Positions 1 through 17,408 of a stretch of DNA of 17,408 nt are shown here, in pieces. Made by a program: the position numbers and the translations under genes. The notes beneath the pieces are model-generated. The model saw nothing but the letters and a program-made list of their open reading frames with translations. It searched no databases and had not been told where the DNA came from. The stretch lies in the IMG/VR virus record IMGVR_UViG_2630968397_000004; one strand, given 5' to 3'. Positions within the stretch are counted from its first letter, which is position 1, and the number at the start of each line of letters is the position of its first letter. The DNA comes from a virus (taxonomy: Duplodnaviria; Heunggongvirae; Uroviricota; Caudoviricetes).

Positions 1-1080
1 ATCGCTATCAAATCGGTCAAGACGAGATAGCAGGGCAAGTAATGTACCATCGGTTTGCTTACGTGAAAGTCCTTTAGCACTACAACGGTTTTCATTACGA
101 AGAGGACAACGATAAATCCCGTTTCTTGTATCGCTAAAGCCTGTGATAATCAGAGCATGACCACATTCAGAACAACGGATAACACCTTTAAAGAGATTCA
201 CACTCAATGGTTTAGCTGAAACAGGTTTTCGACCGTAACGAGAATGTGATAGTTGTTGAACTTTGTAGAATGTTGTTTCATCTATAATTGCAGGATAATA
301 ACCAGCTATCTCCTCACAGCCTTTAGGTGTGAAGTAACCAATTACAGAACGATTCTTCAAAAGGTCTTGCACAGAAGTTTGACCAAACTTACCCGGCTTA
401 TACTGGCTCATCGACTGGTGACCTTCAGCATTAAGAGTTCTGACAATCTCCCAGATAGACTTACCCTCTAACCGTAGCTGAAAGCACCTCTTCACAGTCT
501 CCACTTTCTCAGGTATCACAGAGAAGCTTTTACGGTCATCATTAAGCTTAAGCCATGCAGGACAACGTTTAGAAACTTTGATACCAGCTTTAGCAGCCTC
601 TTTCTTGGCATCCCATGCAGCCTGTATACGCTCAGCCTTACGTAATGATTCCTCATGCGCCCTTTGCATTATCAAAATGCTTTTAATCAGGGATAACGGG
701 TCTTTAAGAGACTCACTTGTGTAATGTTCACCATCGGACAGGGTGACTACATCTACACCAGCCCTTAAGATACGACGTAATAGCTCAGAAGCAATATCAA
801 TATCCTGACGTGAGAGACGGTCTAAACTCTCGATTAGTAGTGTATCACCAGCTTTAACAAGCCCTTTCTCGATAGCGGTTAAGAAGTCACCTAAGCCACC
901 TTTCAAGTGCTTACCAGTAAACCCGCTAACGCCTAAATCACGAAAAGATAAATCTTGGTCAAGGTAGTACTCAGGATGAGCCTTAAGCCAATCAGTGACC
1001 ATCTTAGATTGTCTGCGGAGTGAGTCGCCTTTAGCTTGCTTCTCTGATGAGAAACGAATGTATGAAATGACACGTTTCAT
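1..1080 (-). CDS. large serine recombinase, N-terminal 360 codons (ORF open to window edge, 3' end outside window)
   Basis: Reverse-strand ATG at 1078-1080 preceded by GAGGTGG Shine-Dalgarno. Manual translation MKRVISYIRFSSEKQAKGDSLRRQ... carries the serine-recombinase catalytic motif (YIRFSSxxQ), has no stop through position 1, and shows a Cys-rich zinc-ribbon-like stretch (IRCSECGH...YRCPLRNENRC) typical of large serine recombinases. Absent from ORF track because it has no in-window stop. Confidence 0.8.
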   Translation of the reverse strand, partial: MKRVISYIRFSSEKQAKGDSLRRQSKMVTDWLKAHPEYYLDQDLSFRDLGVSGFTGKHLKGGLGDFLTAIEKGLVKAGDTLLIESLDRLSRQDIDIASELLRRILRAGVDVVTLSDGEHYTSESLKDPLSLIKSILIMQRAHEESLRKAERIQAAWDAKKEAAKAGIKVSKRCPAWLKLNDDRKSFSVIPEKVETVKRCFQLRLEGKSIWEIVRTLNAEGHQSMSQYKPGKFGQTSVQDLLKNRSVIGYFTPKGCEEIAGYYPAIIDETTFYKVQQLSHSRYGRKPVSAKPLSVNLFKGVIRCSECGHALIITGFSDTRNGIYRCPLRNENRCSAKGLSRKQTDGTLLALLSRLDRFDSD

Positions 1081-1142
1081 TGTTTACCACCTCAAAACTG
1101 ATACCTAGATTGTATCGCTTTAGGTAGTGTATTTAAACGTGT

Positions 1143-4100
1143 CTAATAAATAACACCCGTATATATCAGCGTATTATCCAGGGTCGTTCGGTTATAAATT
1201 TCAGCACCGTTTTTCTTCACTATCAGGCGGCATGACGAATAAATATTGTTATTCTTCCGCTCATGTTTAGCACCGCGAAACGCCACCGCGGGAATAACAA
1301 TTTGCCGATCAAACGGCTGATCGTCATAAACCCTGACGGTAATGGTCCCTGATGGCCACCTCTCCGGTGCCCGGGAGTCCCGTGGGAAAGGTTTGCCCAC
1401 TGTTTTAACGAGATCGCCTTCAATCTGGTTCGCGGACAATTTTCCCAGAACCCGACAGTTCTTATTAATCGTGACGTTGTTGAGCGTCCCGGAGTTCGCG
1501 TTCACGTTACCGCTGATATCGGCATTTTTCGCCGTCAGCCGTCCGCCAGGTGTCAGGGAAAATGCCGGAGGATTACCGCCGCTGGTAATGGTCGGAGCCG
1601 TCAGGCATTTCAGGAACACGTCGTTCATGAATATCTGATCGCCCTGACCAACAAACATCGGCTTTGTGTTGCCATTCGCAGGATTAATCATCGCAATCCT
1701 GTCTGCCGCCAGCAGCACCTGACTCTGCATTCCTGCTGGCGTATTCTCAATACCGGCACCGATACCCGCAATATAAAGGCGTCCGTCCTTCATCTGTTGC
1801 AGCTTCACAGCCCACATGCTGTTCAGGTTATTATTTGTATCAACCTGAACTTTCTGTATCTGCTGGATTGCAGCACTCTGATTTTCCAGTTTTTTATTGA
1901 CGGTTTGCGTGATTTCATTGCTGACATTCGTAATGGACGTCCTGATTTCAGTCAGGTCCGGCGCAAGCTGACCGTTATCAATCTGCGTCCACAACTCCTT
2001 GCCGAGATGCGTTTTATTGATCAACCCTTTATAAAAATTCAGATAACCTTCTGCATCATCGCTCGCCCGACCGATGGCCTCCACAAATGCCGATTTGCCA
2101 ACGGTGTTCACACTGCGAACGTAAAAATAATAATCATGGCCCGGCCTGATATTGATACTGGCGGCTATCCAGTACAGCGCCGTGCCAAGATAGCGGGCGC
2201 TGGTTTCAACCTGCCTGATATCCGCAATCCGCTTTTCCGAAAACCAGAACTCAAACTGCACCGTCGGGTCATATACAGCCAGTTTCGGGACCGCCGTTAT
2301 CTGAAAATACCCCGGTATCAGTTCAATAGTGACAGGCGCTGCCGGTGCCGCAATCCGGAACGATACCGACGCCGGATCGCCCTGCTGCCCCCGGGCATTT
2401 ACCGCCCGGACTGTCAGACTGTAATTCCCCAGCGCCAGCTGCCTGAAGCGGTATGTGGTTTCCGTCGTCCTGGCTGTGCTGACCAGCCGCTCACTGCCGT
2501 CGTCCGCTGCCACGGTCAGGCGAAGCAGGAAGCTCACACCCTTCACCACCTTCGGCGTGTCCCATCGCGCCAGCACCTGATATTCCCCGCTGTCTGCGGT
2601 GACTTCGGCGGTCAGATGCTGCACCGCTGGCGGCGTGACACCATTCACCGTGCCGCGCCGGTCACCGTCAAAGTGTGCCCCGTTATCCACGATGGCCTCT
2701 TTTTCCGGCACATGCTGCACGGCGGTGATGGCATACGTGCCGTCGTCGTTCTCACGGATACTCACGCAGCGGAACAGACGCTGGCGCAGCGTCGGCAGCT
2801 TCAGCCCCCACACGCTGTATTCTGCAACGCCGTCAGGAACCCGGCTCACTTTCACCTTCACGCCGTCGGTGACGGACTGGACCTCCACGCTGACCGGATT
2901 GCCACTTCCGTCAACCAGGCTTATCAGCGTGGTACCGGAGGACGGCAGCGTGATTTCACGGTCGAGCGTCAGCGTCCGGGTCTGGCTGTTCACCGCCAGT
3001 ACGCGACCACCGGTGCTGATACCGGCATAATCATCATCGCAGATTTCAATGACATCACCCGGTACATGGCGAAGCCCTTCTGCGCCCACGCTGAAGTCCA
3101 CGGTCTGCGTTTCCAGCAGTTCCGTTTTAATCAGCCACAGCCCGGCTCGGTGTGCCTGCCCCCGGCTGGTACAGCCAAAGGCATCCATCTTCGTGACATT
3201 ACGACCGTAACGGGCAATGGCCTGCGTATCCTCCACAAGCTCTGTCGCCGTCTCCCAGCCGTTATCTGGGTCAATCCAGTTCACCTCAACGGCATTATGG
3301 CGGTCCTTCAGGGCGCTGAAGCTGTAGCGGAACGGCGCGCCATCGTCCGGCATCACCACATTACTGCGGTTATAGGTCCACACCTTATCCGACGGTCGGT
3401 CCTGCACGAACGTCAGCATCTGTCCGTTCCATACCGGCATACAGCGCATCGCCGAGCAGAAATCACTGAGAACATCCCACGCCTTACGCTGTGTGGTCAG
3501 GTAAGAGTTACAGGTGATGCGCGGCTCCGTGCCGCCAAATCCGTCCGTCACTGACTGGTCGCAGTACTGGCCGATGACATACAGCGCCCATTTGTCCACA
3601 TCTGCCGCACCAAGACGTTTCCCCATGCCGTAGCGCGGATGAGTGAGCATGTCCCACAGACACCAGGCCATGTTGTTGCTGTATGCTGGCTTAAGCGTTC
3701 CGTCCCAGATACCGCTGTATTGCCGCGTCTGCGGGTTATAGTTCGACGGCACCTGCAGAATGCGCCCGCGAAGATGATAATTGCGACTCACCTGCTGGTT
3801 ACCGAACTGCTCTGAATCCACCTGCACGCCGACCAGCGCCGTGTTCGGGTAGCACTGTTTCACATCGATGATTTCGGTGTACGACGACCAGAGCGTTTTG
3901 TTCTGCAGCTGGTCTGTGGTGCTGTCCGGTGTCATCCTGCGCATCCGGATATTAAACGGGCGCGGCGGCAGGTTACCCACCACCACCGAGGCCAGATACT
4001 GCGAAGTGGTTTTGCCCTTAATGGTGATGTCTTTTTCCGTCACCCAGCCACCGTTACGCTGTATCTGAACCAGCAGGCGGACTTCCGACGGATTCCGGTC

Positions 4101-4484
4101 ACCCTTTGAGGTGGTTTCCACCAGTGCCTGCACACCGAAGGTCAGGCGCAGACGGTCGATGTTTGCCGACGTGATGGTCCGGGTGATCGGCGTGTCATAT
4201 TTCACTTCCGTACCCAGCACCGTCTCGGAGCCGGAGGATTCAAAACCCTCCGGCGGTGTCTGCTCCTGCTCACCTGCACGGAACACCACCGTAACACCGG
4301 AAAAGTTTGTCTTCCCCTCGCTGTCCAGGACCGGCGTACCGTTCAGCAGCACGCTTTTTAATCCATCCACCGGACCGTCAACCGGCCCTTCGCTGATGGC
4401 ATCAATCACACTCAGCAACTGCGTGGATTTCAGGTTGTCCTTCGCTTCGCGCGGGGTATGCCCCTTACTGCTGCCTTTACCCAT
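1143..4484 (-). CDS. J: lambda J-like host specificity protein / central tail fibre (1113 aa)
   Basis: ORF track 1113 aa starting [34 protein letters not shown]..., recognised as lambda gpJ over most of its length. GAGG Shine-Dalgarno 4 nt upstream of ATG. Sits downstream of I as in lambda. Confidence 0.93.
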
Positions 4485-4506
4485 TCCTCACGCTCCATAA
4501 ACGACA

Positions 4507-4526
4507 AAACCGCCCGCAGGCGGTTT
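4507..4526 (-). promoter_or_regulatory. 8-bp perfect hairpin (AAACCGCC-cgca-GGCGGTTT) followed by U-rich tract in I-J intergenic region; possible attenuator/terminator upstream of J
   Basis: Seen directly in sequence between I stop (4545) and J start (4484). On the sense (minus) strand the stem is followed by TTTTGTCGTTTAT. Confidence 0.3.
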
Positions 4527-4544
4527 CACATAAAACATTTTGCA

Positions 4545-5186
4545 TCAGCGACCAATCACCACAACCTGACCACCATCCCCTTCGTCTGCCGTGCTGATCT
4601 CCTGAGAAACCACACGTGACCCCACGCGCATTTCACCGTACAGAACGGGCAGAACATTGCCCTGGGCAACCATGTTATCCAGTGACGAGAAATACGTGTT
4701 CTGCTTACCGTTATCCGTTGTCTGTGTACGGGGAGTTCTGGCTTTCGGTGCCAGCATCTGTGCAACACCGCCAAGCGTCATACTGGCACCGAGAGAAAAC
4801 AGCAGATTACTCGCCATAATTCCTACCCCCGGCATCCATATAGCAACCGCCATAACAGCCGCCCCCAGCACCGCCTGAAACACACCGCCACTTTTAGCTC
4901 CCACCAGACGCGGTACTATGTGGATCACTGCACCATTTGCCAGCGGCTCATTAAGACGGGCAGACAATTCGGTTTCACCTGCATCACGCCCGGCAATGCG
5001 CACCTGATACCAGCCGTCACTCAGTTTCTGACGAAACGCCGGGAGCTGTGTGGCCAGTGCCCGGATGGCTTCAGCCCCCGTTTTCACACGAAGGTCGATG
5101 CGGCGACCAAATCGTTGTAAATCCCCGTAAAGGCAGATGCGCGCCATGCCCGGTGACGCCAGAGGGAGTGTGTGCGTCGCTGCCAT
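4545..5186 (-). CDS. I: lambda I-like tail tip assembly protein (213 aa)
   Basis: ORF track protein MAATHTLPLASPGMARICLYGDLQRFGRRIDLRVKTGAEAIRALATQLPAF... recognised as lambda gpI. Overlaps K by 103 nt as in lambda. Confidence 0.9.
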   Translation of the reverse strand: MAATHTLPLASPGMARICLYGDLQRFGRRIDLRVKTGAEAIRALATQLPAFRQKLSDGWYQVRIAGRDAGETELSARLNEPLANGAVIHIVPRLVGAKSGGVFQAVLGAAVMAVAIWMPGVGIMASNLLFSLGASMTLGGVAQMLAPKARTPRTQTTDNGKQNTYFSSLDNMVAQGNVLPVLYGEMRVGSRVVSQEISTADEGDGGQVVVIGR

Positions 5187-5827
5187 TTGTCGGTGTACCT
5201 CTCTCGTTTGCTCAGTTGTTCAGGAATATGGTGCAGCAGCCCGCCGTCACCGCAGTAAATGGCGGCATGATTCGGCACCGATGAACCAAAACAGCACAGC
5301 AGCACATCGCCCGGCTGTGCCTCTGTCAGTGCGACACGGTAAAAACCCGTCACCTCCATATTGTCAAGATAGAGATTCTGACCGTTACGCCACCAGTCAT
5401 CCCCGCGATGAAAATCCGGCATCTCAATCCCTGCCAGATGATAAGCATCCCGGAACAGCGTGTAACAGTCCGTCACCCCGTGCTCAAAGCGCCGCCCGGT
5501 GAGATGCGGCACACAGCGGAACTTGTGAATCGCCCCCCGGCAGACCAGCCACCACGGCAAATCACTCTGCACCTGCAGCCGCCGGTCAGCCTCACTCAGC
5601 CAGGGCAGACCACCGGGATGACTGTGGACCAGCGCCACAATCTCACCCTGCATTTGTGCCCGCAGCCAGTCCTCCGGAGCCATCCGGAACCGTTCCTCCG
5701 GCTCACCGGAGATATTCTCGCTGGGAAGATACCTGTCTCCCTCCGGCGTTCTTACCACGAAGCCACACGACTCCGCTGGCGCACATCGCCGGGCGTGCGC
5801 CAGAATCGCTGATTCTGTCTGTGTCAT
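5084..5827 (-). CDS. K: lambda K-like tail tip assembly protein (MPN/JAMM-like HSHP motif; 247 aa from the ATG at 5825-5827)
   Basis: Track ORF 5084..6091 starts at an upstream GTG that overlaps L and is probably over-extended. The in-frame ATG giving MTQTESAILAHARR... lies 4 nt after the L stop. A later internal ATG (5681-5683, MAPEDWL...) would give 199 aa. HSHPGG and NlpC/P60-like C-terminal region recognised. Confidence 0.85.
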   Translation of the reverse strand: MTQTESAILAHARRCAPAESCGFVVRTPEGDRYLPSENISGEPEERFRMAPEDWLRAQMQGEIVALVHSHPGGLPWLSEADRRLQVQSDLPWWLVCRGAIHKFRCVPHLTGRRFEHGVTDCYTLFRDAYHLAGIEMPDFHRGDDWWRNGQNLYLDNMEVTGFYRVALTEAQPGDVLLCCFGSSVPNHAAIYCGDGGLLHHIPEQLSKRERYTDKWQRRTHSLWRHRAWRASAFTGIYNDLVAASTFV

Positions 5828-5831
5828 GGAT

Positions 5832-6530
5832 TTACTGAGAAAGTTTATTGATGGAAAGGAAACCGCCGAAATTACCGGTATTGTTGCGCAACTCACACCC
5901 GCGCATACACTTGCTGCATTTGTCCTTCCGGATATCCGTCGTTGGTTTGTCGAACTCGTCAGCCACTGCCCTGCCCGTGTAACCACACTCATCAGAACGG
6001 TAAGTCCACATACAGGTATTCGCCAGCATGATACGCCCCGGGAAAACCGCGCCATCCGTCTCCGTTGGTGTGGCCAGCACAAAAGAGGCACTGACCGCGC
6101 TCAGTTCGCTGCACTGCTCGATGCGCCAGCGGCTGATCACCTCCTGTTCCGGATCGGCGTCGCTGTTTCCGTTGACGAAGTTCACCGCATCCAGAAAACG
6201 GGCGTAAACCTTACGCCTGACCACCGTTCCGCCGACCAGACTCTGCAGGTCTTCCGCCATCCCGGTGACCATTCCGTGCAGGTTAGAAACCGTCAGTGTC
6301 GGACGGGCAGCACTGCCCTTGCCGTTCAGTTCAAATCCCGTCCCCTGAATGGGGTATGCCTGATACTGCCGCCCCTGCCAGGTAACCGGCTCACCTTTTT
6401 CGTTCTGCTCATTACAGAAAAAATAACGTTCACCACCGACCTCTGTCAGATCGATTTCCCAGAGCACCACCTGGGCTGACTGAGTGAGGCGTGTCGTCTC
6501 ATGATGTGTTTCCTGTGGAATATCCTGCAT
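5832..6530 (-). CDS. L: lambda L-like tail tip protein (232 aa)
   Basis: ORF track protein MQDIPQETHHETTRLTQSAQVVLWEIDLTEVGGERYFFCNEQ... recognised as lambda gpL; same length and gene order as lambda. Confidence 0.9.
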   Translation of the reverse strand: MQDIPQETHHETTRLTQSAQVVLWEIDLTEVGGERYFFCNEQNEKGEPVTWQGRQYQAYPIQGTGFELNGKGSAARPTLTVSNLHGMVTGMAEDLQSLVGGTVVRRKVYARFLDAVNFVNGNSDADPEQEVISRWRIEQCSELSAVSASFVLATPTETDGAVFPGRIMLANTCMWTYRSDECGYTGRAVADEFDKPTTDIRKDKCSKCMRGCELRNNTGNFGGFLSINKLSQ

Positions 6531-6539
6531 CAGAGCCTC

Positions 6540-6869
6540 CTATGCCACGACCTGTTCAAAATCTGCCGTTATGGTTACCCACAACGCCCCCACGCTTGCC
6601 GACCATTTACGACAAACCACCCTGATCGGCTTCCAGTCATAAGGTGGCGTCCACTGAAATGCGCGGACGCCACCGTGCCGTTCCAGAAAGGCTTTTAAAA
6701 ATGGGTGTTCACCTTTACGAACACGTATCTTCACGCTGTAAGTCGACAACTGGTTATTCAGTCCCGCCGCACGACGCTGTTCATAACCATCGCCCAGCTT
6801 CACTGTCACCACTTTCGGCTCTGATACCACATTCATATCCGGGCGCACTTTCCAGTGAAACGTCTCCAT
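6540..6869 (-). CDS. M: lambda M-like tail tip protein (109 aa)
   Basis: ORF track protein METFHWKVRPDMNVVSEPKVVTVKLGDGYEQRRAAGLNNQ... recognised as lambda gpM. Start overlaps the stop of the H fragment. Confidence 0.9.
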   Translation of the reverse strand: METFHWKVRPDMNVVSEPKVVTVKLGDGYEQRRAAGLNNQLSTYSVKIRVRKGEHPFLKAFLERHGGVRAFQWTPPYDWKPIRVVCRKWSASVGALWVTITADFEQVVA

Positions 6870-7208
6870 TACCGGTATGCTCCACTTAACCGGCCACCAT
6901 CACGGGCCTGCTGTTGCATAAAGTCCGCGGCCGCTTTTTTCCCGAGGTCATAAACCACCTTCAGGGCAGCCGGACCTATCTGCCCGTTCGTGCCATCGTT
7001 ATTGATCTCAATGTTGTACTGCGGGGCAAACATCACCATGCCTGAACCACCAGTATCCGCCACACCCCCCAGCTTACCATCAGCACCGCGACGCAGTGGC
7101 AGAATGGCTTCAGGTCCCGCTTCCCCCATCACACCCGCGCCTTTTGCAAAAGCAAAAAACGTCGGACGGTTAACCACCGTGCCACTGTAGCGACTCAAAT
7201 CAGCAGAC
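6869..7208 (-). pseudogene. H: 3' fragment of lambda H-like tape measure gene, truncated by IS600 insertion
   Basis: Reading frame is open from the IS600 left end (7209) down to the stop at 6869 and encodes ...ADLSRYSGTVVNRPTFFAFAKGAGVMGEAGPEAILPLRRGADGKLGG..., a tape-measure C-terminus-like sequence. The track's leading MSVKLRLP residues are encoded by IS600 terminal sequence. Confidence 0.8.
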
Positions 7209-7690
7209 TGAGGTAGCCTGAGTTTAACGGACACTCCTTCCTGAAATAGAATGGCATCAGAAGGAGCTAATAATGAGCAGAAAAACCCAACGTTACTCTA
7301 AAGAGTTCAAAGCCGAAGCTGTCAGAACGGTTCCTGAAAATCAACTTTCGATCAGTGAAGGCGCTTCCCGATTATCTCTTCCTGAAGGCACTTTAGGACA
7401 ATGGGTTACCGCCGCCAGAAAAGGGCTCGGTACTCCTGGTTCCCGCACGGTGGCTGAACTGGAATCTGAAATTCTGCAACTGCGTAAGGCGTTAAATGAA
7501 GCTCGCCTTGAGCGAGATATATTAAAAAAAGCAACAGCGTATTTTGCACAGGAGTCGCTGAAAAATACGCGTTAATCGAACAATGGCGACAACAATTTCC
7601 CATTGAAGCGATGTGTCAGGTATTTGGTGTATCCAGGAGCGGTTATTACAACTGGGTACAGCATGAACCCTCAGACAGAAAACAAAGTGA
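7209..7690 (+). mobile_element. IS600 (IS3 family), truncated copy 1: left 482 bp only
   Basis: Starts with the same TGAGGTAGCCTGAGTTTAACGG terminus and orfA offset (64 nt) as the full-length copy at 15654-16917. Sequence stops matching after ...AAAGTGA, where a second IS600 left end begins. Confidence 0.9.
7273..7575 (+). CDS. IS600 OrfA (100 aa, helix-turn-helix transposase N-terminal part)
   Basis: ORF track; identical to orfA of copy 3. A7 slippery run (TTAAAAAAAGC) near the 3' end where the -1 frame is open. Confidence 0.9.
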   Translation: MSRKTQRYSKEFKAEAVRTVPENQLSISEGASRLSLPEGTLGQWVTAARKGLGTPGSRTVAELESEILQLRKALNEARLERDILKKATAYFAQESLKNTR

Positions 7691-7751
7691 GGTAGCCTGA
7701 GTTTAACGGACACTCCTTCCTGAAATAGAATGGCATCAGAAGGAGCTAATA

Positions 7752-8054
7752 ATGAGCAGAAAAACCCAACGTTACTCTAAAGAGTTCAAAGCCGAAGCTG
7801 TCAGAACGGTTCTTGAAAATCAACTTTCGATCAGTGAAGGCGCTTCCCGATTATCTCTTCCTGAAGGCACTTTAGGACAATGGGTTACCGCCGCCAGAAA
7901 AGGGCTCGGTACTCCTGGTTCCCGCACGGTGGCTGAACTGGAATCTGAAATTCTGCAACTGCGTAAGGCGTTAAATGAAGCTCGCCTTGAGCGAGATATA
8001 TTAAAAAAAGCAACAGCGTATTTTGCACAGGAGTCGCTGAAAAATACGCGTTAA
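7752..8054 (+). CDS. IS600 OrfA (100 aa)
   Basis: ORF track; P21L variant of the other copies. Confidence 0.9.
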   Translation: MSRKTQRYSKEFKAEAVRTVLENQLSISEGASRLSLPEGTLGQWVTAARKGLGTPGSRTVAELESEILQLRKALNEARLERDILKKATAYFAQESLKNTR

Positions 8055-8089
8055 TCGAACAATGGCGACAACAATTTCCCATTGAAGCG

Positions 8090-8729
8090 ATGTGTCAGGT
8101 ATTTGGTGTATCCAGGAGCGGTTATTACAACTGGGTACAGCATGAACCCTCAGACAGAAAACAAAGTGATGAGCGGCTAAAACTGGAGATTAAGGTGGCA
8201 CATATCCGCACTCGCGAAACATATGGAACCCGGCGGCTCCAGACGGAGCTGGCAGAGAATGGCATCATCGTTGGTCGTGACCGACTGGCACGTCTTCGTA
8301 AGGAGCTAAGGCTACGCTGTAAGCAGAAACGCAAGTTCAGAGCGACTACGAACTCGAACCACAATCTGCCAGTTGCGCCAAATCTGCTGAACCAGACGTT
8401 CGCTCCTACAGCACCAAATCAGGTCTGGGTGGCGGACCTGACGTATGTTGCCACACAGGAGGGATGGTTGTACCTCGCAGGAGCAGTCTGGTCTGAAAAC
8501 ATCAATGTCGCGTAAAGGTAACTGTTACGACAACGCTCCGATGGAAAGCTTCTGGGGAACGCTGAAAAATGAGAGCCTGAGCCACTATCGTTTTAATAAC
8601 CGGGATGAAGCCATCTCAGTAATACGGGAATACATTGAGATTTTCTACAATCGTCAGCGTCGTCACTCTCGTCTGGGGAATATCTCCCCGGCAGCCTTCA
8701 GGGAAAAATATCATCAGATGGCTGCTTAA
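8090..8729 (+). pseudogene. IS600 orfB disrupted by the 179-bp deletion (frameshifted; split into 141-aa and 94-aa track ORFs)
   Basis: Track ORFs 8090..8515 and 8445..8729 together correspond to the 272-aa OrfB of copy 3 minus residues IKDVYTCE...DYRVIQ. Confidence 0.85.
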
Positions 8730-8822
8730 AAAAAGAACAAATGGTAGTGTCCGCTATTGCCAGTACACCTCACACTCTATCCAACAAACCACCCACAGTT
8801 AATCGGAATAAAAGCAGAGTGC

Positions 8823-8895
8823 TTATGAATGATCGCACGCCCGAAGGTTAGTATTTCTGCACAGCAATTTTGCAAAAAAAGGCGATCATTCATAA
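8823..8895. repeat. 14-bp perfect inverted repeat (TTATGAATGATCGC / GCGATCATTCATAA) with 45-bp spacer
   Basis: Seen directly: arms at 8823-8836 and 8882-8895, between IS600 copy 2 and tRNA-Gly. Confidence 0.6.
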
Positions 8896-8902
8896 CTTAA
8901 AC

Positions 8903-8948
8903 GTCTTTCAGTCACTCCGGGATTTCCCATCATCGCAGACTGAAAGAC
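8903..8948. repeat. 11-bp perfect inverted repeat (GTCTTTCAGTC / GACTGAAAGAC) with 24-nt spacer, just downstream of the tRNA cluster 3' end
   Basis: Seen directly: arms at 8903-8913 and 8938-8948. Possible processing or terminator hairpin for the tRNA transcript. Confidence 0.5.
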
Positions 8949-8954
8949 TCTGAC

Positions 8955-9029
<75 letters not shown>

Positions 9030-9032
9030 ATA

Positions 9033-9108
<76 letters not shown>

Positions 9109-9110
9109 GC

Positions 9111-9187
9111 TGGCCCACCACCGAGGACTCGAACCTCGCACCGTCAACTTAGAAGGTTGATGCTCTATCCGGATGAGCTAGTGGTGG
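9111..9187 (-). tRNA. tRNA-Arg (anticodon UCU), 77 nt with encoded CCA
   Basis: Reverse complement CCACCACTAGCTCATCCGGATAGAGCATCAACCTTCTAAGTTGACGGTGCGAGGTTCGAGTCCTCGGTGGTGGGCCA. All four stems pair; anticodon loop CTTCTAA. Confidence 0.75.
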
Positions 9188-9188
9188 T

Positions 9189-9265
9189 TGGTGGCCCTTG
9201 CTGGACTTGAACCAGCGACCTGGCGATTATGAGTCGCTCGCTCTGACCAACTGAGCTAAAGGGCC
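9189..9265 (-). tRNA. tRNA with CAU anticodon, Ile2 (ileX/ileZ-like, lysidine) or Met, 77 nt with encoded CCA
   Basis: Reverse complement GGCCCTTTAGCTCAGTTGGTCAGAGCGAGCGACTCATAATCGCCAGGTCGCTGGTTCAAGTCCAGCAAGGGCCACCA. Close resemblance to E. coli tRNA-Ile2 (GCGACTCATAATCGC core and identical T arm). Separated from tRNA-Arg by 1 nt. Confidence 0.75.
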
Positions 9266-9353
9266 GGAGGCAGAATAATAACCATATGTCATCACATCTG
9301 CAAACTCATCTGACCACCAGCACGTTTAACGTCCTGTGCCGTTTTTCAGGTAT

Positions 9354-9375
9354 AAAAAAACCCGCATAAAGCGGG
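9354..9375 (-). terminator. Rho-independent terminator (tR'-like) about 80 bp downstream of the Q-like gene
   Basis: Hairpin CCCGC-ataaa-GCGGG at 9361-9375 with A7 at 9354-9360 on the plus strand, i.e. a U7 tract after the hairpin on the minus strand. Confidence 0.7.
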
Positions 9376-9454
9376 CTCTTTCAAATGTCCATGTCTGCTA
9401 TTCGCCTCGCGGTACAGCTTTGCGAAGCGTACAAGAATTGAAGCAGTTTTTACG

Positions 9455-10009
9455 TCAAAAAGCAATAACTTTTTTCTCTATACCAAAAGCCATAACCATT
9501 GGTTTGTACAAAATAAATTCTGCCACCTTTAGCCAATGCTCAATGCGTCTTTCACAGGTTCTTAAACTCCATTTCGGGTGTGCATCATTCAGCAGTTCAG
9601 CCATTTTGCGTTTGGTCATCCCCCGCCCCTCATACCGTTGCCGAAGGACGCTAATCAATCCTGGATGCTCTGCCAGCACCTCACTTATGACCCGATCAAT
9701 ACATAACGCCTCTGCATCAGTACAATGCGCCAGCCAGCTCTTTTGCTTACCGTTAATCATATCCCGCAAAAAAGCCTCAAGTTCAGACTTGTTCAGACCT
9801 GCTTTTTTCATCCTCCGGAGCGCCTCGTTAATTGCCGTTTTTGTCAGCTTTTTAGAGGTCAACATCAGGTTAAACATATTCCCCGTCTTACCGCCACCAA
9901 TATACGACCAGCGCCCCCACATACGTAGTTTTCCCTGAATCCAGACACTTTCCAGCGTGGTGAGACGAAGGTGTTCTCCGCTTTTTCCTGTATTCGTTGG
10001 GTAAATCAT
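9455..10009 (-). CDS. putative late-gene antiterminator Q-like protein (184 aa)
   Basis: In-frame ATG (MIYPTNTGKSGEHLRLTTLESVWIQGKLRMWGRWSYIGGG...) with AGGAGG Shine-Dalgarno 8 nt upstream. Start overlaps the YbcO-like stop (ATGA). Position is immediately upstream of the tR'-like terminator and phage tRNAs, as for Q in Stx-type lambdoid phages. Track ORF start at 10129 is over-extended. Family call is from positional logic and partial sequence recollection. Confidence 0.6.
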   Translation of the reverse strand: MIYPTNTGKSGEHLRLTTLESVWIQGKLRMWGRWSYIGGGKTGNMFNLMLTSKKLTKTAINEALRRMKKAGLNKSELEAFLRDMINGKQKSWLAHCTDAEALCIDRVISEVLAEHPGLISVLRQRYEGRGMTKRKMAELLNDAHPKWSLRTCERRIEHWLKVAEFILYKPMVMAFGIEKKVIAF

Positions 10010-10296
10010 AAATATCCCTCCTTTCTCCAGATTTCTTGTGTGCGAAAAACACCTTCTGCATGCATCAGGCGTAATTCTTCTTTGGTGTAATCGCTGGTTT
10101 TTACCCGCCCGTCGATTAAATCGTGGCACGAGCTACAGGCAATCGCTGCCTGCATATCGTGTGGCTTTATCGCTGTTCCGCACGTTCCCGCCAGTCGGTA
10201 ATGCGCCAGCACAGACGTTTCCGGATCGTGATTGCAGTAGCCAGGAATTCTGACGGTGCACATCTGCCCCCGCGCCGCTTTACGTAAATCCACCAT
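10006..10296 (-). CDS. YbcO-like (DUF1364) Cys-rich nin-region protein, putative nuclease (96 aa)
   Basis: ORF track protein MVDLRKAARGQMCTVRIPGYCNHDPETSVLAHYRLAGTCGTAIKPHDMQAAIACSSCHDLIDGR... resembles E. coli DLP12 YbcO as recalled. Confidence 0.7.
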   Translation of the reverse strand: MVDLRKAARGQMCTVRIPGYCNHDPETSVLAHYRLAGTCGTAIKPHDMQAAIACSSCHDLIDGRVKTSDYTKEELRLMHAEGVFRTQEIWRKEGYL

Positions 10297-10895
10297 TACG
10301 CAAACTCCAGCAGCTGCGCGGCCACATTTTCGACTTGTTCCGGAGAGGAAAATTTACGGAACAGAATCCAGTTCCACAGCACATTCAGAACAGATTTATA
10401 AACCTGCTGAAACTCGGTTTCGTCCATATTCGCAAAAGCGATGGATTTTGCCCGACGCCCGCGGCTACCGTCCGGATAAAAATGTTCGGTGTAAAATCCA
10501 GCCTGAATGGTTACCCACTCGCGAAAAGCCTCAAACGACTTTAGCAATGCCGTATCCCGGGTTCTGCGTGTCGCAACTGTATTCAGATATTGCTCTGCGG
10601 CTTCGCTCAGAGCTGGCGTATGTTCCCGACCTACTGATTCGCACAGGTAATCAACGAAACCAGACAGCAGTTCTCGTTCGCGAGGCGTGATCGCCCCACC
10701 GACCGGAGTCCAGTAATCGAATCCCAGTTGCAGGAGTTTGAAAAAACGCTTGTGGAATGCGTAGTTACGCACACGCTTAAAGTCTGCGTGTATCCACTCA
10801 CCTGTTTTGATTTGATGCAGAAAATCGCAACTCTCCGGCGTCGCCGGGAGAAGTAATCCGGAAGAGGTTTGTTTGATCAGTTGTATATGCGCCAT
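10296..10895 (-). CDS. nin-region phage protein of unknown function (199 aa; possibly DUF1367 family)
   Basis: ORF track. Stop overlaps the YbcO-like start. Family assignment is from recollection of typical gene order and is not verified. Confidence 0.6.
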   Translation of the reverse strand: MAHIQLIKQTSSGLLLPATPESCDFLHQIKTGEWIHADFKRVRNYAFHKRFFKLLQLGFDYWTPVGGAITPRERELLSGFVDYLCESVGREHTPALSEAAEQYLNTVATRRTRDTALLKSFEAFREWVTIQAGFYTEHFYPDGSRGRRAKSIAFANMDETEFQQVYKSVLNVLWNWILFRKFSSPEQVENVAAQLLEFA

Positions 10896-10966
10896 CGTAG
10901 TTCTCCGCTGGCGCAGTAGAATGGGTGTTCAGCCCGTTATGTAGTATACCAGAATTAATGCCAATA

Positions 10967-11179
10967 CTAACAGGATGCTCTGACTCGCAATTCATCCAGC
11001 AGTTTATCATTTCCCATAATGTCACTTACCCTCATCGGTAAAAAAATTGCCTTTCGACCATTACGATACATCATTGATTTTTTGGTTTCAGGGAAGTAAT
11101 CCATTTCGACTATAACTGACAGGTCATCACGACGTATGACTGCGTATTTACTACTAAATAGTTTCTTTATTTTTTCCAC
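10967..11179 (-). CDS. hypothetical 70-aa protein, GTG start
   Basis: ORF track. Start codon is GTG, preceded by GGAGG 4 nt upstream. No recognisable family. Confidence 0.5.
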   Translation of the reverse strand: MEKIKKLFSSKYAVIRRDDLSVIVEMDYFPETKKSMMYRNGRKAIFLPMRVSDIMGNDKLLDELRVRASC

Positions 11180-11285
11180 GATGCCTCCAGGTTTATAAGT
11201 ACAAACGGTTATATCAACATAGAGACAAAAGGTGATGCTGCCAACTTACTGATTTAGTGTATGATCGTGTTTTTGAGGTGCTCCA

Positions 11286-11561
11286 GTGGCTTCTGTTTCT
11301 ATCAGCTGTCCCTCCTGTTCAGCTACTGACGGGGTGGTGCGTAACGGCAAAAGCACTGCCGGACATCAGCGCTATCTCTGCTCTCACTGCCGTAAAACAT
11401 GGCAACTGCAGTTCACTTACACCGCTTCCCAACCCGGTACGCACCAGAAAATCATTGATATGGCCATGAATGGCGTTGGATGCCGGGCAACTGCACGCAT
11501 TATGGGCGTTGGCCTCAACACGATTTTACGTCACTTAAAAAACTCAGGCCGCAGTCGGTAA
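11286..11561 (+). CDS. insA: IS1 InsA (91 aa)
   Basis: ORF track protein [43 protein letters not shown]... A6C frameshift motif TTAAAAAACTC at 11535-11545. Confidence 0.95.
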
Positions 11562-11983
11562 CCTCGCGCATACAGCCGGGCAGTGACGTCATCGTCTGCG
11601 CGGAAATGGACGAACAGTGGGGCTATGTCGGGGCTAAATCGCGCCAGCGCTGGCTGTTTTACGCGTATGACAGTCTCCGGAAGACGGTTGTTGCGCACGT
11701 ATTCGGTGAACGCACTATGGCGACGCTGGGGCGTCTTATGAGCCTGCTGTCACCCTTTGACGTGGTGATATGGATGACGGATGGCTGGCCGCTGTATGAA
11801 TCCCGCCTGAAGGGAAAGCTGCACGTAATCAGCAAGCGATATACGCAGCGAATTGAGCGGCATAACCTGAATCTGAGGCAGCACCTGGCACGGCTGGGAC
11901 GGAAGTCGCTGTCGTTCTCAAAATCGGTGGAGCTGCATGACAAAGTCATCGGGCATTATCTGAACATAAAACACTATCAATAA
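11480..11983 (+). CDS. insB: IS1 InsB reading frame (expressed as InsAB' transposase by -1 frameshift)
   Basis: ORF track 167 aa; -1 frame relative to insA. Confidence 0.9.
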
Positions 11984-12059
11984 GTTGGAGTCATTACCAA
12001 AAAAACCGCCGAAACGGGTTAAGTGCGGGTGCGTTGAGGATGCCTGACACATCAAAGGT

Positions 12060-12081
12060 GGCGGGAGATTACTCTCCCGCC
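12060..12081 (-). terminator. 9-bp perfect hairpin (GGCGGGAGA-ttac-TCTCCCGCC) 10 nt downstream of the hok stop; putative hok mRNA 3' stem-loop/terminator
   Basis: Seen directly. Followed on the minus strand by ACCTTTGATGTG (moderately U-rich). Confidence 0.45.
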
Positions 12082-12090
12082 TGGTCACTC

Positions 12091-12246
12091 TTACTCTCTA
12101 GATTCGTAGTCTACGAAAACAGCGACCTCCGTCTGGCCGATTCGGATTCGTACCTCGCAGAGGTCTTTCCTCGTTACCAGTGCCGTCACAATGACGGTTA
12201 AACAGATGACGATCAGGGCGATTAACATCGCCTTTTGCTGCTTCAT
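12091..12246 (-). CDS. hok: Hok-family type I toxin (51 aa)
   Basis: MKQQKAMLIALIVICLTVIVTALVTRKDLCEVRIRIGQTEVAVFVDYESRE, recognised as Hok/Gef family (closest to HokD/RelF as recalled). SD AAGGAGAAG upstream of ATG. Track ORF 12091..12303 is the in-frame upstream (mok-like) extension. Confidence 0.85.
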   Translation of the reverse strand: MKQQKAMLIALIVICLTVIVTALVTRKDLCEVRIRIGQTEVAVFVDYESRE

Positions 12247-12420
12247 AGCCTGCTTCTCCTTGCCTTTCGGCACGTAAGAGGCTAACCTACATTTGTGAGA
12301 CATAGATTGGGCCTCAGATTAATGTTAAGCGTCTTGCAGGACGCGTAATGTTAACTGGGGCTTTTCTCTGTCTGCCTTACAGTGACATACCCGAGGCAGA
12401 CAGCCTCAAGCACCCGCAGC
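12247..12420 (-). promoter_or_regulatory. hok mRNA leader with mok-like upstream start and conserved hok/sok leader elements
   Basis: Minus-strand sequence GCTTGAGGCTGTCTGCCTC...GGCAGACAGAGAAAAGCCCC...AGGCCCAATCTATGTCTCAC...TAGCCTCTTAC...GCAAGGAGAAGCAGGCTATGAAG parallels the plasmid R1 hok/sok leader as recalled. Confidence 0.6.
12296..12350 (+). ncRNA. putative Sok-like antisense RNA, antitoxin of the hok locus
   Basis: Plus-strand promoter-like -35 TTGCCT (12260-12265), 17-bp spacer, -10 TAACCT (12283-12288), positioned like the R1 sok promoter. Transcript would be complementary to the mok-like start region. Hairpin GCGTC-ttgcag-GACGC at 12329-12344. Inferred, not proven. Confidence 0.35.
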
Positions 12421-12584
12421 AATCTTACCGACACCGATAAGAAAACGCTATTTTTTATTGCCAGCACCATCTATCCAGGCTAGTTTATCTGCGTCAGAAC
12501 GGCGCAATGCGCTCGCCTGAGATACGTTTACTTGCCATGGTAACAACAGGTAACGGCAATTGCTGTTTCTGTTTTGTTTCCTTC

Positions 12585-12615
12585 AAAAACCCCGGACCAT
12601 CAATCCGGGGTTTTT
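12585..12615. terminator. bidirectional Rho-independent terminator (AAAAA-CCCCGG-loop-CCGGGG-TTTTT)
   Basis: Seen directly: stem 12590-12595 / 12605-12610, A5 at 12585-12589 and T5 at 12611-12615. Lies immediately after the 27-aa ORF stop on the minus strand. Confidence 0.75.
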
Positions 12616-12620
12616 GTTTG

Positions 12621-12704
12621 TTAACCCCAACGGCAAATCGAATACACCACCAGCGCCACCGCCATCGCAATTCCTACCGTGGTGAATGCCTCAGGCCAGG
12701 TCAT
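12621..12704 (-). CDS. 27-aa hydrophobic peptide (MTWPEAFTTVGIAMAVALVVYSICRWG), translationally coupled to the upstream gene
   Basis: Manual translation. ATG overlaps the stop of the DUF551-like gene (ATGA). GGAGGTG 5 nt upstream. Followed directly by the terminator. Below the ORF-track size cutoff. Confidence 0.45.
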   Translation of the reverse strand: MTWPEAFTTVGIAMAVALVVYSICRWG

Positions 12705-13066
12705 TGATTCACCTCCTGCGGTGGTTCCGGTAGCGGCATCCAGTGAGTTGAGCTCTCTACTTCAACGCCGTCTTTGTCCACAAAAGCCATCTTATTCCCG
12801 CCACGAGTGGGGCAAAAAACCTTATCCCAGGAACCGGGGAATACATTCCCGAGATCATCGAGAAGAATCACATCGCAATATTCAGCAGGAACTGCATCAC
12901 TACAGCTTATCCAGCCAGCCGGAGCTACCGGAGAGTTGCCAGCCTTACGCATGGCCATTTCCACGATTTCAACCATATCTCCTGGTGGAATTTTACAAAG
13001 TTGCCCAATACATTTCTGCTGCCTGGCATATTCGAGAATGTGCTCCAGTTTGGTTCGATTAATCAT
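12701..13066 (-). CDS. DUF551-like phage protein (121 aa)
   Basis: ORF track. C-terminal WISCSDAVPAEY...VILLDDLGNVFPGSWDK...THWMPLPEPP resembles the conserved DUF551 C-terminal motif as recalled. Start overlaps the stop of the upstream 221-aa gene. Confidence 0.65.
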   Translation of the reverse strand: MINRTKLEHILEYARQQKCIGQLCKIPPGDMVEIVEMAMRKAGNSPVAPAGWISCSDAVPAEYCDVILLDDLGNVFPGSWDKVFCPTRGGNKMAFVDKDGVEVESSTHWMPLPEPPQEVNQ

Positions 13067-13731
13067 TATTTATCTCCCTTAAGCATGGCAGCGCGGCAGG
13101 CGTTCCAGCCATCAACATAATCAAACGTATTACTATCGTTTGGCCCGATTTCATCCGGCACTATCGGCTCTGGTTGGATAGTGACGTTGGCAAAGGCAGC
13201 ACGCAAACCGGTTTTAATTTCTTCGATTTCATCAGAGCCAAGCGATGAATCTGACAGTGCGTGATGGAATGCGTAAGCCATGTCGTCGTTTACTGCAACC
13301 GGCACTGCCGGCGCTGCGTAAAGCGGTGTTATATCTGCCCGAAAATCACATGCTTTATGCAGTCGTACCCAACACTCAACTTCCGCTTTGTCAAAATATA
13401 TAGCAGTGAACGTATTAGATTCCTGGTCAACTTGAGTAAACGTCACCTTCCACGCTACAGCTACGGCTTTCCATCCATCAGGTTGTCGCATTCGCGGGGC
13501 AGCATAAAGCTCATGCATTCCATCAGGCAGCGAGTGACCCACATACTCACCGAACCCGTCAATACACATGCCCCCATCTTCAACAATGCATTCCGCTACA
13601 GGCTCTGCTTCCAGTGATGCCAGAGCGATAAGCGCCAGTTCACGAATTTCACCGCCGTCTATATCGTCAATATCATCGCGGCCAGAAATGTTAGCCAGCC
13701 ATTGCAGTCGCTCTTTGGTAATAGTGGTCAT
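13066..13731 (-). CDS. hypothetical phage protein (221 aa, acidic N-terminus)
   Basis: ORF track. Start overlaps the HNH stop (ATGA) and stop overlaps the downstream start, so the three genes are translationally coupled. No recognisable family. Confidence 0.7.
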   Translation of the reverse strand: MTTITKERLQWLANISGRDDIDDIDGGEIRELALIALASLEAEPVAECIVEDGGMCIDGFGEYVGHSLPDGMHELYAAPRMRQPDGWKAVAVAWKVTFTQVDQESNTFTAIYFDKAEVECWVRLHKACDFRADITPLYAAPAVPVAVNDDMAYAFHHALSDSSLGSDEIEEIKTGLRAAFANVTIQPEPIVPDEIGPNDSNTFDYVDGWNACRAAMLKGDK

Positions 13732-14093
13732 GCCGTAGCCCCTTCTTGATATTTTTCAAACCAGAACACAACCGGGTCAGATTTCATTTCAACCAATCCC
13801 ATACGAACCAGCGCTTTGCCTTTCCCGGACGCAAGGAATTCACGACGACCATCACTGATAATTCGTCGATAATCTTCCAGGCTACTGCAATGCTTGTGCA
13901 GATTGCATGGGTGGCATGCTGGTACCATGTTGGATATATCGTCACGTTCCTGGTGAAGCATATTTCCATCAAAACGAATGACCGGTTTTACATGGTCTGC
14001 ATGCCACTTTTCGCCAAGTTCGCAGCCGCAATAAGCGCAGCGACCACCGAACTTCATGCGCAGTTCTGCACGTTGTTTTTTCGTCAGTGCCAT
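13728..14093 (-). CDS. HNH endonuclease (121 aa)
   Basis: In-frame ATG at 14091-14093 with AAGGAAAG Shine-Dalgarno. MALTKKQRAELRMKFGGRCAYCGCELGEKWHADHVKPVIRFDGNMLHQERDDISNMVPACHPCNLHK has the C-x2-C, H-x-D-H, N and C-x2-C-N-x-H-K elements of the HNH/His-Me finger. Track ORF start at 14183 is over-extended. Confidence 0.85.
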   Translation of the reverse strand: MALTKKQRAELRMKFGGRCAYCGCELGEKWHADHVKPVIRFDGNMLHQERDDISNMVPACHPCNLHKHCSSLEDYRRIISDGRREFLASGKGKALVRMGLVEMKSDPVVFWFEKYQEGATA

Positions 14094-14094
14094 A

Positions 14095-14313
14095 TCAGCT
14101 TTCCTTATACGGATTAATTTTATTGTGCAGTGTGTTGAATGACGCCCATACCACGTCGTTATACAATTCAATAACTGGCTCAATTATTTTTCCGATTATC
14201 CAGACAAAAATTAGCGGGGATATCGGTGTCATCAACACGATAAACAGAATGAGAAACAGGAATTCTGTTGTTCTACTCTTTCGCGGATATTTTTTTCTAA
14301 ATAATGTAACCAT
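14095..14313 (-). CDS. possible 72-aa small membrane protein in an AT-rich segment
   Basis: ORF track. One strongly hydrophobic segment (FLFLILFIVLMTPISPLIFVWIIGKII). Weak Shine-Dalgarno; the local AT-richness means this could be a chance ORF. Confidence 0.35.
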   Translation of the reverse strand: MVTLFRKKYPRKSRTTEFLFLILFIVLMTPISPLIFVWIIGKIIEPVIELYNDVVWASFNTLHNKINPYKES

Positions 14314-14405
14314 TCATTACCGCCCTTTCGGGCGGTCTCCTGATGATTTGAGGGTGCAGAAATCCCTCCGGTTAAGGATTAAATTTTTAACAGTGCTAAA
14401 TTTAA

Positions 14406-14746
14406 TTATTCAGTTCTGGATTTTGTCGCCCTGCGTATCCGCGCTTTCGCGTTACGCTCAATCTGTATCAGCTTTTCTATATTTCTCCGCCTTTCCTGTT
14501 CCTCCTGGCGCAATAGCCTTACATCATCTGCCAGTCTGGTTTCTCTTTTTGCCACAGAGAGCATCCAGTCAAACGGCTCCACAACCGCACCGCAGATTTT
14601 ACAGCGGACCTGACGCTCTTTTTCGTCAACCCGGACAGAGGCGTGATGGCAATATGGTCTTTCCGATGGTTCATAAAGAAAATTAACCTGATTACGTGGG
14701 TCATCCTCTTTTACCGGAAATAAAACGATATTGCTTAACTCATCTT
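14406..14746 (-). pseudogene. 3' portion of a 118-aa Zn-ribbon/basic coiled-coil phage gene interrupted by IS1 copy B
   Basis: Frame is open from the IS1 junction to TAA at 14406-14408 (...CHHASVRVDEKERQVRCKICGAVVEPFDWMLSVAKRETRLADDVRLLRQEEQERRRNIEKLIQIERNAKARIRRATKSRTE). Continues across the IS1 target duplication into 15515-15540. Confidence 0.6.
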
Positions 14747-14801
14747 GGTGATGCTGCCAACTTACTGATTTAGTGTATGATGGTGTTTTTGAGGTGCTCC
14801 A

Positions 14802-15077
14802 GTGGCTTCTGTTTCTATCAGCTGTCCCTCCTGTTCAGCTACTGACGGGGTGGTGCGTAACGGCAAAAGCACTGCCGGACATCAGCGCTATCTCTGCTCT
14901 CACTGCCGTAAAACATGGCAACTGCAGTTCACTTACACCGCTTCTCAACCCGGTACGCACCAGAAAATCATTGATATGGCCATGAATGGCGTTGGATGCC
15001 GGGCAACAGCACGCATTATGGGCGTTGGCCTCAACACGATTTTACGTCACTTAAAAAACTCAGGCCGCAGTCGGTAA
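14802..15077 (+). CDS. insA: IS1 InsA (91 aa)
   Basis: ORF track; A6C frameshift motif present. Confidence 0.95.
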
Positions 15078-15499
15078 CCTCGCGCATACAGCCGGGCAGT
15101 GACGTCATCGTCTGCGCGGAAATGGACGAACAGTGGGGCTATGTCGGGGCTAAATCGCGCCAGCGCTGGCTGTTTTACGCGTATGACAGTCTCCGGAAGA
15201 CGGTTGTTGCGCACGTATTCGGTGAACGCACTATGGCGACGCTGGGGCGTCTTATGAGCCTGCTGTCACCCTTTGACGTGGTGATATGGATGACGGATGG
15301 CTGGCCGCTGTATGAATCCCGCCTGAAGGGAAAGCTGCACGTAATCAGCAAGCGATATACGCAGCGAATTGAGCGGCATAACCTGAATCTGAGGCAGCAC
15401 CTGGCACGGCTGGGACGGAAGTCGCTGTCGTTCTCAAAATCGGTGGAGCTGCATGACAAAGTCATCGGGCATTATCTGAACATAAAACACTATCAATAA
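14996..15499 (+). CDS. insB: IS1 InsB reading frame
   Basis: ORF track. Confidence 0.9.
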
Positions 15500-15514
15500 G
15501 TTGGAGTCATTACC

Positions 15515-15540
15515 AACTCATCTTCTGGTTTTATTTCCAT
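15515..15540 (-). pseudogene. 5' portion (start codon and first codons MEIKPEDEL...) of the IS1-interrupted 118-aa gene
   Basis: ATG at 15538-15540 (minus) with AAAGGAGAGGAGC upstream. Joining across one copy of the 10-bp duplication restores a continuous 118-codon ORF. Confidence 0.55.
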
Positions 15541-15717
15541 GCTCCTCTCCTTTGATGCGAATACCAGCGGTAATTGAAGCCTGATAGCTAATTTTACTCA
15601 CAGTACCGCCTCCTGAAATTTCCCCTGATAAAACGCCAGCACGCGCTGCATAGTGAGGTAGCCTGAGTTTAACGGACACTCCTTCCTGAAATAGAATGGC
15701 ATCAGAAGGAGCTAATA

Positions 15718-16020
15718 ATGAGCAGAAAAACCCAACGTTACTCTAAAGAGTTCAAAGCCGAAGCTGTCAGAACGGTTCCTGAAAATCAACTTTCGATCAG
15801 TGAAGGCGCTTCCCGATTATCTCTTCCTGAAGGCACTTTAGGACAATGGGTTACCGCCGCCAGAAAAGGGCTCGGTACTCCTGGTTCCCGCACGGTGGCT
15901 GAACTGGAATCTGAAATTCTGCAACTGCGTAAGGCGTTAAATGAAGCTCGCCTTGAGCGAGATATATTAAAAAAAGCAACAGCGTATTTTGCACAGGAGT
16001 CGCTGAAAAATACGCGTTAA
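15718..16020 (+). CDS. IS600 OrfA (100 aa)
   Basis: ORF track. Confidence 0.95.
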   Translation: MSRKTQRYSKEFKAEAVRTVPENQLSISEGASRLSLPEGTLGQWVTAARKGLGTPGSRTVAELESEILQLRKALNEARLERDILKKATAYFAQESLKNTR

Positions 16021-16055
16021 TCGAACAATGGCGACAACAATTTCCCATTGAAGCG

Positions 16056-16874
16056 ATGTGTCAGGTATTTGGTGTATCCAGGAGCGGTTATTACAACTGG
16101 GTACAGCATGAACCCTCAGACAGAAAACAAAGTGATGAGCGGCTAAAACTGGAGATTAAGGTGGCACATATCCGCACTCGCGAAACATATGGAACCCGGC
16201 GGCTCCAGACGGAGCTGGCAGAGAATGGCATCATCGTTGGTCGTGACCGACTGGCACGTCTTCGTAAGGAGCTAAGGCTACGCTGTAAGCAGAAACGCAA
16301 GTTCAGAGCGACTACGAACTCGAACCACAATCTGCCAGTTGCGCCAAATCTGCTGAACCAGACGTTCGCTCCTACAGCACCAAATCAGGTCTGGGTGGCG
16401 GACCTGACGTATGTTGCCACACAGGAGGGATGGTTGTACCTCGCTGGCATCAAAGATGTTTATACGTGCGAAATTGTCGGCTACGCCATGGGAGAGCGCA
16501 TGACAAAAGAGCTGACAGGTAAAGCCCTGTTTATGGCGCTCAGGAGCCAGCGCCCACCTGCCGGGCTAATCCACCACTCTGATCGAGGTTCACAGTACTG
16601 CGCATACGATTACCGGGTCATACAGGAGCAGTCTGGTCTGAAAACATCAATGTCGCGTAAAGGTAACTGTTACGACAACGCTCCGATGGAAAGCTTCTGG
16701 GGAACGCTGAAAAATGAGAGCCTGAGCCACTATCGTTTTAATAACCGGGATGAAGCCATCTCAGTAATACGGGAATACATTGAGATTTTCTACAATCGTC
16801 AGCGTCGTCACTCTCGTCTGGGGAATATCTCCCCGGCAGCCTTCAGGGAAAAATATCATCAGATGGCTGCTTAA
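16056..16874 (+). CDS. IS600 OrfB (DDE transposase catalytic part; produced as OrfAB fusion by -1 frameshift)
   Basis: ORF track 272 aa. The -1 frame is open upstream back to the A7 slippery run at the end of orfA. Confidence 0.95.
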   Translation: MCQVFGVSRSGYYNWVQHEPSDRKQSDERLKLEIKVAHIRTRETYGTRRLQTELAENGIIVGRDRLARLRKELRLRCKQKRKFRATTNSNHNLPVAPNLLNQTFAPTAPNQVWVADLTYVATQEGWLYLAGIKDVYTCEIVGYAMGERMTKELTGKALFMALRSQRPPAGLIHHSDRGSQYCAYDYRVIQEQSGLKTSMSRKGNCYDNAPMESFWGTLKNESLSHYRFNNRDEAISVIREYIEIFYNRQRRHSRLGNISPAAFREKYHQMAA

Positions 16875-16917
16875 AAAAAGAACAAATGGTAGTGTCCGCT
16901 ATTGCCAGTACACCTCA

Positions 16918-17408
16918 TTGTGAATGTCAGAAGAAACCTGACGATACTTGATATGTTCGGTCCCCCAAAAACAAATGCCGGGATCCGGACGGTAACATTA
17001 CTGCAGCCGGCTCTTGAAGCACTGAAGGAGCAATACAAACTGACCGGGCATCATCGCAAAAGCGAAATCACTTTTTATCATCGGGAGTACGGCAGAACTG
17101 AAAAGCAAAAACTGCATTTTGTTTTCATGCCCAGGGTGTGTAACGAAAAACAGAAACCTTATTACTCGGTAAGCAGTTTGGGTGCAAGATGGAATGCAGC
17201 AGTAAAACGTGCTGGTATTCGCCGCCGTAATCCGTACCATACGCGACATACTTTTGCCTGCTGGCTGTTGACGGCAGGAGCGAACCCGGCATTTATAGCC
17301 AGCCAGATGGGGCATGAAACTGCGCAAATGGTGTATGAAATTTACGGTATGTGGATTGATGACATGAACGACGAACAGATAGCCATGTTGAATGCGCGGT
17401 TATCGTAG
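16918..17408 (+). pseudogene. 3' fragment of a phage tyrosine integrase (catalytic C-terminal domain), truncated at its 5' side by IS600
   Basis: Frame is open from the IS600 right end to TAG at 17406-17408. ...NAGIRTVTLLQ...YHTRHTFACWLLTAGANPAFIASQMGHETAQMVYEIYGMW shows R...HxxR...Y tyrosine-recombinase elements. Track ORF start (TTG 16902) lies inside IS600. No upstream coding continuation left of the IS. Confidence 0.75.

Follow-up and report, generated by a model that had tools for sequence, protein, structure and literature searches.

The large serine recombinase (LSR) gene that follows the tail gene J in the analysed stretch of DNA (17,408 nt, hereafter the window) is very probably the integrase of an independent element of ~11.5 kb, which became inserted in a prophage, at a secondary attB within J. 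The usual attachment site of the element is inside the chromosomal gene yecE. In a lineage of Shigella sonnei, the excised circular element would have recombined its attP with an attB-like sequence that lies 47 codons short of the J terminus, in a conservative exchange at the central dinucleotide AA. The LSR gene stands last in front of attP and is directed away from it, so that integration would have placed it 62 bp downstream of J and in the same direction. Two reciprocal junctions were found (the far one in the sister contig L054), together with the intact attP in other contigs, the empty site in uninterrupted J, and the domain architecture of a large serine recombinase. LSR presumably catalysed the insertion, and it may still be active. 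The insertion is an ordinary kind of event and a new example of known processes, while the element itself looks previously undescribed. The features of the junction region are as follows.

1-1080, minus strand: large serine recombinase, 5′ two-thirds, codons 1-360 of 507 (Pfam, translation).
1081-1148, minus strand: element-derived P arm with the ribosome-binding site, a promoter-like site and the left half of attP (junction comparison, promoter scan).
1102-1126: 6-bp inverted repeat, TACCTA (1102-1107) and TAGGTA (1121-1126), in the P arm just outside the attP half-site.
1126-1148: left half of attP, i.e. the distal motif AGTGTATTTA (1126-1135) followed by 13 nt (1136-1148).
1149-1150: central AA dinucleotide, the crossover point (alignment of attB, attP, the yecE junctions, the window and uninterrupted J).
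1151-1172: J-derived half of the secondary attB, TAACACCCGTATATATCAGCGT, which resembles the yecE attB half AATCACCCGATTAACGCCGCGC.
1143-4484, minus strand: truncated J (tail tip / host specificity), 1113 aa (ORF, Pfam, comparison with intact J).

The LSR gene starts with an ATG at 1080-1078 on the minus strand, and its ORF leaves the window at the left edge after 360 codons; the translation opens with MKRVISYIRFSSEKQ. The Pfam search identified a Resolvase domain (PF00239, residues 4-164, E 2.6e-19), a Recombinase domain after this catalytic domain (PF07508, residues 190-277, E 3.9e-15), and a zinc ribbon (Zn_ribbon_recom, PF13408, residues 296-350, E 2.5e-07), the last with a score of 31.4 bits against a cut-off of 25.3. 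The four Cys residues of the zinc ribbon can be read in the translation (CSEC ... CPLRNENRC), as can the motif Y7-x-R9-x-S11 (YIRFS), and from the Y-x-R-x-S motif of serine recombinases we take Ser11 to be the nucleophile. In every full-length copy adjoining an identical J, the protein has 507 aa, compared with a size criterion for LSRs of more than about 400 aa, well above the small resolvases and invertases. The coiled-coil and C-terminal parts fall outside the window, to the left. The C-terminal domain of the A118 integrase contains a coiled coil. Residues 240-454 of a full-length LSR homologue align weakly with this domain (PDB 4KIS, E 8e-05). Judged by its sequence, the protein is thus a predicted serine integrase.

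A ribosome-binding site, GAGGTGG, is located at plus-strand positions 1087-1093, 6 nt ahead of the ATG, and the ATG lies 62 nt past the stop of the J ORF, both genes being on the minus strand. A preceding sequence-only reading of the window had described a large serine recombinase of at least 360 aa with a catalytic Ser in YIRFS, a Cys-rich zinc-ribbon-like region and a GAGGTGG ribosome-binding site, starting 62 bp downstream of J on the same strand. All of these elements were recovered, and the Resolvase, Recombinase and zinc-ribbon models that it had proposed as a check all match. A Pin/Gin/Hin-type invertase of about 190 aa with only a catalytic domain and a C-terminal HTH, which the same reading had named as the opposing case, is excluded by the length of 507 aa and by the additional recombinase and zinc-ribbon domains. 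Exactly the 1113-aa J followed by a full-length LSR was found in 17 contigs. The source contig of the window terminates inside the LSR gene exactly at codon 360, and an independent E. coli entry (P0383) is likewise a partial protein of 360 aa. The end at codon 360 is possibly a repeat boundary or an IS insertion, and the LSR copy of the window may not be intact.

Positions 1-1159 of the window were compared with complete E. coli genomes. At least 258 genomes match at 94-96% identity at a recombinase-yecE junction, and the features under the E. coli matches, among the matches listed, are a “recombinase family protein” and a truncated DUF72 gene, i.e. yecE. The J-LSR junction was spanned in none of the complete E. 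coli genomes searched. In yecE, the 507-aa LSR is the last gene of an insert of about 11.4-11.5 kb that splits yecE into two halves. The genes of the element encode a Dam methylase, a replication-initiator-like protein, several small proteins, a tape-measure protein, a “Dit-like/baseplate” protein, and LSR, and no lambdoid genes stand alongside LSR in the yecE copies. The contexts of the representatives of the recombinase and tape-measure clusters were only yecE or wrbA, and the deposited phage collection contains no phage with LSR at high identity. A related S. sonnei element (L025:4843-14727), located between the rut genes and wrbA, has the same order of Dam, tape-measure and Dit-like genes and a different serine recombinase of 547 aa. 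This relative looks like an integrase swap that gave a different attachment site. Some variants carry an additional recombinase of 183-191 aa with Resolvase and HTH domains, of the Pin/Hin type (L054:1578-2147; also L004, L020, and L024); it sits near the element end opposite LSR and is a gene separate from LSR.

The attB and both hybrid sites were defined by aligning yecE of K-12 with the two junctions, and attP was reconstructed from these. The reconstructed attP, TAGGTAGTGTATTTAAACGTGTCTAATA-AA-AATCATCAAGGTCTAAATACACTATGAG, was found intact in three independent contigs (L027, L029, and L030), suggesting that they stem from excised or unintegrated copies of the element. L029 (11,048 bp) has a terminal overlap of 28 bp, as expected for a circular assembly. 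The attP is a perfect dyad of about 48-50 bp, i.e. AGTGTATTTA, 13 nt, AA, 13 nt, and TAAATACACT. The half-site in the P arm of the window is identical to the left half of the intact attP in these three contigs, and the P arm as a whole is 99% identical to the recombinase-proximal junction of the E. coli yecE insertions.

The window junction, GTCTAATA-AA-TAACACCCGT, is the left half of attP joined to J, and uninterrupted J reads GGCATATC-AA-TAACACCCGT. At this junction, attP and the J target have nothing in common but the dinucleotide AA, on which the dyad of attP is exactly centred. The reciprocal junction, GGCATATC-AA-AATCATCAAGGTC, was found in the sister contig L054 (18,725 bp), which contains an identical 1113-aa J; written along the contig in window orientation, this far junction is GGCATATC-AA-AATCATCAAGGTCTAAATACAC, followed by the element. 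The same AA is present in attB, in attP, in both yecE junctions and in both J junctions, the arrangement predicted for a conservative attP x attB exchange at the central dinucleotide that yields hybrid attL and attR sites. The weak 6-bp inverted repeat that the sequence-only reading had pointed out in the spacer is present and is broken in other variants (TAGATG in L001 and L054); it carries little weight because it is not conserved among the variants of the element.

The J site and the yecE attB are identical at 24 of 46 positions, a score that ~1 in 10,000 background positions equals. This modest similarity leaves the choice of target unexplained by sequence alone, and sequence is a weak predictor of it. 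The pentanucleotide ACCCG is present at the same offset from the core in the half-sites retained beside LSR at the yecE and J targets, and a third target has it there as well. The latter lies inside a related LSR gene in two metagenome contigs (L036:1817, and L041, reverse strand, 8106), where the far end of an element copy is joined at AA, GTTTGACC-AA-ACTTACCCGG. The equivalent in the window is 385-386, and the window LSR is uninterrupted there. The third-target junction means that the LSR gene itself contains a secondary target. Exact-pattern scans for both junction types gave no match in the IMG/VR viral contigs, and an exact-pattern scan of the GTDB species representatives gave no match either. 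One element locus ends 8 nt short of the far junction. Taken together, a symmetric attP, the yecE attB and two secondary targets with ACCCG at a fixed offset form a natural site set for one LSR, and such sets help to assess how specific serine integrases are as tools for genome engineering.

The consequences for J are visible at both junctions. Residues 1-1112 of the window J are native, the final Tyr codon and the TAG stop are contributed by the inserted element, and the receptor-binding domain lacks its last 47 residues. J has 1159 aa in S. sonnei genomes that are free of the insertion; in phage PhiR47_1, it has 1131 aa and extends 144 nt past the end of the homology with the window. The order in L054, in window orientation, is start of stf, lom, a 55-aa ORF, far junction, element, near junction, J, I, K, L, and M. 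The 55-aa ORF is the C-terminal remnant of J and matches the final third of the receptor-binding domain of J. Removal of 11,486 bp plus one AA from L054 yields a J of 1159 aa, the C-terminus of which is colinear with that of PhiR47_1 J.

The J remnant, lom, and stf are thus located 11.5 kb further left, as read in L054, and because J is truncated and the tail genes resume only there, the tail operon does not naturally end at the window junction. The closeness of J and LSR is an insertion scar rather than operon design. Several earlier proposals can be revised on this basis. LSR had been placed at the 3′ end of the tail operon, which does not hold for a broken J (1113 versus 1159 aa) with its end, lom, and stf beyond the element. 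It had also been read as the integrase of a second element bordering on the prophage; the independent element is borne out, but it was inserted within J, and the J remnant, lom, and stf lie on its far side. The reservation that LSR might belong to an unrelated island essentially proved to be right, as LSR is part of an 11,486-bp insert (L054) that usually resides in yecE. For annotation, a unit of “J plus serine integrase” is a chimera in which the window J is a truncated, pseudogene-like ORF, and tools for the prediction of prophage boundaries would fuse two unrelated elements at the J-LSR junction.

The interrupted prophage occupies the remainder of the window, with the following features.

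4545-7234, minus strand: remaining tail genes I, K, L, and M, and a 121-aa ORF upstream of M (gene calls, Pfam on the same DNA in L009).
7273-8729, 11257-11983, 14773-15499, and 15718-16874: IS copies, i.e. two IS1 and three full or partial copies of the IS3 family.
8955-9265, minus strand: four tRNA genes (Gly-TCC, Thr-TGT, Arg-TCT, and Met-CAT), just downstream of the Q antiterminator gene.
9455-10129: Q antiterminator gene.
12091-12303, minus strand: ORF of 70 aa for a toxin of the Hok/Gef family, in the early region of the prophage, adjoining an IS1 copy.
16902-17408, plus strand: tyrosine integrase fragment of the host lambdoid prophage (PF00589, E 1.1e-13).

The host is a defective (dead) lambdoid prophage at the Rac site that is riddled with IS copies. 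The names given to members of the J protein cluster point to Shigella sonnei as the organism. These stand in place of the lysis, head and most tail genes, everything upstream of the 121-aa ORF, which has no Pfam family, is replaced, and two tandem copies of an IS3-family orfA are found at 7273-7575 and 7752-8054. In complete S. sonnei genomes, ttcA, dbpA, and zntB lie beyond the tyrosine integrase, which identifies the position as the Rac site of K-12. The fragment of a tyrosine integrase that had been noted at the right end of the window was confirmed by its domain match. As this remnant of the prophage's own integrase is retained beside ttcA, the earlier proposal that LSR is a replacement integration module is not supported.

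The J site appears to have been used more than once. Eight loci have 0-1 mismatch across 3,300 bp of J, while on the element side the same eight loci have 58-124 mismatches per 1,140 bp, and the first differences appear 23-200 bp from the core. This sharp boundary of divergence shows that at least six distinct variants of the element are present in one J site; the tape-measure proteins of the J-site variants are 40-100% identical. In the view that we favour, the different variants arrived by separate integration events at the same AA. A single ancestral insertion into J, the interior of which was later replaced by homologous recombination with incoming related elements to give six variants, is rather unlikely. 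It agrees with the identical junction sequence in all loci and with the mosaic nature of the elements, for which the range of tape-measure identities (40-100%) indicates that recombination among them is common, but several variants differ from positions only 23-86 bp off the crossover, which leaves very little homology for an exchange, and the attP circles make excision and re-integration available. Such replacement would alter the history of the LSR feature, not its identity. For Shigella genomics, the independent integrations that we favour would mean that a diverse and apparently mobile element has landed repeatedly at a single site of a dead prophage.

The tandem arrangement of J and LSR had also led to the proposal that the recombinase is co-expressed with the late genes. 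LSR would then be tied to the tail operon in function: transcripts from the late promoter would read through into it, and prophage induction would thereby set the time of excision or expression. The two genes are indeed on the same strand with a spacing of 62 bp, no terminator-like structure was found between J and LSR, and LSR is co-directional with the interrupted host gene in yecE as well. However, IS copies have taken the place of the head, lysis and most tail genes between Q and M, and a late transcript is therefore unlikely to reach J. The P arm has its own promoter-like site on the minus strand (TTTAAA-17 nt-TACAAT, −35 at 1137-1132, −10 at 1114-1109), which in the promoter scan is no better than shuffled sequence would give. 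The same orientation of LSR in yecE indicates that it follows from the polarity of the att sites, which fully explains the arrangement. Coupling of LSR to late transcription is thus unsupported and, in our estimate, improbable, and the proposed co-expression with an operon destroyed by IS copies is not upheld. LSR may rather be expressed from the promoter-like site of the P arm and not from the phage late promoter.

Even less probable is an origin of the junction by a large inversion or translocation between a yecE-resident element and the prophage at the Rac site. The genomes of S. sonnei are heavily rearranged and IS-rich, and in K-12 about 0.5 Mb separate yecE from the Rac site, but the far end of the element is followed by the lost 3′ part of J and not by yecE (L054), both junctions are exact at the same AA, and neither junction has an IS. 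The least credible alternative is that LSR is the lambdoid prophage's own serine-integrase module, which replaces or supplements the tyrosine integrase beside an attP after J: the order J, short spacer, integrase would be expected around attP in a lambdoid genome, and the window does have an attP half-site directly after J, but this is the left half only and the right half is 11.5 kb away, J is truncated with its remnant, lom, and stf after the element, the same LSR with the same neighbours is found in yecE without any lambdoid genes, and at ttcA the prophage retains a tyrosine integrase of its own. In L054, LSR lies within the 11,486-bp insert that has its own junctions in J, and the end that belongs to the prophage is marked by the tyrosine integrase beside ttcA. 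The reciprocal junction in L054 effectively rules out an integrase owned by the prophage as well as a large rearrangement.

The gene content of the independent element leads to a tentative view of its lifestyle. The tape-measure gene and the next (“Dit-like”) gene have homologues, in conserved synteny, in virulent Felixounavirus phages, at the following positions.

L028:8051-11115 and L054:8001-11080 (left of the window): tape-measure/Dit-like pair of the element.
L059:4767-7777: the corresponding pair in Felixounavirus.

The tape-measure proteins of the element and of Felixounavirus are 28-35% identical overall and 55% identical over the first 76 residues, and the downstream Dit-like proteins are 68-82% identical. 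No other element genes common to Felixounavirus were found beyond this pair. In database searches, the element tape-measure protein matched more than 5,000 proteins per search (P0121-P0360 among them), nearly all of which are singleton clusters at 91-98% identity. The types of tape-measure proteins are as little as 40-50% identical to one another, and their sources are E. coli, Shigella, and Salmonella.

The homology of the tape-measure/Dit-like pair suggests that the element interacts with lytic Felixounaviruses and has a satellite-like lifestyle. It contains an integrase and replication functions of its own, and scans of all element genes with PHROG, Pfam, and PADLOC revealed no capsid, terminase or lysis genes, i.e. 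the gene content of a satellite. PADLOC found no known defence systems in the element. Induction by a helper phage and packaging into its particles are hinted at, at most indirectly, by the helper-like tail genes and the contigs with attP. We consider it possible, though doubtful, that the element represents a new family of satellite-like or anti-phage islands of Enterobacteria that act against virulent myoviruses of the FelixO1 type (Felixounavirus). This reading would include the LSR-mediated integration in yecE, the element's own initiator, the relative at wrbA and the repeated landing in J of S. sonnei, and the hypervariable copy of a helper tape-measure gene together with the next gene would perhaps serve to hijack or poison tail assembly. 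Literature searches yielded no description of the element, nor of FelixO1 satellites. If the link to FelixO1 is functional, the element would be a widespread counterpart, in E. coli, Salmonella, and Shigella, of satellites of virulent phages.

The PLE of Vibrio cholerae is a satellite of the virulent myovirus ICP1 and is compact, integrated by an LSR, equipped with its own replication initiator, and devoid of capsid and terminase genes. The element resembles PLE as a compact LSR island with its own initiator and without capsid or terminase genes, and its putative link to a virulent myovirus is the tape-measure/Dit-like pair. The two have no sequence relationship. To our knowledge, helper-like tail genes are not a feature of PLE, whereas the element carries such genes.

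With the large serine integrases (A118/LI integrase, phiC31, Bxb1, and TP901-1), LSR shares the resolvase-type catalytic domain, the recombinase domain and the four-Cys zinc-ribbon domain, and its sites share with theirs an attP of about 50 bp with a dyad, a shorter attB and conservative exchange at a non-palindromic central dinucleotide. The similarity to the A118 integrase, the only solved relative by sequence, is marginal (E 8e-05). Unlike the phages that encode serine integrases, the carrier of LSR is not a complete phage but an 11.5-kb element without capsid or terminase genes. The closest proteins in the deposited phage collection, with full-length alignment, are the YbcK-type LSRs of lambdoid coliphages (Escherichia phages 4A7, Perceval, and PhiR47_2), yet the identity is only about 36%, and the YbcK-type genes are located inside lambdoid genomes of 47-50 kb.

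Insertion into a resident defective prophage has a precedent in Stx phages, which target yecE with a tyrosine integrase and integrate into a resident defective prophage at a 21-bp att sequence shared with a yecE-derived 100-bp patch on that prophage (Nakamura et al. 2021, PMC8112680). Both cases have in common that an element of the yecE site is found in a defective lambdoid prophage, at a second att-like sequence, with varied occupants among strains. They differ in that here the integrase is a serine integrase, the crossover shares only 2 bp, and the insertion went into coding sequence of J that has no yecE ancestry. PhiBT1 serine-integrase vectors in Nocardia are reported to integrate at pseudo-attB sites (PMC5937489). 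Like the J site, pseudo-attB sites would be only partly attB-like, with exchange at the normal core. Compared with those laboratory vector integrations, the insertion into J is natural and recurrent.

Follow-up and report, generated by a model that had tools for sequence, protein, structure and literature searches.

The two abutting copies of the insertion sequence IS600 analysed here sit on a ~17-kb deletion scar in a defective lambdoid prophage, and a one-step IS-adjacent deletion carried out by the second copy in a degraded Shigella sonnei prophage has about an even chance of being the event that left this scar. The pair lies in a window of 17,408 nucleotides (the whole stretch of DNA that was analysed, IMG/VR record IMGVR_UViG_2630968397_000004), together with a third, intact IS600 that served as reference for the alignments. 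The window carries the following features:

6869-7208, minus strand: 3' remnant of the tape-measure gene, its last 340 nt, cut by IS600 copy 1
7209-7687, plus strand: IS600 copy 1, a remnant corresponding to IS600 positions 1-479, identical to copy 3 at 479 of 479 positions in the pairwise alignment
7685-7687: AAG, IS600 positions 477-479, the target triplet joined to the left end of copy 2
7688-8772, plus strand: IS600 copy 2, both terminal repeats intact, lacking IS600 positions 791-969 (179 bp)
8090-8515, plus strand: truncated orfB of copy 2 (141 aa), spanning the junction 8477/8478 and stopping 38 nt beyond it
8478-8729, plus strand: 3' part of orfB of copy 2
8773-8954: phage intergenic DNA, 182 nt between the holin gene and the tRNA cluster, starting with CAC
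8955-9265, minus strand: prophage tRNA cluster (Gly, Thr, Arg, Ile/Met(CAT))
15654-16917, plus strand: IS600 copy 3, intact, 1264 bp

S. sonnei is the species in which IS600 was first described and defined. Five insertion sequences, IS600 among them, have undergone expansion throughout Shigella; in S. sonnei IS600 shows high recent activity and varies from strain to strain (PMC7373316). The element of the window is 99.5% identical at the nucleotide level to RefSeq features named 'IS3-like element IS600 family transposase' (over 1280 bases, 99% of 1291), and what is retained of copies 1 and 2 matches copy 3 at 99.9-100% identity. The termini are of the TG...CA type, TGAGGTAGCC... and ...GTACACCTCA, and copies 2 and 3 carry them at either end. 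In copy 3, orfA encodes HTH_Tnp_1 and orfB HTH_21 plus rve/rve_3/rve_2, the arrangement expected for a fusion by -1 frameshifting, and a 'programmed frameshift' is annotated by RefSeq on identical IS600 copies of E. coli; copy 2 shows this arrangement only partially, its rve core being interrupted. Compared with a full IS600, a member of the IS3 family, copy 1 is a 479-bp 5' fragment and copy 2 has lost 179 bp from its catalytic core. The pairwise alignment of the three copies, which the first-pass annotation had proposed as a check, bore out copy 1, copy 2 and the boundaries of the deletion.

Copy 1 had been described as the first 482 bp of IS600. The truncation stands, but the length has to be corrected: the TGA at 7688-7690, which had been named as the shared start of copy 2 and is read directly from the sequence, is compatible with IS600 480-482 and IS600 1-3 alike, so that 482 bp is an upper bound for copy 1 and 479 bp the better reading. 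The remnant contains the left inverted repeat, the whole orfA (7273-7575, with Pro21), the frameshift region and 77 nt at the start of the orfB ATG frame; the HTH_Tnp_1 domain is present, the catalytic domain is absent, and of the terminal repeats only the left one is found. The 3' 785 bp of copy 1 are gone. As had also been noted, they do not resume beyond copy 2, where phage intergenic DNA follows from 8773 onwards instead of AAG plus IS600 480-1264.

The orfA of copy 2 (7752-8054) is complete and encodes 100 aa, like that of copy 1, with Leu at position 21, and over the retained parts copy 2 differs from copy 3 by a single base, T7813 in place of C (C126T), which results in OrfA P21L. This difference between the copies is real, but it is a weak argument against a tandem duplication, for which it had been used, since a SNP can arise afterwards and all S. 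sonnei alleles carry it. The loss of 179 bp of orfB at the junction 8477/8478, with the resulting frameshift, was likewise recovered in the alignment with copy 3, with a 1-bp 'C' ambiguity at the junction. The truncated orfB retains the HTH_21 domain and the first catalytic Asp (WVADLTY), and the 3' part, encoding rve_3/rve_2 with the catalytic Glu region (NAPMESFW), is out of frame with the 5' part. OrfB residues 130-189 (AGIKDVY...HHSDRGSQYCAYDYRVI) are lost, a stretch that holds HHSDRGSQY and, with it, the second Asp of the DDE triad. An intact triad, as expected of an autonomous copy, is found in copy 3 and in neither copy 1 nor copy 2. As a catalytic Asp is lost and the frame is shifted, copy 2 is predicted to be unable to make transposase while keeping both ends, and would now be a non-autonomous element; judged from its reading frames, the locus encodes two full OrfA proteins and zero transposase. 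Only one base is shared at the ends of the 179-bp deletion, which for this reason looks like an ordinary illegitimate deletion.

From position 1146 to 17408 the window matches S. sonnei Ss046 (CP000038.1) with one mismatch (99.99% identity). Positions 1-1145 differ from Ss046 and match the gene of an E. coli 'recombinase family protein' with 95-96% identity, so the window represents an Ss046-like strain with another left neighbour; the J tail-tip gene is cut short by the breakpoint at 1145/1146 (1113 versus 1159 aa), where no IS end is found. To the left of the IS pair the minus strand carries the lambda-like tail genes J, I, K, L and M, which are 96-98% identical to those of E. coli prophages, and the remnant of the tape-measure gene, whose called ORF of 121 aa (6869-7234, SSON_1768) begins within the left end of copy 1; in the prophage of E. 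coli VL40 the intact gene measures ~3 kb. To the right the Q-like/Nin region of lambdoid prophages lies beyond the tRNA cluster. The tRNA gene at 9189-9265 (minus strand) is called Met (anticodon CAT) by ARAGORN, and the orthologous prophage gene is called tRNA-Ile by RefSeq. In intact prophages the right breakpoint reads GGAAAG/CACTCTATCC, with genes for holin, lysozyme, Rz and terminase to its left, and the right flank of copy 2 is identical to these phages. The two breakpoints are ~17.1-17.3 kb apart in the collinear VL40 prophage, where all genes for lysis, packaging, head and tail shaft lie between them, along with most of the tape-measure gene. The assignment of the IS pair to a ~17-kb scar follows from this spacing and from the identification of the flanks as tail genes and tRNA-Q region. 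The genes of the locus have already been annotated in GenBank as IS600 ORF1/ORF2 and a tape-measure fragment.

The block formed by copies 1 and 2 is flanked by GAC on the left and CAC on the right, and copy 3 by TAG and TTG, i.e. none of the three copies of the window has the 3-bp target duplication that was found at 13 of the 17 other full-length IS600 copies sampled. A target duplication is a property of the insertion event and not of the element; given that copy 3 lacks one, it is probably also a product of recombination or adjacent deletion. Among the 13 duplications ATG occurs three times and CAC and AAC twice each, and several left flanks contain CATG; a weak target preference of IS600 is suggested. 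As CAC recurs as an IS600 target duplication elsewhere, the CAC at 8773 is probably one half of the original 3-bp duplication of copy 2, the right end of which would still be at its original insertion site.

At the joint between the two copies (7687/7688), AAG477-479 is followed directly by the outermost base of the left end of copy 2. The same triplet is used in E. coli 2014C-4423 (NZ_CP027454.1, 3838701-3841231), where a complete IS600 is nested in another IS600 at AAG477-479. There, the inner element has the opposite orientation and AAG is duplicated on both sides of it, whereas the S. sonnei copies are in direct orientation; the outer element has kept both halves and its own CTG duplication, with no associated deletion. 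Both halves of the recipient and a target duplication of the nested copy are found in 2014C-4423 but not in the window, and the E. coli case is an independent transposition into the three bases that form the S. sonnei joint. Because the joint falls precisely on the tip of the IS and an independent insertion with a 3-bp duplication occurred at the same AAG, we infer that the joint was made by IS600 transposase and not by microhomology at TGA. That TGA fits both sides is coincidental, IS600 480-482 happening to equal IS600 1-3. Of the two origins offered by the first-pass annotation, insertion of copy 2 into copy 1 or joining by recombination, the former is supported by the tip-exact joint and the AAG duplication of 2014C-4423, and the latter is disfavoured.

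Two adjacent copies of one IS in direct orientation also resemble the tandem (IS)2 dimers and IRR-IRL circles of IS911, IS2 and IS30. Unlike in those, the left end of copy 2 does not abut a right end with a spacer of 3-4 bp, but internal position 479: the sequence in front of it is internal IS600, ...GAAAACAAAG, instead of ...CACCTCA plus spacer. A tandem dimer was ruled out on these grounds. As no right end precedes copy 2, the locus possesses neither an active IRR-IRL junction nor a junction promoter.

The joint was searched for elsewhere with a probe of 44 bases, 22 on each side, with seeds only across the joint; queries of 60 bp were misleading, the two halves of any normal IS600 being merged into one 'place'. 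Across 5,426 complete E. coli genomes the probe gave one partial match, namely the inverted insertion of 2014C-4423, and this strain was also the sole match of a query for the right half of a nested insertion (CCTCA/AAGTGATGAGCGG). The joint was not found in plasmids, GTDB species representatives, IMG/VR or metagenomes. The junction of the 179-bp deletion is absent from the complete E. coli genomes, where 10 of 10 full-coverage matches were two pieces of an intact copy, and it was not found in plasmids, IMG/VR or metagenome contigs; the deletion variant has not spread. The presumed ancestors, a tape-measure gene carrying copy 1 in full and a copy 2 with CAC on both sides, were not encountered among the 5,426 E. 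coli genomes.

Within S. sonnei the locus is polymorphic. That the 179-bp deletion varies among strains and that the pair spans a prophage deletion of ~17 kb are both additions to the first-pass annotation. The 121-aa protein of the tape-measure remnant is present exactly on ~440 contigs, and alleles were read from the longest contigs that carry the remnant ORF (24 contigs). Allele A consists of the remnant 1-479 and a copy 2 at full length, whose right flank is that of the window, and is found on two 4.8-Mb contigs (L008 and L010). Allele B, with the remnant 1-479 and a copy 2 lacking 791-969, is that of Ss046, of contig L009 and of the present window; the search for the deletion variant in other genomes, which had been suggested, has its positive result here. 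Allele C, on contig L007 (GCA_965230885.1), combines a remnant of positions 1-255 with a full-length copy 2 and the same right flank. Compared with the window allele it has 224 bp less of copy 1, and the deletion is flush with the same left-end tip, without microhomology. A 67-aa ORF across the junction between position 255 and the left end occurs exactly on 60 contigs from many assemblies, demonstrating that allele C is real. T126 (P21L) is found in copy 2 of all S. sonnei alleles, identifying copy 2 as the same element throughout. The truncated OrfB of allele B (141 aa) is exact in AAZ88457.1 (Ss046, CP000038.1) and in ALZ55779.1 from a second S. sonnei record, and the deletion-spanning proteins AAZ88457, ALZ55779 and SRW26765 come from S. 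sonnei only. From the three S. sonnei alleles and the absence of the junction in the other collections searched we conclude that the 179 bp were lost late, in a restricted lineage and at a single locus.

Some contigs deviate from these alleles. A 31-kb contig (L014, UDSB01000042.1) has the 479-bp remnant and a full-length copy 2 with a different right flank; the right end of copy 2 adjoins a CRISPR-Cas (cas3/cse1) region, either by an IS600-mediated rearrangement or by a mis-join of the contig. Contig L016 has the intact base at position 792 and then ends. Three short-read S. sonnei contigs (L011, L012, L015) run across the IS600 of the tape-measure site or leave it out and continue into other prophage tail genes, one of them with an N at the joint; they look like chimeric assemblies through the IS600 repeat.

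The locus displays the marks of an IS-adjacent deletion: one endpoint coincides with an IS tip, the other flank is unchanged, a target duplication is lacking, and DNA present in relatives is missing. In the one-step reading copy 1 would have inserted into the tape-measure gene and copy 2 at CAC in the intergenic region between holin gene and tRNA cluster. The left end of copy 2 would then have attacked AAG477-479 of copy 1 on the same molecule, and this intramolecular attack would have removed the intervening DNA, namely ~17 kb carrying phage late genes together with the 785 bp at the 3' end of copy 1. In this reading, a 224-bp deletion flush with the left-end tip later reduced the remnant to 255 bp in one S. 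sonnei sublineage, and an illegitimate deletion of 179 bp, with 1 bp of microhomology, arose in copy 2 in the Ss046-like lineage. An adjacent deletion, an event that IS3-family elements undergo frequently and in steps, is favoured by allele C, a second tip-flush deletion without microhomology, and by the precedent of IS150, likewise of the IS3 family, which in the E. coli long-term evolution experiment gave rise to adjacent deletions that lack target duplications and grow stepwise (PMC11708052). The IS150 deletions share with the present locus the endpoint flush with the IS tip, the unchanged other flank, the missing target duplication and, if the 479-bp and 255-bp remnants of the two S. sonnei alleles are compared, the stepwise growth; different from IS150, the target attacked here would be a second IS600, and its triplet was hit independently in E. 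coli. On the other side, transposition of IS3-family elements proceeds via a circle by copy-out/paste-in (PMC2909936), a pathway that does not by itself delete donor-adjacent DNA, and the final product of the one-step route is identical to that of a nested insertion followed by homologous recombination. Prophages are also mosaic, and the two flanks could derive from two different prophages.

That nested insertion is a real competitor, if one we hold to be somewhat short of an even chance: an IS600 circle would have inserted in direct orientation at AAG477-479 of copy 1, duplicating 3 bp, and RecA-dependent recombination would then have removed the rest, either by pairing the inner copy with an IS600 of the same orientation located at the tRNA site, resulting in the 17-kb deletion, or, if the outer copy already bridged the deletion, by pairing the adjacent 477-1264 repeats of the inner and outer copies. 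The joint would be transposase-made as in the one-step deletion, and the two differ in the deletion step alone. The complete nested state does exist at exactly this triplet, with the AAG duplication, in 2014C-4423; the route agrees with the canonical copy-out/paste-in pathway (PMC2909936), and recombination between IS copies is a standard source of missing target duplications, which copies 1, 2 and 3 all lack. However, it requires two or three events instead of one, no intermediate was seen among the 24 S. sonnei contigs read, and the 255-bp allele would demand a second nested insertion and recombination at the same locus. The T126 SNP was considered for separating the two routes and rejected, as a locally transposed copy 2 would carry it too. 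A joint formed independently of transposase, by illegitimate recombination at the shared TGA or by tandem duplication of the first 479 bp of one IS600, has in its favour that TGA 7688-7690 is common to both copies and that the structure formally equals a single IS600 with its first 479 bp tandemly duplicated; we regard it as very improbable, given that the joint falls on the terminal base of the IS, that the insertion in 2014C-4423 uses the same triplet with a 3-bp target duplication, and that the joint of allele C is also flush with the tip and free of microhomology. An assembly artefact, i.e. mis-joined or collapsed copies of a multi-copy repeat of 1.26 kb, across which short-read contigs of this very locus are clearly chimeric (L011, L012, L015), is next to impossible: the joint of position 479 with the left end also occurs in the Sanger-finished genome of Ss046 and on several contigs of 4.8 Mb, three independent records contain exact matches to deletion-spanning proteins (AAZ88457, ALZ55779, SRW26765), and the ORF over the 255-bp junction recurs exactly on 60 contigs. 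The concern that the junctions might be mis-assembled repeats, raised with the initial reading, is settled by this recurrence of joint and deletion in independent S. sonnei assemblies.

The double use of AAG477-479 hints at a preferred self-target. The triplet directly precedes TGATGAG, and the left end of IS600 starts with TGAGG. We consider it possible but rather doubtful that IS600 carries in AAG477-479 an internal preferred self-target, which would make self-insertion and self-directed adjacent deletion recurrent and provide a built-in route of inactivation. Two independent cases support this idea (n=2), one in direct orientation in S. sonnei and one inverted in E. coli 2014C-4423, and being two among an unspecified total of IS600-in-IS600 events they make the repeated use of the triplet a lead and not a finding. 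In the 13 target duplications sampled no consensus emerged that would mark AAG/TGATGAG as a good target. A target region resembling the IS600 ends, as in the targeted insertion of IS911, was also considered; the resemblance is confined to the first 3-4 bases (TGA/TGAG) and was not counted as evidence.

Truncated, abutting and duplication-less IS copies as well as IS-bounded prophage deletions are routine in Shigella, and the scar is a known kind of event. What may be mildly new is the hint that one IS600-internal triplet was hit twice independently, a small lead on the target choice of IS3-family elements. Beyond that the locus illustrates the erosion of Shigella prophages by IS600 and the decay of an IS copy, and has little wider weight. 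In practical terms, the three alleles could act as lineage markers for S. sonnei typing, and the locus is a warning that short-read assemblies mis-join contigs here.

Two IS1 copies are located further to the right in the window. The one at 11231-11998 lacks a target duplication, and at its site the VL40 prophage has ~133 bp of phage DNA that are missing here; the one at 14747-15514 is flanked by a 10-bp duplication, AACTCATCTT.

Follow-up and report, generated by a model that had tools for sequence, protein, structure and literature searches.

The locus analysed here raises the question of whether an IS1 element without a target-site duplication marks the place where a prophage lost its immunity and replication genes. 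The DNA under study, which we call the window, is a stretch of 17,408 nucleotides. It is part of a Shigella sonnei chromosome and contains a Rac-like lambdoid prophage that has heavily decayed and adjoins ttcA. Wherever the two are colinear, the window has 99.9–100% identity to S. sonnei chromosomes whose loci were reached through the exact DUF1367 protein. Of the accessions used, HE616528 is S. sonnei 53G and CP014099 is FDAARGOS_90 (PMC5447701). Two IS1 copies are present in the window, of which the first, copy A, has no target-site duplication, and the immunity and replication genes are absent. An earlier note on this DNA had joined these two facts, and proposed that a large IS1-mediated deletion or inter-IS1 recombination had copy A as its joint and removed cI, cro, O and P from between the nin genes and hok. 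The question is how much DNA was in fact lost at copy A, and whether the missing genes belong to that loss. The features around the two IS1 copies are as follows.

10296–10895, minus strand: DUF1367 gene of the nin region
10967–11179, minus strand: 70-aa ORF, a conserved downstream neighbour of hok in relatives
11180–11230, no strand assigned: left spacer remnant of 51 bp, adjoining the 70-aa ORF on its upstream side, with GAGACAAAA as its last bases
11231–11998, plus strand: IS1 copy A, full-length at 768 bp, with both terminal inverted repeats intact and no target-site duplication
11286–11561, plus strand: insA of copy A, 91 aa, with Zn_ribbon_InsA and HTH_Tnp_IS1 (Pfam)
11480–11983, plus strand: insB' reading frame of copy A, with DDE_Tnp_IS1 (Pfam)
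11999–12090, minus strand: right spacer remnant, the first 92 nt after the hok stop codon
12091–12303, minus strand: mok/hok reading frames, intact; hok itself at 12091–12246, 51 aa, HOK_GEF with an E-value of 1.7e-21
12241–12415, minus strand: sok match (Rfam RF01794) of 118 bits, the gathering score being 59; hok/sok regulatory region intact
14747–15514, plus strand: IS1 copy B, a simple insertion with the 10-bp duplication AACTCATCTT at 14737–14746 and 15515–15524

The two IS1 copies and their junctions

Copy A has the length, the imperfect inverted repeats of ~23 bp and the insA and insB' frames of an IS1 element. Its left end (IRL) reads GGTGATGCTGCCAACTTACTGAT and its right end (IRR) finishes in ATCAATAAGTTGGAGTCATTACC, and when the right-end repeat is taken as GGTAATGACTCCAACTTATTGAT for comparison, 18 of the 23 positions match. 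Pfam matches to the insA and insB' frames have E-values from 1e-21 to 6e-78, and copies A and B differ at 3 of 768 positions (36, 199 and 262). The one IS1 trait that copy A fails to display is a direct duplication of ~9 bp (8–10 bp) at its borders, as the flanking 9-mers, GAGACAAAA on the left and AAAAAAACC on the right, have only an A run in common. Repeat lengths of 7–12 bp were also sought with the boundaries displaced by up to 3 bp, and with one mismatch allowed no hidden repeat of at least 7 bp was detected at shifts of −3 to +3 on each side; the earlier note had itself raised a shifted boundary as a way in which a duplication could come to light, and none did. Without a duplication, copy A can no longer count as a simple insertion, although its identity as IS1 is not in doubt.

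Comparison of the flanks likewise bears out the difference that had been noted between copy A and copy B, with its perfect 10-bp duplication, and an unoccupied site agrees. In the E. coli prophage of FDAARGOS_944 (L001), AACTCATCTT is present once, at 11739–11748, and the window flanks of copy B overlap by exactly 10 bp on this empty site, which indicates that the copy B duplication is real. The usual target duplication of IS1 is 9 bp and copy B has 10 bp; among the fetched loci, the five complete IS1 copies with the appearance of simple insertions, copy B included, have duplications of 8, 9, 9, 9 and 10 bp. The sole other IS1 copy without a duplication in these loci is that of L003, which adjoins a DUF977 gene annotated as frameshifted.

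The spacer at copy A and the gene order of relatives

Unoccupied-site comparators for copy A were the prophages of E. coli FDAARGOS_944 (L001) and VL40 (L002), identified by searching each flank on its own in a set of 5,426 complete E. coli genomes. When the query consisted of the two flanks with IS1 removed, both were found together in 141 of the 5,426 genomes, and in all 40 of those 141 that were listed the match was split in two by either 132–135 bp or ~970 bp of extra DNA, the ~970-bp subset having a doc-type toxin-antitoxin module inserted between the flanks. The distance from GAGAC to CCGCC is 146 nt in L001 and L002, and at the same place the window has 4 A, IS1 and 7 A. The left breakpoint falls within a run of 5 A in the relatives, and on the right IS1 abuts 7 A (7 U on the hok strand) where L001 and L002 have 8. 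Relative to L001, L002 and L017–L020, the window is without exactly 135 bp of spacer, missing between 11230 and 11999 and bounded by intact IS1 ends. This DNA is AT-rich and conserved across six E. coli prophages in base-by-base alignment, and is absent from the window. Likewise, ~133 bp are missing in the window compared with L021–L028, and another six genomes, IS1-free and encoding an identical 70-aa protein, show the same break with ~133 bp extra.

With 135 bp gone exactly between intact IS1 ends, and with no target duplication, copy A is, on this sequence comparison, the joint of a 135-bp intergenic deletion, which removed non-coding DNA alone. Its flanks are colinear with those of the relatives, as at a local deletion joint associated with an IS element. 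Of the IS1-mediated deletion proposed for copy A the joint therefore stands, with 135 bp missing between the IS ends, and the large size does not, as spacer is all that was lost. The lost 135 bp gave no Rfam match above noise and contained no terminator-like site, two promoter-like sites were found against 1.9 expected from shuffled sequence, and the ORFs were only short and unconvincing. The spacer deletion left both hok/sok and the 70-aa ORF unharmed. With a Hok/Gef frame and a sok RNA region, the former has the make-up of a hok/sok type I toxin-antitoxin locus; compared with its E. coli relatives the S. sonnei Hok has one residue changed (T36I), with the frame and sok region otherwise intact.

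In L001, L002 and PP818812, the last a complete phage genome of 47.5 kb, genes follow one another in the early-right direction with the repressor first, then a cro-like HTH gene and ydaT, and then the replication genes (ydaU/O-like and dnaC-like P), after which DUF977 is annotated in L001 and L002. These are followed by ead/Ea22 (annotated in L002 and PP818812) and small ORFs (DUF4014, HNH and DUF551 in L001 and L002), by hok, the 70-aa ORF, DUF1367, YbcO/DUF1364 and DUF1133, and at the downstream end by tRNAs (L001 and L002), lysis genes and terminase. The flanks of copy A are thus not parted by cI, cro, O and P in intact relatives and lie ~146 bp from each other. Judged by the 141 E. coli genomes, PP818812, L001 and L002, the adjacency of nin and hok is the ancestral order, a result that the earlier note had itself named as speaking against its reading. 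As hok is the natural neighbour of nin, the immunity and replication block is to be expected beyond the hok-to-DUF4014 block, past copy B, and not at the position of copy A where it had been assumed to belong.

Two further observations concern these gene orders. PP818812.1 (L016) is deposited as the Actinobacillus pleuropneumoniae phage vB_Apl-pPE4, and its hok–spacer–70-aa-ORF module has 96% identity to E. coli Rac-like prophages, which, together with its Rac-like gene order, makes the deposited host look doubtful. In the window, a cluster of four prophage tRNA genes (8955–9265, minus strand) separates the nin/Q-like region from the former lysis region, namely Gly-tcc, Thr-tgt, Arg-tct and a tRNA with a CAT anticodon, which is Ile in L001 according to RefSeq.

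Both junctions of copy A are identical in nine of ten S. sonnei loci, 53G included, and as these are independent assemblies an assembly artefact is excluded. Every S. sonnei locus that keeps both ends of copy A already has the deletion joint, and since this joint is common to S. sonnei loci that include the lineage II strain 53G, the event predates the common ancestor of the genomes examined. The left junction only is kept in L011 (CP180280.1, 7692–8627), a chromosome chosen by its identical DUF1367 protein and presumably S. sonnei, where copy A itself is truncated at nt 638 by an IS600 and the hok-to-DUF4014 block is gone, which points to a continuing IS600-driven erosion of the locus. In the complete-genome collection no E. 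coli record covered at least 80% of a query spanning the joint, and the best matches to this query (L003–L005) proved to be unrelated insertions with IS1 on the opposite side of hok. The left junction of copy A was also absent from metagenome_contigs in an exact-pattern scan of low power.

Routes to the copy A joint

Very probably, IS1 would have entered the ~146-bp AT-rich spacer that separates hok/sok, at its 3' end, from the 70-aa ORF with which nin begins, and 135 bp of this spacer would later have been lost together with one copy of the target duplication, all of it unrelated to the loss of the immunity and replication genes. IS1 prefers AT-rich targets. The likeliest route would be an adjacent deletion promoted by the IS1 transposase, in which one IS end attacks a nearby site on the same molecule, and we favour it over homologous recombination between two IS1 copies of the same orientation in one spacer because it needs one insertion only. 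Both routes would yield a complete IS1 without a duplication and with flanks otherwise colinear with intact relatives. Adjacent deletion, recombination of two IS1 copies and a one-step insertion-deletion give the same end product, from which we infer the order of events and the molecular route. The junctions that would have existed before the deletion, IRR followed by GAGACAAAA and spacer, and spacer followed by AAAAAAACC and IRL, had no match in exact-pattern scans of genome_contigs, and an IS1 in this spacer that still has its 9-bp duplication was not encountered; the scans are of low power because this collection holds one genome per species. An inversion or a recombination with a distant IS1 is ruled out, as the flanks are natural neighbours in the same orientation.

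Copy A might instead have arisen by recombination of IS1 copies occupying the same spacer in two homologous lambdoid prophages, so that its left flank (nin side) and its right flank (hok side) would come from different lineages. Divergence from L001 shifts across IS1, from 8 mismatches in 511 bp (1.6%) in the left flank (10720–11230) to 6 in ~2750 bp (0.25%) in the right flank (11999–14746), which suggests a mosaic boundary at or near the joint, and S. sonnei is rich in IS1 copies and carries several lambdoid remnants. However, such a step would fit two prophage lineages meeting at the joint as well as the ordinary mosaicism of a lambdoid prophage in L001, and it may equally be a normal mosaic boundary of that prophage, as divergence from L001 climbs to ~7% left of 10700. 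Searching with the exact 70-aa protein gave no IS1-free relative closer than L001; all six contexts found were more diverged, matching the window at 93–94% on the left and 89–93% on the right (hok-proximal match). Furthermore, a recombinant would require two independent IS1 insertions in the same orientation, 135 bp apart, as well as a chromosomal rearrangement, and the complementary junction was found in no genome in the low-power genome_contigs scans with their one genome per species. Taken together, we regard such an origin as unlikely.

Very unlikely, in our view, is an account in which copy A reflects either a non-canonical, one-step arrival of IS1 with loss of the spacer, or a recurrent and selected insertion of IS elements at hok 3' ends that alters termination or fold-back of the hok mRNA. 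Missing duplications frequently go back to recombination between IS copies or to adjacent deletions, and insertion of an IS into a break formed by a deletion has been proposed for IS5 and IS481 (PMC11708052). Were deletion and IS1 arrival at this locus a single event of that kind, with IS1 inserting without duplication into a break made during the deletion, the end product would be the same as in those cases, an IS amid a deletion with no duplication. None-the-less, the same study classes its own 14 IS150 deletion events, which arose in a long-term evolution experiment and range from 14 bp to 48,894 bp, as adjacent deletions (PMC11708052), and nothing in the copy A data demands a non-canonical route, which leaves a single event with a slim chance. 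Slimmer still is the chance that slippage between A runs removed the 135 bp first and that IS1 then entered the merged run with its duplication hidden in poly-A: each breakpoint does fall within a run of A, which in L001 and L002 counts 5 A for the left breakpoint and 8 A for the right one, and the flanks have AAAA in common, but a duplication of the usual length would give nine identical bases, and GAGACAAAA and AAAAAAACC differ, at most 4 bp could be duplicated compared with 8–10 bp at the other IS1 copies examined, and no listed relative has a shortened spacer free of IS1.

The IS600 joint and comparison with known systems

The end of the window past copy B contains the following features.

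15598–15653, minus strand: DUF977 gene remnant, a 56-bp 3' piece and the last of the early-right operon that is present
15654–16917, plus strand: IS600, 1264 bp, with OrfA (100 aa) and OrfB (272 aa) and no 3-bp duplication
16953–17408, plus strand: integrase C-terminal fragment, next to ttcA and dbpA in S. sonnei loci

Past copy B the window is colinear with L001 into the 3' end of DUF977, once an ISEc52 peculiar to L001 is set aside. The junctions of IS600 in the window read CATAG–IS600–TTGTG, and the far flank, which begins TTGTGAATG, leads to the integrase fragment. S. sonnei 53G (L009, HE616528) has this same IS600 in the form of a simple insertion, flanked by a 3-bp TAG duplication, CATAG–IS600–TAGCTTCG, the empty site in L001 being CATAGCTTCG, and beyond it 53G has the rest of DUF977, followed by P, O, ydaT, cro and cI. 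By comparison with these two loci, IS600 at 15654–16917, which lies 3.6 kb from copy A, is the real joint, the place where DUF977, P, O, ydaT, cro, cI and all else up to int were lost. The immunity and replication loss varies among S. sonnei, the genes being kept in 53G and lost in this strain. As 53G has the identical copy A joint and yet keeps cI, cro, ydaT, O, P and DUF977 past copy B and IS600, copy A does not explain the missing genes; with hok directly beside the 70-aa ORF and nin in 141 E. coli genomes and a phage genome, and with the DNA missing at copy A amounting to 135 bp of spacer only, the large deletion or inter-IS1 recombination proposed there almost certainly did not take place.

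A separate IS600 cluster is found at 7209–8772, where a partial copy (nt 1–482; 7209–7690) overlaps a second copy (7688–8772) by TGA. The second copy is missing nt 792–969 (178 bp), a segment that is apparently present in five of the other S. sonnei loci (L006, L008, L010, L012 and L014), in which the two alignment blocks are ~175 bp further apart than in the window. This cluster connects a tail-gene remnant (6869–7234) to the tRNA region, and the lysis, terminase and head genes are consequently missing in the window.

The missing target duplication marks some rearrangement and not its size, which here is a 135-bp spacer and not a 10-kb operon. Beyond correct annotation the result has little value, the multi-kilobase loss being reassigned from copy A to IS600. 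Copy A is an example of routine IS-driven prophage decay in Shigella, and nothing in it departs from known IS1 biology.

Adjacent deletions promoted by IS1 were reportedly described by Reif and Saedler in 1975 in the gal region of E. coli. As in IS-promoted adjacent deletions, the whole IS is kept at copy A, one of the flanks is shifted compared with the unoccupied site, a duplication is lacking, and the deletion begins exactly at an IS end; unlike adjacent deletions that have been observed, the copy A event is deduced from its end product alone. With regard to hok, IS elements closely follow hok at chromosomal loci of E. coli K-12, as Pedersen and Gerdes are said to have described in 1999; they reportedly lie ~20 bp past the hok frame, where they remove the 3' fold-back element. 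Likewise, in the window an IS lies immediately 3' of hok, but unlike in K-12 it is 92 nt past the stop codon, at the terminal U run, with the hok/mok frames and the sok region intact, and an arrangement of this kind does not imply that hok would be inactivated by copy A.

Rac-type prophages and phages (with a dicA-like repressor, ydaT, ydaU and hok; for example PP818812) have the same gene order and the same hok–spacer–70-aa-ORF–DUF1367 module. Unlike these relatives, the S. sonnei copy no longer has lysis, terminase and head genes, the loss having occurred at an IS600 cluster, and this strain also lost the int-to-DUF977 segment at another IS600. Such losses are in keeping with the wider picture in the genus, in which IS1 and IS600 are among five IS that have expanded in every Shigella species and that create strain-to-strain variation, both being active in S. 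sonnei (Hawkey et al. 2020, PMC7373316). The window is one instance of this IS-driven decay, with two IS1 and three complete or partial IS600 in 17 kb, at a locus that, as elsewhere in Shigella, differs between S. sonnei strains.

Follow-up and report, generated by a model that had tools for sequence, protein, structure and literature searches.

Does the short toxin gene carried by a degraded lambdoid prophage of Shigella sonnei belong to a complete hok/sok locus, and has the IS1 copy that lies beside it left this locus intact? The question arises from an initial annotation of the window (the whole stretch of DNA that was analysed, 17,408 nt), which placed a complete locus of this type at 12060-12420. 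The answer favoured here, with a probability of about 0.85, is that the locus is a structurally complete type I toxin-antitoxin system of the hok/sok family, belonging to the Gef/HokC/HokD/HokW clade and carried by the early-right (nin-like) region of the prophage, and that it would act by a mechanism of the R1/hokW type. Completeness was thus rightly recognized, but the interval was too short. It omits the fold-back inhibition element (fbi, 12027-12039), a terminator-like site (11999-12020) and the hok promoter (about 12422-12450), so that the functional unit covers about 11999-12450. It should be stressed that this hok/sok locus is of an ordinary, catalogued type and that the finding, although correct, is already known. 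Prophage hok/sok loci have reportedly been annotated since 1999, one of them having been characterised in 2021 and a large-scale catalogue having appeared in 2025-26.

The toxin gene hok is located at 12091..12246 on the minus strand (ORF 12094-12246, ATG 12244-12246, stop 12091-12093), behind the Shine-Dalgarno sequence (SD) AAGGAG (12256-12261, minus strand). It encodes a protein of 51 aa, MKQQKAMLIALIVICLTVIVTALVTRKDLCEVRIRIGQTEVAVFVDYESRE, whose assignment to the Hok family by the initial annotation is borne out by its match to Pfam PF01848 (Hok/Gef; 77.3 bits for a cut-off of 22, E 7e-22), which covers the full profile (1-42). At least 1000 Shigella sonnei contigs carry exactly this sequence, annotated as a Hok/Gef family protein. 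The NCBIfam models match it only below their curated cut-offs (51.7 bits vs 73), so the equivalog name HokD cannot be assigned from NCBIfam. Residue 36 is Ile in this protein and Thr, Ser or Ala in all 38 relatives fetched. This Thr36Ile change, caused by a substitution at 12140, is the sole lineage-specific feature of the locus.

The Rfam family RF01794 ("sok") matches 12241-12415 on the minus strand (118.1 bits vs a gathering score of 59, E = 8e-27), the model being covered end to end (positions 1-157/157). This strand and the end of the model, which is the hok AUG, show that the family describes the hok mRNA leader rather than the antisense RNA. Of 5426 complete E. coli genomes, 4720 contain homologous loci. 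Six of the seven defining features of hok/sok loci that can be tested in silico were found here, the seventh being the set of alternative pairings, of which that between the mok SD and dcb was not predicted.

The region 11000-14800 of the window is 100% identical to S. sonnei Ss046 (CP000038.1). The element that surrounds the locus is a lambdoid prophage remnant that is non-inducible. Its remaining tail genes are J, I, L and the C-terminal end alone of the tape-measure gene; it also holds a rearranged IS3-family copy and four tRNA genes, and lysis and head genes were not found in it. The gene order around hok is DUF1133/Q-like, DUF1364/YbcO, DUF1367, hok, DUF551, a gene without family match and an HNH gene. 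The hokW-sokW locus aids lysis and phage release after induction (PMC8621323). As the remnant has neither lysis nor head genes, this role in phage release cannot apply to the S. sonnei locus.

All the sequence elements of a hok/sok locus are present. Alignment with four partners (a plasmid R1-type hok/sok, hokW/sokW of phage 933W, a Rac-type phage copy and an IS1-free E. coli chromosome) places the 5' end of the hok mRNA at 12415, with GGGUGCUUGAGG as its first nucleotides. The putative hok promoter (12422..12450, minus strand) consists of a -10 box TAAGAT (12427-12422), a weak -35 box TAGCGT (12450-12445) and an A-rich tract upstream. Its -10 box lies at -12 to -7 from the mRNA 5' end, as this end is defined by homology with R1, and R1 has at the matching place a TATGAT validated by mutagenesis (PMC9841398). 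Upstream of -8, the sequence is unrelated to that of 933W (29 differences), yet it is common to E. coli FDAARGOS_944. The start of the RF01794 match, the alignment and the predicted fold together delimit a full-length mRNA body of 389 nt (12027..12415, minus strand), which would extend to the end of fbi.

This mRNA begins with the translational activator element tac (nt 1-12; 12404..12415, minus strand), which is identical in the ten close relatives out of ten and is predicted to pair with fbi in the 389-nt form or with ucb in the 358-nt form. The predicted folds also identify ucb, the upstream complementary box or anti-SD AAGCCCC (nt 53-59; 12357..12363, minus strand), whose core AGCCCC is invariant or nearly so across 33 sequences. 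The mok SD, GAGG (nt 101-104; 12312..12315, minus strand), is located 8 nt 5' of the mok ATG and is kept in 10/10 close relatives; its counterpart in R1 is the GAGG at 104-107 (PMC9841398). The mok-type leader ORF itself (70 aa; 12091..12303, minus strand; ATG 12301-12303, i.e., mRNA nt 113) is in frame with hok and contains it, and the translation of hok would probably be coupled to that of mok. An equivalent ATG exists in all 33 relatives, at an offset of a few nucleotides from the aligned column in MAG_L023 and in Pantoea L040. The frame of mok relative to hok varies among these 33 relatives (in frame in 22, +1 in seven and +2 in four). The initial annotation had described a leader parallel to that of R1 with an in-frame mok-like start. 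All the leader elements and the in-frame ATG were recovered, but the parallel with R1 fails for the frame, because mok is offset by +1 in R1 and the in-frame arrangement is that of mokC and mokW.

Further downstream lies the core of the downstream complementary box dcb, GCCUC (nt 134-138; 12278..12282, minus strand), which is complementary to the GAGGC of the mok SD region and whose putative role is taken from the R1 model (PMC9841398). The block that holds dcb (TAGCCTCTTAC or UAGCCUCUUAC) is invariant or nearly so among the 33 relatives. The 9-bp hairpin that had been noticed after the hok stop is real: it starts 9 nt past this stop (12060..12081, minus strand), has a 4-nt GUAA loop and aligns with the R1 hairpin (nt 342-359, the R1 end being nt 361). 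It putatively marks the end of the processed, translatable mRNA. Finally, fbi (CCUCAACGCACCC; 12027..12039, minus strand), which is complementary to tac, is located between this 3' stem-loop and IS1.

The antitoxin would be expressed from the other strand. The Sok promoter (12260..12288, plus strand) comprises a -35 box TTGCCT (12260-12265), a 17-nt spacer and a -10 box TAACCT (12283-12288). This element occurs once in the window for 0.01 occurrence expected by chance. Its hexamers match the sigma-70 consensus at 4/6 and 3/6 positions, and a generic sigma-70 promoter and terminator scan of 11950-12650 called neither the Sok promoter nor the hok promoter nor the Sok terminator. Such a scan is therefore uninformative for the hok/sok family and homology was used instead, so that the credibility of the Sok promoter, weak by consensus, rests on its homology to validated promoters. 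It is base-for-base identical to the sokW promoter of 933W, in its hexamers and in its spacer, and positionally homologous to that of R1 (TTGCGC-17-TATCCT), as expected from its original description as a Sok-like promoter. The only difference from sokW in the promoter region is at 12293, between the -10 box and the start site. Northern blots revealed the sokW RNA, and promoter mutations suppressed its antitoxin activity, a mutation of the -10 box releasing the toxicity of HokW; sokW provided in trans partly restored growth, and its antitoxin activity partly needs RNase III and Hfq (PMC8621323).

The predicted Sok-type antisense RNA is about 71 nt long (71-75; 12295..12365, plus strand), according to the 933W annotation carried over by alignment. 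Like its promoter, it is positionally homologous to Sok of R1. It is predicted to fold (-30.7 kcal/mol, z = -5.9) into a long hairpin, preceded by a single-stranded 5' tail of about 14 nt and followed by a U-rich end. The 5' tail is complementary to the region of the mok start codon.

Both alternative folds described for this family were obtained from the S. sonnei sequence. In the minimum-energy fold of the 389-nt RNA, tac (nt 1-12) pairs with fbi (nt 377-389) through 12 pairs with a pairing probability of 0.99, nt 55-57 and 59 of ucb pair with the GAGGC of the mok SD region (nt 101-105), and nt 335-356 form the 3' hairpin. Removal of the last 31 nt leaves a 358-nt RNA that ends 2 nt past the hairpin base and in which nt 1-8 of tac pair with ucb (nt 53-59). 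In the minimum-energy fold of this shorter form, the partner of the mok SD is a nearer segment rather than dcb. Such a rearrangement from a closed to an open form was described for R1 (PMC9841398), and the R1 mRNA behaves alike under identical folding (fbi nt 389-396, full length 398 nt, hairpin end nt 361).

The comparison of 47 loci from species-representative genomes (Escherichia, Shigella, Kluyvera, Citrobacter, Pantoea, Photorhabdus and others) indicates that these pairings are maintained. A complement of tac is found 45-56 nt past the stop codon in every locus bearing the 5' motif, the exceptions being R1 and L017, a hokC copy cut by IS186. The changes in tac and fbi are compensatory in Photorhabdus (tac GGGCGCUUGAGA, fbi UCUCAAGCGCCC), Pantoea (tac GGGCGCUUGAGG, fbi CCUUAAGCGCCC) and Citrobacter (tac GGGUGCUUGAAG, fbi CUUCAUAGCACCC), relative to the E. 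coli type (tac GGGUGCUUGAGG, fbi CCUCAACGCACCC). When the structure of the window's own mRNA is projected onto an alignment of 33 full-length mRNAs, 82.8% of the structure cells are paired, vs 39-46% after a shift of the partners by 1-3 columns, and 18 pairs are changed on both sides; this count is biased in favour of the structure, which derives from one of the aligned sequences, but the margin and the number of double changes are large nonetheless. At position 4 of tac/fbi, for example, 19 sequences have a U-A pair and 12 a C-G pair. In the same way, 95.6% of the cells of the 3' hairpin are paired among the 33 sequences, with three pairs changed on both sides. The distal tac/fbi cells seem unpaired in the column count because a 1-nt bulge of the E. 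coli-type fbi shifts the register relative to Photorhabdus, and a register-aware listing of the duplexes resolves their pairing. The RNA pairings thus covary across 33 relatives, from Escherichia to Photorhabdus. An alignment had been proposed as the way to find out whether the fold-back and translational activator elements are missing from the leader. Neither is missing: the two elements pair in the predicted fold and covary among the relatives, which supports the interpretation.

The closest characterised system is hokW-sokW of 933W/Sp5 (AF125520, Plunkett 1999; Takada et al. 2021, PMC8621323), which experiments established as a type I TA system (PMC8621323). It shows 92.4% nucleotide identity with the locus over 12017-12423 and shares its layout, with a 70-aa in-frame mok, a 51-aa hok and a 71-nt antisense RNA. 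The AF125520 annotations of sokW, mokW and hokW correspond in the window to 12295-12365 (plus strand), 12091-12303 (minus strand) and 12091-12246 (minus strand), respectively, and the tac and fbi sequences are the same. The Hok proteins are identical at 48 of 51 residues, the S. sonnei protein differing by Thr36Ile and by another C-terminal dipeptide. The Sok RNAs differ at 7 of 71 nt, six of these differences being in the 5' recognition tail. The genetic contexts also differ: hok is located between the DUF551 and DUF1367 genes in the nin-like region, whereas hokW of 933W is near the right end of the genome, and 933W is a phage in which the system has a release role, whereas the host prophage of the S. 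sonnei locus is a remnant that cannot be induced.

The locus and hok/sok (parB) of R1 have the same elements in the same order, i.e., tac, 5' hairpin, ucb, Sok target, mok SD and start, dcb over the Sok -10 box, hok SD over the Sok -35 box, hok, 3' hairpin and fbi, and the same two-state folding is predicted for both. The mRNA lengths are 389/358 nt in S. sonnei and 398/361 nt in R1. The UTRs and coding sequence of R1 are only loosely similar to those studied here, and HokW is 44% identical to the Hok protein of R1 (PMC8621323). Compared with R1, the S. sonnei locus has a longer Sok-target hairpin and an fbi with a 1-nt bulge, and it is carried by a chromosomal prophage instead of a plasmid.

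Among the chromosomal loci of E. coli K-12, hokD (relF, Qin prophage) and hokC (gef) encode proteins of the same clade, HokD-type proteins being 90% identical and HokC-type ones 76-78% identical to the S. sonnei Hok. NCBI gives the name HokD to many near-identical copies. However, the K-12-type hokD copies (L010 and L011) lack tac and the leader and have a relBE-like sequence upstream, whereas the S. sonnei locus retains all these elements. The K-12-type hokC copy has lost fbi, and its 3' hairpin is interrupted by the end of IS186, whereas fbi and the hairpin are both retained in S. sonnei.

By homology with R1 and hokW, the locus could work as follows. The weak hok promoter would produce a stable mRNA of about 390 nt, whose tac (5' end) would be paired with fbi (3' end). 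In this closed form, ucb would sequester the mok SD, so that neither mok nor the coupled hok would be translated and Sok would be unable to bind. Slow exonucleolytic trimming from the 3' end to the 9-bp hairpin would remove fbi; tac would then pair with ucb and the mok start region would be opened. The constitutive and unstable Sok RNA of about 71 nt would pair through its 5' tail with this region, leading to a block of translation and to cleavage by RNase III. If Sok synthesis stopped, because the DNA was lost, transcription was blocked or the prophage was induced, the processed mRNA would be translated and the 51-aa Hok would damage the inner membrane. Transcription, processing, toxicity of the Ile36 allele and a physiological role are what we infer for the S. 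sonnei copy, and the roles proposed at the outset, stabilisation of the island or abortive infection, are speculation. Prophages are enriched in hok (bioRxiv 10.1101/2025.08.07.668861), and chromosomal hokA, hokB and hokC gave no post-segregational killing in earlier tests, as these are related at second hand (Pedersen and Gerdes 1999, via bioRxiv 10.1101/2025.08.07.668861). This negative outcome counts against the favoured explanation, as do the poor match of the Sok and hok promoters to the sigma-70 consensus, the Ile at position 36, the weak terminator next to IS1, the remnant state of the prophage and the failure of the truncated fold to form the mok-SD/dcb stem of R1.

The IS1 copy next to the locus (768 bp; 11231..11998, plus strand) is a neighbour rather than a part of the system. 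It directly follows the run of 7 U of a weak terminator-like hairpin (-3.8 kcal/mol; 11999..12020, minus strand). The hairpin is unchanged in an IS1-free relative, where 8 T follow it, and a Rac-type relative has a stronger version (-10.9 kcal/mol). Compared with the IS1-free E. coli FDAARGOS_944, to which the locus is 99.4% identical, an AT-rich spacer of about 132 bp downstream of the terminator T-run was replaced by IS1 and the T-run was reduced from 8 to 7. This IS1 has no target-site duplication, whereas a second IS1 (14747-15514) has one of 10 bp. The junction between IS1 and hok is identical in the 6/6 S. sonnei loci examined and has no true match in complete E. coli genomes (just three full-length hits at 92-95% identity), which makes it a feature of S. 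sonnei.

The initial annotation had located IS1 about 60 bp past the hairpin and considered the locus to be intact. The distance is 61 nt and the elements are indeed spared, but the true margin is narrower: since fbi and the terminator lie within these 61 nt, IS1 begins just 28 nt past the last functional element. Inactivation by an IS, of the type seen in hokA, hokC and hokE of K-12, would require that it part the hok frame from the 3' hairpin or from fbi, and IS1, which lies 3' of fbi, separates neither. Furthermore, the stretch 11999-12470 differs from FDAARGOS_944 by only three substitutions, at 12389 (loop of the 5' hairpin), 12140 (Thr36Ile) and 12118 (synonymous), none of which affects tac, fbi, ucb, dcb, the SDs or the Sok promoter.

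A rival explanation is that IS1, while sparing the known elements, has damaged the function of the locus. Read-through of hok into IS1 could misfold the mRNA, and antisense read-out from IS1 could cross the 3' end of hok. The loss of about 132 bp and of one T without target duplication would be compatible with such damage, as would the weakness of the terminator hairpin that abuts IS1 and the orientation of the IS1 transposase genes towards hok. Moreover, when the transcript is extended by at least 150 nt into IS1, the predicted ensemble shifts from tac/fbi (0.99) to tac/ucb (0.99), whereas no length tested opens that of the IS1-free relative. However, when the tail was shuffled with its composition kept, 6 of 25 versions produced the same flip, and a specific disruption of the fold-back by IS1 read-through was thus rejected. 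In addition, tac would pair with fbi during transcription, ahead of the synthesis of the IS1 part, and any tail would be lost through 3' trimming. For these reasons, the flip caused by the IS1 tail is not regarded as meaningful. As the IS1-free relative has an equally weak terminator and the mature 398-nt end of R1 likewise lies upstream of a downstream hairpin, functional damage by IS1 is considered improbable. A related proposal, which we hold to be very improbable, is that the S. sonnei copy was recently attenuated or re-purposed. The fixed Thr36Ile change, located in the exported part of Hok, would alter the toxicity or the behaviour of the mRNA, the IS1-associated deletion that left a weak terminator could contribute by read-through or antisense read-out, and a prophage lysis helper would have become a tolerated chromosomal element with another role.

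A more serious competitor, although rather unlikely, is a locus that is structurally intact and physiologically silent, carried along in a decaying prophage with a toxin weakened by Thr36Ile and with no role in stabilisation or defence. The restriction of the Ile36 allele to the S. sonnei lineage would fit with this explanation, as would the state of the prophage, which has lost its genes for lysis and for the head and is interrupted by many IS1 and IS3-family copies. It is at odds with the conservation of all the regulatory elements, which the three substitutions separating the locus from its E. coli counterpart leave untouched, and with the activity of its close homologue hokW-sokW (PMC8621323). 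In addition, 42 of 45 diverse Hok peptides are toxic, wherever they are encoded (bioRxiv 10.1101/2025.08.07.668861). With an inactive toxin, Sok and the RNA switch would also be freed from selection, but they show no visible decay, although the elapsed time may be short. The most sceptical explanation, a chance ORF accompanied by chance hairpins without any real gene system, could invoke the shortness of the ORF and the weakness of the promoters by consensus. It deserves almost no credence, being refuted by the Pfam and Rfam matches (with the E values given above) and by an RNA structure that covaries across genera, and homologous loci occur in most complete E. coli genomes, as counted above. 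A structurally complete hok/sok-family locus therefore remains the preferred reading.

The significance of this locus is small outside annotation. Its boundaries, 11999 to about 12450, are needed for cloning or deleting the hok/sok unit. The S. sonnei prophage remnant keeps a complete unit, whereas several copies of E. coli K-12 are cut by ISs or rearranged. If active, the locus could hinder the loss of the IS-flanked segment and would be a further Sok/hok pair in a genome where several are already present.

A minor observation concerns the Tyr47 codon of hok. The minimum-energy fold places it in a stem-loop, UAGA-CUACGAA-UCUA (12099..12113, minus strand), which is a candidate for A-to-I recoding by TadA (Tyr to Cys), in which the A at 12107 would be edited. 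The corresponding Tyr codon (position 46 in the paper) is reported to be edited in hokC, hokD and hokE (PMC5630033), and the TACGAA of this stem-loop is invariant in 33/33 relatives.

The antisense RNA of the hok/sok locus varies most at its 5' tail. Among close relatives, this segment (12295-12310, plus strand, equivalent to nt 106-121 of the hok mRNA) has the lowest conservation of all segments, with 69% identity to the window, whereas most other elements reach 92-100%. Six of the seven differences from sokW, the antisense RNA of the phage 933W hokW/sokW system, lie within the Sok 5' tail. Such a pattern is what one would expect if the recognition regions of paralogous hok/sok pairs grow apart, so that cross-talk is avoided. 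The match to the Rfam family RF01794 ("sok antitoxin") lies at 12241-12415 on the minus strand, which is the sense strand of the hok mRNA. The consensus of this family begins with the tac sequence (mRNA 5' end) and ends with the hok AUG; therefore, the strand of the Rfam "sok" match is that of the toxin mRNA leader and not that of the antisense gene.

Hok itself carries an allele specific to its host lineage. Codon 36 (12139-12141, minus strand) is ATC, encoding Ile, in S. sonnei, while Thr, Ser or Ala occupies this position in each of the 38 relatives retrieved. At least 1000 S. sonnei contigs encode precisely this Ile36 protein, and the change is therefore fixed in the S. sonnei lineage. Further downstream, a stem-loop (12099-12113, minus strand) presents the Tyr47 codon UAC in its 7-nt loop, CUACGAA, above a 4-bp stem; this heptamer is also that of the tRNA-Arg(ACG) anticodon loop. 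The TACGAA sequence at this site is invariant in the alignment of full-length hok mRNAs (33/33 relatives), and the candidate edited A is at 12107. A-to-I recoding of Tyr to Cys by TadA has been reported for hokC, hokD and hokE (PMC5630033). The stem-loop is a candidate site that fits this recoding, which would give Hok its second cysteine.

Upstream of hok lies a hydrophobic 27-aa ORF (MTWPEAFTTVGIAMAVALVVYSICRWG; 12621-12704, minus strand), which shares an ATGA overlap with the stop codon of DUF551. After it comes a strong 13-bp hairpin terminator (12584-12616). This predicted terminator would insulate hok from upstream transcription. RefSeq leaves the small ORF unannotated in the relative, but on 79 contigs it appears in other annotations as "bacteriophage protein".

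The two IS1 copies of the window differ by 3 of 768 nt. The second (14747-15514) is a simple insertion, 16 nt inside a hypothetical gene and flanked by a 10-bp duplication (AACTCATCTT), whereas the first (11231-11998) lacks a target duplication and stands in place of about 132 bp found in the IS1-free E. coli FDAARGOS_944. The loss of these 132 bp is due either to an adjacent deletion or to recombination between two copies of IS1. When folded in silico (11850-12415, minus strand), hok transcripts reaching at least 150 nt into IS1 switch from a closed (tac/fbi) to an open (tac/ucb) ensemble, a switch never seen when the IS1-free relative is folded in the same way. However, this predicted effect of read-through is probably not meaningful, because 24% of shuffled tails, used as an in silico control, also give it.

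The K-12-type hokC copy of E. coli ECDA1023 (L017:1340-2547) provides a useful contrast, as it lacks fbi, the 3' fold-back element, unlike the locus of the window. Its homology to the intact E. ruysiae hokC ends within the 3' hairpin, at locus position 1376, and is followed by an element end that is presumably IS186-like. This end is accompanied by a 316-aa ORF, taken to be the transposase of the element.

Elsewhere in the window, four tandem prophage tRNA genes (8955-9265, minus strand) correspond to Gly-TCC, Thr-TGT, Arg-TCT and a CAT-anticodon tRNA, which is Met according to ARAGORN but Ile in the RefSeq annotation of the E. coli relative. Two copies of an IS3-family element are also present (7203-8772 and 15648-16917), one full, with ORFs of 100 aa and 272 aa, and one rearranged, which has a duplication of its first 488 bp and lacks about 178 bp internally. 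It is this rearranged copy that cuts the tape-measure gene short and adjoins the tRNA cluster, a junction located at the expected place of the lysis and head genes.

Follow-up and report, generated by a model that had tools for sequence, protein, structure and literature searches.

The DNA analyzed here, a stretch of 17,408 nucleotides from the tailed-phage record IMGVR_UViG_2630968397_000004 in IMG/VR (hereafter the window), contains on its minus strand an open reading frame (ORF) of 27 codons followed by a TAA stop (12621..12704, read from 12704 to 12621) that encodes MTWPEAFTTVGIAMAVALVVYSICRWG. The original prediction had placed a 27-residue hydrophobic peptide gene at these positions, leaving the strand unstated, and had ascribed to it a GGAGGTG ribosome-binding site and a start codon overlapping the stop of the preceding gene, with translational coupling between the two; both signals are indeed present. 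The Shine-Dalgarno sequence (SD) GGAGGTG lies on the minus strand at 12710..12716, 7 nt 5' of the ATG, inside the last codons (Q-E-V) of the upstream gene, a 121-residue DUF551 cistron (12701..13066, minus strand; PF04448, E = 3.4e-19) whose translation is predicted to feed the 27-codon ORF. The ATG of the peptide (12704..12702) and the TGA of the DUF551 gene (12703..12701) share an ATGA at 12701..12704 on the minus strand, and such a start/stop overlap is the signature of termination-reinitiation coupling. A search for sigma-70-like promoters recovered no sites within 11900..13200.

Five nucleotides past the stop codon of the ORF begins a palindromic G+C-rich hairpin that is not assigned to either strand (12584..12616), with a 13-bp stem containing 7 G-C pairs, flanked by an A-run and, on the opposite side, by a T-run. 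It has the shape of a bidirectional intrinsic terminator and would part the accessory operon from the hok/sok locus, which is the downstream neighbor of the ORF. This locus comprises the hok gene (12091..12246, minus strand), a 70-residue mok/hok ORF (12091..12303, minus strand) that matches the Hok models, and sok, whose Rfam match is confined to 12241..12415; the 27-codon ORF has no Rfam match. The gene had been described as terminator-flanked, and this stands for the locus at hand but does not extend to the family: the 13-pair hairpin recurs in 15+2 loci, while the other context classes display at least six unrelated hairpins or none, and what comes next in other members may be an unlike hairpin, the hok promoter or a coupled gene. 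The terminator is thus a property of this locus rather than of the peptide family.

The segment 12000..13800 of the window shares 99.7% identity with a prophage of lambdoid type in E. coli FDAARGOS_944, which provides a more complete view of the gene-neighborhood. On one strand this prophage codes successively for a cro-like protein, YdaT, YdaU, a DnaC-like ATPase and DUF977, followed by an insertion sequence (IS), and thereafter for a hypothetical protein, DUF4014, HNH, a 221-residue protein, DUF551 (annotated as such upstream at this locus), the 27-codon ORF and hok. Beyond hok lie DUF1367, DUF1364 and DUF1133, tRNAs, and then a holin, a lysozyme and a lysis protein, the last three approximately 4.2-6.2 kb from the ORF, past the nin/Q-like genes and the tRNAs. 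From this gene order and strand we infer that the 27-codon ORF is the final cistron of an accessory block belonging to the rightward early operon. The window itself is a decayed version of this arrangement: the segment from hok to DUF4014 lies between two IS1 copies in direct orientation (11231..12000 and 14747..15516), and IS3-family copies occupy 7203..8772 and 15648..16917. Since the IS1 at 14747 parts the operon from its upstream genes and promoter, the copy in the window may be silent. Elsewhere in the window the lambda-type tail genes J and L adjoin the tRNA region. At least 1000 contigs carry the exact DUF551 protein of this locus, under the label multispecies Shigella.

The ORF had been described as unannotated, which is correct for many records but not for all. 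It is not called in the four RefSeq/PGAP loci inspected, nor in the GenBank records of 933W, ArgO145, vB_EcoM_TH18 and VT1-Sakai. The exact 27-residue sequence is nevertheless present in GenBank as a 'bacteriophage protein' or 'hypothetical protein' (AOM45384.1 and others, on 79 contigs), and at least 1000 contigs bear an annotation of a sister allele, in a 40-residue version that is N-terminally over-extended from a spurious upstream start. The ORF probably falls below the length cut-offs of gene callers. An HMMER search against 1.84 billion representative proteins returned 24 matches, all belonging to the same peptide family, with no informative larger relatives; most of these had been called as proteins only because a mutation or a wrong start lengthened them. 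Comparisons of the peptide with Pfam, NCBIfam and PHROG yielded no family match but only sub-threshold hydrophobic look-alikes. For instance, the match to KdpF (E = 0.024; 14.7 bits against a cut-off of 26.85) is best seen as sub-threshold and compositional, and the sole PHROG holin match (E = 0.11) came from an artefactually extended variant of the peptide. The PADLOC defence models recovered no families for two alleles of the peptide at E <= 1, and a sequence search of the PDB with the peptide returned no matches. Likewise, a string search of the literature found MTWPEAF and MNWPEAF in no searchable paper. These strings are also absent from the small-ORF supplements of Huecker 2017 (PMC5597208), Neuhaus 2016 (PMC4765031) and Fesenko 2024 (PMC11188072), a weak negative as such files may be truncated or list coordinates only, and the exo-xis/Ea22 papers (PMC8614690, PMC7093339) make no mention of a transmembrane or membrane protein. 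Taken as a family the peptide thus appears new and uncharacterized, even if it would belong to a kind that is already known, namely the phage-encoded small membrane proteins.

By size alone an ORF of 27 codons is within chance, there being 28 ORFs of at least 20 residues in the same 1.4 kb; it is the comparative evidence, that is conservation and codon structure, that lifts this one above it. We collected homologues from IMG/VR with two independent anchors, one a pattern on codons 1-7 and the other a pattern on codons 21-28. Given that sets gathered by pattern have termini that are biased by ascertainment, the statistics were restricted to codons outside the anchors. Exactly 27 codons followed by a stop were found in 112 of the 115 N-anchored homologues. 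In the C-anchored set of 138 copies only three are broken, one of them through a stop codon and the other two through loss of a single nucleotide, and two further copies of this set carry an in-frame deletion of 2 codons; the length variants, which comprise the 2-codon deletion and hexanucleotide expansions, stay in frame. Across codons 8-19, which are free of both anchors, the mean pairwise differences at codon positions 1, 2 and 3 are 0.225, 0.136 and 0.404 respectively. The pN/pS over codons 8-27 is 0.44, a value that signifies moderate constraint only; the column-shuffled mean is 0.89, and none of 200 shuffles gave a ratio as low. On a minimum-spanning tree of 59 unique middle segments we counted 65 synonymous against 52 nonsynonymous single-nucleotide codon changes, which, against a neutral synonymous fraction of 0.30, gives p = 5e-9. 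This excess of synonymous changes is absent in the other frames (p = 0.68 for +1 and p = 0.99 for +2). Moreover, sub-families with only about 60% identity at the DNA level share the length of the peptide and its key residues. The comparison of synonymous and nonsynonymous change across homologues, which had been named as the check on this gene, has thus been carried out, with a clear result in favor of the ORF.

The antisense frame that shares wobble positions with the ORF has a pN/pS of 0.43, which mirrors the sense ratio as expected; this frame has no complete ORF in the window apart from a GTG-started one beginning at 12679. The codon-aligned antisense frame has a pN/pS of 0.87. Two longer ORFs on the plus strand were considered and rejected: one of 66 residues (12507..12707) crosses the terminator and lies in a frame devoid of coding-type constraint (pN/pS 0.87), and one of 127 residues (12679..13062) begins within the peptide ORF and runs antisense to DUF551. 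A structured cis-acting RNA element or an sRNA was rejected as well, given the want of an Rfam match on the ORF and of a conserved fold, as RNAalifold applied to the SD and ORF gave just -1.1 kcal/mol and 4 pairs with no meaningful covariation. Taken at the level of codons, these patterns demonstrate purifying selection, and we are highly confident that the 27-codon ORF is a real protein-coding gene.

The consensus of the family is M-[TNS]-W-P-E-A-F-x-x-x-G-[IV]-A-[MI]-A-[VI]-A-[LF]-[VIL]-[VL]-Y-S-[IVL]-[CF]-R-W-G. Residues 6-24, a stretch of 19, have a mean Kyte-Doolittle hydropathy of 2.11, which should be enough for one transmembrane helix and agrees with the single helix of the original prediction. 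Among 46 unique intact peptides, A15, Y21 and W26 are kept in all 46, G11 and A6 in 45, E5 in 44, A17 in 43, W3 and P4 in 42, and A13 in 40, and the variable positions merely swap I, V, L, M, A and T. Nearly the whole peptide would be taken up by the transmembrane helix. The aromatic residues W3/F7 and Y21/W26 bracket this predicted bilayer-spanning helix, at both membrane interfaces, while the small residues make up two i/i+4 faces, G11/A15 and A13/A17. The interior of the predicted helix is free of charged or strongly polar residues; the few charges are terminal, with an acidic E5 at the N end and a basic R25 at the C end, and show no clear positive-inside bias. We considered whether the peptide might instead be a lipoprotein or carry a signal peptide, or be a secreted signaling pro-peptide, and rejected both readings on the same grounds: the sequence has neither a basic N-region nor a lipobox, and one sub-family has F in place of C24. 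In form, with fewer than 50 residues, one predicted helix and conserved packing residues, the peptide appears to fit the class of small membrane-protein regulators.

The gene is widespread. The 100-nt block formed by the SD and the ORF was found in 1621 of 5426 complete E. coli genomes (~30%), at 2918 places and up to 7 times per genome, often in several prophages of the same genome. Searches with tblastn recovered the peptide in 94 phage records; among these are the Stx phages 933W, VT2-Sakai and VT1-Sakai, which are of medical importance, as well as BP-4795, Min27 and ArgO145. Phages of 120-134 kb are also among the matches, e.g. vB_EcoM_TH18, a large virulent phage that is placed in the Vequintavirinae by its record. 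Further tblastn matches fall in 180 plasmids (154 from E. coli, 25 from Salmonella and one from Klebsiella), 174 of which are non-mobilizable; among the matches listed most are 90-105 kb in length, a size which suggests that these carriers are phage-plasmids. The peptide is missing at the equivalent position in lambda (after ea22), in phage 24B (after the ea22 homologue vb_24B_6c) and in the yfdS region of the K-12 prophage CPS-53. More distant small ORFs from low-GC viral contigs, for instance MNWPEAFAIVGVAFAVAYLFSHMV and MNWPEAFAYVGIAFAIAWALRNI, keep MNWPEAF and a [G/S]-x-A-x-A-x-A core, usually with ATGA coupling; these low-GC members (L015 and others) had no match among the GenBank phages. 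A pattern scan of genome contigs proved too degenerate, with nearly all of its matches arising by chance (e.g. MTWPEAFLAALPIV in Atopobium).

Comparison of distinct loci revealed that the conserved region is sharply bounded. Their mean identity is 0.82 in the ORF and 0.56 in the 20 nt holding the SD, and falls to 0.35-0.44 further upstream and to 0.30-0.35 from the first base after the stop. The 157 loci comprise 24 upstream classes and 21 downstream classes in 60 combinations. The upstream genes vary, coding for DUF551, Ea22-like coiled-coil proteins, a predicted methyltransferase, a dATP/dGTP pyrophosphohydrolase and unnamed proteins, and the SD-like motif sits in three unrelated C-terminal tails of these (...PEPPQEVNQ, ...NGLxxVEDILR and ...ENDLKNIEQKVNQ). 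For all this diversity, 114 of 115 homologues couple their start to the stop upstream (ATGA in 95 and TGATG in 19), and nearly all of the 115 have a purine-rich motif of the GGAGG/GAGG type at a constant spacing; the coupling claimed for the single locus is thereby seen almost throughout the family. Downstream of the stop, 53 loci have the hok promoter 8 nt away, 23 or more have a coupled DUF4222 gene, 10 loci forming one context class have a second small hydrophobic ORF, and at least seven different terminator-like hairpins occur, in unrelated contexts, a few nt past the stop. These comparisons demonstrate a self-contained unit of 100 bp that moves between contexts together with its coupling. 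This unit consists of the SD and the 27 codons, is fed nearly always by translational coupling and is most often the last gene of its operon. The block probably also serves as a recombination junction, as a by-product, and so sharp an island of homology would explain why many different accessory modules join here in lambdoid genomes.

These features lead us to propose how the gene might be expressed and act. Having no promoter of its own and usually closing a phage accessory operon of the early DUF551/Ea22/HNH/DUF4014 type, it would be translated by termination-reinitiation, with ribosomes that end the upstream gene restarting at the overlapping ATG, aided by the strong SD written in the last codons of that gene. 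As the peptide is coupled to the upstream gene, deleting or truncating that Ea22/DUF551-type gene would alter its expression. The peptide would be synthesized with the early accessory genes during lytic growth, would insert into the inner membrane, and there might pack tightly, helix against helix, with a membrane protein of host or phage origin so as to modulate that protein in lytic growth. Characterized bacterial small membrane proteins act by binding membrane partners, and it is because they work in this way that we favor a partner-binding reading. On balance, we regard a single-pass inner-membrane microprotein, translationally coupled and tuning a membrane partner through helix packing, as an even call, and modulation of a partner as the mode of action, taken by itself, as falling at or slightly below that.

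The main alternative is that the peptide damages membranes by forming pores or causing depolarization, whether it acts as a toxin, in abortive infection or host shutoff, or like a holin in the timing of lysis. Its size and single hydrophobic helix are like those of the type I toxins of 19-30 residues, its gene often adjoins hok/sok or another toxin-antitoxin locus, and in one context class another small hydrophobic ORF closely follows it. Oligomerization could also be driven by the conserved G/A faces, and such small-xxx-small faces would support self-association into a pore equally well. Against this, the peptide bears no likeness to Hok, to holins or to any toxin or defence model, and the sok match stops short of the ORF. 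There is also no conserved RNA structure or antisense element to hold back translation, and the strong SD and coupling mean that the peptide would be made whenever the early operon is translated, unlike the known toxins. A toxin role is less supported because the silencing of type I toxins is the reverse of what a strong SD and coupling to early accessory genes would bring about. Furthermore, the helix is devoid of charged or strongly polar residues, and in the intact relative the lysis cassette (holin, lysozyme and Rz-like genes) lies kilobases away. The toxin, holin-like or exclusion role that had been suggested for the peptide thus finds little to sustain it: family similarity, a place in the lysis cassette, an antisense RNA or structured leader, and a promoter of its own were each looked for at this gene and not found. 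We consider a membrane-damaging peptide unlikely, and a pore-forming killer less likely than a partner modulator.

A different possibility is that the 100-bp block is kept mainly as a stretch of DNA homology at which lambdoid modules are swapped, with the peptide having little or no function. The sharply bounded island of identity and the 60 upstream-downstream combinations in 157 loci do have the look of a module junction. This would leave unexplained the bias of change towards third positions, the excess of synonymous changes, the exact 27 codons and the in-frame indels; moreover, the boundaries of the block coincide with the SD and the stop codon, and the sub-families that are so diverged in DNA still share length and key residues. 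Hence we hold such a linker to be improbable as the main explanation. Still less probable is a role for translation alone, wherein the transit of ribosomes guards the 3' end of the mRNA, averts premature Rho termination or tunes the terminator and the amino acids are incidental. That the ORF is most often the last cistron, that it ends a few nt before a terminator hairpin in at least seven unrelated downstream contexts, and that its coupling is highly conserved would suit such a role; it is at odds with the constraint on amino acids, including invariant or nearly invariant residues, and with the 23 or more loci that continue into the coupled DUF4222 gene and the 53 that run straight into the hok promoter. 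Least credible of all is a detachable anchor, in which frameshifting or read-through joins the helix to the upstream Ea22/DUF551-type protein and tethers it to the membrane. In its favor, rare database proteins carry the helix in frame with an upstream protein (P0036, 143 residues with a coiled-coil N-terminus; P0039, 78 residues, from Salmonella); against it, these fusions are on 1-3 contigs each and look like sporadic mutations, the junction between the upstream gene and the ORF occurs in three different sequences and has no slippery heptamer, and the ATG and SD, which a fusion would not need, are conserved.

Returning to the partner-modulating microprotein, a bolder version would have the approximately 100-bp mini-cassette do two jobs, encoding a minimal transmembrane effector that binds to one particular inner-membrane machine of the host in early lytic growth while serving as a portable patch of homology. 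Candidate targets would be a channel through which DNA enters (superinfection being thereby blocked), a membrane protease or a defence effector bound to the membrane, and the patch might be shared in exchange among lambdoid phages, phage-plasmids and even large virulent coliphages. We regard this joint claim as speculative and doubtful; were it true, roughly a third of E. coli genomes, along with Shiga-toxin phages, would carry members of a novel family of microproteins by which phages take over their hosts. That a phage microprotein has been overlooked is in itself unsurprising. This one is unusually clean and has strong evolutionary support, which makes it a ready target for functional work on small proteins.

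Among known systems, the superinfection-exclusion proteins T4 Imm, HK97 gp15 and P22 SieA are, like the 27-residue peptide, phage-encoded, located in the inner membrane (a prediction in the case of the peptide) and coded outside the structural and lysis modules; Imm is in addition an early lytic gene, the same timing that we propose here. They differ in having 80-160+ residues with extramembrane parts, and no similarity between them and the peptide was found. Prophage-expressed exclusion proteins are autonomous morons with a promoter of their own; we rejected this assignment for the peptide, which has no promoter of its own, a coupled start in 114 of 115 homologues and a terminator that is not family-wide. 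The very short type I toxins Ibs (19 residues), ShoB (26), DinQ (27) and TisB (29), which depolarize the inner membrane upon overexpression, share with the peptide their length and single hydrophobic helix. Each of those toxins has a locus to itself, with its own promoter, an antisense sRNA and a ribosome-binding site that is poorly accessible, and the 27-residue ORF is the reverse on each of these counts. With Hok/Gef it has in common that a small hydrophobic prophage peptide is translated through coupling to an overlapping upstream frame, which is mok in the case of hok. Hok differs in being about 50 residues long, with a Cys-containing periplasmic tail, and in being silenced by the Sok antisense RNA and by long-range folding of its mRNA, whereas the 27-residue ORF has no match to the Hok models of NCBIfam and Pfam, lies outside the sok match and presents an exposed, strong SD in a region of no conserved RNA structure. 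A further likeness in form is to E. coli AcrZ, MgtS, MgrB, PmrR, CydX and KdpF, single-pass proteins of the inner membrane that tune the larger membrane proteins to which they bind, and to the uncharacterized YohP (27 residues), all of which have fewer than 50 residues, one helix and aromatic residues at the membrane interfaces. Proteins of the AcrZ/MgtS/MgrB type also share conserved small-residue packing positions and have been missed by gene callers for their size; they differ from the phage peptide in having no sequence similarity to it and in that the phage peptide is mobile and always the distal, coupled cistron.

The conserved C-terminus of DUF551 proteins in general (...PLPEPPQEV) encodes the motif GGAGGT, as seen both in the window (12710-12725) and in phage 24B (locus L300, about 2830-2850). 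The gene that comes next is the peptide gene in the window, and in phage 24B a DUF1382 gene that starts with GTG. The DUF551 ending appears to serve also as the ribosome-binding site of the next gene, whichever that happens to be. The peptide gene itself is absent from phage 24B at the position of vb_24B_5c, an annotated CDS of 23 aa (HM208303, 2840-2911). This CDS is the ea22/DUF551 3' end read out of frame (VDNSWCVVETVTLDAATGTAAGG), and its annotation looks spurious; in the window, the same alternative frame is open ahead of the peptide's ATG.

Some database variants of the peptide depart from the usual length. In P0023, P0025, P0026 and P0028 a GCGATG/GCGGTG hexanucleotide is expanded in frame within the helix (GIAMAMAMAMAVAL..., GIAVAVAVAVAL...), adding 4-8 residues to the predicted transmembrane segment; among the variants checked, each such expanded form was recovered from 3-9 contigs. 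In the rare P0036 (143 aa) and P0039 (78 aa, Salmonella) an upstream protein, which in P0036 is a coiled-coil, is joined in frame to the peptide helix. These fusions, found in 1-3 contigs apiece, are probably sporadic, though they could be a hint of a functional tie between the peptide and its upstream gene.

On the 3' side of the peptide gene, beyond the terminator that trails it, a hok/mok/sok type I toxin-antitoxin locus is present in full in the window (12091-12415, minus strand); it was recovered with the Rfam sok (118 bits) and Hok models, the latter matching its 70-aa mok/hok ORF. In the largest group of peptide-family loci with shared flanking sequence, only 8 nt separate the peptide stop codon from the start of the hok promoter. 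At L012 and nine similar viral loci, a small hydrophobic ORF of 34 aa (MSDDISLAMEGALAVVAVVGVYCLVVFLMDRLGN) with its own ribosome-binding site (AAAGGAGGG) lies ~35 nt 3' of the stop codon of a peptide allele beginning MNWPEAFAITGV...; it may encode another unannotated membrane microprotein.

Two 770-bp IS1 copies (11231-12000 and 14747-15516) form a direct repeat with 99.6% identity in the same orientation, and their ORFs, an InsA-like one of 91 aa and an InsB-like one of 167 aa, match NF033558. Between them lies a 2.7-kb segment with hok/sok, the genes for the peptide, DUF551 and a 221-aa protein, HNH and DUF4014. The layout as a whole resembles a composite transposon, and it also separates the operon of accessory genes from the early genes that lie upstream of it. 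The window also contains two IS3-family copies (7203-8772 and 15648-16917; orfA 100 aa, orfB 272 aa; NF033516), the first with an unusual tandem partial duplication (7209-7690/7688-8169). Lambda-type tail genes (window 1143-6530), including those for TipJ (1143..4484) and minor tail protein L (5832..6530, minus strand), adjoin a four-tRNA cluster (8958-9265) and Q-region genes, with no lysis, terminase or head genes in between. The prophage has been scrambled or has undergone deletion, which fits an IS-rich genome of a Shigella-like kind.

The 221-aa protein (13066-13731, minus strand), for which no match was found in Pfam, ends in ...NDSNTFDYVDGWNACRAAMLKGDK. In the large phage vB_EcoM_TH18, the 'EaA protein' (L007, 1971-2504) has the same C-terminal motif, and its gene is coupled directly to that of the peptide. 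Temperate and large virulent-type coliphages thus have accessory modules in common.

Follow-up and report, generated by a model that had tools for sequence, protein, structure and literature searches.

Results

Structure of the int end of the prophage

Homologous recombination between two IS600 copies in direct orientation most probably deleted about 16 kb at the int end of this prophage, with the excisionase gene and the initial 60% of the integrase gene among the losses, and we put the probability of this reading at about 93%. The window, i.e. the whole 17,408-nucleotide stretch of DNA that was analysed, is assigned by sequence comparison to the int-proximal end of a Rac-like lambdoid prophage at ttcA in Shigella sonnei. 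Over the final 10,456 bases, the window does not differ from the sequence of S. sonnei FORC_011 (CP010829.1), a strain of lineage IIIc (PMC5447701). In FORC_011 the ttcA gene (PF01171, 311 aa) begins 52 bp past the int stop codon, and the E. coli relatives are alike in this respect. Thus, intR adjoins ttcA with the attL side in place, as in a Rac-like prophage. Previous work identified ttcA as the rac integration site and intR as its neighbour, established YdaQ/XisR as the Rac excisionase, and listed S. sonnei 53G among the strains with a rac-like prophage at ttcA (PMC4632033). The window shares the integrase, the ttcA locus and the lambdoid gene order with Rac of E. coli K-12 as described there (PMC4632033), but differs from it in that intR is cut after nt 745 and in that xisR, the entire pL arm and the immunity region are missing. 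Undeleted relatives of the window also differ from K-12 Rac, since they carry gam and an AAA_24 ATPase gene at the position of recT.

The surviving part of intR is preceded by IS600 copy 3 (15654-16917, plus strand), a complete element of 1264 bp with the ends TGAGGT...ACCTCA. It contains orfA (15718-16020, plus strand; 100 aa, PF01527, HTH_Tnp_1) and orfB (16056-16874, plus strand; 272 aa, PF00665, rve). By its size, its terminal inverted repeats and its orfA/orfB organization this segment is IS600, a member of the IS3 family, and RefSeq labels the matching copies 'IS3-like element IS600 family transposase'. The element is flanked by the triplet TAG at 15651-15653 on its left side and by TTG at 16918-16920 on its right side. 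This mismatch had been pointed out previously and is read directly in the window; hence there is no 3-bp target duplication.

DNA to the left of IS600 copy 3

The gap between IS1 copy 2 and IS600 copy 3 is 139 bp long (15515-15653), or 129 bp without the 10-bp IS1 target duplication, and it is not int sequence. The earlier note had described stop codons in all three plus-strand frames of the 129 bp, and we confirmed this for the 139-bp stretch. The last 56 nt of a DUF977 (ydaW-like) gene lie directly against the IS600 copy (15598-15653, minus strand) and mark the left breakpoint; they encode residues 124-140, MQRVLAFYQGKFQEAVL, followed by the stop codon. The translation MQRVLAFYQGKFQEAVL is the C-terminus of the intact 140-aa DUF977 proteins in two intact loci, one of which is from E. 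coli FDAARGOS_944, and related E. coli loci annotate this gene as a DUF977 family protein.

IS1 interrupts the gene downstream of DUF977, a zinc-ribbon-like phage ORF of 118 aa. Its first 16 nt, including the start codon at 15540-15538, are found at 15525-15540, and its distal 341 nt are found at 14406-14746, both on the minus strand. IS1 copy 2 (14747-15514, plus strand, 768 bp) is a simple insertion with a 10-bp target duplication, AACTCATCTT, at 14737-14746 and 15515-15524; RefSeq labels the matching copies as IS1A family transposase. Removal of 14747-15524 (778 bp, i.e. the 768-bp IS1 plus the 10-bp duplication) restores the 118-aa ORF, which is then identical to the intact one in E. coli FDAARGOS_944 (locus 9552-9908). 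As the 139 bp hold parts of DUF977 and of the 118-aa ORF, and the N-terminal half of int is absent from the window, the suspicion that this half was not simply displaced by the insertion proved correct.

In another assembly, CP041511.1, an extra IS600 (locus 520-1783; near window position 15512) was found at the very end of IS1 copy 2, only a few bases inside it, and each of its sides is bordered by TTA. Hence, IS600 has continued to be active at the locus.

Parental insertions in S. sonnei 53G

S. sonnei 53G (HE616528.1, lineage II) carries two separate IS600 copies at the positions that correspond to the two window junctions. The first copy (1953228-1954491) interrupts DUF977 and is flanked by ...CTGCATAG on the left and TAGCTTCG on the right, giving a perfect TAG/TAG duplication. 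Removal of this IS600 together with one TAG restores an intact 140-aa DUF977 protein. The second copy (1969167-1970430) interrupts intR and is flanked by ...GGGAATTG on the left and TTGTGAATG on the right, giving a perfect TTG/TTG duplication. In intact intR, ...GGGAA is followed directly by TTGTGAATG, indicating that the TTG at the 53G intR copy is a true 3-bp target duplication. Immediately to the left of this copy, xisR and a 251-codon ORF for the 5' part of int are contiguous. The two 53G copies share the same orientation and are 15.9 kb apart.

The left flank of IS600 in the window is the left flank of the 53G DUF977 copy, and the right flank in the window is the right flank of the 53G intR copy. 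IS600 copy 3 is thus identified as an element that joins the left side of the DUF977 insertion to the right side of the intR insertion. The mismatched flanks in the window, together with the perfect duplications at both 53G copies, indicate that IS600 copy 3 is a recombinant rather than a simple insertion.

The recombination pathway and the order of events that we infer are as follows. Two independent IS600 insertions in the same orientation would have occurred in an ancestor, one at the 3' end of the DUF977 (ydaW-like) replication-region gene with duplication of TAG, and the other in intR after nt 748 with duplication of TTG. Homologous recombination between these direct repeats, presumably carried out by host RecA, would then have excised the interval, leaving behind a single hybrid IS600 with TAG on its left and TTG on its right. 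The product predicted for recombination between the two 53G copies matches the window structure base for base. Both junctions, both parental insertions with their perfect duplications, the colinear flanks and the content of the remaining fragment are seen directly in these sequences.

Relative to 53G, the loss amounts to 15,939 bp (1953228-1969166), comprising one IS600 and 14,675 bp of other sequence. This sequence includes the first 123 codons of DUF977, the dnaC-like and ydaU-like replication genes, ydaT, and the repressor genes of cro-like and cI-like type. It also includes an IS630-type element, rha, dicB, two more IS600 copies flanking a recE fragment, gam, the AAA_24 ATPase gene, DUF1187, xisR and nt 1-745 of intR. 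The window lineage (IIIc) does not descend directly from strain 53G (lineage II), which is a cousin rather than the parent; the 53G DUF977 IS600 has private differences and departs from the window IS600 at three of the six variable sites.

The earlier note had proposed an IS600-mediated event at the int end, and the two-copy parental state in 53G, with flanks that match those of the window, bears this out for a deletion. It had also suggested looking for the missing 5' half of int next to another IS600 elsewhere in the genome. As recombination between direct repeats loses the intervening DNA, a copy of this kind is not expected.

IS600 alleles and sister assemblies

Other assemblies contain further states of the same locus. 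In CP041511.1, the exact left and right junctions of the window are present on two IS600 copies that are 8,038 bp apart, and xisR and the 5' half of int lie between them. The recE segment of this assembly, which is situated between two inverted IS600 copies, is flipped relative to 53G. The deletion in CP044151.1 is a different one and extends from the IS600 that lies upstream of recE to the intR copy. The surviving IS600 is chimeric in this case, with C at nt 126 as in the first copy and A at nt 715 as in the intR copy, indicating that IS600 x IS600 recombination operates at this locus.

The IS600 in the window has the alleles of the DUF977 copy at both nt 126 and nt 715, and the parental copies are identical from nt 716 on. 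These SNPs are compatible with a crossover in nt 716-1264, i.e. in the 3' 549 bp, where the parents share sequence. The window structure may have arisen by direct recombination between the DUF977 and intR copies, or by way of a CP041511.1-like intermediate in which the interval had already been partly lost and inverted; the end product would be the same. In 53G an inverted IS600 between recE' and gam (locus 4573-5836) has the non-matching flanks AAC and ATA. Together with the flipped recE segment of CP041511.1, these flanks point to IS600 x IS600 rearrangements that preceded the final deletion.

One alternative is that a single IS600 in intR underwent intramolecular transposition into DUF977, producing an adjacent deletion with no need for a second parental copy. 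The same end product, one IS with non-matching flanks, would be expected from such an event, and the window IS600 carries no direct chimeric SNP signature. However, 53G and CP041511.1 each carry a separate IS600 at the exact left junction, with TAG on both sides of the copy in 53G, and an independent intramolecular event at the same nucleotide would be a coincidence. Moreover, the alleles at nt 126 and nt 715 are those of the DUF977 copy rather than the intR copy. The two-copy states in 53G and CP041511.1 largely refute this explanation, which we consider very unlikely.

Assembly error is likewise a very unlikely source of the window structure. Assemblies typically collapse at IS copies, and further IS600 copies lie in the intervening region, so that two elements could have been merged into one that falsely joined DUF977' to 'intR. 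However, the junction pair is ~1264 bp apart in 11 fetched loci, which come from separate assemblies of 4.8-4.9 Mb that are complete or nearly so. The 53G and CP041511.1 assemblies resolve the two-copy state, and correct assembly of the region is therefore achievable. Among the loci with the deletion arrangement, those confirmed as S. sonnei by name are FORC_011 and 75/02 only. The composite of IS1, the intervening flank, IS600 and 'intR was covered to at least 80% in none of the 5,426 complete E. coli genomes, and the fetched assemblies were the only source of this arrangement.

Gene order and orientation

The gene order of the prophage was compared between the window, 53G and the intact E. 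coli relatives. Read in the orientation of the window, the intact relatives begin with the minus-strand genes DUF1133 (Q-like), YbcO and DUF1367, followed further along by HNH, DUF4014, the 118-aa ORF and DUF977. Next come the dnaC-like, ydaU-like, ydaT and cro-like genes, also on the minus strand. The plus-strand genes follow, starting with cI-like and continuing through recE to xisR, intR and ttcA. The order in 53G is DUF977, dnaC-like, ydaU-like, ydaT and cro on the minus strand, then cI on the plus strand, and then recE, gam, xisR, intR (plus strand) and ttcA. In relative order and orientation, the DUF977 side (minus strand) and intR (plus strand) do not differ between the window, 53G and the intact E. 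coli relatives.

The minus-strand neighbours of int in the window are DUF977, the 118-aa ORF, DUF4014, HNH, DUF551, hok, DUF1367, YbcO and the Q-like DUF1133 gene. These genes form part of the replication/nin/Q (rightward early, pR) operon. This operon is divergent from int in lambda too, as it is in lambdoid phages generally. The earlier note had taken the opposite strands of int and the 'accessory operon' as a departure from lambda, a view that does not hold for a pR operon. The pR-operon genes lie beside int because the whole pL arm and the immunity region have been deleted.

These comparisons bear on the suggestion that the rearrangement was an inversion, in which case the 5' half of int and xisR would have been moved elsewhere, beside another IS600. 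IS600 x IS600 inversions do occur in this prophage, as the recE segment is inverted between 53G and CP041511.1. Nevertheless, the sequences on both sides of the window IS600 run colinear with the undeleted prophage of 53G, without a change of direction. The parental copies are direct repeats, whose recombination yields a deletion and not an inversion, and the pR-operon genes next to the IS600 on the minus strand are oriented relative to int as they normally are. An inversion is therefore extremely improbable. Of the two possibilities that had been raised, deletion is retained and inversion is rejected, as gene order and strand match the intact E. coli relatives and 53G.

The integrase fragment and the probable loss of excision

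Intact intR in E. coli is 1236 bp long and encodes 411 aa. The window retains the 3' 491 bp of the gene (nt 746-1236) at 16918-17408 on the plus strand, with 100% identity to the annotated intR of E. coli CFSAN029787. The fragment begins with 2 nt of codon 249 and continues through codons 250-411 (162 aa) to the stop codon. Counted against intact intR, the 162 complete codons agree with the figure of about 160 given earlier. The open frame into the fragment starts at 16902, inside the right end of IS600 copy 3, which confirms that the int frame enters from within the element; it extends to 17408 on the plus strand and has 168 codons when counted from a TTG. Gene callers assign the fragment a 151-aa product starting at an ATG at 16953. 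The native intR start codon is missing from the fragment. A match to the surviving 491 bp was found in 2,919 of the 5,426 complete E. coli genomes; identity was 95-100% in 2,912 of the 2,919 and 100% in five.

Lambda-type tyrosine integrases have the catalytic residues R-K-H-R-H/W-Y. Intact IntR resembles these enzymes in having arm-binding, core-binding and catalytic domains: PF12167 (arm-binding) covers residues 5-69, a SAM-like core-binding region covers residues 82-187, and PF00589 (catalytic) covers residues 205-391. The core-binding region gave only weak matches to PF14659 and PF13102, within residues 82-187. PF12167 was also found in the N-terminal int fragment of 53G. A domain profile search with the window fragment yielded neither PF12167 nor a core-binding match, and only positions 64-165 of the 172 in the PF00589 profile were covered. 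The description of the fragment as the catalytic C-terminal part of the integrase therefore needs adjustment; the fragment is C-terminal, but the break lies inside the catalytic domain.

In an alignment to the structure of Tn1549 Int (6EMY), R231 within 'SGLRHGEL' corresponds to the first catalytic arginine. It lies upstream of the break, which falls in codon 249, and is lost; K266, R358, H381 and Y391 are in the retained part. Compared to lambda-type tyrosine integrases, the window fragment is reduced to the C-terminal two-thirds of the catalytic domain, with Arg I and both DNA-binding domains missing. From its domain and residue content, the fragment is judged to be a dead pseudogene and not a functional tyrosine recombinase.

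The xisR gene was present upstream of intR in the two intact E. coli loci, in 53G (locus 7737-7952, PF06806) and in CP041511.1. The window has no xisR, and IS600 and DUF977' stand in its place. Rac of K-12 is still competent for excision (PMC4632033), whereas the window remnant is without both of the required genes. With the arm- and core-binding domains, R231 and xisR all gone, the remnant would be unable to direct its own excision by site-specific recombination. The predicted loss of excision in the earlier note is thus supported by the gene content of the window.

Other insertion sequences and modules in the window

A second group of IS600 sequences is located further to the left. IS600 copy 1 (7209-7687) consists of IS600 nt 1-479 only. 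Copy 2 (7688-8772, 1085 bp) adjoins it directly and is shortened by an internal deletion of 179 bp in orfB. The pair of copies joins a 121-aa ORF upstream of tail gene M directly to the tRNA/Q-like region. The 121-aa ORF (6869-7208, minus strand) is probably the 3' end of the tape-measure gene H. With this direct connection, genes for lysis and for the head are missing. The same right junction is found in 53G, in which holin, lysozyme and Rz genes still lie to the left of its IS600 cluster. By this comparison, 7209-8772 would represent another deletion linked to IS600. The cluster varies in structure between the fetched S. sonnei assemblies.

IS1 copy 1 (11231-11998) has no clean target duplication; its left flank is ...GAGACAAAA and its right flank is AAAAAAACC... 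Relative to E. coli FDAARGOS_944, which has no IS1 at this position, ~129 bp are missing at the insertion point. This difference suggests a small IS1-associated deletion or local divergence.

A cluster of four tRNA genes was identified downstream of the Q-like DUF1133 gene (8955-9265, minus strand), and ARAGORN assigned them as Gly(tcc), Thr(tgt), Arg(tct) and a Met/Ile-type(cat). In E. coli CFSAN029787, the genes of the corresponding cluster are annotated as Val, Thr, Arg and Ile. The nin region contains a hok/sok type I toxin-antitoxin module (12091-12415, minus strand), consisting of a 70-aa Hok/Gef ORF at 12091-12303 and a full-length Rfam match to the sok antitoxin RNA at 12241-12415 (118 bits). 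The tRNAs and sok were the only matches in an Rfam scan of the window.

Discussion

The large deletions by homologous recombination between directly repeated IS copies that are described for E. coli (PMC5009759) follow the same mechanism as the one proposed here. Such deletions share with the window the conversion of two IS copies in the same orientation, each with its own duplication, into one hybrid IS with mismatched flanks, and the loss of the interval. By comparison, the only oddity of the window is that the parental insertions and a second two-copy state survive in sister genomes, which allows reconstruction at the level of single bases.

The mechanism is a textbook one and the locus is already contained in published genomes. 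Neither the type of element nor the variant found in the window is new. It is an ordinary and fully explained instance of prophage decay driven by insertion sequences, and beyond annotation the case is of little import. For annotation, the 151- to 168-codon 'integrase' ORF should be named an intR pseudogene fragment, and the element should be annotated as a non-excisable Rac-like remnant. The junction pair could also serve to mark strains, by PCR or in silico, as the deletion is found in FORC_011 and 75/02 and not in 53G.

The deletion is present in two strains of lineage IIIc and absent from the lineage II strain 53G. It is conceivable, although rather unlikely, that the deletion is a fixed marker of modern S. 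sonnei lineage III, with the int 3' end and attL retained for ttcA. If so, the repressor would have been lost in one step with the division-inhibitor/toxin genes that it controls (dicB and ydaT), and this end of the prophage would be permanently locked in place. The int 3' end and attL would then have been kept because they supply the 5' end and upstream region of the Rac-type ttcA allele.

S. sonnei is known for IS expansion, and deletions between directly repeated IS copies are widely invoked for the reduction of Shigella genomes. Since sister genomes still carry the two-copy parental state as well as other products of deletion, the window provides a clean, base-resolved example of prophage erosion by IS600 expansion in S. 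sonnei.
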